Assembly (NCBI GenBank): GCA_950097015.1
Contig: CATNEN010000025.1
Span: forward strand, 3,968,001-4,032,000
DNA: 64,000 bases
Source: Macrostomum hystrix
Lineage: Eukaryota > Animalia > Platyhelminthes
Direction of reading: 5' to 3'
Made by a program: the position numbers and the translations under genes. Numbering within the stretch: the stretch's first letter is position 1; the number at the start of each line of letters is the position of its first letter. Shown here in pieces: positions 1 through 64,000 of this stretch. The notes under the pieces were generated by a model. That model searched no databases, was not told the origin of the DNA, and saw only the letters and a list, made by a program, of their open reading frames with translations.

Positions 1-1
1 G

Positions 2-325
2 CGCCTCATCAGCCTGCTGGCCGAGGAGATTCGCCACGCTCAAAGCTCTGTCAGCCTGGAGCCCTTTAGCTCAGGCGCTGGCGGTTGGCGCGCCGAGCAG
101 ATTGTCTATGGCACAACCCACTTTCCCTGGGAGCTGTTAGCCTCACTGCAGCAGCATCAGCAACAGCAGCAGCAGCAGCGGCAGAGGCGCGGTGGAGCCA
201 GTCGGCGCAGTAGGCCTCTGTTGGGCTGCATTTTGTCTACCAGCAGTGGTCACGTGGCTTTCAACTGCCTGGCTTCGTTGGCCATTTTCCGAAAAGCCGA
301 AGTGAAGCCAGTGGGCTCGGAATGA
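2..325 (+). CDS. 3' end of an unidentified protein-coding gene entering from the left edge
   Basis: Frame +2 is open from base 2 to TGA at 323-325 (RLISLLAEEIRHAQ...WELLASLQQHQQQQ...KPVGSE*), GC-rich and protein-like. No family recognised. Confidence 0.45.
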   Translation, partial: RLISLLAEEIRHAQSSVSLEPFSSGAGGWRAEQIVYGTTHFPWELLASLQQHQQQQQQQRQRRGGASRRSRPLLGCILSTSSGHVAFNCLASLAIFRKAEVKPVGSE

Positions 326-420
326 TAGCAACTGTTGGCTCATTGTGGCTGAGCACCAATGGAACTTGAAAAACTTTGTTTTAAATAGGGAAATAGGGTC
401 GGGTTAAGCAGGAGTCTATG

Positions 421-605
421 CAAGAATCGAAGCAGAAGCCTTAGCGAGAATCGAAGCAGAAGCCTTAGCGAGAATCGAAGCAGAAGCCTTAGCGAGAATC
501 GAAGCAGAAGCATTAACCAGAATTGAAGCAGACTCCATAGCGAGAATCGAAGCAGACGCCTTAACCAGAATCGAAACAGAAGTCTTAGCGAGAATCGAAG
601 CGGAA
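421..605. repeat. 24-bp tandem repeat (gaatcgaagcagaagccttagcga), ~7 copies
   Basis: Directly visible periodicity; explains ORF 340..630. Confidence 0.9.
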
Positions 606-1223
606 GCCCTAACCAGGCTTTGGTTGACATTGAGTGCTGGTTGTGGTTGAGATTGAGTACTTGCTTTGGTTGAGATTGTGTAGCTTTGGTTGAGATTGTG
701 TAGCTTTGGTTGAGATTGAGTACTGGCTTAGATTGAGACTGAAAGCGGTTTTTTGTTGTTTCAGTTCTGCGCAGCGCTCAGCATACTATGCCCCTCTGTT
801 ATATAGTACAGATCGCAAATCACCACTTATTGACAGTATTTTCCTCACCCGAAGATCACACTGTTATTTTATAACGAAAATCTAAAACTAAATTTTCCTT
901 GGTGTTGCTTTTGTATGAAACTTTGTCCTGAATAGTGATTTGAGCACTGAATCGATGTAAAAAGGAGCTAGACTTGTGATTATTTTAGACGGCTTTAAAA
1001 TAGAGCAGTTTGATTGTATTTTCGTCAGTATTTTACTAAATTCCTAAATAATCCAGCAATTCAGCACCTCTTTGACTGTTCAATGGGTGAAAAAATATAT
1101 GAAATTCCTAGCTTCTTAAACTATCAGTAGAGCTACCAAGGGAGGGAATACCCTCCTGCAGTTATTTGTGCTGCACCTGAACGGAGCAACGCAAGCTCAC
1201 AAAACTCATGAACACGCGTCAAC

Positions 1224-1906
1224 TTTTTGTTGCGCATCTTCTGAAACAAGAATCACGTCGCCAGCCCTTCAGATCGTCGAGATATTCAATGGTTCTGGCC
1301 GAAGGTCAGATCTTTCCCTTAAGAGCTAGTGCATTTCCTACACTCGTATATACTGCGCCTCAGTACCGCATTGCCAGGCCTTCAAACTTTATCAGCATGT
1401 CACCTGAATGTTCCTGCATCATCTCCGACATTTTTTGTTTACTGACCTTTATCTAGACGGAGCTGCTGGACCTTCAAAAAGTGGCACCAGTCAAATATTG
1501 ACACCCTGATGCAAATTTCTTCCATTTCGCTGATCAAGCTTCAATATGGGACAAAGCTCAACCACAGGACACTCGCCTAGTCTGTCAACTAACCAGTCAC
1601 CGCCCTGAAGCCGCCGGCAGAGTGCCTACAGCTGGCTATGGAGTCCCTTAGGCGAATTTTTCTAGTTTCTCAGATGAAGCCTCGATATTAGCCTAAACTT
1701 AACCAAAACTTGTCGAAGGTCCAGCAGGTCTGTCTAGATAAAGGTGAGTAGCCTGGCAATGCGGCACTTGGACGCAGTGTATACGAGTGTAGGAAATGCA
1801 CTGGCTCTTAAGGGAAAAATCTGACCTTCGGCCAGAACCATTGAATATCTCGACGATCTGAAGGGCTGGCGACTTGATTCTTGTTTCAGAAGATGCGCAA
1901 CAAAAA
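1224..1906. repeat. Inverted duplication, arms ~1224-1475 and ~1715-1906
   Basis: ORFs 1208..1456(+) and 1734..1973(-) share FVAHLLKQES.RQPFRSSRYSMVLAEGQIFPLRASAFPTLVYTA; the left arm has an extra ~60 bp. Confidence 0.85.
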
Positions 1907-2390
1907 TTTGGCCCGTGTTCTTGAGTTTCGTGTGCTTGCGTTTCTCTGTTAACGGAGATGACTTAATATTCATTACTTACAACTGATAAAAAAACGAAAA
2001 TATTCAAACAACATTATTTTCAATAATTTAAAATAACAACTTTCACAACGTAAAATCAAGCTAAACATAATCGGCATATCTTACTTTTAGTAGCGTATAT
2101 TTGGTTTATACTCGTATTATTCATGAGTCGTAAAAATGCGACTTTTGTTTTGTTTCTGTATTGCGTCAATAGTTGATCGGAGGTAGATAACCAGCGTGTT
2201 GATTTTCTCAGCAGTTGGATTGGATGGGATTTTATTAGATTTGTTTTTTGCTAATAGATTGAATCGATTGCAACAAGGAATATTTTGACTTCGATGTTTT
2301 TTTACAAAGTAGTATTTTTTTCTTTTAGTGCGGTTTCATTAAGTCAGTAGAAGTCCTCCATCTGAGCAGCTGCAGTCTTGAGAATAGTCT

Positions 2391-5300
2391 TCAGTGCAGC
2401 ATTATGAGACTCTCGGCAGCTAATGTGGAATATCGCAGCTCAACCTCGGTGTCGGCTGGGTCTTCGTCTAATTCAGCGTCCTCCTCCTCCATGATCATCA
2501 AGTCGCAGTCGCGATCTTCGTCATCGTCGGCAAGGCGGACCGGTAGCAGCTGCTCCGCCGATGAGTGCACCGCGTGCAGCCTGATCAGGGCGCCACCGCG
2601 CATTGGGACTTCGCTGGAAGGAGACTGGCGAAACGGCTGCTGCTGCTGATGCTGATGCTGGGTTGGCAAACTCGAGGTAGCCGCTTTAGTCTCGGCGTCG
2701 CGAAACTGACGGTGCCTCGAGTAGATCTCGCGGCTGATGGATGGCATTGCCGATTCACTGAGTGGTCATGAGTGGTTTCAACTGGATGGGATAGGATGGG
2801 ATGGGATGGGATGGGATGGGATGGGATGGGATGGGATGGGATGGGATGGGATGGGATGGGATGGGATAGGATGGGATGGGATGGGATGGGATGGGATAGG
2901 ATGGGATGGGATGGGATGGGATGGGATGGGATGGGATGGGATAGGATGGGATGGGATGGGATGGGATGGGATGGGATGGGATGGGATGGGATGGGATGGG
3001 ATGGGATGGGATGGGATGGGATGGGATGGGATGGGATGGGATGGGATTGGATGGGATGGGAAGTCAAATATAAAATTAAGGGTGTGACATCAGAGTTTTT
3101 TAGCAATCGACTAAAAAGTGTGGGAAATAGCACAGTGATGTGATTGCATCCTTACCAGATAAGAACCAGCGCAACCACAACTGCCAATAGGAACAGACCG
3201 GTAGCGACGAACACGGGTATAATCCACATTGTCAGCAGGGTGTCCGTGTGTGCCCTGCCTGCAGTGACAGTTTACTCAATTATTAGCAGCTACAGAATCC
3301 ATTCTATGAATCTTCCATAAACTATACTTTAAAGACAGTTGGAATCTTCCATAAACTATACTTTAAAGACAGTTGGAATCTTCCATAAACTATACTTTAA
3401 AGACAGTTGGAATCTTCCATAAACTATACTTTAAAGACAGTTGGAATCTTCCATAAACTATACTTGAAGTACAATTGGAATCTTCCATAAACTATACTTG
3501 AAGTACAATTGGAATCTTCCATAAACTATACTTTAAAGACAGTTGGAATCTTCCATAAACTATACTTGAGGGACAATTGAATTTTTCCAAAACAGCACTT
3601 GACGGGCAATTGGAATCTACTTAAAAATTGTACTTTAATGGCTTAAGCAGAAGAACTACAGAACTGTTTCATGTCTTACTTAAAGAGCCATCCGTTTCCA
3701 TGGCAACAGCGGAGCCGGATGCCAGCAGCGGCAGTGCTCGCCCCTGTTCAGGCTGAGTTAAGTTGAATAGTTTGAGACCGGACTCGGCAAAGCTGGCCGC
3801 TCCTGAGGCAGATGGCAGCGGTGACGGAGTGCAGGCAACGATGTGGCCAAGCGAGTCGAGTACAGCTGAGAAGTAGGTCGGGCACTGGCAGCGGCCCAGC
3901 TGGTTGCAATAGGCAAACCGAACCGAACAGGGCGGGTGACAGCGCCGCCGTGACGAAGGCTTGATCGAATCTGTGCACCCGCCTACAGGTGATATCCAGG
4001 TGCGTGATTCTTGGGCATACTCGGCATTATATATTTAGTACGCAATTTTATGTGATGATCGCTTCTGAGTAGAATTCAGGTAGAGTAGCTCGTTTGACAA
4101 CAATTAAATAGAGAAAACTCAGGATCAACATTTAAATTTTTTTGAATTTTGCCAATGCATTTCGACCACAATCGGTCATCTTCAGGGCAGACACATCAAT
4201 TAAACACACAGAACCAAGTTATATATATTTTTTTAAGAAATGAAAACTGTACATTGCAAAGTGCGAATCAATATCGGTCCAGTCCGGTTAACAAGAGAAA
4301 AAAACAACAACCAAATAAAGTTCAACGACGCTTCTACCATAGCTAAAACACATTGAGTTGGCGGCTTGCACCCGCATGGCTAACTGACTGTTCAAATATG
4401 GTTTCTGAGCCTTAATGTACATAGCCTCGAGAATATTCAATTTGTTTTCTTGGCTACAGGAATCAATCACTTTAAACATATCACAACAGTTCTTATTGCA
4501 ACAGGAGTTACACGAGAGAAGGTGCTCATTGATGGCAGAATTTCTAATCCAATGCTCCTTAACCCTTGTGTACAAGTGTCGCTTAGTTTTACCTATGTAG
4601 GAGATGTTCTGATCCACAGAACAATGAAATTTATACACGACACCTGCAACAAGTGGTCTAGGAACATGGGACTTCAGCCTGCAGACAAACTGAGCAATCT
4701 TTTCCGTGCGGAACAAAACCCGGAGCTGGGAATCAATGTTACTTCTAAAAAATTTTTCCACTTTCTTCCCAAACTCCATGGAGCAGAGGCCCAAAAAAGG
4801 AACCACAATCACGGGGCTACGATCATTATTGGGATCTTTCTTCTGAGTATAGTTTTGACCAGAAAATTTCTTGCAGAGAAACCTATTAATGATGTTGGAA
4901 ATATGACCACGAGGGTATCCATTCATCATGAACAACCGAGTAAGCTGCTCCAGCTCATCATGTAAAAGCTTCCAGGAACTGCAAATCAGTCGCACTGATT
5001 GTCGCACTGATTCAGTCGCGCAGAAATTGATTCGCACTTTGCAATGTACAGTTTTCATTTCTTAAAAAAAATATATATACAACTTGGTTCTGTGTGTTTA
5101 ATTGATGTGTCTGCCCTGAAGATGACCGATTGTGGTCGAAATGCATTGGCAAAATTCTAAAAAATTTAAATGTTGATTCTGAGCTTCTGAGTAGGTTTGA
5201 GAATTATAGGGTTTTACGATTTCAGCAGATTTGAAAATATCATTGTAAATTGGAACAGATTTGAATAGAATAGGTGGTAGACATGAATATATTTGAGTAT

Positions 5301-8300
5301 ATTTGAGTAGACTCTATCGTAATTACTGAAATAAAAAGTATATTAGATAGGCTTAAGGAGGTAAATATAGTTACTCGAATCTACTGGTTTGATCCCAGTG
5401 TAGATATCCTTTAGACAACCGATTATTTCCCCCCGCAGGTGTTCGCCATTAATTGCTCGTTAGGCTGACAGCTTAGTTGAAATTCGCTAGCAATTCATTT
5501 GCGAGTAACCCAGCCTTTGAAGCTACAGAGAAGGCCCGCTAGAAGGTACTCGTAGGTCACGAGCTCGAATTGTGATTATCGTGAGGCACGCCCTCACCTG
5601 TTTGAATGATGCATGCTACACCACCCCATAAACAACCCTCACCTTAATATAGATTCGGCACTCTAATGATTAGGAATAAGAAGAACTACTAATTGAGACT
5701 AAGTTTTTGCAACTGATATTTTTTGCTAAATCAGAGCTGTCACATCCCACTGATGCAGAGCTGTCAGATCCCACTGATGCAGAGCTGTCACATCCCACTG
5801 ATGCAGAGCTGTCAGATCCCACTGATGCAGAGCTGTCACATCCCACTGATGCAGAGCTGTCAGATCCCACTGATGCAGAGCTGTCAGATCCCACTGATGC
5901 AGTGCTGTCACATCCCACTGATGCAGAGCTGTCACATCCCACTGATGCAGAGCTGTCAGATCCCACTGATGCAGAGCTGTCAGATCCCACTGATGCAGAG
6001 CTGTCACATCCCACAGTTGCAGAGCTGTCACATCTCACTGATGCAGTGCTGTCACATCCCACTGATGCAGAGCTGTCAGATCCCACTGATGCAGAGCTGT
6101 CAGATCCCGCTGATGCAGTGCTGTCACATCCCACTGATGCAGAGCTGTCACATCCCACTGTTGCAGAGCTGTCACATCTCATTGAGGCAGTGCTGTCACA
6201 TCCCATTGAGGCAGTGCTGTCACATCCCATTGAGGCAGTGCTGTCACATCCCATTGAGGCAGTGCTGTCACATCCCACTGATGTAGAGCTGACACATCCC
6301 ACTGATGCAGAGCTGACACATCCCATTGAGGCAGTGCTGTCACATCCCATTGAGGCAGTGCTGTCACATCCCATTGAGGCAGTGCTGTCACATCCCACTG
6401 ATGTAGAGCTGTCACATCCCACTGATGCAGAGCTGACACATCCCATTGAGGCAGTGCTGTCACATCCCATTGAGGCAGTGCTGTCACATCCCATTGAGGC
6501 AGTGCTGTCACATCCCATTGAGGCAGTGCTGTCACATCCCATTGAGGCAGTGCTGTCACATCCCATTGAGGCAGTGCTGTCACATCCCATTGAGGCAGTG
6601 CTGTCACATCCCATTGAGGCAGTGCTGTCACATCCCACTGATGTAGAGCTGACACATCCCATTGAGGCAGTGCTGTCACATCCCACTGATGTAGAGCTGA
6701 CACATCCCACTGATGCAGAGCTGACACATCCCATTGAGGCAGTGCTGTCACATCCCATTGAGGCAGTGCTGTCACATCCCATTGAGGCAGTGCTGTCACA
6801 TCCCATTGAGGCAGTGCTGTCACATCCCATTGAGGCAGTGCTGTCACATCCCATTGAGGCAGTGCTGTCACATCCCACTGATGTAGAGCTGACACATCCC
6901 ACTGATGCAGAGCTGACACATCCCATTGAGGCAGTGCTGTCACATCCCATTGAGGCAGTGCTGTCACATCCCATTGAGGCAGTGCTGTCACATCCCATTG
7001 AGGCAGTGCTGTCACATCCCATTGAGGCAGAGCTGTCACATCCCACTGATGCAGAGCTGTCACATCCCACTGTTGCAGAGCTGACACATCCCATTGAGGC
7101 AGTGCTGTCACATCCCATTCAGGCAGTGCTGTCACATCCCATTCAGGCAGTGCTGTCACATCCCATTGAGGCAGTGCTGTCACATCCCATTGAGGCAGTG
7201 CTGTCACATCCCATTCAGGCAGTGCTGTCACATCCCATTGAGGCAGAGCTGTCACATCCCATTGAGGCAGTGCTGTCACATCCCATTCAGGCAGTGCCGT
7301 CACATCCCATTGAGGCAGAGCTGTCGGATTCCATTGAGACAGTGCTGTCACATCCCATTGAGGCAGTGCTGTCACATCCCATTGAGGCAGTGCTGTCACA
7401 TCCCATTGAGGCAGTGCTGTCACATCCCATTGAGGCAGAGCTGACACATCCCATTGAGGCAGTGCTGTCACATCCCATTGAGGCAGTGCTGTCACATCCC
7501 ATTGAGGCAGTGCTGTCACATCCCATTGAGGCAGTGCTGTCACATCCCACTGATGCAGAGCTGTCACATCCCATTGAGGCAGAGCTGTCAGATTCCACTG
7601 AGACAGAGCGGTCAGTTCGATTGAGCAACCACAGATTATGAGGAATAAAGTACCCCAGCAGAAGCAGCAGCCATGGAATTACTTACACGATGCAAAACCA
7701 AATACTTACTGAAAGCCTCCTTTGCAACGAAGCGAAATTTTACTGCTATGTTTACTTAAGCTTCTAACAAAATGGATTACTTTGAGCGAAATCAAGGCCT
7801 GATAATAAATACCGCTTCAGTGTTTGCAGCCTCGATTTGTTCTCATTGGTCGGCAGCTTTGAGGGAAACACGAAAACACAGGATTAGATTGGTACTTCCT
7901 GATCCCAAGGTTTTAACACTGTCATCAGGATCTGTCACTCTCATCTCTATCCGCATGATCTGTCACTCTTATCCTCTCTGTCCCGATGATCTGTCTCTCG
8001 CACCCTCTCCATTCCCAATGAGTGTCGCATTCCTAGTTTTTCAGTTCCCTGTCCCTCAACAGGACTGCAAAGCATTTCGCACCTTCGGCTAGTTCGCCAC
8101 TCTCATTCTGGCACCAGACTTCGCGAATGCCGTCGGCAGTGGACCAATCGGTGACCGTCCAGTGGTAGTAGGGGCAGCCGGCGCTGCTGCAGGGCCGCTG
8201 TTCGATGATTCGCTGCTCCGGGCATGTCTTTGTCTGCGAATTTATCTCTGCGAATGCTACCCGGCTGCGGTACTGCAAACCTTCTGTGTTGTGAGATGCT

Positions 8301-11300
8301 TTGAGTCAGTTCTACGTGAATCGTCAATGGTTAATGGTCAATTCTAATCAACGGTCAGTTCTAATCTAGGGGCAATTATAATCTACGGGGTCAATTCTAA
8401 TCTAGGGTCAATGGGTCAATTCTAATCTACGGTCAATTCTAATCTACGGTCAATCGGTATATTCTACGGTCAATTCTAATCTACAATCAATTTTAATCTA
8501 CGGTCAATTCTAATCTACGGTGAATTCTAATCTAGGTCAATGGGTCAATTATAATCTACGGTGAATTCTAATCTAGGTCAATGGGTCAATTATAATCTAC
8601 GGTGAATTCTAATCTAGGTCAATGGGTCAATTATAATCTACGGTGAATTCTAATTCAAGGTCAATTCTAACCTATGCTCAATTGTAATCCACGGTCAATT
8701 CTACGTCACTTGGCCTCCTTCCTCACCCGTGAAATTGAAGTAGCACGGAGTCTGGCAGGCGGACCATTTTGACCAGTCGGACACCTGACAGTCCTGCGGA
8801 CAGGGCAACTCGCACGCCTCAACTAGCTGAAATTTTATAATAGAAGAAATTCGTGTTAAAAACTGAAATATGGTGACATCGTATAGTTCGTCCTTACCGG
8901 TGCGTCGATTCCAAGAAACACAGCGGCGCAGAACTCGTCAGGGACCGCTTCGCGTCGCCCTATGTCAAAACAGATCGGCCTCCGGGTTCGCTCACCAGAG
9001 CCGCACCGGTAGGGACCTCGGCGAGCTGTAGACTCCGGCGACTGTTCAGAAACGCGACACCTGGACCAATCGGTCAGCTTCCAGGTGAGACAGCGGGCCG
9101 GGTTGCGACACGGCTGAGTTTCGGTCATCCCGGCTGGACAGGGTCGACCAATGCCGGACTGGCGAATGAGTAGGCCGCGACTGCGATTTCTGGTGCTGAC
9201 ACCTGCGCCAATTTCGGCAAGATTGTTTTTGGTCTATGGCCCAAACTCAGGCAATGTGGCTAGCTGGAAGTGCAGTGCTAGCCACTAGCTTCATAGGTCG
9301 ACTTGTCTATGGCCAAGATCGATTTTTCAAACTAAAACCAGCTCTTTTTATAAATTTCTTTGCCAAACTATTAAATATGGTTTTAACCATAGACATTTCT
9401 CTCAACTGAAAGGAAGTAAATGTATCGAAAATATTGGGGAAAGTTGATTTTCTAACTTTTGATTTTCGCAATAATAGAAGAACATAAAAAGTATCTTTGT
9501 TCTGAATAATCGTGACGGCTTTGGCCATAGACTATGCGCCAAGCGGACCGAATCCTACTCACCCAGTCGGCAGTTGTCCTCGCAGGGCGTCCACTCGGAC
9601 CACTGCGTCAGTACGCAGTCTCTGTCGCATGGCGGCTGGCACGCCTCCGTCAGGATCTCGCCACCCTCTACGGCCTCGACGCCCTCAGCGTCGCAATTTT
9701 CGTCGTCAACCCGACGACCGTCGACGACGCGTAGGCACACGCGTCTTCGGCTGCGTCGGCCGCTATCTGCGCCACCGCAGGCCGCCGCTGGCGTCACCGG
9801 CCGGCAGGGCGACCAGTCGGTGAGGGCGCGCCTGTGCAGGCCGCAGGTCTGGCCCCGGACGCAGGCCTGCGACTCACGCAGCTGGTTCTCTATGCGGCAG
9901 GTGCCGCGGTAGTCTGCGGGGTCGCGAAGGGGGGAGGGATGGTGTGCTCACCAACTCATCGTCATCATTTCATCGTCAGTTAATGAGAAAAGCTCTGAGC
10001 AGTCTCCAAGTAGATGAGATTGTAGTCCAGTTGCTTGTAATCCGATAAACCATAGAGATGAAGAGGGAAGCAATTTCAGTTTGTGACCAACTTGATGGAA
10101 GGATATGAGGTCCCTCTCTGTTAACTCTTTGTATCCGATTTCTACATAGGCTGACCAGAACTCGTAAACGGCCGACTGCTTCAGAAATGCAGCAAATTCC
10201 ATAAAATAAAGAAAGTCACAGAGCAATCAGTTAGATAAAAGGACATGAAAGGTCCATGAACTGGGGCTGCCAAACTCTTGCTATTGTAGCCTGAGGTGAG
10301 ACTCGAACTCCCGACCTCTCGACCTCATATCCGAAGCCGTAAGCTACTCGTACTTTTGATGAAGCTACAAACAGGAGCCACAGTATGATCGATATCAAAC
10401 TCAGCGGGCACTCACTCTCGCGAAGCACTGTCCTACGGCGTGTTCGCATCGCTTGGTCGCGTCGAAAGCCGCCGACTCGATCCGGGCAGTCCGGGCACAA
10501 TGTCCAAGGCGTCCAGTCGCTCAGCACGCAGTCGCCAGGGCAGGGCAGCTCGCAGCGCCTCGTGGTGATTGGCCGACCGCCAGGTGCAAATCTGTCGCAC
10601 AGGGCGACGTCCACCTCTTCACCGTCTCCATCCTCTTCGTCAATCTCGACATCTGGCTGTCGTCGAGTTCGCCAGCATCGTAACCCACGACGCGAGATGC
10701 CTTGGCCGCAGGCATCGGCGATGGTCACCACCTTGCAGGGCTCCCAGTCGCCCGCCAGCCAAGCGAAGCTCTCGCAGGCTGGACTGCACGGCTCTGACTC
10801 TTCGCCCTGGTTAACTGGACAGGCGCGCCCGCCCCAGCGAGCCTGACGCAGCGGCCATCTCTGGCGTCGTCTGAGCCCAGAGCAGGTGGCGGAGCAGCCG
10901 CCCCATGGGCCCCAGTCGGACAGGCGGCAGTCCACGGGGCAGGGAAACTCGCACGGCTCAGTCAGAAGGAGCGCCTTCGTCTTGCACAGTCGCTCAGGCA
11001 CCTGGCGACCGTAGCTATCCTGGCAGGCCTGCGATCGGAACTTCAGCCCGCGGCCGCAGTCGCCGCCGACATTGTCGTCGACGTTGCCTGATGCGCCAGA
11101 CGGCTCGACAAGCGCACGAGCGAGCCTTGGATCCGGGCGCAGCATCAGGCAGGAGCTCCACTGACCCACTGGCACCAGGCGAAACTCACCGCTGTCGCCG
11201 CCGTTGGCATCTCCTCCAGCCAGCTCAGAACTGATGCCGTCCTTACTTTCTCCACTGGCACTGGGGCGGCCATTGCAGACGCAGTCGGAGCGCTGGTTGA

Positions 11301-14300
11301 GTTCGAGGTCCGGCCGGACGCAGTGGCTAAGGTTGCCACGCAGCAGGGTTTTGAAGCGCCATCGCTGGTACATGCACTGGCCCTGGACTGAACAGTCGGA
11401 CCAGCCGGACCAATCAGAGAACAGGCAGGTCTGATGAATGCAGCTGCGCTGGCAGGACTCTCGCACTGATGGCGGCTGGCCTAGACCCTCAAGGCAATCA
11501 CTGATTGGTCGAGCGTCCCAGCCAATGGTAAGACGCTTGGCGCAAGTCACGTCTGGTTAAAAATAATATTAAAGAAGATTTAAAATTTTGAGTCGACCCA
11601 CAACTTGGGAAGTTATAAGGCTATCTGTTGTGCATACTTCGAATCCTGACTCCGGAGCCGCATGGCCAGTTGGCAACGACCCGCGGTAGTACACAGTCCG
11701 ACCAGTCACCGATTCGCCATTCTAACGACGAATTCTCCTCGGATGTCGCAGCTGTAAGCAGAGCAGCTTCGACAAGGCTTGGCGGCTTGCCAGACTTGGC
11801 CAGGTCCAGCTGGTAGGGCGGGCACTTGGCCGGATTACAGGACTGATTTAGGAAGCGAATCACCAGGGGCCTCTCTGGAATGCCGCAGAATTTGCTGGAA
11901 ACTGTTGGCGTAGCAGTGAGACTAGGAAGAGATGAGACCGGGATCAGGAGATGGGACATTTGTTCAATCAATGAGACTCAGGAGAGATGAGCCAGGTGAG
12001 ATTAGACAAGTGAGATGAGACAGGTGAGATGAGACAGGTGAGATGAGACAGGTGAGATGAGACAGGTGAGATGAGACAGGTGGATGAGACAGGTGGGATG
12101 AGACAGGTGTGATAAGACAGGTGTGATGAGACAGGTGAGATGAGACAGGTGAGATGAGACAGGTGAGATGAGAAACGTGAGATGAGACAGGCGAGATGAG
12201 ACAGGTGAGATTAGACAGGTGGGATGAGACGGCTGCGGCCTGTAGAAAAGTCCGCATCGGTAACGTGCAATTTTTCAGCGAAAATGCTAACCAAAGCCCT
12301 CTATCTCGAGCCTCTCATAGGACTCAAATCTGCAGCCGCCAGCGGGGTCGCACAGCTCTGGGCACAGCCGAATCTGTGATGGCGGCTGCAGATTAACGGC
12401 GCATCTGCGGATTTAAATTAGAATTGTTTTTCAAATCGCATCTCGGCGACTTGCTCTACTCATAGTAGGAAAATTTGATTGTCTTCATATTGGCAGTCTC
12501 ACAGTGTTAGGTTGCCGCCCTGACAAGTCAGCTGCCTCTTCTGCGTCCTGCGTCCAACGCACGGCGGCCAGGGCTCAGCCAGCCAGTGAAACACTGAACA
12601 GCTGATCGGAACCTCGCCACAGACTCTCGTGTCCATCAGGTTGGTTGGGCAGGGCTGGCCGTCTTAGTGTGAGTTATGAAGGGTGCTGAATTTTGCACCA
12701 GAAGATACCCCAGTCCGAGGTTATTGCATCAGAAGATACCCCAGTCCCAGGTTATTGCATCGGAAGATACCCCAGTCCCGGTTGTTGCAACGGAAGATAC
12801 CCCAGTCCCAGGTTGTTGCATCGGAAGACACCCTAGTCCCAGATTATTGGATCGGAAGATACCCCAGTCCAGGTTATTGCATCGGAAGATACCCCAGTCC
12901 AGGTTGTTGCATCGGAAGATACCCCAGTCCCAGGTTGTTGCATCGGAAGACACCCTAGTCCCAGATTATTGGATCGGAAGATACCCCAGTCCCAGGTTAC
13001 TGCATCGGAAGATACCCCAGTCCCAGGTTACTGCATCGGAAGACACCCCAGTCCCAGGTTACTGCATCGGAAGACACCCCAGTCCCAGGTTACTGCATCG
13101 GAAGACACCCCAGTCCCAGGTTACTGCATCGGAAGACACCCCAGTCCCAGGTTACTGCATCGGAAGACACCCCAGTCCCAGGTTGTTGCATCGGAAGACA
13201 CCCCAGTCCCAGGTTACTGCATCGGAAGACACCCCAGTCCCAGGTTACTGCATCGGAAGACACCCCAGTCCCAGGTTGTTGCATCGGAAGACACCCCAGT
13301 CCCAGGTTACTGCATCGGAAGACACCCCAGTCCCAGGTTACTGCATCGGAAGACACCCCAGTCCCAGGTTACTGCATCGGAAGACACCCCAGTCCCAGGT
13401 TACTGCATCGGAAGACACCCCAGTCCCAGGTTACTGCATCGGAAGACACCCCAGTCCCAGGTTACTGCATCGGAAGACACCACAGTCCCAGGTTACTGCA
13501 TCGGAAGACACCCCAGTCCCAGGTTGTTGCATCGGAAGATACCCCAGTCCCAGGTTACTGCATCGGAAGACACCCCAGTCCCAGGTTACTGCATCGGAAG
13601 ACACCCCAGTCCCAGGTTACTGCATCGGAAGACACCCCAGTCCCAGGTTACTGCATCGGAAGACACCCCAGTCCCAGGTTACTGCATCGGAAGACACCCC
13701 AGTCCCAGGTTACTGCATCGGAAGACACCCCAGTCCCAGGTTGTTGCATCGGAAGACACCCCAGTCCCAGGTTACTGCATCGGAAGACACCCCAGTCCCA
13801 GGTTGTTGCATCGGAAGACACCCCAGTCCCAGGTTACTGCATCGGAAGACACCCCAGTCCCAGGTTGTTGCATCGGAAGACACCCCAGTCCCAGGTTGTT
13901 GCATCGGAAGACACCCCAGTCCCAGGTTACTGCATCGGAAGACACCCCAGTCCCAGGTTACTGCATCGGAAGACACCCCAGTCCCAGGTTGTTGCATCGG
14001 AAGACACCCCAGTCCCAGGTTACTGCATCGGAAGACACCCCAGTCCCAGGTTGTTGCATCGGAAGACACCCCAGTCCCAGGTTACTGCATCGGAAGACAC
14101 CCCAGTCCCAGGTTGTTGCATCGGAAGACACCCCAGTCCCAGGTTACTGCATCGGAAGACACCCCAGTCCCAGGTTACTGCATCGGAAGACACCCCAGTC
14201 CCAGGTTGTTGCATCGGAAGACACCCCAGTCCCAGGTTACTGCATCGGAAGACACCCCAGTCCCAGGTTACTGCATCGGAAGACACCCCAGTCCCAGGTT

Positions 14301-16922
14301 ACTGCATCGGAAGACACCCCAGTCCCAGGTTACTGCATCGGAAGACACCCCAGTCCCAGGTTACTGCATCGGAAGACACCCCAGTCCCAGGTTACTGCAT
14401 CGGAAGACACCCCAGTCCCAGGTTACTGCATCGGAAGACACCCCAGTCCCAGGTTACTGCATCGGAAGACACCCCAGTCCCAGGTTACTGCATCGGAAGA
14501 CACCACAGTCCCAGGTTACTGCATCGGAAGACACCCCAGTCCCAGGTTACTGCATCGGAAGACACCCCAGTCCCAGGTTACTGCATCGGAAGACACCCCA
14601 GTCCCAGGTTGTTGCATCGGAAGACACCCCAGTCCCAGGTTGTTGCATCGGAAGACACCCCAGTCCCAGGTTACTGCATCGTAAGACACCCCAGTCCCAG
14701 GTTACTGCATCGGAAGACACCCCAGTCCCAGGTTACTGCATCGGAAGACACCCCAGTCCCAGGTTACTGCATCGGAAGACACCCCAGTCCCAGGTTACTG
14801 CATCGGAAGACACCCCAGTCCCAGGTTACTGCATCGGAAGACACCCCAGTCCCAGGTTACTGAATCGGAAGACACCCCAGTCCCAGGTTACTGCATCAGA
14901 ACAAACTCAAGTGACACTGAGCTATTCTGGAACTCACCTCGCCCAGGGTGAGCCAAAATCCGACGCCACCTGGTGGCAAATGCCTCTAGGCCGCATGTGC
15001 GAGAGCACGGACTCCAGGCCGACCATTCGGACACGACGCAGTCTCCAGGGCAGGGTTTGATGCACGAGACCGCCTCCAATGGCTTCAGGTAGTCTGGTAT
15101 ATAGGCGCAGTCGCTCGGATCGGTAGCCGTCTGAAAATGAAAAGCAGAATAGGTTAGCGGAATATGCCTGACAAAAAATCTATTCTCGAACTATATACTC
15201 GTATATATATTTATTTATGCCACCTTAAAAAGGAGCCCAAAGTCAAGGTGCAGCAACGCACCTGTAACAAATTATCAACGCACGTCCTGTTTCGTTTAGT
15301 CGTTCCAGGCCCGCAGTCGCCACTGCTAGGACGACAGGTCTCCCACGGATTCTCGTTGCTGACCCGCCACACCTGACACTGGGGAACCCGGCATATCTGG
15401 CCCTCCTCCAGGTGGGGACAGGTGTCTCCGTCCAAATTAGCGTTCGGCTCAAGCAGTTGACGTGTGCGCTTAGAGATGCCCTCTGAAAAATGCGGTGCCA
15501 GCTAAGTGCATTATCATCAAGGTCATGCGGATTGCATGCATCAGCTGAGCAGAACTCACCAACAATGACCACGGGCTCTTTTGTGCAACCACCGCCAGCG
15601 CAGGGACTCCACTTCGACCATTCCGACAGTTGACATGAATCGGCAAGCACCGCTTTCGTCGGGCAGGCCACTGTGCAGTCTTCGGCCAGCGTTGACGGCC
15701 GCTCTTCACCGGCGCACAGCCGCAGATCAACTGGCGGGCGGCTGAAAGCAGAGCAGTCGGCACAGTAGACGGCCCGGCGTCGATGTCCACGTCCACAGGA
15801 GCCTGGAACGCTCGACTGGCAGGCCGACCAGGGCGTGGTCAGCCAGCAATATCGTTTGCGCGGGTCAGCGCCATCCGGACATTCGGCAGCCGAGCTCGGC
15901 TCAGACTGGAAGTCGCGAAGCGCAGCAGCAGCCGCAGTCGCCGCAGGATCGTCCGGGCCGAGTCGGTAAGCCAGACGGTGTCTAAAGCGAGTTGCCTGCC
16001 CGTCCCCGCTGTTACAACGCGTGGTCCACGGCGTCCATTCGAACAGCCACTGCGGCCGCAGTTGGCAGGGACGCGTCTCAAGCGATGCCTCCGTCAGGTT
16101 GCAGTCAGCAGCCGGTGCGGGCCTGCCCTGCTGGCCGAGGCACTCGACAGATCTGCTTTGGAAGCCGACGAAGCCGGCGCCGGTGTTGATTGACGACTTC
16201 GAAACTGGCGGCGGCTGGCAAGCACTCCACGTCGAGTAGCGGGTGGTGAAGCGAGGCAGCTGAGCAGCGCATTGCTCGACGTCGGCTAGCGGCCCCGGTC
16301 GCGATTCGGACAGCGCTGGACAAGGTCGGCCGCCGGACGTGGTAGCGCGTTGAACCGCTCTGGTTCGGTACTGCAACTGGCTGTAGCAGTGCGTTGCGGA
16401 CCAGTCGCTCCAGGCGCCCACAACACAGCCGATTGGACAGTCGGGTAGGTGGCAGGTCCGCTCCTGCAGCGGTGGTGCGCCAGCGGCGTGGCAGGCGGTT
16501 TGGTCGGCGATCGGGTCGCCGCGGAACAGGCAGAGTACCCGACGTCGCTGCCGCCCTACGCAGTGGCCGAGGCCGGCGGTGTCGGACTGGCGCTCCGGCA
16601 CCGGTTGGCAAGGACCCCATGCATCAACCAGCCACTGGAGTAGCGTCTCGTCTTTGAAGCAGACTCGGAAGCAGTCCTGACGTATGACGTGGGAGTTTTT
16701 GTGCTTTCAAAGTGAGAATAATTTGCAAGATTTTAGGCCGCAAATGTTTCAGCGCCTGACCTGCTCCGAGGCGGGCACGTAGCCGTAGGTTGCGTAGCAC
16801 GTGTCGGCTCGCTGGCGACCCAGTAGACACTCGACTGTGCGCTCGCGTCGACCGCCGGGACCGCAGCCGTGCAGCCGCTTGCACGGACCCCACTCGCCTG
16901 TGGTCCAGGTGGGGGGTCTCTG
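2391..16922 (-). CDS. THSD7A: Thrombospondin type-1 domain-containing protein 7A/7B-like (multi-TSP1, single TM); signal-peptide exon not located
   Basis: Phase-consistent GT-AG exons read by hand: 16761-16922, 15560-16676, 15262-15482, 14938-15130, 12503-12662, 12292-12404, ~11638-11921 (5' edge uncertain), 10416-11552, 9563-9913, 8898-9202, 8727-8826, 8083-8283, 3680-3982, 3156-3258, 2391-2757. Many alternating WSxWSxC/WxxC TSP1 repeats. The juxtamembrane segment (REVWCQNESGELAEGGC...CHPPCSVRFAYCNQLGRCQC) matches the THSD7 layout, followed by TM MWIIPVFVATGLFLLAVVVALVLIC and a cytoplasmic tail. 7A versus 7B is not resolvable. Confidence 0.85.
2783..3060. repeat. (GGGAT)n pentanucleotide microsatellite in the last THSD7 intron
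   Basis: Direct. Confidence 0.95.
3305..3600. repeat. 34-bp minisatellite (ggaatcttccataaactatactttaaagacagtt), ~8 copies
   Basis: Direct; consecutive units start at 3341 and 3375. Confidence 0.9.
4150..4189 (-). ncRNA. Minimal type I hammerhead ribozyme, copy sense to the PLE ORF
   Basis: Reverse complement of 5112-5151, within the left inverted arm. Confidence 0.8.
4345..5025 (-). pseudogene. PLE RT-thumb plus GIY-YIG endonuclease fragment
   Basis: Part of ORF 4288..5058. The first ~11 aa derive from the inverted arm. A PLE-like ending (GASRQLNVF*) lies in another frame near 4345-4375, suggesting a frameshift. Confidence 0.8.
5112..5151 (+). ncRNA. Minimal type I hammerhead ribozyme (PLE-associated)
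   Basis: tgcc-CTGAAGA-t-gacc(gattgt)ggtc-GAAA-tgca-TT-ggca: stem I ugcc/ggca, core CUGANGA, stem II gacc/gguc, GAAA, palindromic AUGCAU stem III, predicted cleavage after AUU. Confidence 0.8.
5730..7600. repeat. 24-bp minisatellite (gcagagctgtcacatcccactgat and variants), ~78 copies, intronic
   Basis: Direct; source of the 8-aa-periodic ORFs on both strands. Confidence 0.95.
8345..8700. repeat. Degenerate ~17-bp minisatellite (tctacggtcaattctaa)
   Basis: Direct; fills the intron between THSD7 exons 8727 and 8283. Confidence 0.85.
9990..10230 (-). pseudogene. Possible degenerate hAT-like transposase C-terminal relic
   Basis: YEFWSAYVEIGYKELTERDL loosely resembles the hAT dimerisation motif EFW...YPEL...AL.ILLP; frameshifted. 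Confidence 0.25.
11975..12230. repeat. 14-bp minisatellite (gagatgagacaggt)
   Basis: Direct; sits within or next to a THSD7 exon (see findings). Confidence 0.9.
12700..14897. repeat. 31-bp minisatellite (gcatcggaagacaccccagtcccaggttact), ~70 copies, intronic
   Basis: Direct; lies between THSD7 exons 14938 and 12662. Confidence 0.95.
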
Positions 16923-18944
16923 CTGTAGCATGATTAGTTCTCTAATGTGCTGCATGCTTTGAAGGGTTACTTTTGAAAATCGCAATTTCTACTTAGTGGA
17001 GGAGCAGTATGCGAACTCGGGACCTTGTTGCGAGAATCGGTCGCGTCACCGATCTGCCACTTTGTTCTTCCTGGGTGCGGAATTTCTACTCAAAGGGTCT
17101 GGAGTGTGGTGTCGACTAACACTCACGATGAAATTTATGTTAATCTCGATTTTCGTGTCTTATGGTAAAAGACAAAAATTTTCAACAAACCCGTCGCGTC
17201 TTTTAGCACAAGACATTAATAGTTAATGAGATGGGAGGAATTGTCCGCCTGGTCTGCTTCTAAATTGCTGTGCGGATCGTAAACAAAATAATTAGGTTTG
17301 GGATTTTTTATTGACTACAATTGGAATAAACGTAAGATCCCCTTTGAAAGTTATTGCCGTCTGAAGCTAATGCACCCTCGTAATTTTTCTAGCCGCTAGA
17401 TGAAAGCTGGCAAAAGTTCAATAGACGAAAATTGTACATTTTTCTGTTTTTTTCTGCTATGTACAGCACGGAACATTTCGCCTCGGGTATTCGTCCACTT
17501 TTTGCAGCCTAAAAGAGAGAAAAAATTTTCTCCTCAACATGTCGAGTTCTGCCTGGCTGCACAAACTTTCCGTGGGGAAAAATTGTCCGCTTGGGTTCAA
17601 CGGGCCGGGGCATAATAATAATGGCAGCGGAGGCCAGCAGAGGTCAGAACAAGTGGAAGATGCGGCGGCGACCGCCACCCGTTCGAACAAGCCGCCCTCG
17701 AAAGAATCAATGATTGAGGAAATGGGACTCAGCTCCTCGGGCTCTCCCCTCACTACAGCTGGCTATATCCACTGAACAAGGTCCCTTGGGTGGCCTTTCT
17801 CCGAGGGTGGATGGGAGAGAGGACTGGACTCACCACTCTACATCCCCTCTAACATCGTCGTCAACCAGCAGCCCCTCCCGACATCGCTGATGTGATATGT
17901 TGTGTGAGAACGGCACGTAGACCCTTATATACGATAAATGGCCACCAACCAACCCCCGTGGGGACACCTGCCGCCTGAGCATGTGCCTATCGAATACGGC
18001 CGATGCAACCCCCCACCCACCCACCCCCAGAACATCCCCGAGTTGAAAGAACGAAGACCATGGCGAGGTCAGGGCGATTAGCCTAACTGAATTATGGGAG
18101 CGAGACGAAAGGGACATGGGCACAGCACGCCAGGCGAGATACAATCAAGCAATATGGCCTACAAGAGTTCCTCGCAGAGACACAAACCCCTGGTGCAGAT
18201 GGAGTTATGCCAGCCAAGAAGAGCGTTGCAACACGATCGAATCGAAACTTCTGCAACTGCTGTCAGTCTCACACTAACCCAACCTCACTGTCCCTATCTA
18301 ATATTGTTGTTTGCTAATCTCTATCTCACCATCTACCTTCTGAACAACCTTCTGAACTAATTCTCACCATCTGAACTTCTATCAATTTCACCCTCTTTCA
18401 GTTTCATCTCACCCTCTCAGTCTTCATCTCACCCTCTCAGTCTCCATCTCACCCTCTCAGTCTCCATCTCACCCTCTCAGTTCATAGCAAAAACTTTAAA
18501 CCAAAAAAGAGTGAGTAAGATCTGGTACTTAACTCAACTTAATATACAGTGGCCCAATAAGTTCACTTTTGGCAAGTGATTATTAAGAAGGCCACCTGAA
18601 TTCTTTCACCTCTCAGTGTGCACTAGACATTTCTGAACAAAAAAATTGCAGATTAGTTTGGAAATAATTTATTACTAACCTGGCTTAAGTGCACAGCTAC
18701 CCACAATGTGCTGCCAGCACACACACACACACCCACACACAAGCTAGCCCTCTTCGTCTCCAAATCTCATGCTTCCATTTATTGAACGGCAATGAAGATG
18801 TTTGCGCTGGGAGAAATAGATTTTTGCTACCGCTATACTCAAACTGTGCTCCAAACTGTACAGTGGCGGCAATGCTTTCCATTTTATTTCTGTCTATGAT
18901 TGAATTGTGCTTTGCTCATAGACAGGACGGTGGACAGGAGGCAG

Positions 18945-20350
18945 TAGATAGCAGGCGGTAGATAGTAGGCAATAGTCAGTAGGTAATTGGCAGTAGGTAA
19001 TAGAAGTAGGCAGTAGGTAGGAGGCAATAGATAGGAGGTGGTAGATAGGTAGAAGTAGATAGGAGCTGGTAGATAGGTGGTAGATAGGTAGAAGTAGATA
19101 GGAGCTGGTAGATAGGAGGTGGTAGATAGGAGCTGGTAGATAGGAGGTGTTAGATAGGAGGTGTTAGATAGAAGGTGTAAGATAGGAGGTGGTAGATAGG
19201 AGGTGTAAGATAGGAGGTGTTAGATAGGAGGTGTAAGATAGGAGGTGGTAGATAGGAGGTGTTAGATAGGAGGCGGTAGATAGGAGATGTTAGATAGGAG
19301 GTGTTAGATAGGAGGTGTAAGATAGGAGGGGGTAGATAGGAGATGTTAGATAGGAGGTGTTAGATAGGAGGTGTTAGATAGGAGGCGGTAGATAGGAGGC
19401 GGTAGATAGGAGGTGGTAGATAGGAGGTGGTAGATAGTAGGTGTTAGATAGGAGGTGTAAGATAGGAGGCGGTAGATAGGAGGTGTTAGATTGGAGGCGG
19501 TAGATAGGAGGTGGTAGATAGTAGGTGTTAGATAGGAGGTGTAAGATAGGAGGCGGTAGATAGGAGGTGTTAGATAGGAGGCGGTAGATAGTAGGTGTTA
19601 GATAGGAGGTGGTAGATAGGCGGCAGTAGATAGGAGGCGGTAGATAGGAGGTGGTAGATAGGAGGTGTTAGATAGGAGGTGTAAGATAGGAGGCGGTAGA
19701 TAGGAGGTGTTAGATAGGAGGCGGTAGATAGGAGATGTTAGATAGGAGGTGTTAGATAGGAGGTGTAAGATAGGAGGGGGTAGATAGGAGATGTTAGATA
19801 GGAGGTGTTAGATAGGAGGTGTTAGATAGGAGGCGGTAGATAGGAGGCGGTAGATAGGAGGTGGTAGATAGGAGGTGGTAGATAGTAGGTGTTAGATAGG
19901 AGGTGTAAGATAGGAGGCGGTAGATAGGAGGTGTTAGATTGGAGGCGGTAGATAGGAGGTGGTAGATAGTAGGTGTTAGATAGGAGGTGTAAGATAGGAG
20001 GCGGTAGATAGGAGGTGTTAGATAGGAGGCGGTAGATAGTAGGTGTTAGATAGGAGGTGGTAGATAGGCGGCAGTAGATAGGAGGCGGTAGATAGGAGGT
20101 GGTAGATAGGAGGTGGTAGATAGGAGGTGGTAGATAGGAGGTGGTAGATAGGAGGTGTTAGATAGGAGGCGGTAGATAGTAGGTGTTAGATAGGAGGTGG
20201 TAGATAGGCGGCAGTAGATAGGAGGCGGTAGATAGGAGGTGGTAGATAGGAGGTGGTAGATAGGAGGTGGTAGATAGGAGGTGGTAGATAGGAGGTGGTA
20301 GATAGAAGAAGGCGGTAGATTGGAGATAGTAGATAGGTGGCAGTAGACAG
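18945..20350. repeat. 14-bp G-rich minisatellite (gataggaggtgtta/gataggaggtggta)
   Basis: Direct; contains an internal 448-bp duplication. Confidence 0.95.
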
Positions 20351-20934
20351 GAGACAGTAAATTAGACTATAGTCATTTTGAGCTGTCATTTTAAAATAAG
20401 AGTTCAATGAGCAGTGGGGGCCCAGCTTTGAGAAGCGTGAGAAGCATGAGGCAGGTGAGAACTGGAGAGTAGTGTGAGCAATAGTCGATATTGATTGTTG
20501 GCTCGGCCTGTCAGTTTAGCGCCTAGTTACTAATTAACCGTGGCCCTAAAAAGACCTTGAAATTTTGACATGTCGAGTTGGCTGCACTGCTCTATTTACT
20601 GGCTATTCGAGTTGGTCATATTTTTGCCCTGTCCAGTTTCGATTTTTTTCGCCAAAGAAATATGGCCCATAGCTCTGCTTAACAAGGAAACATGTGTTGC
20701 AAAAAAATTCTATCCCTTTGCGGGCCGGAGCTTCGAAATCTGGTTTAAAGTATCCGTGGGTCTGTTTCATTTCTCACTCGTTGTATTCGATCCGCAGTTT
20801 GGAACACATTGTGTATGAATGACACTCCCCTCTGTTCGATAAATGGATTTTTGCCTTCTTCCCGAAAGACAAGGGACGGAACCGAGAGTTTGAGTTATTT
20901 CATCACTGGAGAGTGAGTTCGTGAGTACATCAAT

Positions 20935-21330
20935 GAGTCCATTAGTGAGTTCATGAATGAGTTCTTTGAGTGAGTTCATGAGTTGATGAGTGAGTTCATG
21001 AGTTGATGAGTGAGTTCATGAGTTGATGAGTGAGTTCATGAGTTGATGAGTGAATTCATGAGTTGATGAGTGAGTTCATGTGTTGATGAGTGAGTTCATG
21101 AATAAGTTCATAAGTGAGTTCATAAATTGATGAGTGAGTTCATGAGTTTATGATTGCGTTCATGAATGAGTTCATGAGTGATTTCCTAAATGAGTTGATG
21201 AGTGAGTTCATGAGTTGATGAGTGAGTTCATGAGTTGATGAGTGAGTTCATGAGTTGATGAGTGAGTTCATGAATGAGTTCATGATTGAGTTCTTGAGTG
21301 AGTTCATGAGTTGATGAGTGACTTCATGAG
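20935..21330. repeat. 20-bp minisatellite (gagtgagttcatgagttgat)
   Basis: Direct. Confidence 0.9.
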
Positions 21331-22407
21331 ACATTTCATGAACCGATAGGAAAGTGAGTAAGTGAGAAGGCTAGTTACGAGTTTCAATTCAAAGGGGTCG
21401 GTGGCAGAGCGGTTATCTCGTAGTGCGCTAGTAACATTGATTTTGAAAAGACTTCAGTGATTCTGCTCAACGATTGTGAGCAGTGTTCCTCTCGCTTTGA
21501 GTTCAAGCGATTCCAATCTTCCTTCAGACTCCGCTGCCGGTAATTAAAGTTTTTATGAAGGCCGACTGGCAGACAAGCCAGGGTGCTCAGCGAGCTGGCA
21601 AAGTGGCACAAACTTCCAGCTACTAATGCGCTTCATCTTGAGAATTTCTTAGAAGGGAGGGGGGCAGCTTCTCTGGCAGTCTCAAATTGCTTCCCGGCAG
21701 TGAGCTCAAATACATGACTCACTTACACAACAAAAGCTTAAGAGAGCCGGCAGTGCTGCTTCAAAACAATTTACCTTCTGTTCTATTTGGACTCAGAGAG
21801 CCATAGCCTCTAGGCTATAGGGAGGGGTCCATCGCTGAGTGCCCACTCGAAATCACGCAGAGAATAACTTATGCTGGCTAATCGAGTTCAACTTCCATAG
21901 AAGTTCCCAAAACTCTAGACCACCGATATTCTACGAGTATATTACCTAGATATGACACCCGAGCATTCGCTAATGTATTCAGCTGCCGTCTTCAAAGCAG
22001 GGGTTTAGACCACAGAACAAGTTGCAAGTTGCATTTATAATATCGCTATATTTCGCTCCTTGCTTTTCTTCGAATTCAAGAGCAGCAGAAGCTATAGTCT
22101 ATGGTCCTAACCTAGGGGTTTTCGCGCTGCGGCTTAAAATTGCTGGAGTGACATCTAGGTTATAAAATCTGTGCTTTCAATGTGAGGGTTGGGCTATAGA
22201 CAAAATATGCCATTAGGTCTCATATATCCTTTTTGCATCCAAATAAGCACTGCGAGCACTCAATTTAAAACCACGTGGCAGAACGCATGCGCTGCAGTCG
22301 CTGCTGCCTCATGTCTGTGGCCAAAAGTGTGGTGAAGGAGCAGCCAATTTAACACTCGGGGCACCAATTTCGTCCTTTTGATTTGCGCTGCTTAACATCT
22401 CGCTGCC

Positions 22408-22913
22408 ATGAGCGTTCAGGAGCTTCTATCTGATGACGAATCAAGCTGCCAAAGCTACGAAAGTGCTCCAAATGAACAGGGAGATGGACTGCGCCGAGGA
22501 CCGTACGTTAGAATAAGCGATGAGCGGTACAACCTCGTTGTGGATGCTTTAGAAATAGGCGAGCGACCGGCTAAATGATACTGGACCGGTATTTGAAATA
22601 CGCCCCGGTCGTCTTTCTTCTGTTAACCTCATCATTTTCTATAGATTGCTTTGTTCTAAACATTTCTCGGTGATTTTTTCATTCAAGGATCGTACCAATG
22701 CTCCAGACAGGCGCTGCGCTGAGGTTTCTAGTGTCCAACCAGCGGACGAGTTCCTCCGACGCGTCGGACAGCATAGGGCCGGTACTAGTCGATCTCGGAC
22801 AGTCCGGCCGGACAGTTGGCGCGAGCAGCCAGCAGCTGACTAGGCAAAATATTAGCCTGGGAGCCTTTGCAGACAAGTCAGGCATGGGATTTCGGGAAGG
22901 GCTGCAAAAATAA
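22408..22913 (+). CDS. Putative two-exon orphan gene, ~106 aa
   Basis: gccATG at 22408. Exon 1 22408-22502 ends in phase 2 at CC|gtacgt; exon 2 starts 22688 after ttttttcattcaag and joins ORF 22698..22913 in frame. AATAAA follows the stop. No homology recognised. Confidence 0.45.
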
Positions 22914-23764
22914 TAAAGAATTGATAAAACTGGAGAAGAAGACTTCAACGGGTTCGAACCGGGAGTGAGTTGGGAGCTTTTATCGGCGAAGAAGAAATTG
23001 AAGAGTAAAGACTCGTAGAGAATCAACTGATGGGCGTTTGGGATTTGCCGCTGAAGGTGTCGGCTCCGAGAGGCGAGGAGAGGGGGAGAGGGAGGGAGGT
23101 GGCTGAGCGAGTAGGATGAAAGCTACTCGAGCGGAGAGCGGGCCGTGCGGTCCCCGGGAGGTTTAATGGAGTTTTAATTGGCCAAGAACCTCCCGGCGCT
23201 GCTGCCGGCAACAACTACGACGATAGAAACTGTGAATGAGGGTGGGGTGGGGGATAAGAGGGCTCGCAAGAAGAGAGATGGCAGGAGGAACGAGTTGGAG
23301 AATGGCGAAAATGCGTGGGAGAATGAATGCCGAAAAGACGGCTGCGGCGAGAAATCTGAGAAAGTGGGTGACGAGAGAGAGAGAGCTGAGGACCCGGGAG
23401 CAAATCCAAGTCGGAGCCATGAATAAATCAGCTCAAAGAATCTTTCGCTCCCACCCCGTTGCTCAAGGGGAGGGGTAGGCTGGAAATGGGAGATGCACCC
23501 ACTCTCAAATCCCAATCGCTTGTTCCCATCCTCTCTCTCTCATCTTACCCCATTTTGCTTCTGTTCCACATCTGCGCATTCCTTGTGCCTTGGGGCGCAT
23601 TCTTATCCCTTGTCCGAGGAATTGTATTCTCTGACCACAATCCTGGCTTAATAGGCGAAAGTATATCCCAGGATTTAATAGGCACATGCTGGGCTAACTG
23701 AACTCGACTCAACAGGCCTTTCTCTGTGGAGCGGTTGAAATTAAGGGCATTTTAGCCTCATGCA

Positions 23765-24392
23765 ATGGAACACAGAGCACTGTTCACTCACATGACACTG
23801 GAACACAGAGCACTGTTCACTCACATGACACTGGAACACAGAGCACTGTTCACTCACATGACACTGGAACACAGAGCACTGTTCACTCACATGACACTGG
23901 AACACAGAGCACTGTTCACTCACATGACACTGGAACACAGAGCACTGTTCACTCACATGACACTGGAACACAGAGCACTGTATATTCACATGACACTGGA
24001 ACACAGAGCACTGTTCACTCACATGACACTGGAATACAGAGCACTGTTCACTCACATGACACTGGAACACAGAGCACTGTTCACTCACATGACACTGGAA
24101 CACAGAGCACTGTTCACTCACATGACACTGGAACACAGAGCACTGTATACTCACATGACACTGGAACACAGAGCACTGTTCACTCACATGACACTGGAAC
24201 ACAGAGCACTGTTCACTCACATGACACTGGAACACAGAGCACTGTTCACTCACATGACACTGGAACACAGAGCACTGTATATTCACATGACACTGGAACA
24301 CAGAGCACTGTTCACTCACATGACACTGGAATACAGAGCACTGTTCACTCACATGACACTGGAACACAGAGCACTGTTCACTCACATGACAC
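23765..24392. repeat. 33-bp minisatellite (ggaacacagagcactgttcactcacatgacact), ~19 copies
   Basis: Direct. Confidence 0.95.
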
Positions 24393-25503
24393 AGGAAATT
24401 CCAAACACCGAATGACATTCCATAGGAAACACCCACGCGGCTAGTAGCGGGTAGTGTAGGCAGCCATAGAGACAAGCGACATAAGTACAATAGCAGTGAG
24501 ACGGCAGCTCAGTCCAGAACATTTCTCGGGTAATTACGAGTATCTTCCACATCTTCAATCTGCTGGGAGATAATTTGATGGCGAGGATTTCGCAGGGAAA
24601 GCCGCCCGTCAGATGGGGCAATAAGATTTTGCGTGCACAAATTCAAGCAGCTATAGCAAGTGTTGCAGCACTACACTAATGTAGTGTGCATTTGTACAAT
24701 AATAGTACGCAAGCAAAAGATTTGTCGTGTGGTTTGACTGAACAGAAATGCTACTTAATTCATCAGGAAATCTTTTTTTAGATTCCGATATGACTGCATT
24801 GAAAAGTGCAAGTTAGTAACTTTTAGATTTATGCTTTAGTTGCATTTTAGCTCTATGTATTTTTATGCTTTTTATGCAGGAACTTTTCACTTGTAAACTT
24901 GGTACAGCTAGCTAGGTAAGGCGCTAAATTTACATAAGAATAAACGAAAGAAACAAGAAAATATTGAAAATTAAATCAAATGTCTCGTTTCACCTCAAAG
25001 ATAAGAGGTGGCGCGTCGTTTCACCTCACCTCACCTCACCTCAATTTATAAGAAAAGGTTGGCAATTGAGGCCCAAGCAGTTGGCCGGAGAAGCGATTTT
25101 CTCGCCGCACAGACAGCCGATAGGCTTCAGCGAATTCCATCACATAGTTACTGCGCCTCATATCTTCTCGTCTCTTTGCCAGCGTTGTTGTTTTTGGGGC
25201 TGATTTATTAATTGGCTCAATACATTGCACTACACTTTCCTGTAACTCGTTCGTACTCTATGGCCTAGCCTAAATGATTCGCAGCTTTGCTGATATCGCT
25301 TTTGTCAGCCAAGCCGAGAATAAAGTCAAAGAATAACGTTGAGAATCCCCACATTCACTGCATGCAGTAGCAGCTATTGCCATAGAACTACACTCGAACA
25401 TAGACAAAAAAGCAAATTAAGTGGAGAATTCCATTAAAAATCAAAACAAATGTTACCAAAACACTCGGGAATCGTTTTGATGTGGAATTGAAAGTGAATT
25501 GAA

Positions 25504-25883
25504 GTAATAATAATAAAATAATAATTTATAATTGCAGGAGGGCTGCGAGCAGTGGCCCATCATTTAGTGACACTAGACCAGCAGCCAGCGAGGAGGCAAT
25601 TCTGCCCATTTCGCTGACTCCTGAGCACACAAGCACACAGATACTGTACGCAGGCACACGCTCACACAGGTGTGTACATCTGCCCTTACTTTCTCATCGT
25701 CAGGCAGTGAACATGTCACTGTGCCTTGGAGGTTGGCCCTCAAGGGCGTAAATTGCACGACAAGCCCCCAAAGCCTTCTCTCCGCGGCTGCGCCCCAAAT
25801 AAATGTGGCCTCGCCGTGGAATCGAACTTAGGGACCGTGGTGCGAGAGGCAAACGCGATAACCGCTCTGCCACCGACCCCTTT
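25504..25883 (-). mobile_element. tRNA-derived SINE, family B
   Basis: Minus-strand head ggggtcggtggcagagcgg...aagttcgattcc (A and B boxes); (TTA)-rich tail; 19-bp direct repeat gaattgaaagtgaattgaa at 25485-25503 and 25884-25902; second copy at ~48030-48348. Confidence 0.8.
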
Positions 25884-26508
25884 GAATTGAAAGTGAATTG
25901 AAAGTGACGAGCTTTTAAAAAATGACAAAGCTAGATTTATTATAGTCTATGGCCATAGGATAGCTTGGAATCAACTTGATTAGCTTATTTGTCTATGGTA
26001 TGGTTGAGTGTAGTTCTATGACAGTGGCTGCTTTTGCGGTGAATTGGGAACGTGGTTGACTTTATTTAGGACTTGCCTGGGCAAAAGCGATATTTTTAGA
26101 AACACCGCCAATACCATATTAACAGGTGCAGAGCTGATTGGCGTACTGTCAATACAGAGGATAACTAACGAAACAAAAATGCTTATTGGTCTATTAATAA
26201 TCAAACGGTGAGTCTTAATATTACTATTTTCTGCTGACATAGACCCATACGAGCTATGGCGAAGCGCTAGGAGAATTTCTCGAAAAAATTTAACTCGTAG
26301 AATAAATTTAAGCTTCTAAACAGTTGAATTTAATTAAATTCATTAAAACTTAAATCGATTTTAATGAAAATCCCAATAAAATACATCATTTTGACCACCA
26401 TTCTATAGCTTTTTAACTTGCACTATTAAAGATAATTTCGGCTCACATCGTCCAATCCAACTCCGATTCGAGTGACTTCGCTGGTAGTTGGCCTATTTTG
26501 ACGGTCCA

Positions 26509-27748
26509 TCAAATTCGCGCTGAGATTTCTGAAAAGTTGATTGATGTACTGGTATAATTAGCTGCTTTCAGTGCTTATTGTTTTGGTGGCTAAATAGGTA
26601 AATTTATAGAGCTATTTTTAGCAACCACGAACATCAGCACGCGATTGACCCGTGATCAGACATTCCGCAACAGCATTTTTGGGTACTATTTTTAGAACAC
26701 AAGGTCAGCGTAGCATGAGATTAGGTCGTGATTCTATTATAATCGATAAAAGCATTAATAATACTTACTCTCGTCCATCTTCAAGTTCGTTGGTCATCTC
26801 CTTTGTAGAGAACTGGTGACTCAATTCTGCGTCCTCAGCTGAATCGTCGGACTGGGAAAATTAAACCGTTATTTCGAATGTAAGTTTTAAAAAGGGAGAC
26901 GTTTGCCATTTCTTTTTTTGTCGACTTCAAATTTAAATCACAAACGACAGACTGAAAAACGAAATCTCACAGCAAAAGCCAGAATTTCCTCGAGTGTAAA
27001 TGACGTCTTTTTCAACACTTTATTTTTATCTTGATCTCCTCGTTGAGCTCGCACGCTCGCGTCCATCCTGTTAGTCGAAGCGTGCAGAGTTCCCCTTAAA
27101 AGCAGTTCATCCTTGGTCACCACTTGGTTCGAGTTGTCTAGGCGGCTAGCTAAAAATAATTGACAGTATTTTTATATTGGAGACATATCTAACTAATGTA
27201 AGTAGCGATGGGCGAAATGCTCACAATTTTAATCCCATTTCTAACGACCATTCGTTCCCAGATTCTACTCTCATTTCTACCAACGGCCCTTGCCCAGTCC
27301 TACTCCAACCTATACTCTGGACAATCTACTCTAATCTACTCAACTTAACTCTAATATGCTCCAATCTACTCCAATCTAATCTAGTCTACTCTAATCTACC
27401 CCAATCTACTCTCATCTACTCTAATCTACTCTAATCTACTTCAATCTACTCTAGTAGATTCAATCCAATCTACTTATCTTTCATAGCTAGCTACTCACGC
27501 CAGTTCCTTCTGATCGCGTAGTTGCAGTCATCCTCCGGATCCCTCTTTGGATATCGAATACGCTGGTAGAGGAATACGGCAAGGTAGGCTAGCATGAGCA
27601 GCACCATAATGACAATGAATATGATGGCTAGAATGATGGGATCATTTCCCCTATGCTGCTCCCTTGACTCCATCAGCCTGTTGTAAAAGCCGCCAGGAAG
27701 TCGTTGGTAGTGCAGTGTTTTCCAGACTTTTGTAAGTGTGGCATTCAT
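26509..27748 (-). CDS. Orphan single-pass membrane protein, ~179 aa, 4 exons
   Basis: Phase-consistent exons 27499-27748, 26971-27137, 26769-26851 and 26509-26548 (last least certain). TM helix PIILAIIFIVIMVLLMLAYLAVFLY followed by QRIRYPKR. Confidence 0.65.
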
Positions 27749-27919
27749 TTGCAATCAGCTATATTCGCGATTCTCGATCAGTCAAGGTCTCGGCTATTGA
27801 ACTAAGTGAGCGTAAGACTTCTTTAAACATGATTAGTTTATAATATCTGCAATATGCGAAATGTGTCTATGGCTATTAGAGCATTGAATACTATGAGTAA
27901 TACAGATATGAATATGCTA

Positions 27920-29345
27920 AGCTTGCTGTCATAATACCAGCTTGCTGTCTTAATACCAGCTTGCTGTCTTAATACCAGCTTGCTGTCTTAACACCAGCTT
28001 GCTGTCATAATACCAGCTTGCTGTCTTAACACCAGCTTGCTGTCATAATACCAGCTTGCTGTCATAACACCAGCTTGCTGTCTTAACACCAGCTTGCTGT
28101 CTTAACACCAGCTTGCTGTCTTAATACCAGCTTGCTGTCTTAATACCAGCTTGCTGTCTTAATACCAGCTTGCTGTCTTAATACTAGCTTGCTGTCTTAA
28201 TGCCAGCTTGCTGTCTTAACACCAGCTTGCTGTCTTAACACCAGCTTGCTTTCTTAAAACCAGCTTGCTGTCTAAATACCAGCTTGCTGTCTTAATACCA
28301 GCTTGCTTTCTTAACACCAGCTTGCTGTCTAAATACCAGCTTGCTGTCTTAATACCAGCTTGCTGTCTTAATACCAGCTTGCTGTCTTAATGCCAGCTTG
28401 CTGTCTTAATGCCAGCTTGCTGTCTTAACACCAGCTTGCTGTCTTAATACCAGCTTGCTGTCTTAATACCAGCTTGCTGTCTTAATGCCAGCTTGCTGTC
28501 TTAATACCAGCTTGCTGTCTTAATACCAGCTTGCTGTCTGAATGCCAGCTTGCTGTCTTAACACCAGCTTGCTGTCTTAATACCAGCTTGCTGTCTTAAT
28601 ACCAGCTTGCTGTCTTAACACCAGCTTGCTGTCTTAATGCCAGCTTGCTGTCTTAATACCAGCTTGCTGTCTTAATACCAGCTTGCTGTCTTAATACCAG
28701 CTTGCTGTCTTAATGCCAGCTTGTTGTCTTAATACCAGCTTGCTGTCTTAACACCAGCTTGCTGTCTTAATACCAGCTTGCTGTCTTAATACCAGCTTGC
28801 TGTCTTAATGCCAGCTTGCTGTCTTAATACCAGCTTGCTGTCTTAATACCAGCTTGCTGTCTTAATACCAGCTTGCTGTCTTAATACCAGCTTGCTGTCT
28901 TAACACCAGCTTGCTGTCTTAACACCAGCTTGCTGTCTTAACACCAGCTTGCTGTCTTAATACCAGCTTGCTGTCTTAATACCAGCTTGCTGTCCTAATA
29001 CCAGCTTGCTGTCTTAACACCAGCTTGCTGTCTTAACACCAGCTTGCTGTCTTAACACCAGCTTGCTGTCTTAACACCAGCTTGCTGTCTTAACACCAGC
29101 TTGCTGTCCTAATACCAGCTTGCTGTCTTAATACCAGCTTGCTGTCTTAATACCAGCTTGCTGTCTTAATGCCAGCTTGCTGTCTTAATGCCAGCTTGCT
29201 GTCTTAACACCAGCTTGCTGTCTTAATACCAGCTTGCTGTCTTAATACCAGCTTGCTGTCTTAATACCAGCTTGCTGTCTTAATACCAGCTTGCTGTCTT
29301 AATACCAGCTTGCTGTCTTAATACCAGCTTGCTGTCTTACTAGCT
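27920..29345. repeat. 19-bp minisatellite (taccagcttgctgtcttaa), ~75 copies
   Basis: Direct; consecutive units at 27961 and 27980. Confidence 0.95.
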
Positions 29346-29948
29346 TCTACTCACCCTCCTATAGGCTTCCTGTTACCTTCCTATCAGCTTTCTGTATATT
29401 TTATAGCCTCAAGATTCTTCGAAATAACAAAGAATAACAAGCTAGTCGTAAAATCTCGATTTCTGACGGCCAAGCTCTTTAAGCGTTTGAAAAGCGCTTA
29501 CATCGGTGCTCCTTTCAATCAGCGACCTTCACCTGCATTTCGACCCACCCAGCGCTCAAAATAGACCTGAGCGAGCCAGACCGGCTGACCTGACGGCCTG
29601 GAAAGCAATGACGCAGAGACCGAGAACCTATGCACCCTATCAGCCTGCGAACTCGTGCCTAGAATGCTCGCGGCTGGTGTGTTGGGTTGGGGAACATGGC
29701 AACGCGGGGCAGAGAGATAACTGCTTGTCTGTTATCTGTTATATCTCTCTCTCGGACCCCCCCCTACTGCTAAACACTGTGCCTTATCGCTTGAATATAA
29801 AATACACTGCTTCGTAGATATGCTCCTGCACTGAAGCTTTGAGATGTGAGTCTCACACTCATAATTGTTGGCCTCTGTGGTCAGTACGAGTTCAAGTCTT
29901 TCGGTTAGTGTCGGCAGAAGGTAGCAGGCAGCAAGAAAACCTGCTATA

Positions 29949-29997
29949 TCTGACCGGGAGTCGAACCCGGGCCACCTGGGTGAAAACCAGGGATCCT
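29949..29997 (-). pseudogene. Truncated tRNA-Glu(TTC) fragment
   Basis: Minus strand aggatccctggttTTCacccaggtggcccgggttcgactcccggtcaga matches the anticodon arm, T arm and 3' stem of tRNA-Glu; the 5' acceptor strand and most of the D arm are absent. Confidence 0.7.
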
Positions 29998-30261
29998 GGT
30001 TTGATTGATTATTGATTATTGATTGTTGATTGAAATTGAAGTTGAAATTGATTATTAAGGAATAACATTTATACGTTATTACAAACCTCGCTTCTGTTTA
30101 ACTAAATTTCAATCGAATTTTAGAAGTCAATAATAAGCAGATAGGCAAAAGCAACAAGTACGCCGGAGAGAAATTAGGAGGATGTTTAGGAAAATAAGTT
30201 GAGAGATGAAGTAAAACGTATTGGAAACTCGCATATTTTGGACACCTTTCCAGCACTTACC

Positions 30262-30591
30262 ATGGCCGACAAAGACTACAACCCCCGCCCCGGACAAAAA
30301 TTCGTGGACGTCGACATCCGGGGGCGGCCGGTGGTGAAGGCCGACGCGGCCACCCAGGTGACTGCGGAAGAGATTGATGGCGGCCTGACGACCGCCACAT
30401 CTACTTCCGACCTCCAGGCCCTGTACCTGGAGGACTGCTATAAAACTATACAGGCACAAGGCACCTGGGTGGCGCAGGGTGTCTATCAGTCCGAACCGGC
30501 ATCTAAATATCCGCCATGGCCAACAATTAGAAGTCTCCGGCGGTACTACCGGAAAGAGTACCCGGAGCCGCCGGAGGGTGGACAATTTTAA
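30262..30591 (+). CDS. Intronless orphan protein, ~109 aa (MADKDYNPRPGQKF...EGGQF)
   Basis: accATGG Kozak context; GC-rich coding-like island in AT-rich flanks; no family recognised. Confidence 0.55.
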   Translation: MADKDYNPRPGQKFVDVDIRGRPVVKADAATQVTAEEIDGGLTTATSTSDLQALYLEDCYKTIQAQGTWVAQGVYQSEPASKYPPWPTIRSLRRYYRKEYPEPPEGGQF

Positions 30592-31860
30592 CTATCTAAT
30601 GAACTCTGGACTAAATATAATTACTTATTTAACTTCTTCATAGAGTTTCAGATTTCAACGTCTTATATGTTTACAAGGCTACTAGAAGTAGGACGATTAG
30701 CAACGAGAATAAGGCAATAAGCTGCATCTCCCTTGACCAGCCAAGGATTTCTTCACAAGGGGGATGATACGAGTATAAGACTTAGAAATCTGAAAAGAAC
30801 TTAAGAGAAAACTTTCGCCTAGAGGTCAAGCAACTAAGAATAGACAGATTAGACAAACACTCGCCCCGAGTTTTCACTTTCATTCCAGCGCAACACAGCA
30901 CGGCCCAAACTGGACCTGGTACGGCCCGACACGACACGGCCCGGCCTAATCTGACCTGATCCTGCCCGACGTCGGTCCAACGCGATCTGGACCTGCCTGG
31001 ACTTACCCGACCGGGCACGGCCTGATGCAACCTGGCCCGGTCCTGCCTGCGATATCAGAGCCGGCCTGGGCCCTATCTGGAGAGGAGAAGACCGAGAGCA
31101 CCCAAGAAGATCTGATTGACGACGGCGACAACAAACATTAGACACCATAGAAACGGGAACTTTTCCTAACTCAACCAACACGTTTAGGCCTTTGACCCGC
31201 CCTCCATAGGACAGGGGTTGGCGTGCCTGCCAACCAAGTATTCTAATGTTTTGTGCTGAATTGGACTCAGGGCTGCGACCCCACTCGACCCATTATCACT
31301 AAGCGCTCTGTTGATAAAGTTTTATCACCCCTCCAAGGGAGGGATTTTCAAACAATATATAAATGGAAGCGGAGCGCGGGAAAAAGAACCGCCGCTGTCT
31401 CTGAGCTCTATTAAGTTAGCAATTTAATACAACTTACTGCGTTTGAGTTCTATCTTCATTGAATTCCGAGAGAGGAATCCGGGAGAGACCGCAGCAGTCA
31501 GCCGAAGAGCGATAGTCGTTAGGAGTTATAGCCTTCAAGACAAGAGACTGCAACAGACCGCTAGACTACACTGATACGAGAGAGACGACAAAACTTGAAG
31601 TGCTGTAAGCTCCATGTCCTGAGAAAAAACTAATCCTGTCAGGTGTGTGCTCACAAGTCCAGTAGAGTAAAGAGAATGGCGTGACAACTGATAGTCAATT
31701 TACATTTTTTGCTGTAAACTAGCCTTTAAGGGTACTGTTTCCCTAGCAATAATTCTATTAATTAACACAGATTCGCTCGTATAGCATTAAATTTTTTGTG
31801 ATAAAAGGGAAGATTGTGTTGTGCATATTCTACAACCTGCACCTGCATCGGCCCTGAGTC

Positions 31861-34308
31861 ATGCCGATCGTCTCATTGTGTCGCTCGCTGTTCCGTCGAC
31901 CGAGTATTCAGCCGCTATACAGCTGCGATGTTGAGCCGCGTCCGGGATGGCCCGGTGGAGCAGCGTTCGAGCACCATGAGGCAACGAATGAGTCTAAGAC
32001 TGCAATCCCGGTGTCTCAGCCTACAAACCCGGTGTCTCAGCCTACAAACCCGGTGTCTCAGCCTACAAACCCGGTGTCTCAGCCTACAAACCCGGTGTCT
32101 CAGCCTACAAACCCGGTGTCTCAGCCTACAAACCCGGTGTCTCAGCCTACAAACCCGGTGTCTCAGCCTACAAACCCGGTGTCTCAGCCTACAAACCCGG
32201 TGTCTCAGCCTACAAACCCGGTGTCTCAGCCTACAAACCCGGTGTCTCAGCCTACAAACCCGGTGTCTCAGCTAACAAACCCGGTGTCTCAGCCTACAAA
32301 CCCGGTGTCTCAGCCTACAAACCCGGTGTCTCAGCCTACAAACCCGGTGTCTCAGCCTACAAACCCGGTGTCTCAGCCTACAAACCCGGTGTCTCAGCCT
32401 ACAAACCCGGTGTCTCAGCCTACAAACCCGGTGTCTCAGCCTACAAACCCGGTGTCTCAGCTAACAAACACGGTGTCTCAGCCTACAAACCCGGTGTCTC
32501 AGCCTACAAACCCGGTGTCTCAGCCTACAAACCCGGTGTCTCAGCCTACAAACCCGGTGTCTCAGCCTACAAACCCGGTGTCTCAGCCTACAAACCCGGT
32601 GTCTCAGCCTACAAACCCGGTGTCTCAGCTAACAAACACGGTGTCTCAGCTTACAAACCCGGTGTCTCAGCCTACAAACCCGCTGTCTCTGCCTACAAAC
32701 CCGGTGTCTCAGCCTACAAACCCGGTGTCTCAGCTAACAAACACGGTGTCTCAGCCTACAAACCCGGTGTCTCAGCCTACAAACCCGGTGTCTCTGCCTA
32801 CAAACCCGGTGTCTCTACCTACAAACCCAGTGTCTCTGCCTACAAACCCGGTGTCTCTGCCTACAAACCCGGTGTCTCAGCTTACAAACCCGGTGTCTCA
32901 GCCTGTATGTACGGCGCAAGTGACTCAGCCTACATGCACAATACTGGTGTCTCAACCGACTTTTACAACACCGGTTTTTCAGCCTTCATTAGATATTCCT
33001 CAAGAAACTACAGCAGAATTTCAACATATAGCCAATGCAAATGAGCCTGCGAAGCCGATATTCCAAATTCTATTGCCCGACAAAAGGTACATGTCATCTT
33101 TATCGCGCCCCAGATTATCGTTTACTCAATCCAGATCACAGGATTATAGAATTGTACCACAGTCTTCAATCCAAGTATCGCAACCCAGACCACAGGATTC
33201 CAAGGACTCGTCGCAGGTACCGCAACCCAAGCCTCACGGTTCCAAGGACTCGTCGCAGGTACCGCAACCCAGGCCTCACGGTTCCAAGGACTCATCGCAA
33301 GTACCGCAACCCAGAGCTCACGGTTCCAAGGACTCGTCGCAGGTACCGCAACCCAGGCCTCACGGTTCCAAGGACTCGTCGCAGGTACCACAACCCAGGC
33401 CTCACGGTTCCAAGGACTCGTCGCAGGTACCGCAACCCAGAGCTCACGGTTCCAAGGACTCGTCGCAAGTACCGCAACCCAGGCCTCACGGTTCCAAGGA
33501 CTCGTCGCAGGTACCGCAACCCAGGCCTCACGGTTCCAAGGACTCGTCGCAAGTACCGCAACCCAGGCCTCACGGTTCCAAGGACTCGTCGCAGGTACCG
33601 CAACCCAGGCCTCACGGTTCCAAGGACTCGTCGCAGGTACCGCAACCCAGAGCTCACGGTTCCAAGGACTCGTCGCAGGTACCGCTACCCAGGCCTCACG
33701 GTTCCAAGGACTCGTCGCAAGTACCGCAACCCAGAGCTCACGGTTCCAAGGACTCGTCGCAAGTACCGCAACCCAAGCCTCACGGTTCCAAGGACTCGTC
33801 GCAGGTACCGCAACCCAGAGCTCACGGTTCCAAGGACTCGTCGCAGGTACCGCAACCCAGAGCTCACGGTTCCAAGGACTCGTCGCAGGTACCGCAGCCC
33901 AGGCCTCACGGTTCCAAGGACTCGTCGCAAGTACCGCAACCCAAGCCTCACGGTTCCAAGGACTCGTCGCAAGTACCGCAACCCAGAGCTCACGGTTCCA
34001 AGGACTCGTCGCAGGTACCGCTACCCAGGCCTCACGGTTCCAAGGACTCGTCGCAGGTACCGCTACCTAGACCACAGGATTTCCACTGCTGCCTCCGATG
34101 CAGAAGCTCCATCGACCATCCCTCAGAGCACCTTCTTGAAGAGAACACTATGGTGAGAGCGGCCAGTTTGGCAGCCGTGGCTGTCACTGTAGGCTTGTTG
34201 GTCGCTTTAATTATACTCTGGGTTAGAAGCGGCAGTTTTACACCAAACTCTAGTACAGTCGAGTTAAAGAATTTCAACGCAACCTATTGGAACAAGACAT
34301 TGCCATAG
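31861..34308 (+). CDS. 815-aa repeat protein with C-terminal TM helix (possible type II membrane protein)
   Basis: One frame is open through unique N-terminal, central and C-terminal segments plus 21-bp (SQPTNPV) and 42-bp (KDSSQVPQPRPHGS) arrays. TM AASLAAVAVTVGLLVALIILWV, then sequons NSS, NAT, NKT. AATAAA near 34366. Confidence 0.65.
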   Translation: MPIVSLCRSLFRRPSIQPLYSCDVEPRPGWPGGAAFEHHEATNESKTAIPVSQPTNPVSQPTNPVSQPTNPVSQPTNPVSQPTNPVSQPTNPVSQPTNPVSQPTNPVSQPTNPVSQPTNPVSQPTNPVSQPTNPVSQLTNPVSQPTNPVSQPTNPVSQPTNPVSQPTNPVSQPTNPVSQPTNPVSQPTNPVSQPTNPVSQLTNTVSQPTNPVSQPTNPVSQPTNPVSQPTNPVSQPTNPVSQPTNPVSQPTNPVSQLTNTVSQLTNPVSQPTNPLSLPTNPVSQPTNPVSQLTNTVSQPTNPVSQPTNPVSLPTNPVSLPTNPVSLPTNPVSLPTNPVSQLTNPVSQPVCTAQVTQPTCTILVSQPTFTTPVFQPSLDIPQETTAEFQHIANANEPAKPIFQILLPDKRYMSSLSRPRLSFTQSRSQDYRIVPQSSIQVSQPRPQDSKDSSQVPQPKPHGSKDSSQVPQPRPHGSKDSSQVPQPRAHGSKDSSQVPQPRPHGSKDSSQVPQPRPHGSKDSSQVPQPRAHGSKDSSQVPQPRPHGSKDSSQVPQPRPHGSKDSSQVPQPRPHGSKDSSQVPQPRPHGSKDSSQVPQPRAHGSKDSSQVPLPRPHGSKDSSQVPQPRAHGSKDSSQVPQPKPHGSKDSSQVPQPRAHGSKDSSQVPQPRAHGSKDSSQVPQPRPHGSKDSSQVPQPKPHGSKDSSQVPQPRAHGSKDSSQVPLPRPHGSKDSSQVPLPRPQDFHCCLRCRSSIDHPSEHLLEENTMVRAASLAAVAVTVGLLVALIILWVRSGSFTPNSSTVELKNFNATYWNKTLP

Positions 34309-34407
34309 TTTATTTATAAGACACTTGACCTTATGGTCTTGATTTATTTGATAAATGTTTAGTCCAATAAAATATGTCATATTCTTCAACTAGATACTAG
34401 TTGCCCA

Positions 34408-35445
34408 TCATGGCTGTCGAAGTAGACGATTCTGTCGCCTGCCAATCACGCAGAGCCGGTTGGCCGTGATCTCATCAACAGGTCGGCAGGTGTGCCTGGC
34501 CGGCTGGCAACAGTCCAGATGGCTGACGCAATTTACGCCATGCGGGGCGCAACAACGATTTCGTCTGGCGTTACAGTACAGATAGCTGCCACACTCCGTG
34601 TCGGACTGGCAAAACCTGTTCAGGTGCTGCAGTTGCATCTGCCGCCTTGAAGGGGCGGTGAATTGGGATATTCGGACAATTGGGATATTCGGACAATTAG
34701 GATGTTCGGACAATTAGGATATTCGAACAATTAGGGTGTTCGAACGATTAGGATATTCGGACGCATGGCGATTCGGACGATTGGGATATTCTGAGATTTG
34801 CGGATTTTTGGACAATCAGGATACTTGGAAATTTGGAAATTAGACAAAATTCGGATAATTAGGGTCTAAAATATTCTTAGAATTACGATATTTCTAAAAT
34901 TGGGTTATTCCTAGACTTAGGATATTTCTAGAATTAAGATATTCCTAGAATCGGGACATTCCTTGAATTGGGATGTTACTAGAATCGGGATATTCCTAGA
35001 ATTGGGATATTCCTATAATTGGGAAATTCCTAGAATCGAGATGTTTCTAGAATCAGGAGTATTCTTAGAATCGGGAGTATTCTTAGAATCGGGAGTATTC
35101 TAAGAATCGGGAGTATTCTTAGAATCAGGAGTATTCTTAGAATCGGGAGTATTCTTAGAATCGGGAGTATTCTTAGAATCAGGAGTATTCTTAGAATTGG
35201 GATATTCAGAAGATTTAGATATATATTTAAAATTTATTTAAAAGTTACAGTTCCACGATTCGGAGAGAATTTTTAAGTGAAAAGAATCAAAATCTAAAAG
35301 AAGTCTAATTCTAACAAAATACTCACTTCACATAGTGTGAGTCCAGTTGGGAGAGTCTGTTGCTCGAATCCAGAATGACAATCTCATTGTCCGCAGCCAC
35401 AAGCTGCAAAGTGATGAAGGCTAGAACAGCCAGTCGGGCCATCAT
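34408..35445 (-). CDS. Secreted 10-Cys knottin-like peptide precursor, 118 aa, two exons
   Basis: Exon 1 35327-35445 (MMARLAVLAFITLQLVAA signal; AA|gtgagt donor) joins exon 2 34408-34645 in phase 2. The junction creates a KR site, followed by Q...C-x5-C-x5-C-x6-CC-x6-C-x5-CC-x6-C-x11-C-VI-GRR. AATAAA on the minus strand downstream. Confidence 0.75.
34665..35210. repeat. Degenerate 17-bp then 18-bp (tagaatcgggagtattct) arrays inside the peptide-gene intron
   Basis: Direct. Confidence 0.8.
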
Positions 35446-36068
35446 TAGAGTCGCTGAGTTGGGAGTTCAGTAGACTTCAAAAAATGCATCACTATCAGAA
35501 ATAAAACAATTAAAAATATTCAATTTGAAAATGTTTGCCGCGTGGACGAGAATTGGATGGTCTGCTAGCTGCGACTGATGTGTCCATCTTTGGTCAGGTG
35601 TACATTGTTTAATAGTCTGGAGCACGTTGCTTCTGGGGGAGCGCGTCGCCAGAGGTGCGGGTATGTTTGAGTTCAGACAGACAGAATGAGTCTGCTCTGA
35701 AATCCAGAAGGATTTTGTCCAATCCAGTGTGGCTTATCCAGGATAGAGACAATTTCATTATACTCGTAACTGTGAGCTTTGGCCAAAGTTTCTCCGCGCA
35801 ACAATGAACATTAGAAGATGACTTTCAATCCAAATCAATATCCAAATGTTTCTTATTTTTTTTATATTACAAATTGCTATTTGTAAAATTTTCCTAAAAA
35901 ATGATACTTTACCTTTTTTTCTTAAGCATTCAATTAAATAAAAGCGTGCATGCAGCCAATTTTAAACAAAATTTCCGGTGTTTCCGCTATTTCATGAAGT
36001 CTCCAAAATTTTAATTTCTTGCATAGTCATGTGTGTTTACTCAATTTCGTGTGTTATTGATCCAATGA

Positions 36069-36375
36069 GGTTGTAGCCTTGTGGTTAGAGCGTCGAACTG
36101 ACAACTTGAAGGTCGGGGGTTCGATTCCAGACTCCGGGACTGGAGCAATTTGTATCCTTTAGCAAGACACTTGACTCTGCGCTGCTTCAGTTAACACAGC
36201 TGTTAAATGGGTACCAGCATCAGCTGGGGGTAATTGAGGGTGGGTGTGGCGTCCCCCCAGTCCATGGACTGAACAGCCGTACGCAGTCTTCAGATGCACC
36301 GCGCAATATCTGCGGCTGTGCTGTCGGCTGCACATCTGGCACAATTGGGGCAGGTGTAAACAACAACTACTACTG
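36069..36375 (+). mobile_element. tRNA-derived SINE, family A (full length)
   Basis: A box tagccttgtggttagagc, B box ggttcgattcc, conserved body cagctgttaaatgggtaccagc...cagtccatggactgaacag; further copies in the window. Confidence 0.8.
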
Positions 36376-37249
36376 CTATTTTCATTTTTATTTATTCTAC
36401 ATAAATCGTGGCAGTTTGATTTTATTGACAGTCAAACAAATTTTTAATTTATATTTTTTAGCTCTTTAACGAATGCAGTATTACTGGATGCGATCTGTAG
36501 CAGACGAGTTAGAACTATGCTAAATGAATTATCAAATCCACCCAGTTATTGAAACTTTTTTTAATTTTTAAAACAAAAAAAATGTAATTCACAGTGCGCC
36601 GTCTTGCATCCTTTTCACAAGCTTTTAACTCCTTTGTCATAGATAGGTCATCGAAGTTAAAACTAGACAAAAACATTTAAAGACGCATTCAAATATATCC
36701 GTTGAAAAAAAAGTGCACTTAGATGATCGAATTGTAATGCGTGTCAGAAAAAGCAGTAACACGTATACGTATTAAACAAGTTTGAGGAGAAATTTCTGTG
36801 GCTTACTTTGAAATGTTGGGTAATGCAGCGAACAAACTTTTCTGAGGCAAAAACAGGTATAAAATTTGATTTGTTTTAAACGATTCCAGAAAGGCTCTTG
36901 TTATAAGACAATTTTGCTCGCTGCATGCACACTTGTTATGACACAAAAATTTAGCGGCTCTAATAATGCATTTCTAATGCTGAAACTGAGAAAATGGAGA
37001 ATTCACTGCATAAAAAACGCATGACTATTGATATAGCTACGAGTAGAAATGTTTGATTGAACAGATGTCATGAAATTAACAGGTCTTAAACACAATTTTT
37101 CATCCTTCTTCTTAAGTTTCTTCAGTGGCGAATGTAATTGCTACGGTTACGAAAATAAAATGATTTAATAAAAACTGATGTGTGTAACAAAAAACGGTTA
37201 AAATATGATAATATCCGAAATGGGATGGTTTTCAGTAGGGACTTTTTAT

Positions 37250-37945
37250 TGAGCTATTCTGTTGCATTAGGGATTCCTCAAATTATGATTAGTCGTTCGG
37301 GAGCATTAGGGATTCCCCGAATCATGATTAGCTATTCTTGTGCATTAGGGATTCCCAAAATCATGATTAGCCATTCGGGTGCATTAGGGATTCCCCTAAT
37401 TATTATTAGCCTTAGCCTTAGCGTTGGGGATTCCCCAAAACATGATTAGCTATTCGGGTGAATTAGTGATTCCCCAAATCATGATTAGCCATTCTGATAC
37501 ATTAGGGATTCCCCAAATCATGATTAGCCATTCTGATACATTAGGGATTCCCCAAATCATGATTAGCCATTCTGATACATTAGGTATTCCCCAAATCATG
37601 AATAGCCATTCTGATACATTAGGTATTCCCCAAATCATGAATAGCCATTCTGGTGCATTAGGGATTCCCTAAATCATGATTAGCCATTCTGGTGCATTAG
37701 GGATTCCCCAAATCATGATTAGCCATTCTGATACATTAGGTATTCCCCAAATCATGAATAGCCATTCTGGTGCATTAGGGATTCCCCAAATCATGATTAG
37801 CCATTCTGATACATTAGGTATTCCCCAAATCATGAATAGCCATTCTGATACATTAGGTATTCCCCAAATCATGAATAGCCATTCTGGTGCATTAGGGATT
37901 CCCTAAATCATGATTAGCCATTCTGGTGCATTAGGGATTCCCCAA
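37250..37945. repeat. 39-bp minisatellite (atgattagccattctgatacattagggattccccaaatc)
   Basis: Direct; 13-aa periodicity in the ORF track. Confidence 0.9.
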
Positions 37946-38369
37946 GCCATTCTGGATTTGATATATTCGTACTTTGGGATTACCCTATTCGCGCAAGCTG
38001 TTTTATTACAAAATTTTGGGATTCATAGTGTGAAGGACAGCAATAAAGTAATAGCAATACGATTTTATTTAGACTATGTTTTTATCTGATTACTTATCCG
38101 ATCCGTATAAAGCATTCAGTTGCAAAGCAGACTATTCAAAAAACTTTTTTCTTCAGAAATTTTTTTGACTTGTTGCACTTAAAATACACCTAACGACTAT
38201 ATTAAGAGCCGCATTTTCAAAAGAATGTACAAACGAAATAAATCAAAATGAGCGAAAACAATACCCCCAGGTCTCGAAATGTTTGTTTAAAATTGTTTTA
38301 ATTCTTTTTCATTTATCAAATATGCATTCAACATTCCGCAATCACGATTCCACAGTTGTCACAAATTTT

Positions 38370-38730
38370 ACAGCACCTGTTCCACGGCTGCCGCACCTGT
38401 TACAGAACCTATTTCACGGGGTACCGCACCAGTCACATGGGATGTCACACCTGTCACATGGGATGTCACACCTGTCACATAGGATGTCACACCTTCACAT
38501 GGGATGTCACACTTGTCACACAGGGTGCCACACCTGTCACACGGGTGCCACACCTGTCACAAGGGTGCCACACCTGTTACAAAACCTGTTACACGGGTTG
38601 CCACACCTGTTACATCACCTGTTACAAAACCTGTTACACGGGGTGCCACACCTGTTACATCACCTGTTACAAAACCTGTTACACGGGGTACCACCCTGTT
38701 ACATCACCTGTTACAAAACCTGCTACACGA
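38370..38730. repeat. Degenerate minisatellite (cacacctgtcaca/cctgttacaaaa units)
   Basis: Direct. Confidence 0.8.
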
Positions 38731-38859
38731 TGTGCCTTATATTCAGTCTGGTTGCAAAGTGCTTGAATGAAACAATGCAGCATAGATTTCTAGCTAAATC
38801 AAACAGCGCATGCATGTTGGCGCCAAAAGGCAGGCTGAGCAACAACCCCACTCCCCGAA

Positions 38860-41800
38860 TCACAGATCAGTGGCCGGCGGGCTGTCCTCGCCAGGATTGA
38901 ATCCGCCAGTCAGCGGCTGTTCAAGCAGCGGCTCCGAGTGCTTGGAGCACCGCCTGGAGCTGCCGGCGCCCGATCGCTGATCCTTCGTGCGCAGCCGCAG
39001 CCGCTTCTTCCAATAGGCTCGGCCGAGCTTCTGCGAGTGCTGCGCGTGGCTGGCGCCTTCAACAACCAGCTTGCGCATCTGCTTCACCTTGCCGCCAGCG
39101 AAGCTGTTCACCTTGGCCAGGAGGGCCCTAGTGGCGTACTCCTGCACCGAGTTCTTGGACACGTGCACAATCTGGGAGTGAGAATAGTACAGCATGAAGT
39201 GGTTCACCAGTATAGGCACGGTGAATGCTATCAGTAGGAGGCCGCTGAGCGCGCACGCGGAACCAACAATGCGACCTGCGTTGTTTTTTTGGTTGAGAGA
39301 ATCTCGTATTGATATCATATTGGAGCGAGATGAAGCTATCGGAGTGCAGCCAGAGAGGCGAGGCCCTGTCTCATCCAAGCGGCAACTCTGTGGCGTCCCG
39401 ATTTTCATGAGAGGGTTTTCTGCTCTTTTGGAGGCTGATTTCCATGCTCCTCCGTCTCCTTCTCTGCCTCTGCCACTTCTCTCTCTCCCCGCCCCTTCTC
39501 TCCCTCCGCCCTTCTCTACCTCTGCCCGCCCCTTCTCTACCTTTGCCCCCTCTCTACCTCTGCCCCCTCTCTCCCTGCCCCTTCCCTCCCTCCGCCCTTC
39601 TCTACCTCTGCCCGCCCCTTCTCTACCTCTGCCCCCTCTCTACCTCTGCCCCCTCTCTACCTGCCCCTTCCCTCCCTCCGCCCTTCTCTACCTCTGCCCG
39701 CCCCTTCTCTACCTTTGCCCCCTCTCTGCTCGCACTGGCGGGACACAGTGCCTGTGAGGTATGAGTCAGACCAGGCCCACGGGCTAAGGTCTGCGATGCC
39801 TCACACCTGCAGTCGCTTTTTGAGCAGGCTTGGCAGGAAGGAGACCTGTGCCTTCGGGTGCAGGAATCCCTCCACGCTGTCCCGTCAGCTGACCCATGGG
39901 TACACGCCCCGCGAGTGTTCAAGGCTGCCCCTAGGGCAGCCGGACAGAATGGGCAACAGCGCTGGATGACCCATCCAGGGCCTCTGGCCAAACTGGGTAC
40001 CTCTAGCCCCGGCTGGAGGGAAAGGTGCCACCCATTGACCTTAACAGGGTATGCGGCCAGTCCGCAGTTTTCGTGCACCTGTGCGTGATCAGGTACCTCT
40101 GGCTACGGCTCTGAGGGAAAGGTGTTACCCTTTGACCTTAACAGGGTATGCGGCCAGTCCGCAGCTTCGTGCACCTGTGCGTGATCAGGTACCTCTGGCT
40201 ACGGCTCTGAGGGAAAGGTGTCACCCTTTGACCTTAACAGGGTATGCGGCCAGTCCGCAGCCTCGTGCACCTGTGCGTGATCAGGTACCTCTGGCTACGG
40301 CTCTGAGGAAATGGTGTTACCCTTTGACCTTAACAGGGTATGCGGCCAGTCCGCAGCTTCGTGCACCTGTGCGTGATCAGGTACCTCTGGCTACGGCTCT
40401 GAGGAAATGGTACTACCCTTTGACCCTAACAGGGTATGCGGCCAGTCCGCAGGCCTCGGTACCGGCCTTTTGGTACCCTCTAATGTCCCCAGTGCATCCG
40501 TGCTGCTGGGCTTTGCCGGACTTCAGTCCGCGCTTTGGTTGGGGAGTATTCCAGCCGCTAACGGTGCCTTTTTGCTGCTCCCGGCTGGCTTGGGGTGTCG
40601 GCCAGTCGGGCTTTTCTCACTCGTTAACGAGCAGCCCCCCACCTGCTTTTCAGCCATGGCCTCGCCCATCTCTTCTTTCGAAACCGAGCTAAACTCGGCC
40701 GCTCCGGACGCTGCCACTGGCAGGTCCCACGTCCTCGGTGCAGCTGGTGGGACTGAGAATCCCGCCACTGAAATCGTCGACCAGAATAAACGCAACCCGA
40801 GCCGCAAGCGCTCGGAGGAAGCGCGTGTAAGGCGCAACCAGAAGCGCAACGAACGCCGCCGTAATGCTGCGGCGGCCGCGACTGGTGGGCGCCCGACACC
40901 TGCACACGAGGCGGGTGCGAAAGATGCGGCAGGGCCACCTGGATCCGCCGCCCCCCCCACCGCCGCTCCGGCCAGCACCATCTCCAAGGCCGGCACCGAC
41001 GCCGACGGAAAGAGCGTGGAAGGCGCAGCAGGGCCATCTGGAGCCGCCGCCCCCACCGCCATCACGGCCACCACCACCCACAAGGCCGGCACGTCCAACG
41101 CCAGCAAGGCCAAGGAGACCTATGCCTCCAAAGCCAAGCGGGAGCCTGTCCAGCCGGCGATCATTGTGGTCGGCGAGGAACAGGACCTCTCAAACGAGCA
41201 GCTCAAAAGCATGCTCAGGACCATCGACGAGGGCCTCACGGACCTGGCACTGGCAGGGACACCAGTCAGCGTTGTCAGGTCCGAAGCGCAGGAGGGGGCT
41301 GTCCTCCTCTGGTGCAAATCGGCGGGGGATAGCCGCCTACTGCGCGATCGGATCAAAGACTTCAAGTGGGGCACCGATGTCGGAAGACTGAGGTGCACCA
41401 CCGAGTCCGAGCGTCCACGGACCCGACGTCATCGTGTCTGGGTCCCCGACGCCTGCTCAATCCGGTCCGGGGACCAACTTCGGCAGCTGCTGCTGAAGAT
41501 GAACCCGGACCTCCCAGCCTCCGGGCTGATCTGCCACGAAACCGTCCGCAAAGAAGCGGAGGGTTTCACGGCGATCTACGGCTTCTCCGAAGCCTGGTCC
41601 AAAAGGATCCCTCACAAGAGCGTAATCAAACCGGGACTCTACCCGCTGACCATCCTGGATTGTCAGGAGAGGAAGGCCGGGGAGGGATCGGAAAATAAGC
41701 GGGCCGCTCCTGGCTCTGGGGCGAAAGCTCCGCCAGCTAAGCGGCATGCAACGTCCGCGGACCCCCGCCCGGGCAAAAATATCCGCATCGCCGAATCCGG

Positions 41801-44800
41801 CCCCCGAGATCGTAGACCAGCCCGCAACAACCGCAAATCGGGCCTGGTCTTGCGGGCGCTCAGCGAAGCCCGAGCGCTCAGAGAGCACCTGGAGCGCTCC
41901 CGCGCTACAAAAGCGCAAACCTCCCTTCCTCCCAGCCAGCCGCAAAGTGCCGGGACCCACGGAGCGGTGGCCACCGACTGGTCTGAGGATCCCCCTCACC
42001 GGAAGGAGGCTGCCATCCACACGGACCCGACCCCCGAGGGCGAGGCGTCGAGTGACGGCAGCGACTGCACCGTTGTTGGGTGGAGCGGCCGGGACACGCA
42101 GCGGTCAGAGCAGCAGCTCTCCGCAGCGATTCCCGCCGTTCCCTCCACAGCGGTTGCGGGCGCGCCGCTACTCATGGAGGTCTGCAGCCCGACCCCGTCT
42201 GAGGAGGACGAGCTGCTCAAGGAGACTCCCGCTGGACCATGATCGGCCACACTGGGATCACCTGCCTGCAGGTTAACCTGCAACACTGCATAGCTGCATC
42301 CGTCAATCTGATGCGCTATGTCGAGCTCAACATGCCGGGTCTCATCCTCGTCCAGGAGCCGTGGACTCATAAAGGTAAGCCTCAAAATGTACCCAATGGG
42401 TATCACTGCCTCTACAACAGCCGTCACTGGGAGAACCAAACTCCCAGGGCGTGCATCCTCGTGAGAGACTCCCTCAACGCCTGGCACAGACCCGACCTTT
42501 CTGATCGGGACACCTGTGTCATCCAGACGGAGAACATCCTCCCAGGAAAAACCGTCTTAATCGCCTCGGTTTACTTACCGGGCGACAGGCCGGCAGTCCC
42601 TGAGGAGCTGATCTCTCTGATTGAAACCTGCGCTGCCAAAAACTATGAGCTCATAGTGGCTGGCGATATTAACGCCCACCACACCCACTGGGGGAGCTCT
42701 GACATTAACTCGAGAGGCGAGGACCTCCTTGCCTACATCTTAACCACGTCCCTGGAGTTCTGCAACACAGGGAGCACCCCGACCTTTGACAATGGCCGGT
42801 GGTCTGAGGTCATCGACGCCACTCTAGCCACACCTGGGCTCTACCAGAGCCTTAGGGAGTGGCAGGTTCTGCCGGAGACCTCCCTCTCCGATCACAAATA
42901 CATCTCTTTCCAACTGGCGGGTGCACGCTGCACTAACCAGATCACTTGGAAAAGGAACGCTAGGAATACCGATTGGGAAGCCTTCAGGCATAACCTCGAA
43001 GGAACCCAACGAAACCTAAGCCCCCCCGCCAACACCTGCGATGAAGCGGATGAGCTAGCTGAGTTTCTCACCAACTCGCTGACCACCGCCTTCGAGGCCT
43101 CCTGCCCCCTCAAAGCTTACAGAGGCAAAACTTCGGCCCCATGGTGGAATCCGCAGCTCGGCGAGCTCCGTCGAACGGCGAAGCGGCTGCACCGCAGGGC
43201 CACGAAGACAAAAAACCCGGCTGATCAGGCTGCGTATCTCGAAGCCATCCATAGCTTCAAGAAGGAAGTCAGAAACGCCAAAAACAGCAAGTGGCGGCAA
43301 TACTGTGAGGAGCTTGAGGGCACTCGCCCCACCTCCAGAATTGTCAAAGCCCTCACGCTGGACAAAATGTCCAAGCTTTCGACGGTGAGGAAGGCCGATG
43401 GCCGACCCACCGAGAACCCTGGGGAAACGCTCGACACTATGCTCACAGCCTTTTTCCCCAGCGTGCCAGCAGGGACAGACCCCCCGGATCACACCGAGGG
43501 AGGTCATATCCTTGCGACGTCCATCATTACTGAAGACCGGGTTACCAAGGCAGCCCAGTCTTTCAAACCTTTCAAATCCCCGGGGCCGGACGGCATTATA
43601 CCAGCCTTCATCCGCGAGGCGGTAAAATGCCATGGCTTCCTCACTAATCTTTGCAAGCTCCTTAAGGCCTGCATTGTGCTTGGGTATGTTCCGAAGGCAT
43701 GGACCGAGGCGAGGGTGGTTTTTATCCCCAAGCCAGGCCGCCCGGACTACCATTCCATTAAATCGTTTCGGCCAATTAGCCTTACCTCCACCATGGTCAA
43801 ACTGATGGAGAGATTGGTGCTCTGGCGCCTCCTCTCTGTGGAGCTGAAAAATATGCCACTAAGCGGCAATCAACACGCCTTTCGGTCGGGACGTTCCACC
43901 GAAAGCGCTCTCCACGCTCTGGTGGACGCTCTGGAAAAGGCCGTCCTCGGGAACGGCTTTGCCCTGAGCATCTTCCTGGATATTGACGGGGCCTTCGACA
44001 ACGTTCTCTTCGAGGCGTTTGACAGGGCCCTACGTATGCGGCACACGCATTCGCATCTTAGGAGGTGGATCATGTACATGGTCCGCCACCGCACTGCTAC
44101 GGCACACCTTCTTGGACACCAGCGGACGGTCACTGTCTGCAAAGGTTGCCCACAAGGCGGCGTCCTCTCACCAGTTCTCTGGAACATGGTTATCGACGAG
44201 CTCTTACGAGACTCTCAGCCAGACCCCATCCTAAAGGTCGGCTATGCGGATGATGTTACGGCAGTGGCATCTGGCCCGGTACCAGAGGCCCTCCGAGACC
44301 TTCTGCAAAACTTTATCAACAACGCCGAAAGATGGGCAACTCGCTGCGGTCTGAAGCTCTCCGAGTCTAAGACAGCGGCGATCATGTTCACCAGCAAAAA
44401 CAAATGGCATATTCGCCCCCTGCAGCTGTATGGAAAGGACATCACCTTCCAGAAGCAAACTAAATGCCTGGGCATAACGCTCGATCACAGGCTCAGCTGG
44501 ACTCCTCATGTCCATGCCAAAGCCAAAAAGGCCTTTGCGATCCTGGCGCAGCTGCGCAGGGCGGTGGGCAACACGTGGGGTCTCACCCCCAAACGCCTAT
44601 GGTGGATCTACACTGCTATGGTCAGGCCGGCTGTCTCGTACGCCGGACTGATCTGGGCTAGTGCCCTTCAGCTTAAGACCTGCCATGAGACTCTTCGGAG
44701 AGTGCAAGGTCGCGCATGTCGGACGATCATGAGCGCCCCGCCATCCGCCCCCTTCGATGGCCTCAACGCCTTCTTGAACATCCTCCCGCTCGATATCTTT

Positions 44801-47800
44801 ATCCGCGGGGAGGCGGCAAAAACCGCCCGGCGTCTCCTTGATGCCGGTGTGCGCTTCGTCCCCCAACGAGCGGCAGCGAAGCGAAAGCTCCTGCCGCACA
44901 CGGACCTTTGCCTGAGAGACTTGGGTGCGAGCAACGGAATCAATGTCCTTACGGACGGTGAACCGTGCTCGCTCAACCTCCTTCAGCGCTTTAAGGTTCT
45001 CATCCCCACCAGGGACCAAGTTAGCGACCACTGGAACACCCAGGAGGTCCACTGCTACACGGACGGATCCATGAAGGATGGCTCCGCTGGCTTCGGGGTC
45101 TGTATCCTTATCAACGGACGTGTTGTCGCCACACACGCCCAACACACTGGAAAATCCTCGAGCGTTTTCCAGAACGAGGTCCTGGCCATCAGCTCCTGCG
45201 CTGCGGAGTTGAATGAGAAAAACATCTCAGGCAGGACTATCATCTTTCACTCGGACAGTCAGGCTGCTCTGCAAGCCCTCTGTCACACCACCACAACCTC
45301 CCGGACAGTCTCCGACTGTGTCCGGCAGCTCAATAACCTGGCCGGTAAGAATACCGTCAGACTTCAGTGGATACCAGGGCACGCCGGTTTCCCTGGTAAC
45401 GAGCTTGCTGACCACCTGGCCAAGCAGGGAGGAGCCAGCTCTGCGCCGGGCCCCTCCCCCCCGGCTCCGATTCCGAGCACCGTCATTTATCGTCAGATTA
45501 ATGATTGGACCGCCAACCTCCATCTTACCCGGTGGAGAAGCACCACTAACTGCCGCCAATCCAAAGCGGCAGTTCCAGTGCCATCCGCTCGGCTCCGGAA
45601 GGTCCTTCTGAACCAGACCCGGAAGGACATCCGGGCCCTCACCATGACCCTCACGGGCCATGGCTGCTACGCCAGACACTGTTTCCTCCGTGGAGACCTC
45701 CGGAGTGAGCTGTGCCCTTTCTGCAACCTTGAGGACGAGGATGCCCTGCACTTCGTCTGCCACTGCCCTTTCTTCACCAGAGAGAGGCTCAATCACCTCG
45801 GACCAAACCCATCAATGGACGATGTTTGCAGATCCGAGAACATCCCGCGGCTCGTCCGGTTCCTAAGGGCTACCAGACGAGCCTCTTTCTTCCCCAGCGA
45901 GGAACAAGCTGCAGGAAGGACCGAACACGGACCTCCCTGACTGGCCCCGCGCCATCGGCCGATTGCGGGTCTTTCAGGGATTAGCGGAATGGGCGACTCC
46001 CGCCTCCCCGCTGCGTCCGTCGGACCGCCCTGCAGATAAGTCAAGTAAGTCAAGCCCCCTCTCTACCTCTGCCCCCTCTCTCCCTGCCCCTTCCCTCCCT
46101 CCGCCCTTCTCTACCTCTGCCCGCCCCTTCTCTACCTCTGCCCCCTCTCTACCTCTGCCCCCTCTCTACCTCTGCCCCTTCTCTACCTCTGCTACTTCTC
46201 TACCTCTGCCCCTTCTCGACCTCTGCTACTTCTCTACCTCTGCCCCTTCTCTACCTCTGCTACTTCTCTACCTCTGCCCCTTCTCTACCTCTGCTACTTC
46301 TCTACCTCTGCCCCCTCTCTCCCTGCCCCTTCCCTCCCTCCGCCCTTCTCTACCTCTGCCCGCCCCTTCTCTACCTCTGCCCCCTCTCTACCTCTGCCCC
46401 CTCTCTACCTCTGCCCCTTCTCTACCTCTGCTACTTCTCTACCTCTGCCCCTTCTCGACCTCTGCTACTTCTCTACCTCTGCCCCTTCTCTACCTCTGCT
46501 ACTTCTCTACCTCTGCCCCTTCTCTACCTCTGCTACTTCTCTACCTCTGCCCCTTCTCTACCTCTGCTACTTCTCTACCTCTGCCCCTTCTCTACCTCTG
46601 CTACTTCTCTACCTCTGCCCCTTCTCTACCTCTGCTACTTCTCTACCTCTGCCACTTCTCTACCTCTGCTACTTCTCTACCTCTGCCCCTTCTCTACCTC
46701 TGCCCCCTCTCTACCTCTGCCCCCTCTCTACCTCTGCCCCTTCTCTACCTCTGCTACTTCTCTACCTCTGCCCCTTCTCTACCTCTGCTACTTCTCTACC
46801 TCTGCCCCTTCTCTACCTCTGCTACTTCTCTACCTCTGCCCCTTCTCTACCTCTGCTACTTCTCTACCTCTGCCCCTTCTCTACCTCTGCCCCCTCTCTA
46901 CCTCTGCCCCCTCTCTACCTCTGCCCCTTCTCTACCTCTGCTACTTCTCTACCTCTGCCCCTTCTCTACCTCTGCTACTTCTCTACCTCTGCCCCTTCTC
47001 TACCTCTGCCCCCATCAGCATTGGTAGTTGGTACCAGCATTAACCAACTCGGATTTGGTTTCTCCCCCCAGTCTACAGATTTCGTTTCATGCACATGTTT
47101 TGCTGCGCAAAAAAATACTGAATCGTGACCACCTAGCATATGCCTGCGTCTGCATCTTAAGAAGCCTCCACCCGTTCGCCACAATGCGCCAGCTATAATC
47201 ATTTGATTCGTGTTTTTCTTCATGTCCTTCGGCTATGCAGCAGGGATTAGAATGGGCAGTGGCGCCTAAAAATAGATTATATGCTTCTAGATCACGGCAT
47301 GCTCCGTGTGGATGCATCGGTAGATAAAACTCTTACGAAATTATAGCAGTTTGAATGGCAAGCCATGATGGAATATTGCTTCTTTGCTATATCAGGAACC
47401 AATCTCTTCATTGATACCCCTAATCTATCGCAGGCCACGCTAAGCCAGCAATCAAGCAATAAACCATTTTTTATTGTACGCAAAGAAGTTGCTTGTCCGA
47501 TACGCAACTATGATAGGAGGTTTTGTGTTGCTATTATTTGCAATTTTAACGAATCGCAGCTTAGTAACAATACTACAGCAAGGATAGGAGACTGTTCTAT
47601 CTTGTGGGCAATGTTAAAAGTGCACGAAATGTGCATATCTGCGGTAATGCAATAAACTGTATTATTATTTGTTTGTTGTGACAATTTGTGGGAAAACCTG
47701 TTTTCGTGGAGAGTTCGTGCATTGTCTCTTCTGTGTTTTTTTGTTTTTTCTTGGGCTTAACAATTGCTTAAATTGTTTTAATTGGAAGCTTTTAATATTT

Positions 47801-50800
47801 TGCTTAACTCTGCATTGCTTCAGTTCACCCAGCTGTTAAATGGGAACCAGCATCAGCTGGGATAATTGTAGGTGGGTGTGGCGTCCCCCCAGTCCATGGA
47901 CTGAACAGCTGTACGCAGCCTTCAGATGCGCCGCGCATTAGCTGCGGCTGTGCTGTCGGCTGCACATCAGACCTAATTAGGGCAGATGTGATCAATTATT
48001 ATTATTATTAATTATTTTCATTTTAATATTTATAATAATAATTGCAGGCTGGCTGCGGGCAATCACACATCATTTGGTGACACTAAACCCGTAGCCTACT
48101 CTGCTCATGTCGCTGACTCCTGAGCATACACGCACACAGATGCCTTACGCAGGTGTGTACATCTGCCCTGACTTTCTCATCGTCAGGCAGTGTACACTCT
48201 CACTGTACCTTGGAGGTTGGCCCTCAAGGTCGTAAATCGCACGACAAGCCGCCAAGCCTTCTCTCCGCGGCTACAACCCAATTCAGGAATCGAGCTCAGG
48301 GACCTTGGTGCGAGAGGCAAACACGTTAACCGCTCTGCCACCGCCCCCTCCGCTTGGAGCCAATCATTTATGTTGAATTAATTTGGCATTGAAGATAAAT
48401 GATAAGAATGCAAAAATTGCAAAAAACATTCCACATTGATATGTTTAAGACCGCTCTGCCACTCACCCCTTTCGTACTTTTAACTACTGTATATATATAT
48501 TGTTTGTTTATATTTTTAGACTTCTCTAAACTATCGCTAGTTTCCAATTGTTTCCAGCTTGAAATTCCCGATTTCAATTGACTGTCTTTTCTTGCAAATT
48601 TCTTTTTCATTTCTAAACTTTCCTTTAAGCACAGATCGCTAGCCAAAACAGGCAGACACACAGAAATATGTTACACCATACGGAAGCTGTCTGTGTTTTC
48701 TCCAAGTAGTGCATCAGTATTTCAGAACCTGCCCCAGAGTATTTTCGGGACAGCCAGTCAGCCTACACTTGTCTCTCCAGGTTCTAGATTCAGAGCTCCA
48801 TGGGTTAGCCCTCGTTGCCCCGCATCCAGGATCCAGTAACTCGGGGGGGAACAAATAGACTAATTTTCGTATAACAAACCGTTCAATGCCTATAGGTACA
48901 ATGTCAATGGAGCGAGTTAGATAGATAATGCGTTCAAAAGTGCGCCTAATTTTATCCGGAATTTTATTCGCACAATTTTCGATCGCAAAATGAATTGACC
49001 CTAGTGTAGCTACCGGGTGAAATCGATACAGAAATAAATAGCTATACTAAATAATTACGAAGCTTGTACACTCCTAGTTTCTAGTTCTGCGTAGATCGTT
49101 GCCTTTCTAAATGCCTTTCTATTGCCTTTTCTACTGTGTTTCCTGACCTACAAGAATCATAAAACTAGAAAAATTGTGCAACAGACTCTGAGGGATCAAA
49201 GCAGGCAATCTTGTTGGGTTAAGAATGGGTTATAATATTCGATGCATCAAACTTCTGACCACGGCGATAAAAAAAATTAGTCTTCCCTTTTGCTGACAAG
49301 TACAAAAGCACTTGTCTTTTTAAAGACACCCATAGTGCGTCTAGTCAAACGAAAAAAAGTGAAATGCCAGCAGAATTAAAGTAGCTTGACAAAGAACGCC
49401 TTGCGTGAGCTGGTCCAAAAATCTACTAAACTAAAAATTAAAATTAAAATTAGAACTTCCTGAATCTCAAAGCGTCGGCATCGTCGGGGTGTCTGGTGGC
49501 GAAAACCACCAATATTGCTCACCAAGCTTCATCGTGTAACCATGTCGTCTATTATTCTTGACTATAATTTATTGATTAAATTGTTATATTGTTAAATGGT
49601 TCATTATTATGCTGCTGAACCAATATGGATTCGCCAAAGAGGTTTATACTGAGCAATGAAGGTTGTCCCCAGAGTCTTCGACAAGAATCGCTGAATTTCT
49701 CGACGATGCTGACCTCGGACAGCTTTGAAAATTAGTTCATCGCAAAGAGGGAAACATGTTTTTTCCATAAGGTGGACTTTCAAAAAATTGGTCATTCGAT
49801 CTGGGAGCTTTCGTGAATTAGGCAGGGGGTATTTGAAATGCCCTGTTGTCTTTCCCCATGGGAAAAATCATGTTCTTTCCACTGTTCAGTGATCTTTGCA
49901 TAAATTGAATTCAACCAATCATAGCTACTTGAATAAAATAACCTATTGGGGGTGGTAGCCTAGTGGTTAGAGCGTCGGACTCACGGCTTGAAGGTTGGAG
50001 GTTCGATTTCCGACTCCGCGACTCTGGTACAATTTTTGTTCTTTTGCAAGACACATAACTCTGCATTGCTTCAGTTCATCCAGCTGTTAAACAGCGGGTG
50101 CTGTGGTAATTGAGGGTGGGTGTGGCGTCTCCCAGGTCCATGGACTAACAGCCGTACGCGGCCTTTCTGTCGGCTGTACTGTACTGTCGGCTGCACATGC
50201 TCAATGGTCAGCGGCATGGGCTGCACCAAAATGAATTTATTTACTATTCCCCTGGATGAATACGATGCTTAGTTGCGTTTGATGTTACAACAACTTTTGA
50301 GCGAACATATTTTTCTAAGAGTTAGTGTTTCTGCGGCTGCCTTCGTCGAAGAATAATAGTACGAGCTATTTTTTACCTTGCGAGCGTACCGTGTTTGCTC
50401 ACAGTCCCAATAACATTTTGTATTCTCAACCAAGTCTCCTTTTCTCTCCCAGAATTGCGGCAGAGTTTATTAACGGGTTCCTTGTGAAGCTGAGATTAAC
50501 TTGTACTCGTCTACTCGCGACCACCAAAGCAACTAAAAAATCAACTAGTCTAAAGTTCGCCGAATCAGCCAAAAATTATGTTTGCACTAACCAGCGTTAG
50601 TCTGCGGCACCAGGTCTCCGTAGCCGACCGTTGTCATGGTTACCAGCGACCACCAGAAGCCGTCGAACATGGAGGTAAAGCGCGAGTCGCCCTGCCTGCC
50701 GCCTCCGCCGCCGCACTTTGAGCAGTCAACGGCACCGCCTTTGCCTCCACCGCCGCTGCCGCCTCCACCGCCGCTGCCATTCGGCTCGTTGCGCGACTTT

Positions 50801-53417
50801 TCGCAGAAGAAGATCAGAGTGCTGAACAGCAGAGTGCCCAGGGCGACAAACACGCCCATGAGCATGAGATCACGGAATGAGGTGCGCAGAGTGTAGATCA
50901 GAACCTGCAGTCCCCGATAATGCCTGCCGATGCGCAGCAGACGCATGAACAGAGTGATCTTCAGGAAGGCGATGTACTCAGCTAAGCCGAAATTATTATT
51001 ATCGGAGAATTCGATGATGCCAAAAAAGAACCTCAGCAGCTCGTTGACAAAGAACGGCATTATGGACAGCACGTCGATGATGGTGTAGTTGTTCTTGAAG
51101 TAGGCGATCTTGTTCTTGCAGCAAAGCAGGCGGACAAAAAAGTCGAAGGTTAGTACGCCGAAAGCGATCCAGTCGGGATAGGTGAGCCAGTCCACCTTAA
51201 TCTTGGCGTTGACGTCGGTGTGATTGCCGTACCAGGACGGGTGCTTGGCCGAGTAGAAGGCAATCTCACTGGGCGTCATTGAGCGTTGAAATCTCTCCGA
51301 TGTGCTAGCAACGAAGCTGAACACGGTGTACAACACCGTGACACTCAGGATCACGGCGTAGACAGCGGCTGGAAAGCTGGACGAAGGATGGTCGAGAATC
51401 TTCCAGCAGCGCTTGCGCAGCGACGCCAGGGCTTCCTTGACTCGTCGGCGCCAACCTTGAGGTTGTTAAAATGGGGTGGTTAAAACTTGAGGTGACAGTA
51501 CACACCAGGAGGTAAAGATAGAGGCGATTCTCATCTAAAGAAGTTAAAAGCGGATTCCCAGAAAAGCCAATGGAATTCCCATTCAATAGAGTTTAAACAG
51601 AGGAAATTCCCATCGAAAATAATTTTAGATAGCCGCTATTCCCACATAAAAGAATTCAGAATCGACGCAAATTTTCATCTGACGGAGTTAAATATAAAGG
51701 AATTCCCTTCACTTTACATGCGGCCCCACAGACGGGGGTGCAACCTCCACGAGTAAGAATTACCGTGCGCCTTAGCTGGATCATTGTCCAGAGGATCGTC
51801 AAACTCCACCCCGTTCGGTAGCAGCAGCGGCTCATTCTCCATCTCTTCTTTAAAGAAGTTTTCAAACTTTTTCAAGCTGACCAGCCGACTCTTAGTGTCC
51901 ATGAGGTGGCTGACGCAGCAGTTCTGGATCTCGATCACCGACTGGACGCCCCAGAGGGCGAGCTCGCGTTCCAGCAGCGGACCGCAGTAGTGATGCGGCA
52001 CGTGCAGCTCGCCTGAAAAGATGGGGGCATGGGTCGCAGTGGATTCGTTAGAGCGTCCAACTAGCTTCAGGCAGTTTAAGCCAACAGTAGAACGACCATG
52101 GCTGGTATATATGTTTTATTCATCTCCCAAAATATTCAACCAATCACCATGAAATTCCAGAACACGGGCTACAATTTCCCGTTCTATCCGATGAAACAAC
52201 GTCTTTAATCACAAAACATCGTCGAGATATTCAGCGATCCTCGTCGAGGTGTCTAGTGGCGCATATCATCAATATCGGAATAGATTTTCTGCTCACAAAA
52301 TGTCATCTTCTCATCGTCGGCTATTATTCATGATTATATTGTTAAGTATTATATATTTGAACCAATATATATTCGCCACAGAGGTTTATACAGAGCAATG
52401 TTATTTGTCATTGTCACCAGGGCCTTCGACACGAATCGCTGAATACCTCAAGGATGCTTACTCGACCGGCTTTGAAAGTTAGTTCATTCAGATTCAGATG
52501 GATTCAGATGGTGGACTTTCACTAAAATCGGTCATTTGATTTGGGAGCTATCGTGAAATAGGCCCCGAATAGCGTGGTCTTTTACTGTTAAAGAAGAGCC
52601 TTTCTGCTTTCAAACGACACCAAAACTTGTCTCGATGTGGCATGCCAAAAGTAACAATACTTTCCGGACAACCCATGCACTCGTATTTTGGTGGCCTGTC
52701 TCGATGTGGCATGCCAAAAGTAACAATACTTTCCGGACAACCCATGCACTCGTATTTTGGTGGCCTGTCTCGATGTGGCATGCCAAAAGTAACAATACTT
52801 TCCGGACAACCCATGCACTCGTATTTTGGTGGCCTGTCTCGATGTGGCATGCCAAAAGTAACAATACTTTCCGGACAACCCATGCACTCGTATTTTGGTG
52901 GCCTGTCTCGATGCCCTCAAGGCACAGTGAAAACGTACACTGCCCGACGTAAGAGAAGCCGTGAAAAAAATGCGCGCACACCTGGTCAATCGTGTAATCA
53001 CTTTACTATTCTCAATTGGAATCTATTGTAAAGCTCACCGTATCGGCAGTACCACAGCACTATCTTGAAGATGGCCGGGTCCCTGTCAAAGTAGTACTCC
53101 TGCTGCGCGGCCCGGTAGATGCCGTCGTGCAGCAGCTTGTCGTAGATGTGCCTCTGTTTCAGCAGTGTCGAACGCAGCACCTCGAAGCGAGTACCGCTGA
53201 CGTTCATCCTTACGAGACCGAGGACGTCGATGCTGTCAAGATCCAGCGACTCGCCGCACTCTAAGGACGCCTCGTCGATGAAGTGCAGATTTTCAAAGTC
53301 AGTTTTTGCCAGCTCGAGCAGCTGAATCCGCTGCGGATCGCTCATGGTTGATGAGGCTCGCGCGCGGCTCGTACGACGACCAACTGGTGGACGGAGAATC
53401 ACGGTAGGGTTTGCAGC
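38860..53417 (-). CDS. Voltage-gated K+ channel alpha subunit, Shaw/Kv3-like (T1, S1-S6, C-tail)
   Basis: Phase-consistent exons 53039-53417 (T1: NVSGTRFEV...YYFDRDP), 51764-52012 (ELHVPHHYCGPLLERELALWG...CC), 50592-51455 (S1-S5 and pore WWSLVTMTTVGYGDLVP) and 38860-39275 (S6 GRIVGSACALSGLLLIAFTVPILVNHF). CGPL.E.EL..WG and the H-x5-C...CC motif are Shaw-like. Confidence 0.9.
39728..39953 (+). ncRNA. HDV-like self-cleaving ribozyme at the LINE 5' end
   Basis: P1 GCUCGC 39728-33/GCGAGU 39911-16 (G1.U); P2 cccau 39893-97/auggg 39949-53; P3 ggg 39898-900/ccc 39908-10; L3 UACACGC; P1.1 AC 39902-03/GU 39917-18; P4 ggcugccc/gggcagcc 39923-41; J4/2 C39945-AGA. Confidence 0.75.
40000..40450 (+). repeat. 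96-bp tandem monomers (~4.5 copies) in the LINE 5' UTR
   Basis: The atgcggccagtccgcag motif recurs at 40051, 40148, 40244, 40340 and 40436. Confidence 0.9.
40656..42242 (+). CDS. LINE ORF1 (gag-like nucleic-acid-binding protein)
   Basis: gccATGG start in ORF 40407..42242; basic N-terminus, YASKAKR, structured central region, low-complexity tail; directly upstream of ORF2. Confidence 0.8.
   Translation: MASPISSFETELNSAAPDAATGRSHVLGAAGGTENPATEIVDQNKRNPSRKRSEEARVRRNQKRNERRRNAAAAATGGRPTPAHEAGAKDAAGPPGSAAPPTAAPASTISKAGTDADGKSVEGAAGPSGAAAPTAITATTTHKAGTSNASKAKETYASKAKREPVQPAIIVVGEEQDLSNEQLKSMLRTIDEGLTDLALAGTPVSVVRSEAQEGAVLLWCKSAGDSRLLRDRIKDFKWGTDVGRLRCTTESERPRTRRHRVWVPDACSIRSGDQLRQLLLKMNPDLPASGLICHETVRKEAEGFTAIYGFSEAWSKRIPHKSVIKPGLYPLTILDCQERKAGEGSENKRAAPGSGAKAPPAKRHATSADPRPGKNIRIAESGPRDRRPARNNRKSGLVLRALSEARALREHLERSRATKAQTSLPPSQPQSAGTHGAVATDWSEDPPHRKEAAIHTDPTPEGEASSDGSDCTVVGWSGRDTQRSEQQLSAAIPAVPSTAVAGAPLLMEVCSPTPSEEDELLKETPAGP
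42239..45940 (+). CDS. LINE ORF2: APE endonuclease, reverse transcriptase, RNase H, C-terminal Zn knuckle (1233 aa)
   Basis: VNLQH, QEPW, GDINAHH, SDH (endonuclease); KSPGPDG, FLDIDGAFD, GCPQGGVLSP, YADD (RT); YTDGS, E, SDS, GNELAD (RNase H); CPFC...HFVCHC. No stops or frameshifts. Confidence 0.95.
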   Translation: MIGHTGITCLQVNLQHCIAASVNLMRYVELNMPGLILVQEPWTHKGKPQNVPNGYHCLYNSRHWENQTPRACILVRDSLNAWHRPDLSDRDTCVIQTENILPGKTVLIASVYLPGDRPAVPEELISLIETCAAKNYELIVAGDINAHHTHWGSSDINSRGEDLLAYILTTSLEFCNTGSTPTFDNGRWSEVIDATLATPGLYQSLREWQVLPETSLSDHKYISFQLAGARCTNQITWKRNARNTDWEAFRHNLEGTQRNLSPPANTCDEADELAEFLTNSLTTAFEASCPLKAYRGKTSAPWWNPQLGELRRTAKRLHRRATKTKNPADQAAYLEAIHSFKKEVRNAKNSKWRQYCEELEGTRPTSRIVKALTLDKMSKLSTVRKADGRPTENPGETLDTMLTAFFPSVPAGTDPPDHTEGGHILATSIITEDRVTKAAQSFKPFKSPGPDGIIPAFIREAVKCHGFLTNLCKLLKACIVLGYVPKAWTEARVVFIPKPGRPDYHSIKSFRPISLTSTMVKLMERLVLWRLLSVELKNMPLSGNQHAFRSGRSTESALHALVDALEKAVLGNGFALSIFLDIDGAFDNVLFEAFDRALRMRHTHSHLRRWIMYMVRHRTATAHLLGHQRTVTVCKGCPQGGVLSPVLWNMVIDELLRDSQPDPILKVGYADDVTAVASGPVPEALRDLLQNFINNAERWATRCGLKLSESKTAAIMFTSKNKWHIRPLQLYGKDITFQKQTKCLGITLDHRLSWTPHVHAKAKKAFAILAQLRRAVGNTWGLTPKRLWWIYTAMVRPAVSYAGLIWASALQLKTCHETLRRVQGRACRTIMSAPPSAPFDGLNAFLNILPLDIFIRGEAAKTARRLLDAGVRFVPQRAAAKRKLLPHTDLCLRDLGASNGINVLTDGEPCSLNLLQRFKVLIPTRDQVSDHWNTQEVHCYTDGSMKDGSAGFGVCILINGRVVATHAQHTGKSSSVFQNEVLAISSCAAELNEKNISGRTIIFHSDSQAALQALCHTTTTSRTVSDCVRQLNNLAGKNTVRLQWIPGHAGFPGNELADHLAKQGGASSAPGPSPPAPIPSTVIYRQINDWTANLHLTRWRSTTNCRQSKAAVPVPSARLRKVLLNQTRKDIRALTMTLTGHGCYARHCFLRGDLRSELCPFCNLEDEDALHFVCHCPFFTRERLNHLGPNPSMDDVCRSENIPRLVRFLRATRRASFFPSEEQAAGRTEHGPP
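47805..48010 (+). mobile_element. SINE family A, 5'-truncated copy
   Basis: Matches the body of the 36069-36375 copy; tail-to-tail with the family B copy. Confidence 0.75.
48030..48348 (-). mobile_element. SINE family B copy
   Basis: Colinear with 25504-25883 (tttctcatcgtcaggcagtg; gggacc.tggtgcgagaggcaaac; accgctctgccacc). Confidence 0.8.
49455..49830. repeat. Degenerate interspersed repeat family; other copies at ~52190-52560 and ~63600-63900
   Basis: Shared blocks such as gcatcgtcg, ccaatat.gatt.gcca.agagg, cttcgaca.gaatcg and ggtggactttca. Confidence 0.65.
49948..50220 (+). mobile_element. SINE family A copy
   Basis: tagcctagtggttagagc A box, ggttcgatttcc B box and conserved body. Confidence 0.8.
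52629..52915. repeat. 69-bp tandem repeat x4 in a Kv intron
   Basis: Direct; 23-aa periodic ORFs in several frames. Confidence 0.9.
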
Positions 53418-53429
53418 CTAGGACCCCGC

Positions 53430-54978
53430 AAGCTGTAGCCTAGTAACACAAGCTGTAGCCTAGTAACACAAGCTGTAGCCTAGTAACACAAGCTGTAGCT
53501 CAGTAACACAAGCTGTAGCTCAGTAACACAAGCTGTAGCCTAGTAACACAAGCTGTAGCTCAGTAACACAAACTGTAGCTCAGTATCACAAGCTGTAGCC
53601 TAGTAACACAAGCTGTAGCTCAGTAACACAAGCACAAGCTGTAGCCTAGTAACACAAGCTGTAGCTCAGTAACACAAGCTGTAGCTCAGTAACACAAGCT
53701 GTAGCTCAGTAACACAAGCTGTAGCTCAGTAACACAAGCTGTAGCTCAGTAACACAAGCTGTAGCTCAGTAACACAAGCTGTAGCCTAGTAACACAAGCT
53801 GTAGCTCAGTAACACAAGCTGTAGCCTAGTAACACAAGCTGTAGCTCAGTAACACAAGCTGTAGCTCAGTAACACAAGCTGTAGCCTAGTAACACAAGCT
53901 GTAGCTCAGTAACACAAGCTGTAGCTCAGTAACACAAGCTGTAGCTCAGTAACACAAGCTGTAGCTCAGTAACACAAGCTGTAGCTCAGTAACACAAGCT
54001 GTAGCCTAGTAACACAAGCTGTAGCCTAGTAACACAAGCTGTAGCTCAGTAACACAAGCTGTAGCCTAGTAACAGAAGCTGTAGCTCAGTAACACAAGCT
54101 GTAGCTCAGTAACACAAGCTGTAGCTCAGTAACACAAGCTGTAGCTCAGTAACACAAGCTGTAGCCTAGTAACACAAGCTGTAGCTCAGTAACACAAGCT
54201 GTAGCCTAGTAACAGAAGCTGTAGCTCAGTAACACAAGCTGTAGCTCAGTAACACAAGCTGTAGCCTAGTAACACAAGCTGTAGCTCAGTAACACAAGCT
54301 GTAGCCTAGTAACACAAGCTGTAGCTCAGTAACACAAGCTGTAGCTCAGTAACACAAGCTGTAGCTCAGTAACACAAGCTGTAGCCTAGTAACACAAGCT
54401 GTAGCTCAGTAACACAAGCTGTAGCTCAGTAACACAAGCTGTAGCATAGTAACACAAGCTGTAGCCTAGTAACACAAGCTGTAGCTCAGTAACACAAGCT
54501 GTAGCTCAGTAACACATGCTGTAGCTCAGTAACACAAGCTGTAGCTCAGTAACACAAGCTGTAGCTCAGTAACACAAGCTGTAGCTCAGTAACACAAGCT
54601 GTAGCTCAGTAACACATGCTGTAGCTCAGTAACACAAGCTGTAGCCTAGTAACACAAGCTGTAGCTCAGTAACACAAGCTGTAGCCTAGTAACACATGCT
54701 GTAGCCTAGTAACACAAGCTGTAGCCTAGTAACACAAGCTGTAGCCTAGTAACACAAGCTGTAGCTCAGTAACACAAGCTGTAGCCTAGTAACACATGCT
54801 GTAGCCTAGTAACACAAGCTGTAGCCTAGTAACACAAGCTGTAGCCTAGTAACACAAGCTGTAGCCTAGTAACACAAGCTGTAGCCTAGTAACACAAGCT
54901 GTAGCCTAGTAACACAAGCTGTAGCCTAGTAACACAAGCTGTAGCCTAGTAACACAAGCTGTAGCTCAGTAACACAAG
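53430..54978. repeat. 20-bp minisatellite (agctgtagctcagtaacaca/agctgtagcctagtaacaca), ~77 copies
   Basis: Direct. Confidence 0.95.
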
Positions 54979-55015
54979 CCTTCAGAGCCTCTTCTCTCTC
55001 AGGACACAATCTCAC

Positions 55016-56553
55016 CTGCGTTAACGTGCTCAAACCTGTCCATGGTCGGGTCATTTCTTCGCCCAGTACAGAAATTACTGTTATTGACTTTTCTGTCGCA
55101 GACATTGAAGCCCATGCTGGAGCTGCAGCTATTTGCTGAGCTTTGGCAGTACATGAGTACCCTATCTCACTGATTCTCAAGCTTGCTATATTTTCGTAAC
55201 TTCTTGCCCCCCTCCCTTCTCGCTATTGTTTATCGTATAGTCTTGAAAATAGTTACGAAAAGAGTTGAAAGAAAAAGTTTTCTACCGTTTCTAACCGTTC
55301 TTTACCGTTCCCCTCTTCGTACCATTAATCTCAATTAAAGTTTTTGAAGAAAACTGTTTTCTGCAGACTATATGTTGGCATCCCCTATTTTTCGACCCCC
55401 AGACATCCCTGATTGGTTGGCTCTGATTCGCCCAGTCGGGATTCGGGAAATTTTAGCGGACCTCTATATGGACCTTACGGCTGTTCAAAATATAATAAAA
55501 AAATTCGAACTCGTTCATTGTTTTTCGAGCGGTGAACTTACTGTGGTGTGAGTTGGGGTGGATTTCCGATAATTGGGATGATTGAGTAGGGGCGGGTAGA
55601 TAGAGGCAGAGAGGGAGAGAGAGATGGGTAGAGAAAGTAAATAACTGAAGTAATTTTTATGACGCTGATGGTTTAAGCGGCCATGGATTATGGGATTAGA
55701 GAAATGACCTACTGACAAGGATTATGGGATTAGAGAAATGACCTACTGACAAGGATTATGGGATTAGAGAAATGACCTACTGACAAGGACTATGGGATTA
55801 GAGAAATGACCATCTGAGAAAGAATTTATCAACTAGAAACAGGATCTGCTGACAAGCGTTTGTCAACCAAACCGTGCAACAGGAAATGCCAGCAGTTCCA
55901 ACCGTAAAATTTCCAATGGCTAAATTAGTGGCTGTGTTTTTCTAATCTGTAAGAGTATTCATTGACTTACGCCTTCCAGCGAATGCCTCGTCCATGGCTC
56001 CCAAGCTGCCAGCGTCCGAGGTCCCAGCCTCGTCGGCTGCATTGACAGACGCTGCCGCTGACGATGCCGCAGCCGCAGCCGCCGCCGCCACCGCCGCCGC
56101 CGCAGCAAGACTTTTCTTTCGACGGAATAGCAGGCTGCCCAGGCTGGGCCGACCGCTGCCGCTGTTGCTGTTGCTGTTTCCTGGCCTGCCAGCTTCGTCG
56201 ATTGAATTCGCCGGGCTGGCGTTGTTTCTCCTGTCGTTGATCTCCGCGGCTACGATTGTCGAATAAGCCACAGCGCATGAAGAGGCGCTGCTGCTGCGGC
56301 TGATTCCGGAGCCACCGGCTGCTGCTGCCGCGGCGGCGGCTGCGGCATTTGCCGCGGTCGCGTCTACAGTGGCGGAGCGATGCTGCAGTAGCCTGGTTGC
56401 TATTCTACTAGACGTCGGCTGCGGGCAGTAGGATTTCTTGCGCTGCTGCTGCTGCTGCTGCTGCTGCTTCGCCGCCTTAGCCGCTTTCTTACTGTTGCCA
56501 GCATCTCGCATTGAGTATTCCTCAGTGGACGAGTTGTGCATGAAATGCGCCAT
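55016..56553 (-). CDS. Probable N-terminal exons of the Kv gene (poly-Q/poly-A low-complexity N-terminus)
   Basis: Exon 55971-56553 (C|gtaagt, phase 1) and exon 55016-55140 (CAG|gtgaga, phase 0) join the T1 exon acceptor at 53417 in frame. The acceptor at 55140 is weak. Confidence 0.55.
55685..55810. repeat. 34-bp repeat, ~3.5 copies
   Basis: ggattatgggattagagaaatgacctactgacaa at 55685 and 55719. Confidence 0.85.
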
Positions 56554-57709
56554 CAATTTTTGTTTTATCTTATTTTCTAGTCAGCTGAAATGGGATTTGG
56601 AGTGTCATGCGCTCAACATGCTACTTGTGTCTACTCATGCTAAAATAAGTAGAGCCCAAAGCATCTCGGTGAAATTATTAACTAGTATTGCATTTAATTA
56701 ACTTAATCACTGGGCAAATACTAGAGAATGCAGGTAGCAGAGAATATTGGATCCGGGATGGTTGGGGGAGGAGGTTTAGTTCGTCACACTGTAGAAAACA
56801 AGCGAATGCTGGGCCTCATTCGCAGCATGAAATGGACGTCGCCAGCTGGTCATATTTATCTATACTGCCCAGACCCGACCTTGGCGCTGTTAGCTCTTCC
56901 TCCAGCCATCCCCCGCAGACAAGAAGATTCCCACTTGCACTTGGCCACTTGGCAACCTTTCGTCAAAGACTGTCAAATTCAGAGTTTATGCGTCGTTTAA
57001 CTTTAGTTTTTGGGAGGTCTCTTCAGAGAAAGGTTGGCAGCTTGGAAGGACAACTTTCTAATCTTCTAGCAGAAATTGGCGTCCCCGTTCTGCAACTTTT
57101 TAGTGCTTCCACTTTGGGGCGCACTACTTGGCCTATTTACTTAGGCAAGCTATGAAATTTCTGAAAGGAACGGAAACGGGAAGGAATGTTGTAGCCTCAG
57201 TGATTGGAGCTTCGGACTGCTGGTCGAGAAGTCGGGAGTTCGAATCTCATCTGTAAAATGGTACCAGCTTGAGGTCTGTTTAAATTTGTTCGCCCGATTC
57301 CATGAACTGATTGATTCCAAGCGGCACAATAAAATAGAAATGATCCTTTCATTTGCTTGACCTGACCACTCTTCATTACAGGTGAGCCATTGTGCGTGGC
57401 ATCAAATTTCTAATAAAAGTTTACTCTGTGGACTCTTCAACTGAAGAAGGCAGCTCGCGATGAGAGATTTGATTGGGGCTTGCGTCTATGCTGTGCACTT
57501 GGAGACTGCTGGCGTATCTGATTTCGGGAAAGTTTTAAATCTCAAAGCATTCACGGAAGTCAAGATGGTTCAGAGTTCAACTGCCCGTTGACTTTTTCCG
57601 AAACTCTAAAAAGGAAGCGAAAAGTTCTCCCCAAGACACGGAGAGATATCTAAGCTTCTACTCCGTGCAAGCAACAAAAAGCAATGAATAAAAGTTTTCT
57701 TGGTTGGTT

Positions 57710-58010
57710 GGTTGGTTGGTTGGTTGGTTGGTTGGTTAATTGGTTGGTTGGTTGGTTGGGTGGTTGGTTGGTTGGTTGGGTGGTTGGTTGGTTGGTTGGT
57801 TGGTTGGTTGGTTGGTTGGTTGGTTGGTTGGTTGGTTGGTTGGTTGGTTGGTTAATTGGTTGGTTGGTTGGTTGGGTGGTTGGTTGGTTGGTTGGTTGGT
57901 TGGTTGGTTGGTTGGTTGGTTGGTTGGTTGGGTGGTTGGTTGGTTGGGTGGTTGGTTGGTTGGTTGGTTGGTTGGTTGGTTGGTTGGTTGGTTGGGTGGT
58001 TGGTTGGTTG

Positions 58011-58042
<32 letters not shown>

Positions 58043-58048
58043 GTTGGT
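57710..58048. repeat. (TTGG)n microsatellite
   Basis: Direct. Confidence 0.95.
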
Positions 58049-58514
58049 GAAATTCTGCAAAGCAAGTATCGCCGCAGCAGCGTCTTATCAGAACACTTCA
58101 GAAAAGCAGATCTATCAATCAATGCCAATCGTCCAAGACGAATGAGTGGAGACGTGCATGTTGCCATCAGTCGTGTTTGAAAGTGCCGAAATGATGAAGA
58201 TCATTTGGCAGGAATGATTTAGCAAATTCTCGAGACAATCCTTGCTCCTGGTCATTCTTTAAGGCTCAATTCTCAGCAGCTCGAGAAGGAGACCGATAAA
58301 CGTTTCCAACATCCCATAAGGGATTCTGTTATCTCGCTAAGCCAGACACCGAGGACGGAATCGGTCGATTGAAGCTTAAAATTGAACCGCTAAGGCTCGG
58401 CGCAGTCGGAAACTGAAGAAAAGCGTGTTTCAAGAATAAATATTCAGCCTTTCAAGGACTTCGCTGAATGTTTACCAACAAAAATTGTTTGAAAAAAAAC
58501 CGCTACAAATTGAC

Positions 58515-58935
58515 CAGACTGCTAGTGGTATGAGCGGGACTGCTAGTGGTATGAGCGGGACTGCTAGTGGTATGAGCGGGACTGCTAGTGGTATGAGCGG
58601 CACTGCTAGTGGTATGAGCGGGACTGCTAGTGGTATGAGCGGGACTGCTAGTGGTATGAGCGGGACTGCTAGTGGTATGAGCGGGACTGCTAGTGGTATG
58701 AGCGGGACTGCTAGTGGTATGAGCGGGACTGCTAGTGGTATGAGCGGCACTGCTAGTGGTATGAGCGGCGCTGCTAGTGGTATGAGCGGGACTGCTAGTG
58801 GTATGAGCGGCACTGCTAGTGGTATGAGCGGCACTGCTAGTGGTATGAGCGGGACTGCTAGTGGTATGAGCGGCACTGCTAGTGGTATGAGCGGGACTTC
58901 TAGTGGTATGAGCGGGACTGCTAGTGGTATGAGCG
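58515..58935. repeat. 21-bp minisatellite (gactgctagtggtatgagcgg), ~20 copies
   Basis: Direct. Confidence 0.95.
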
Positions 58936-59475
58936 AGTTAGGAATTAGGTTTGATCGTCGAACGCCCGGAAGGATTGGTCACGACCCTAAAAGTGTTTGT
59001 CACGGCCCAAATTTGTCTTTAGTCAGCTCGTTATAGCACCATTAAATAGGATTCCAAGCCGATTTACTGGGAGTCAATGAATCATCATAATTATTTTCCT
59101 CCCCTCGCCGAATTTATCCCCTAAAGTTGGCGTTTTCGGAAGTTCATTTCGATCGGTAACTTAGATAAAAGTTTGAAGGTTGCGAGTCGGCGTAAACAAA
59201 TGCCAGCCTTGCACCTGGTCCAGGTTTGTACTTCTGCTATTGTGGTCATAAAAGTGCTCCCCATTTGTTCTAGGATTCATTTCCCGGCCCCTCCTATCCG
59301 ACAGACAGGGGTAAGCTGACCTGGGGGACTTTTTCAATCTAGATTTGATTTATTGTCACTTAGTGATACGCCCAGATCGTCGATGTTGAGGGCAGTTCTG
59401 AGTGCCAGACTAGAGTCCTTGCAATTGCATTTGTACCGATTGATATATAACAATATATTGATTGACACTGTAAGC

Positions 59476-59700
59476 GGTTGTAGCCTTGTTCGATTCCCGA
59501 CTCCACTGGAACAATTTGTGCTTTAGTTCACCCAGCTGTTAAATGGGTACCAGCATCAGCTGGGGGTAATTGAAGGTCGGTGTGGCGTCCCCCCAGTCCA
59601 TGGACTGAACAGCTGTACGCAGCCTTCAGATGTGCTGCGCGTCAGCTGCGGCTGTGTTGTCGGCTGCACATCTGACCCGTTTGGGGCAGGTGTAATAAAA
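59476..59700 (+). mobile_element. SINE family A copy with deleted tRNA head
   Basis: ggttgtagccttg is fused to ttcgattcccgactcc; conserved body follows. Confidence 0.75.
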
Positions 59701-60684
59701 AATTATATAAAATGGTAGAAATAAAAAAGGAAATAAGTTTATTAGCGAGAGCTCACTCACCTGTTTAGATTCGGGTCGCAAACATTTGAACAGTTGATGA
59801 GAGTTTCCAAAAGAGCGCCAGAAATTTTAGTCCGCGTTGGACTAGGATTCGACTTTGTATGGAGAAATTATGCCGGCTAGGATGAGGGGAATATGAGGAA
59901 GCTGCCGAAGCTGCCGCGGAGTGGCTTGAATAGCGGAATGAGAATCGGATGGGAGAAGACGGCAGGAAAGGCGGAGCGTGAGGTCTTGCCAGGATTTGGG
60001 AGTTTTGTTCAGAACTCCACGCGTCTAATGAGCGGACAAAAGGCCGAAGCTGGCTTGTGTTGGGTGGAAATGGCCTATCAATCACCGTTGGCCGGCTGTG
60101 GGCTGCGCGCAAACCGCTCAAAATAAAATAAATCACTCACTACTCCTTCTCTATAGCCTGGATTGCGGTCCTGCGTCAACAATGTGCTCAGATGGGAGGG
60201 AGGGAATCTGTTTGAGTACCTGGAGGTCGGGGGTCGCTGCTACGATGACGTTTGAGCAGTCGGAGGCAGTACTGCTGGAAGTTGAAGCCCTGATTATTTT
60301 TTCTCAATGGGAAGTTAAACTCAAGAGAAGATGGGATCGGGGAAACAGGAATGAGAAATCTCGGGCTCTGGCGATGCCTGCTCACGACTTCGGGGAACGC
60401 TTATCGAAGCGACAACCTGGTGCCTGCGCGGGCTTCGCCGTCTGACAAGGCATTGGGCATTTGCGCCTATAGCCCTGACAGAAACTGCTGCAGCCGCTGT
60501 CAACCAATCAGAATTCGCAAGGCATTTATTGGCCGCTTGGGCCTCGGCTAGTGCTTCACATTGCTTTGGTCTTTAGATCATGTTTAGCTGACCAGGCTTG
60601 GCTGTTTTTATCATTGAGATTTGCGATATGAGGAGTCAGCTGGGGTGCTATGATGGATCTCCTTGACCGAGGAGAAGTGAAATA

Positions 60685-60925
60685 ATGAGTGCCAGAAGGA
60701 GTGTCAGAATGAGTGCCAGAAGGAGTCTCAGAATGAGTGCCAGAACGAGTGCCAGAATGAGTGCCAGAAGGAGTCTCAGAATGAGTGCCAGAATAAGTGC
60801 CAGAATGAGTGCCAGAACGAGTGCCAGATTGAGTGCCAGAACGAGTGCCAGAATGAGTGCCAGAAGGAGTCTCAGAATGAGTGTCAGAACGAGTGCCAGA
60901 GGGAGTGCCAGAATGAGTGCCAGAA
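60685..60925. repeat. 12-bp minisatellite (agaatgagtgcc)
   Basis: Direct. Confidence 0.9.
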
Positions 60926-61374
60926 AGAGTGAGAACGCCAACGAAACGAATTTGCCAGCCTGAACAGAATCCAAAGCTATCCCATTTTTGTACAGTATAT
61001 CAGGCCATTGTCTACAACCTTTAAGCTGGCTGTAACTATCTCTATACCATAAAGAAGTTTGGCTTGAGCATACTTACCAGCGTGTTGAAGGCCAAATATT
61101 TGACAAGAAAACCAGCGAAAGAAAATTGAACTTCATTATGAAAAATGCAGGGCGGCTGGCTGGAAAAATTAATCTGCTGAGAACGGTGTGAAAATCACTT
61201 TCGAAAAACTTAAAATTCGTTTTACTCCGCGTAAATTTCACCGAGAAGGCTGAAGTAAGGTATGAGATGCGGATTTGAAACATAGTTTTGACTGGCTCAC
61301 TGTCACGTTCTTCACATGTTTCGCCCGATAATATTAATTAAACTGAACCCTTAGATATTTCTAGATATTCAGGT

Positions 61375-61830
61375 ACACCAGAGTGATCTAACACCTTAAC
61401 CCAAGACAAACATACCAATATTACCGCAGACAAACCCACAAACATTACTCCAGAGCAGTCTAATAACATTACCCCAGAGAAATTTAATAATATTACCCCC
61501 CAGTAATCTACCACCATTACCCCCGAGTAATCTACCACCATAATCCCCGAGTAATCCACCACTATTACCCCCGAGTAATCTATGAGCACTACCCCCGAGT
61601 AATCTACCACCATTACCCACGAGTAACCTACGAGCACTACCCCCGAGTAATCTACCACCATTACCCACGAGTAACCTACGAGCACTACCCCCGAGTAATC
61701 TACCACCATTACCCCCGAGTAATCTACCACCATTGTCCCCTAGTAACCTACCACCATTATCCCAGAGAAATATAATAATATTACCCCAGAGAAGTTTAAT
61801 TACATTACCTCAGAGTAATCTACCTAATCA
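61375..61830. repeat. Degenerate 24-bp minisatellite (ttacccccgagtaatctaccacca)
   Basis: Direct. Confidence 0.85.
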
Positions 61831-64000
61831 TCGCCATAGGGTTTGACCTGCTACCACAAAGCCTCCGTGAAGTGATAACAATCTACCCAATTAGAGAACT
61901 TCAGCAGGCCACCTCTGCAATCGCAGAATCGCAGGATTTCGAGCTCTCTTAGATAATCTGCTCTCATTACCAGGCCTCTGAGCTGGTCAAAAAAGCGTTT
62001 CAAGTTCGACTCACTTGACAGATTGCATCTGGCCTTATCCCCTACCCGCTAATCCCTTCTGGCTGAAATCCCTTCAGCGATCATAAGCCTCAAAGCCGAT
62101 GATCGCATGTTACCCCTCTGCTCCGTAACCAAAATCCTTCGTTTATCTAAAGATATCTACACTGTGGGTTTAGTACAAAGAACATGAATGCGAACACTAA
62201 TATGCGGTATTATAACAGTGAGCAGTTTGATACTAACTCTAGCGTAGGTTAAGAGCCACATGCAGAGCAGATTTAGGAAAACCCACAAGAAAATAATGTT
62301 TGGAGGCCACAAATTTGGAACGTATTTGGGTAGAGTGAGAAGTGATGCAAAATTAATCTGGGAATTGGTTCGCTCTGTCGCCTACCCAACAGTGACGCCT
62401 ATTTCCTTTCACCGCGGTACGCGGGAACAGGCGTATCTTTGGTTGTTGCCGTTCAACACTAAAAGCTGCCCCCACCATTGCTCAAATTGATCAGGAATAT
62501 GTGCTCCTGAGAGAGACGGAAGTGCAGTCCAGCCCAGTCTGTATTTAAAGGCCAATAAAACGGTCATGAAAATGCACTCCGCCGCCGCCGCCGCCGCCGA
62601 CAAAGACGCCGTGACCTTCCAAACTCATCGTAAATCTTTTTAGCAGCTGATTTCGTAGACAAGCTAAATGGCATTCAGTTATAACGCACTATTTCTGCTG
62701 ACTCAGTCGCCTGGTAAACGATTGAATCGTTTTTCTCTGCCTCTTTGGCGATTGTTCGCTAAAGTTTGCGGCGCGTTCCCTCTGACAACACAGGCAGTAC
62801 TGACTGGGACTTAATTATGCTAATTAGTTCAACAAACCCGTCCAGTGCTCCCCCGCGACTGGTTCGGGAATTAGAGAACAGAAAATCACGTTAACCCACC
62901 CGGCTTGGGGATTTCTGTTTCCTACAGGGGAGTTTTTTTCAGCCCTCAGTCCAACGATAGCGATGATCTTTCTGGCCATGGCAGTGCTGCCGTGAGAGCG
63001 ACTTGGCGATTGTATTGCCTTGGATTCAACTTTTCCTTCAAGGCAGATTCAATTTCGAGAGTCAGTAATACGCTGGCTGGTAGAAAGCAGCAAATGTATT
63101 GAAAAATGCTACTAAATTTCTGCGCCACTGCTTGTTTTCATTTTGGTGTTCTGCCCTGTCTATGAAAAACTTAAATAGATATTTTCAATAGATATTTTTC
63201 GATCAGCCATAATAGAATTTGAAAGTTTTATACTTCAACTTCAATTCTGCGAATCAACGGCATTTGGACGAAAAATGTTTGCAATGATATATTTCTGCTA
63301 ATAAAATCCATCTAAAAACACTTCTAGGCTGCGTAAGTGCTCTTAAAATCATAGGCTCTCGTAAAAAATTAGACTGATTCTGGACACAACACACTTGGAC
63401 AACAATAATTGACTATGTTCACCTATACCTGAAAACGATTTGGCCATAGACAAGAAGTGTCACCAGAAGACATGGCTTCGTTCTTTAACAGTAGAAAGAC
63501 AAAAGGGGATTTCAAGCATCCACAGGTTTATTTTTTCCTGTATCTTCCAGATATTCAATCAATCGTTTTGAAAATCTAAAACACAGCGTAACATTTTCCT
63601 CTCGATGAAACAACTTCCTGAATCACAAAACATCGGCATCGTCGAGATATTCAACGGTTTTTGTCGGGGTGTCTGGTGGCAAAGACCACCAATATAGACA
63701 AAAACTTCCCGCTCACAAAATTTCATCATGTAACCATGTCGGCTGCTATTGTTGACTTTGTTGTATTGATTATATTGTTAATTATTGCATTGGTGCACCA
63801 ATATGGATTTGCCATAGAGGTACTAACATACAGAGCGATGTTAGTTGTCCTTGTCGTCATGGTCTTCGACAAGAATCGTTTGATATCTCAACAATGCTTT
63901 TCAATGCATCAAAACACGTAGCTGCCGTCGTCTCCGCCATGCGCAGCAAAGTCAGCCTGCCAGAATTTGATGGCGATACTGACTTCTTTTCCTAAATTCT

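What the first reader, a model, noticed from the sequence alone, without database searches (positions are those of the whole stretch)
39728..39960. HDV-like ribozyme with a ~155-nt structured J1/2 insert marks the exact 5' end of an RNase H-bearing LINE
Seen: all five HDV helices can be paired by eye. P1 has a G1.U wobble, L3 UACACGC retains U20/G25, and J4/2 is C-A-G-A. P1.1 is AC/GU rather than the usual CC/GG, a compensatory pair. G1 is the first base after the CT minisatellite. J1/2 (39734-39892) is closed by its own 11-bp helix (ctggcgggaca 39735-45/tgtcccgtcag 39878-88) and contains a C(UUCG)G hairpin and nested stems. Established: HDV-like ribozymes process the 5' ends of R2 and several other non-LTR elements. 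Inference: this element is excised from host or read-through transcripts by self-cleavage, and the large J1/2 domain may act in translation initiation or as a promoter.
Basis: partly seen in the sequence, partly recalled or inferred. Interest (0 to 1): 0.8.

Follow-up and report, generated by a model that had tools for sequence, protein, structure and literature searches.

The report
HDV-like ribozyme heading a flatworm LINE
The first 226 bases of this intact jumping gene (a LINE in a Macrostomum-like flatworm genome) fold as a hepatitis-delta-type self-cutting RNA. Its predicted cut site is the exact first base of every genomic copy checked, so this is a well-supported new example of a known trick rather than a new mechanism.

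Summary
Window 39728-39953 can be drawn as a complete HDV-like double pseudoknot (P1, P1.1, P2, P3, P4, catalytic C39945) with a 159-nt structured J1/2 domain closed by an 11-bp helix.

- **Chance:** my descriptor matches only this site in the 64-kb window on both strands, and 0 of 20000 shuffles when anchored at G39728.
- **5' end:** G39728 is the first base of 42 of 42 genomic copies examined. Seven of them have target-site duplications checked that abut it directly.
- **Covariation:** a relative from another sample (L045, ORF2 61% identical) keeps the fold through changes on both sides of a pair in P1 (2), P1.1 (2) and P2 (2). A second, partial relative (L031) adds double changes in P2 (1) and P4 (2).
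- **Element:** a 6326-bp LINE (39728-46053) with ORF1 and an endonuclease-RT-RNase H ORF2.
- **Correction:** the CT minisatellite is the insertion target, not part of the element.

Self-cleavage itself is inferred, not shown. Structured J1/2 domains and ribozyme-defined LINE 5' ends are already published. The scan had also noted this family on other contigs of the same genome (s1-394531, s1-408102).

New here: a second LINE family in this genome, only 60% identical in ORF2, carries a 94.5% identical 5' ribozyme module.

The parts
39717..39727 (+). left target-site duplication (GCCCCCTCTCT), inside a host 17-nt CT-rich minisatellite (39449-39727)
   Evidence: The same 11 nt recur at 46054-46064. 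Other copies have 10-13 bp duplications abutting G1.
39728..39953 (+). whole HDV-like ribozyme (226 nt); the predicted cut is 5' of G39728
   Evidence: Descriptor match, fold, covariation.
39728..39733 (+). P1 5' strand GCUCGC; pairs with 39911-39916 (GCGAGU), G1.U wobble
   Evidence: L045 has GCCUGC/GCAGGC, with two pairs changed on both sides.
39734..39892 (+). J1/2 peripheral domain (159 nt): closing helix P1.2 39735-45/39878-88; hairpin A 39753-39805; hairpin B 39806-39837; hairpin C 39840-39869 with its UUCG loop at 39853-56
   Evidence: Hairpin A is 85% identical to L045 over 55 nt, with 2 double changes.
39893..39897 (+). P2 5' strand CCCAU; pairs with 39949-39953 (AUGGG)
   Evidence: 100% of cells paired, 2 pairs with double changes.
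39898..39910 (+). P3 (GGG 39898-900 / CCC 39908-10) enclosing L3 UACACGC (39901-07). L3 positions 2-3 form P1.1 with G39917 and U39918
   Evidence: P3 is invariant. U at L3 position 1 and C-G at positions 5-6 are invariant in all three lineages. Both P1.1 pairs are doubly changed in L045.
39911..39918 (+). P1 3' strand (39911-16) and P1.1 3' strand (39917-18)
39923..39941 (+). P4 hairpin, 8 bp (GGCUGCCC / GGGCAGCC), loop CUA
   Evidence: L031 has GGCAGACC/GGUCUGCC (2 double changes). Older subfamilies and family B carry 1-2 mismatches.
39945..39948 (+). J4/2 CAGA; C39945 is the candidate catalytic cytosine (C75 equivalent)
   Evidence: A C four nt before the P2 3' strand is present in the five G000 representative copies, L045 and L031 and unchanged in the 30 aligned family A copies. 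The three bases after it vary (CAGA, CUGC, CGUG).
39954..39995 (+). conserved block just 3' of the ribozyme, including a CUGGAU...AUCCAG hairpin
   Evidence: Nearly identical in L031.
39996..40452 (+). 96-bp tandem monomers (4.8 copies) in the 5' UTR
   Evidence: Copy number varies among copies.
40407..42242 (+). ORF1, 611 aa
   Evidence: (only a weak DUF4780 match).
42239..45940 (+). ORF2, 1233 aa: AP endonuclease, reverse transcriptase, RNase H
   Evidence: (PF03372/PF14529, PF00078, PF00075).
45941..46053 (+). 3' UTR ending in short AAGTCA-like repeats; the element ends at 46053
46054..46064 (+). right target-site duplication, followed by the rest of the host minisatellite (to 47012)

Best explanation
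Window 39728-46053 is an intact, recently active LINE with ORF1 and an APE-RT-RNase H ORF2. It has inserted into a CT-rich minisatellite of a Macrostomum-like flatworm genome.

Its first 226 nt are an HDV-like self-cleaving ribozyme. When the element is transcribed from upstream, by host read-through or by a promoter that starts upstream, the RNA folds into the nested double pseudoknot. C39945 then catalyses scission of the bond 5' of G39728, and the upstream RNA is discarded. The resulting RNA, which begins exactly at G1, is the retrotransposition template. That is why every full-length copy starts at this base, directly next to its target-site duplication.

The 159-nt J1/2 insert is a structured peripheral domain. 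Its closing helix P1.2 holds P1 and P2 together, which is the published 'pinch' role.

Shown here: the fold, its statistical uniqueness, its covariation, the exact 5' ends and the target-site duplications. Inferred: catalysis, co-transcription from upstream, and the role of J1/2.
For: 1. **Descriptor.** All HDV features are met at 39728-39953. The site is unique in the window on both strands, with no hit in 5 shuffled windows and 0 of 20000 anchored shuffles.
2. **Exact 5' end.** 30 family A copies and 12 family B copies with unrelated flanks all begin at GCTCGCAC. Target-site duplications of 10-13 bp abut G1 in 7 copies checked, with no extra bases.
3. **Independent lineage L045** (ORF2 61% identical; Logan ERR14788467). 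The descriptor matches only at contig position 1, and 0 of 20000 shuffles match. Compared with the window, P1 pairs 3 and 4, both P1.1 pairs and P2 pairs 2 and 5 are changed on both sides and still pair.
4. **L031** (JGI contig, ORF1 52% identical). P4 pairs 4 and 6 and P2 pair 5 are doubly changed.
5. **The count of structure pairs on A2.** 88.8% of cells are paired, against 27-54% when partners are slid. Six pairs have double changes, a count that 1 of 500 shuffles reaches.
6. **J1/2 domain.** L045 also has a P1.2-closed three-hairpin J1/2 domain.
7. **Literature.** HDV-like ribozymes define LINE 5' ends; P1 and P1' in R2 are 23 to over 700 nt apart; P4 and most core bases vary (PMC3774820). 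Structured J1/2 (P1.2) domains accelerate cleavage (PMC4908430).
Against: - No cleavage assay or RNA 5'-end data were available.
- No Rfam HDV-type family matched, even at E <= 10.
- The two J4/2 bases that make A-minor contacts in HDV are not conserved (CAGA, CUGC, CGUG).
- The relatives have G1-C instead of the G1.U wobble.
- The identical, hence recently active, family B copies carry an A.G mismatch in P4. An older subfamily has two P4 mismatches.
- A sharp 5' end would also result from an internal promoter that starts transcription at G1.
- The covariation rests on only three lineages, one of them incomplete at its 5' end.
Confidence: 0.8

Rival explanations
1. The sharp 5' end comes from an internal promoter that starts transcription at G39728. 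The conserved pseudoknotted fold then serves as a structural 5' UTR element (protein binding, RNA stability or translation) and does not cleave in vivo, or cleaves only as a back-up for read-through transcripts, as in the L1Tc Pr77/L1TcRz dual system.
For: In L1Tc the same first 77 nt are both an internal promoter and an HDV-like ribozyme (PMC3383444). Hairpin A of J1/2 is 85% identical between lineages whose elements are about 57% identical overall, which suggests a sequence-specific role. Ten upstream ATGs precede ORF1, which argues against simple cap-dependent scanning.
Against: The conserved features are exactly those of the catalytic fold: a C four nt before P2', the L3 bases U...CG, and a covarying P1.1 and P1. 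A promoter acts on DNA and would not need RNA pairs that compensate one another. No extra 5' base of the kind often added opposite a cap is seen at the 7 checked junctions.
Confidence: 0.15
2. The HDV-like drawing is a chance set of pairings within a GC-rich, highly structured 5' UTR.
For: No Rfam hit. The descriptor was partly shaped after seeing the site. GC-rich sequence pairs easily.
Against: 0 of 20000 anchored shuffles matched in each of two lineages, and the match is unique in 128 kb. Eight pairs across P1, P1.1, P2 and P4 changed on both sides in at least one outside lineage (P2 pair 5 in both) and still pair. The slid-partner controls are far lower.
Confidence: 0.04

Closest known systems
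R2 retrotransposon HDV-like ribozymes (Eickbush and co-workers; PMC3774820)
   Same: The ribozyme is encoded at the element's 5' end and sets the RNA 5' end by cleaving a co-transcript. P1 is 6-7 bp and P2 at least 5 bp. P4 is variable. Few bases are invariant. P1 and P1' can be 23 to over 700 nt apart.
   Different: R2 has a single ORF with a restriction-like endonuclease, is specific for the 28S rDNA site, and is co-transcribed with rRNA. This element has two ORFs (APE-RT-RNase H) and is dispersed, with 10-13 bp target-site duplications at unrelated sites.
drz-Agam-2-1 and other large HDV-like ribozymes with a structured J1/2 (P1.2) domain (PMC4908430)
   Same: A stable helix directly joins P1 and P2 and closes a peripheral domain. 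[quoted passage not shown]
   Different: Here the domain is a 159-nt three-hairpin junction, and one of its hairpins is conserved in sequence across lineages. Its effect on the rate has not been measured.
L1Tc/ingi-clade ribozyme L1TcRz within Pr77 (PMC3185411, PMC3383444, PMC4035085)
   Same: An HDV-like ribozyme forms the first bases of a dispersed APE-RT-RNase H LINE. In L1Tc the 5' module is also shared with a non-autonomous partner (NARTc).
   Different: L1TcRz is compact (77 nt), has no large J1/2 domain, and doubles as a DNA promoter. I did not resolve the clade of the flatworm element.
CPEB3 ribozyme (recalled from memory, not tested here)
   Same: L3 has 7 nt. Most copies here read UACACGU, and CPEB3 as I recall it reads UUCACGU. 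Both have a 3-bp GC P3 and a weak P1.1.
   Different: CPEB3 is a compact intronic ribozyme of mammals. Here L3 position 2 is A and forms a Watson-Crick pair in P1.1.

Membership tests
HDV-like self-cleaving ribozymes | Nested double-pseudoknot topology (P1 crossing P2; P3 and P1.1 inside; P4 between P1.1 and J4/2) | tested here: met
   The same topology is present in L045.
HDV-like self-cleaving ribozymes | Cleavage site immediately 5' of a G that opens P1 (G.U or G-C closing pair) | tested here: met
   G39728.U39916. G1 is the first base of 42 of 42 copies, next to their target-site duplications. L045 and L031 have G1-C.
HDV-like self-cleaving ribozymes | Catalytic cytosine in J4/2 | tested here: met
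   C39945, four nt before the P2 3' strand, is present in the five G000 representatives, L045 and L031 and unchanged in the 30 aligned family A copies.
HDV-like self-cleaving ribozymes | L3 with a 5' U and the conserved C-G (the U20 / C24-G25 equivalents) | tested here: met
   UACACGY, UCUCCGU and UUCUCGU. PMC3774820 names a conserved C and a conserved G in L3.
HDV-like self-cleaving ribozymes | Two-base-pair P1.1 between L3 and the bases following the P1 3' strand | tested here: met
   AC/GU in the window and CU/AG in L045, so both pairs are doubly changed. L031 has one pair plus a U.U mismatch.
HDV-like self-cleaving ribozymes | Helices supported by covariation | tested here: met
   Double changes: P1 2, P1.1 2, P2 2, P4 2. 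P3 is invariant. Only three lineages were available.
HDV-like self-cleaving ribozymes | Purines in J4/2 after the catalytic C (A77/A78 of HDV, which make A-minor contacts with P3) | tested here: inconclusive
   The window has CAGA, but L045 has CUGC and L031 has CGUG. The literature reports few invariant positions (PMC3774820).
HDV-like self-cleaving ribozymes | Match to a curated Rfam HDV-type covariance model | tested here: not met
   No hit at E <= 10. This is expected for a 159-nt J1/2 insert and family-specific models, and it is not a defining property.
HDV-like self-cleaving ribozymes | Divalent-ion-dependent self-scission giving a 5'-OH product | not testable with these tools
   Needs a bench assay.
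APE-type non-LTR retrotransposon (LINE) with RNase H | APE, RT and RNase H domains in ORF2; target-site duplications; many dispersed copies | tested here: met
   Pfam; target-site duplications; at least 40 scored matches among 208 candidates. The clade (I, Ingi, Tad or other) was not resolved.

The most novel reading that the evidence does not exclude
The ribozyme-plus-monomer 5' module is a cassette that has recently moved between two autonomous LINE families of this genome. Their proteins are only 60% (ORF2) and 36% (ORF1, local) identical, while the first 438 nt are 94.5% identical. Within that module, the sequence-conserved hairpin A of the J1/2 domain would have a second, sequence-specific job (internal promoter, translation element or ORF-protein binding site) beyond pinching P1 and P2.
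Probability: 0.3. Interest if true: 0.55.

Novelty: new member of a known kind. Interest (0 to 1): 0.3.

Why it matters
It adds a well-supported, probably still active, ribozyme-headed LINE family from a free-living flatworm. I found no paper in the searched library on HDV-like ribozymes in flatworm LINEs.

The family offers natural variants for testing how a large J1/2 domain and an imperfect P4 affect HDV-like catalysis. These variants include G1.U versus G1-C, three different J4/2 sequences, and P4 with 0 to 2 mismatches.

The near-identical 5' module on two LINE families that are 60% identical in ORF2 suggests that ribozyme modules can be swapped between families. The mechanism itself is already established, so a specialist would not be surprised.

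Tried and rejected
- **Rfam.** Scans of the whole window, of 39600-40100 and of 39889-39960 gave no HDV-type hit.
- **Minisatellite as tail.** I first took the 17-nt CT minisatellite for the element's 3' tail, or for an upstream truncated copy. I rejected this because other copies end in AAGTCA-like repeats directly followed by their target-site duplication.
- **Metagenome scan.** A scan for the conserved post-ribozyme block found nothing, not even L031's contig. That collection therefore does not hold these samples.
- **ORF1 word searches.** They gave only two JGI fragments and one chimeric M. lignano model. L032 has no 5' UTR. P0004's contig could not be read.
- **More distant ORF2 relatives** (30-37% identity; L050, L051, L052). 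A relaxed descriptor found nothing upstream of their ORFs. This says little, because their 5' ends are undefined.
- **MAFFT.** One run used wrong-strand references (A1) and was discarded. A whole-element alignment to L045 was uninformative in the 5' UTR because of the tandem monomers.
- **Within-family variation.** It is mostly private decay of dead copies and carries little covariation signal.
- **Not attempted.** No complex prediction or structure prediction was warranted.

Full report
**1. The observation**

All are present:

| Element | Coordinates | Note |
|---|---|---|
| P1 | 39728-33 / 39911-16 | GCUCGC/GCGAGU, G1.U wobble |
| Spacer | A39734 | one base |
| P1.2 | 39735-45 / 39878-88 | 11 bp |
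| P2 | 39893-97 / 39949-53 | |
| P3 | 39898-900 / 39908-10 | GGG/CCC |
| L3 | 39901-07 | UACACGC |
| P1.1 | A39902-U39918, C39903-G39917 | |
| P4 | 39923-30 / 39934-41 | 8 bp |
| J4/2 | 39945-48 | CAGA, C39945 four nt before the P2 3' strand |

The minimum-free-energy fold cannot see pseudoknots. It still recovers P1, the P1.2-closed J1/2 domain with three hairpins (A 39753-805, B 39806-37, C 39840-69 with the UUCG loop), P3 and P4. Its z-score against shuffles is -5.3.

**2. Is it more than chance?**

I wrote a descriptor with these requirements:
- G1 and a 6-bp P1
- a 5-bp P2 and a 3-bp P3
- a 7-8 nt L3 of the form U....G.
- a 2-bp P1.1
- a P4 of at least 5 bp
- C-N-R-A in J4/2

Anchored at G39728 it matches once, and it matches 0 of 20000 dinucleotide shuffles. 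Unanchored, it finds only this site on both strands of the whole window, and nothing in five shuffled windows. Relaxing J4/2 to a bare C, while additionally requiring C at L3 position 5, gave the same result. The descriptor was partly informed by the site itself, so I treat these numbers as supportive rather than exact.

Rfam gives no HDV-type match at any threshold. This is expected for family-specific models and a 159-nt insert.

**3. What the element is**

- ORF2 (42239-45940) has AP-endonuclease, reverse-transcriptase and RNase H domains.
- ORF1 (40407-42242) has only a sub-threshold DUF4780 match.
- A 96-bp monomer array (4.8 copies) fills much of the 5' UTR.

The genome (220 Mb, 42 contigs) holds many copies. 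Thirty loci at 96-100% identity all begin at GCTCGCAC with unrelated upstream DNA.

I fetched the 3' ends of four of them. The element ends in AAGTCA-like repeats, followed at once by a 12-13 bp target-site duplication that also abuts G1. The window copy is therefore 39728-46053. It is flanked by GCCCCCTCTCT at 39717-27 and 46054-64, and it sits inside a host 17-nt minisatellite (39449-39727 and 46054-47012). The minisatellite is the target, not the element's tail.

The best named protein matches are Macrostomum lignano gene-model fragments at 55-76% identity. The host is therefore a Macrostomum-like flatworm.

**4. Relatives and covariation**

Two outside relatives were recovered.

*L045.* An ORF2 word search led to this 6492-nt Logan contig from ERR14788467, with ORF2 61% identical. 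The contig starts exactly at the homologue of G1. My descriptor matches it only at position 1, and 0 of 20000 shuffles match.

*L031.* An ORF1 word search led to this JGI contig, with ORF1 52% identical. The contig begins inside the J1/2 domain, so its P1 5' strand is missing.

Helix by helix:

| Helix | Window | L045 | L031 |
|---|---|---|---|
| P1 | GCUCGC/GCGAGU | GCCUGC/GCAGGC (pairs 3 and 4 changed on both sides; G1.U becomes G1-C) | 3' strand GCGAGC |
| P1.1 | AC/GU | CU/AG (both pairs changed on both sides) | UC/GU (one U.U) |
| P2 | CCCAU/AUGGG | CUCAGA/UCUGAG | CCCAAA/UUUGGG |
| P3 | GGG/CCC | GGG/CCC | GGG/CCC |
| P4 | GGCUGCCC/GGGCAGCC | a longer, unrelated hairpin | GGCAGACC/GGUCUGCC (pairs 4 and 6 doubly changed) |

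On the alignment of the 3' core (A2), the count of structure pairs gave the following:
- 88.8% of cells are paired, against 27-54% when partners are slid.
- Six pairs have double changes, a count that 1 of 500 shuffles reaches.
- P2 and P3 are 100% paired.

Older subfamilies in the genome carry intermediate P4 states with one or two mismatches. This fits the known tolerance of P4 (PMC3774820).

The J1/2 domain of L045 is also closed by a 9-bp P1.2 and holds three hairpins. Hairpin A is 85% identical over 55 nt and has two double changes.

Invariant in all three lineages are the L3 bases U at position 1 and C-G at positions 5-6, the P3 helix, and the C four nt before P2'. The three bases after that C are not conserved (CAGA, CUGC, CGUG). 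This is the main departure from HDV itself.

**5. Mechanism**

The fold, its position and the precise duplication-flanked 5' ends fit the published model. In that model an HDV-like ribozyme trims a co-transcript so that the LINE RNA begins at its own first base (PMC3774820, PMC3185411, PMC4035085). The P1.2 helix fits the 'pinch' role shown for drz-Agam-2-1 (PMC4908430).

Catalysis, transcription from upstream, and any promoter or translation role of J1/2 are inferred, not shown. Ten upstream ATGs precede ORF1. That is compatible with non-scanning initiation but proves nothing.

**6. A further finding: a shared 5' module**

Twelve nearly identical copies (L033-L044) belong to a second autonomous family, family B (6054 bp, both ORFs intact). 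Compared with the window element:

| Region | Identity |
|---|---|
| ORF2 | 60% (amino acids) |
| ORF1 | 36% over 260 aa |
| First 438 nt (ribozyme plus first monomers) | 94.5% (nucleotides) |

L045 lies at the same protein distance (61-62%) yet has a much more diverged ribozyme. The simplest reading is therefore a recent exchange of the 5' module between families within this genome. Family B copies also start at G1, next to 10-13 bp target-site duplications.

**7. Comparison and novelty**

Ribozyme-defined LINE 5' ends and large structured J1/2 domains are both published. The scan itself had already noted this family on other contigs (s1-394531, s1-408102). I found no paper in the searched library on HDV-like ribozymes in flatworm LINEs. 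In Schistosoma mansoni, twister variants fill this role (PMC8501958).

Verdict: a new member of a known kind, with high confidence in the fold and moderate-to-high confidence in in-vivo cleavage.

Noticed in passing
L053:84-6137 (G000:C33:1381383-1387436) and L033-L044: A second autonomous LINE family shares the first 438 nt (ribozyme plus monomers) with the window element at 94.5% identity. Its ORF2 is only 60% identical and its ORF1 36% (local). This points to a recent exchange of the 5' module between families.
   Followed up: partly
window 39449-39727 and 46054-47012: A host 17-nt CT-rich minisatellite (unit GCCCCTTCTCTACCTCT, with an 86-nt higher-order period) is split by the LINE insertion. 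The target-site duplication GCCCCCTCTCT lies within it.
   Followed up: yes
window 39996-40452; G000:C1:16891447-16892374: The 96-bp monomer array in the 5' UTR varies in copy number: 4.8 in the window, about 1.7 in family B and about 9 in one copy on contig 1. This recalls the promoter monomers of mouse L1, yet all copies still begin at G1 upstream of the array.
   Followed up: partly
L045:1 (Logan ERR14788467 contig 472973): The contig begins at exactly the homologue of G1 but runs about 600 nt past the element's 3' end. If the run is RNA-seq, this would be a ribozyme-trimmed read-through transcript. The library type is unknown to me.
   Followed up: no
window 39954-39995: The block directly 3' of the ribozyme (GGGCAAC.GCGCUGGA...CCCAUCCAGGGC, with a 6-bp hairpin) is almost unchanged in L031 despite 52% ORF1 identity. 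Its function is unknown.
   Followed up: no
window 39728-40406: Ten ATG triplets lie in the 5' UTR ahead of the ORF1 start at 40407.
   Followed up: no
window 29946-30018 (-): The only Rfam gathering-level hit in the window is a borderline tRNA (29.5 bits against a 29-bit threshold).
   Followed up: no
window 38427-38736: Two adjacent tandem arrays (21/41-nt and 45-nt units built on CACCTGT(C/T)ACA) lie about 1 kb upstream of the LINE.
   Followed up: no
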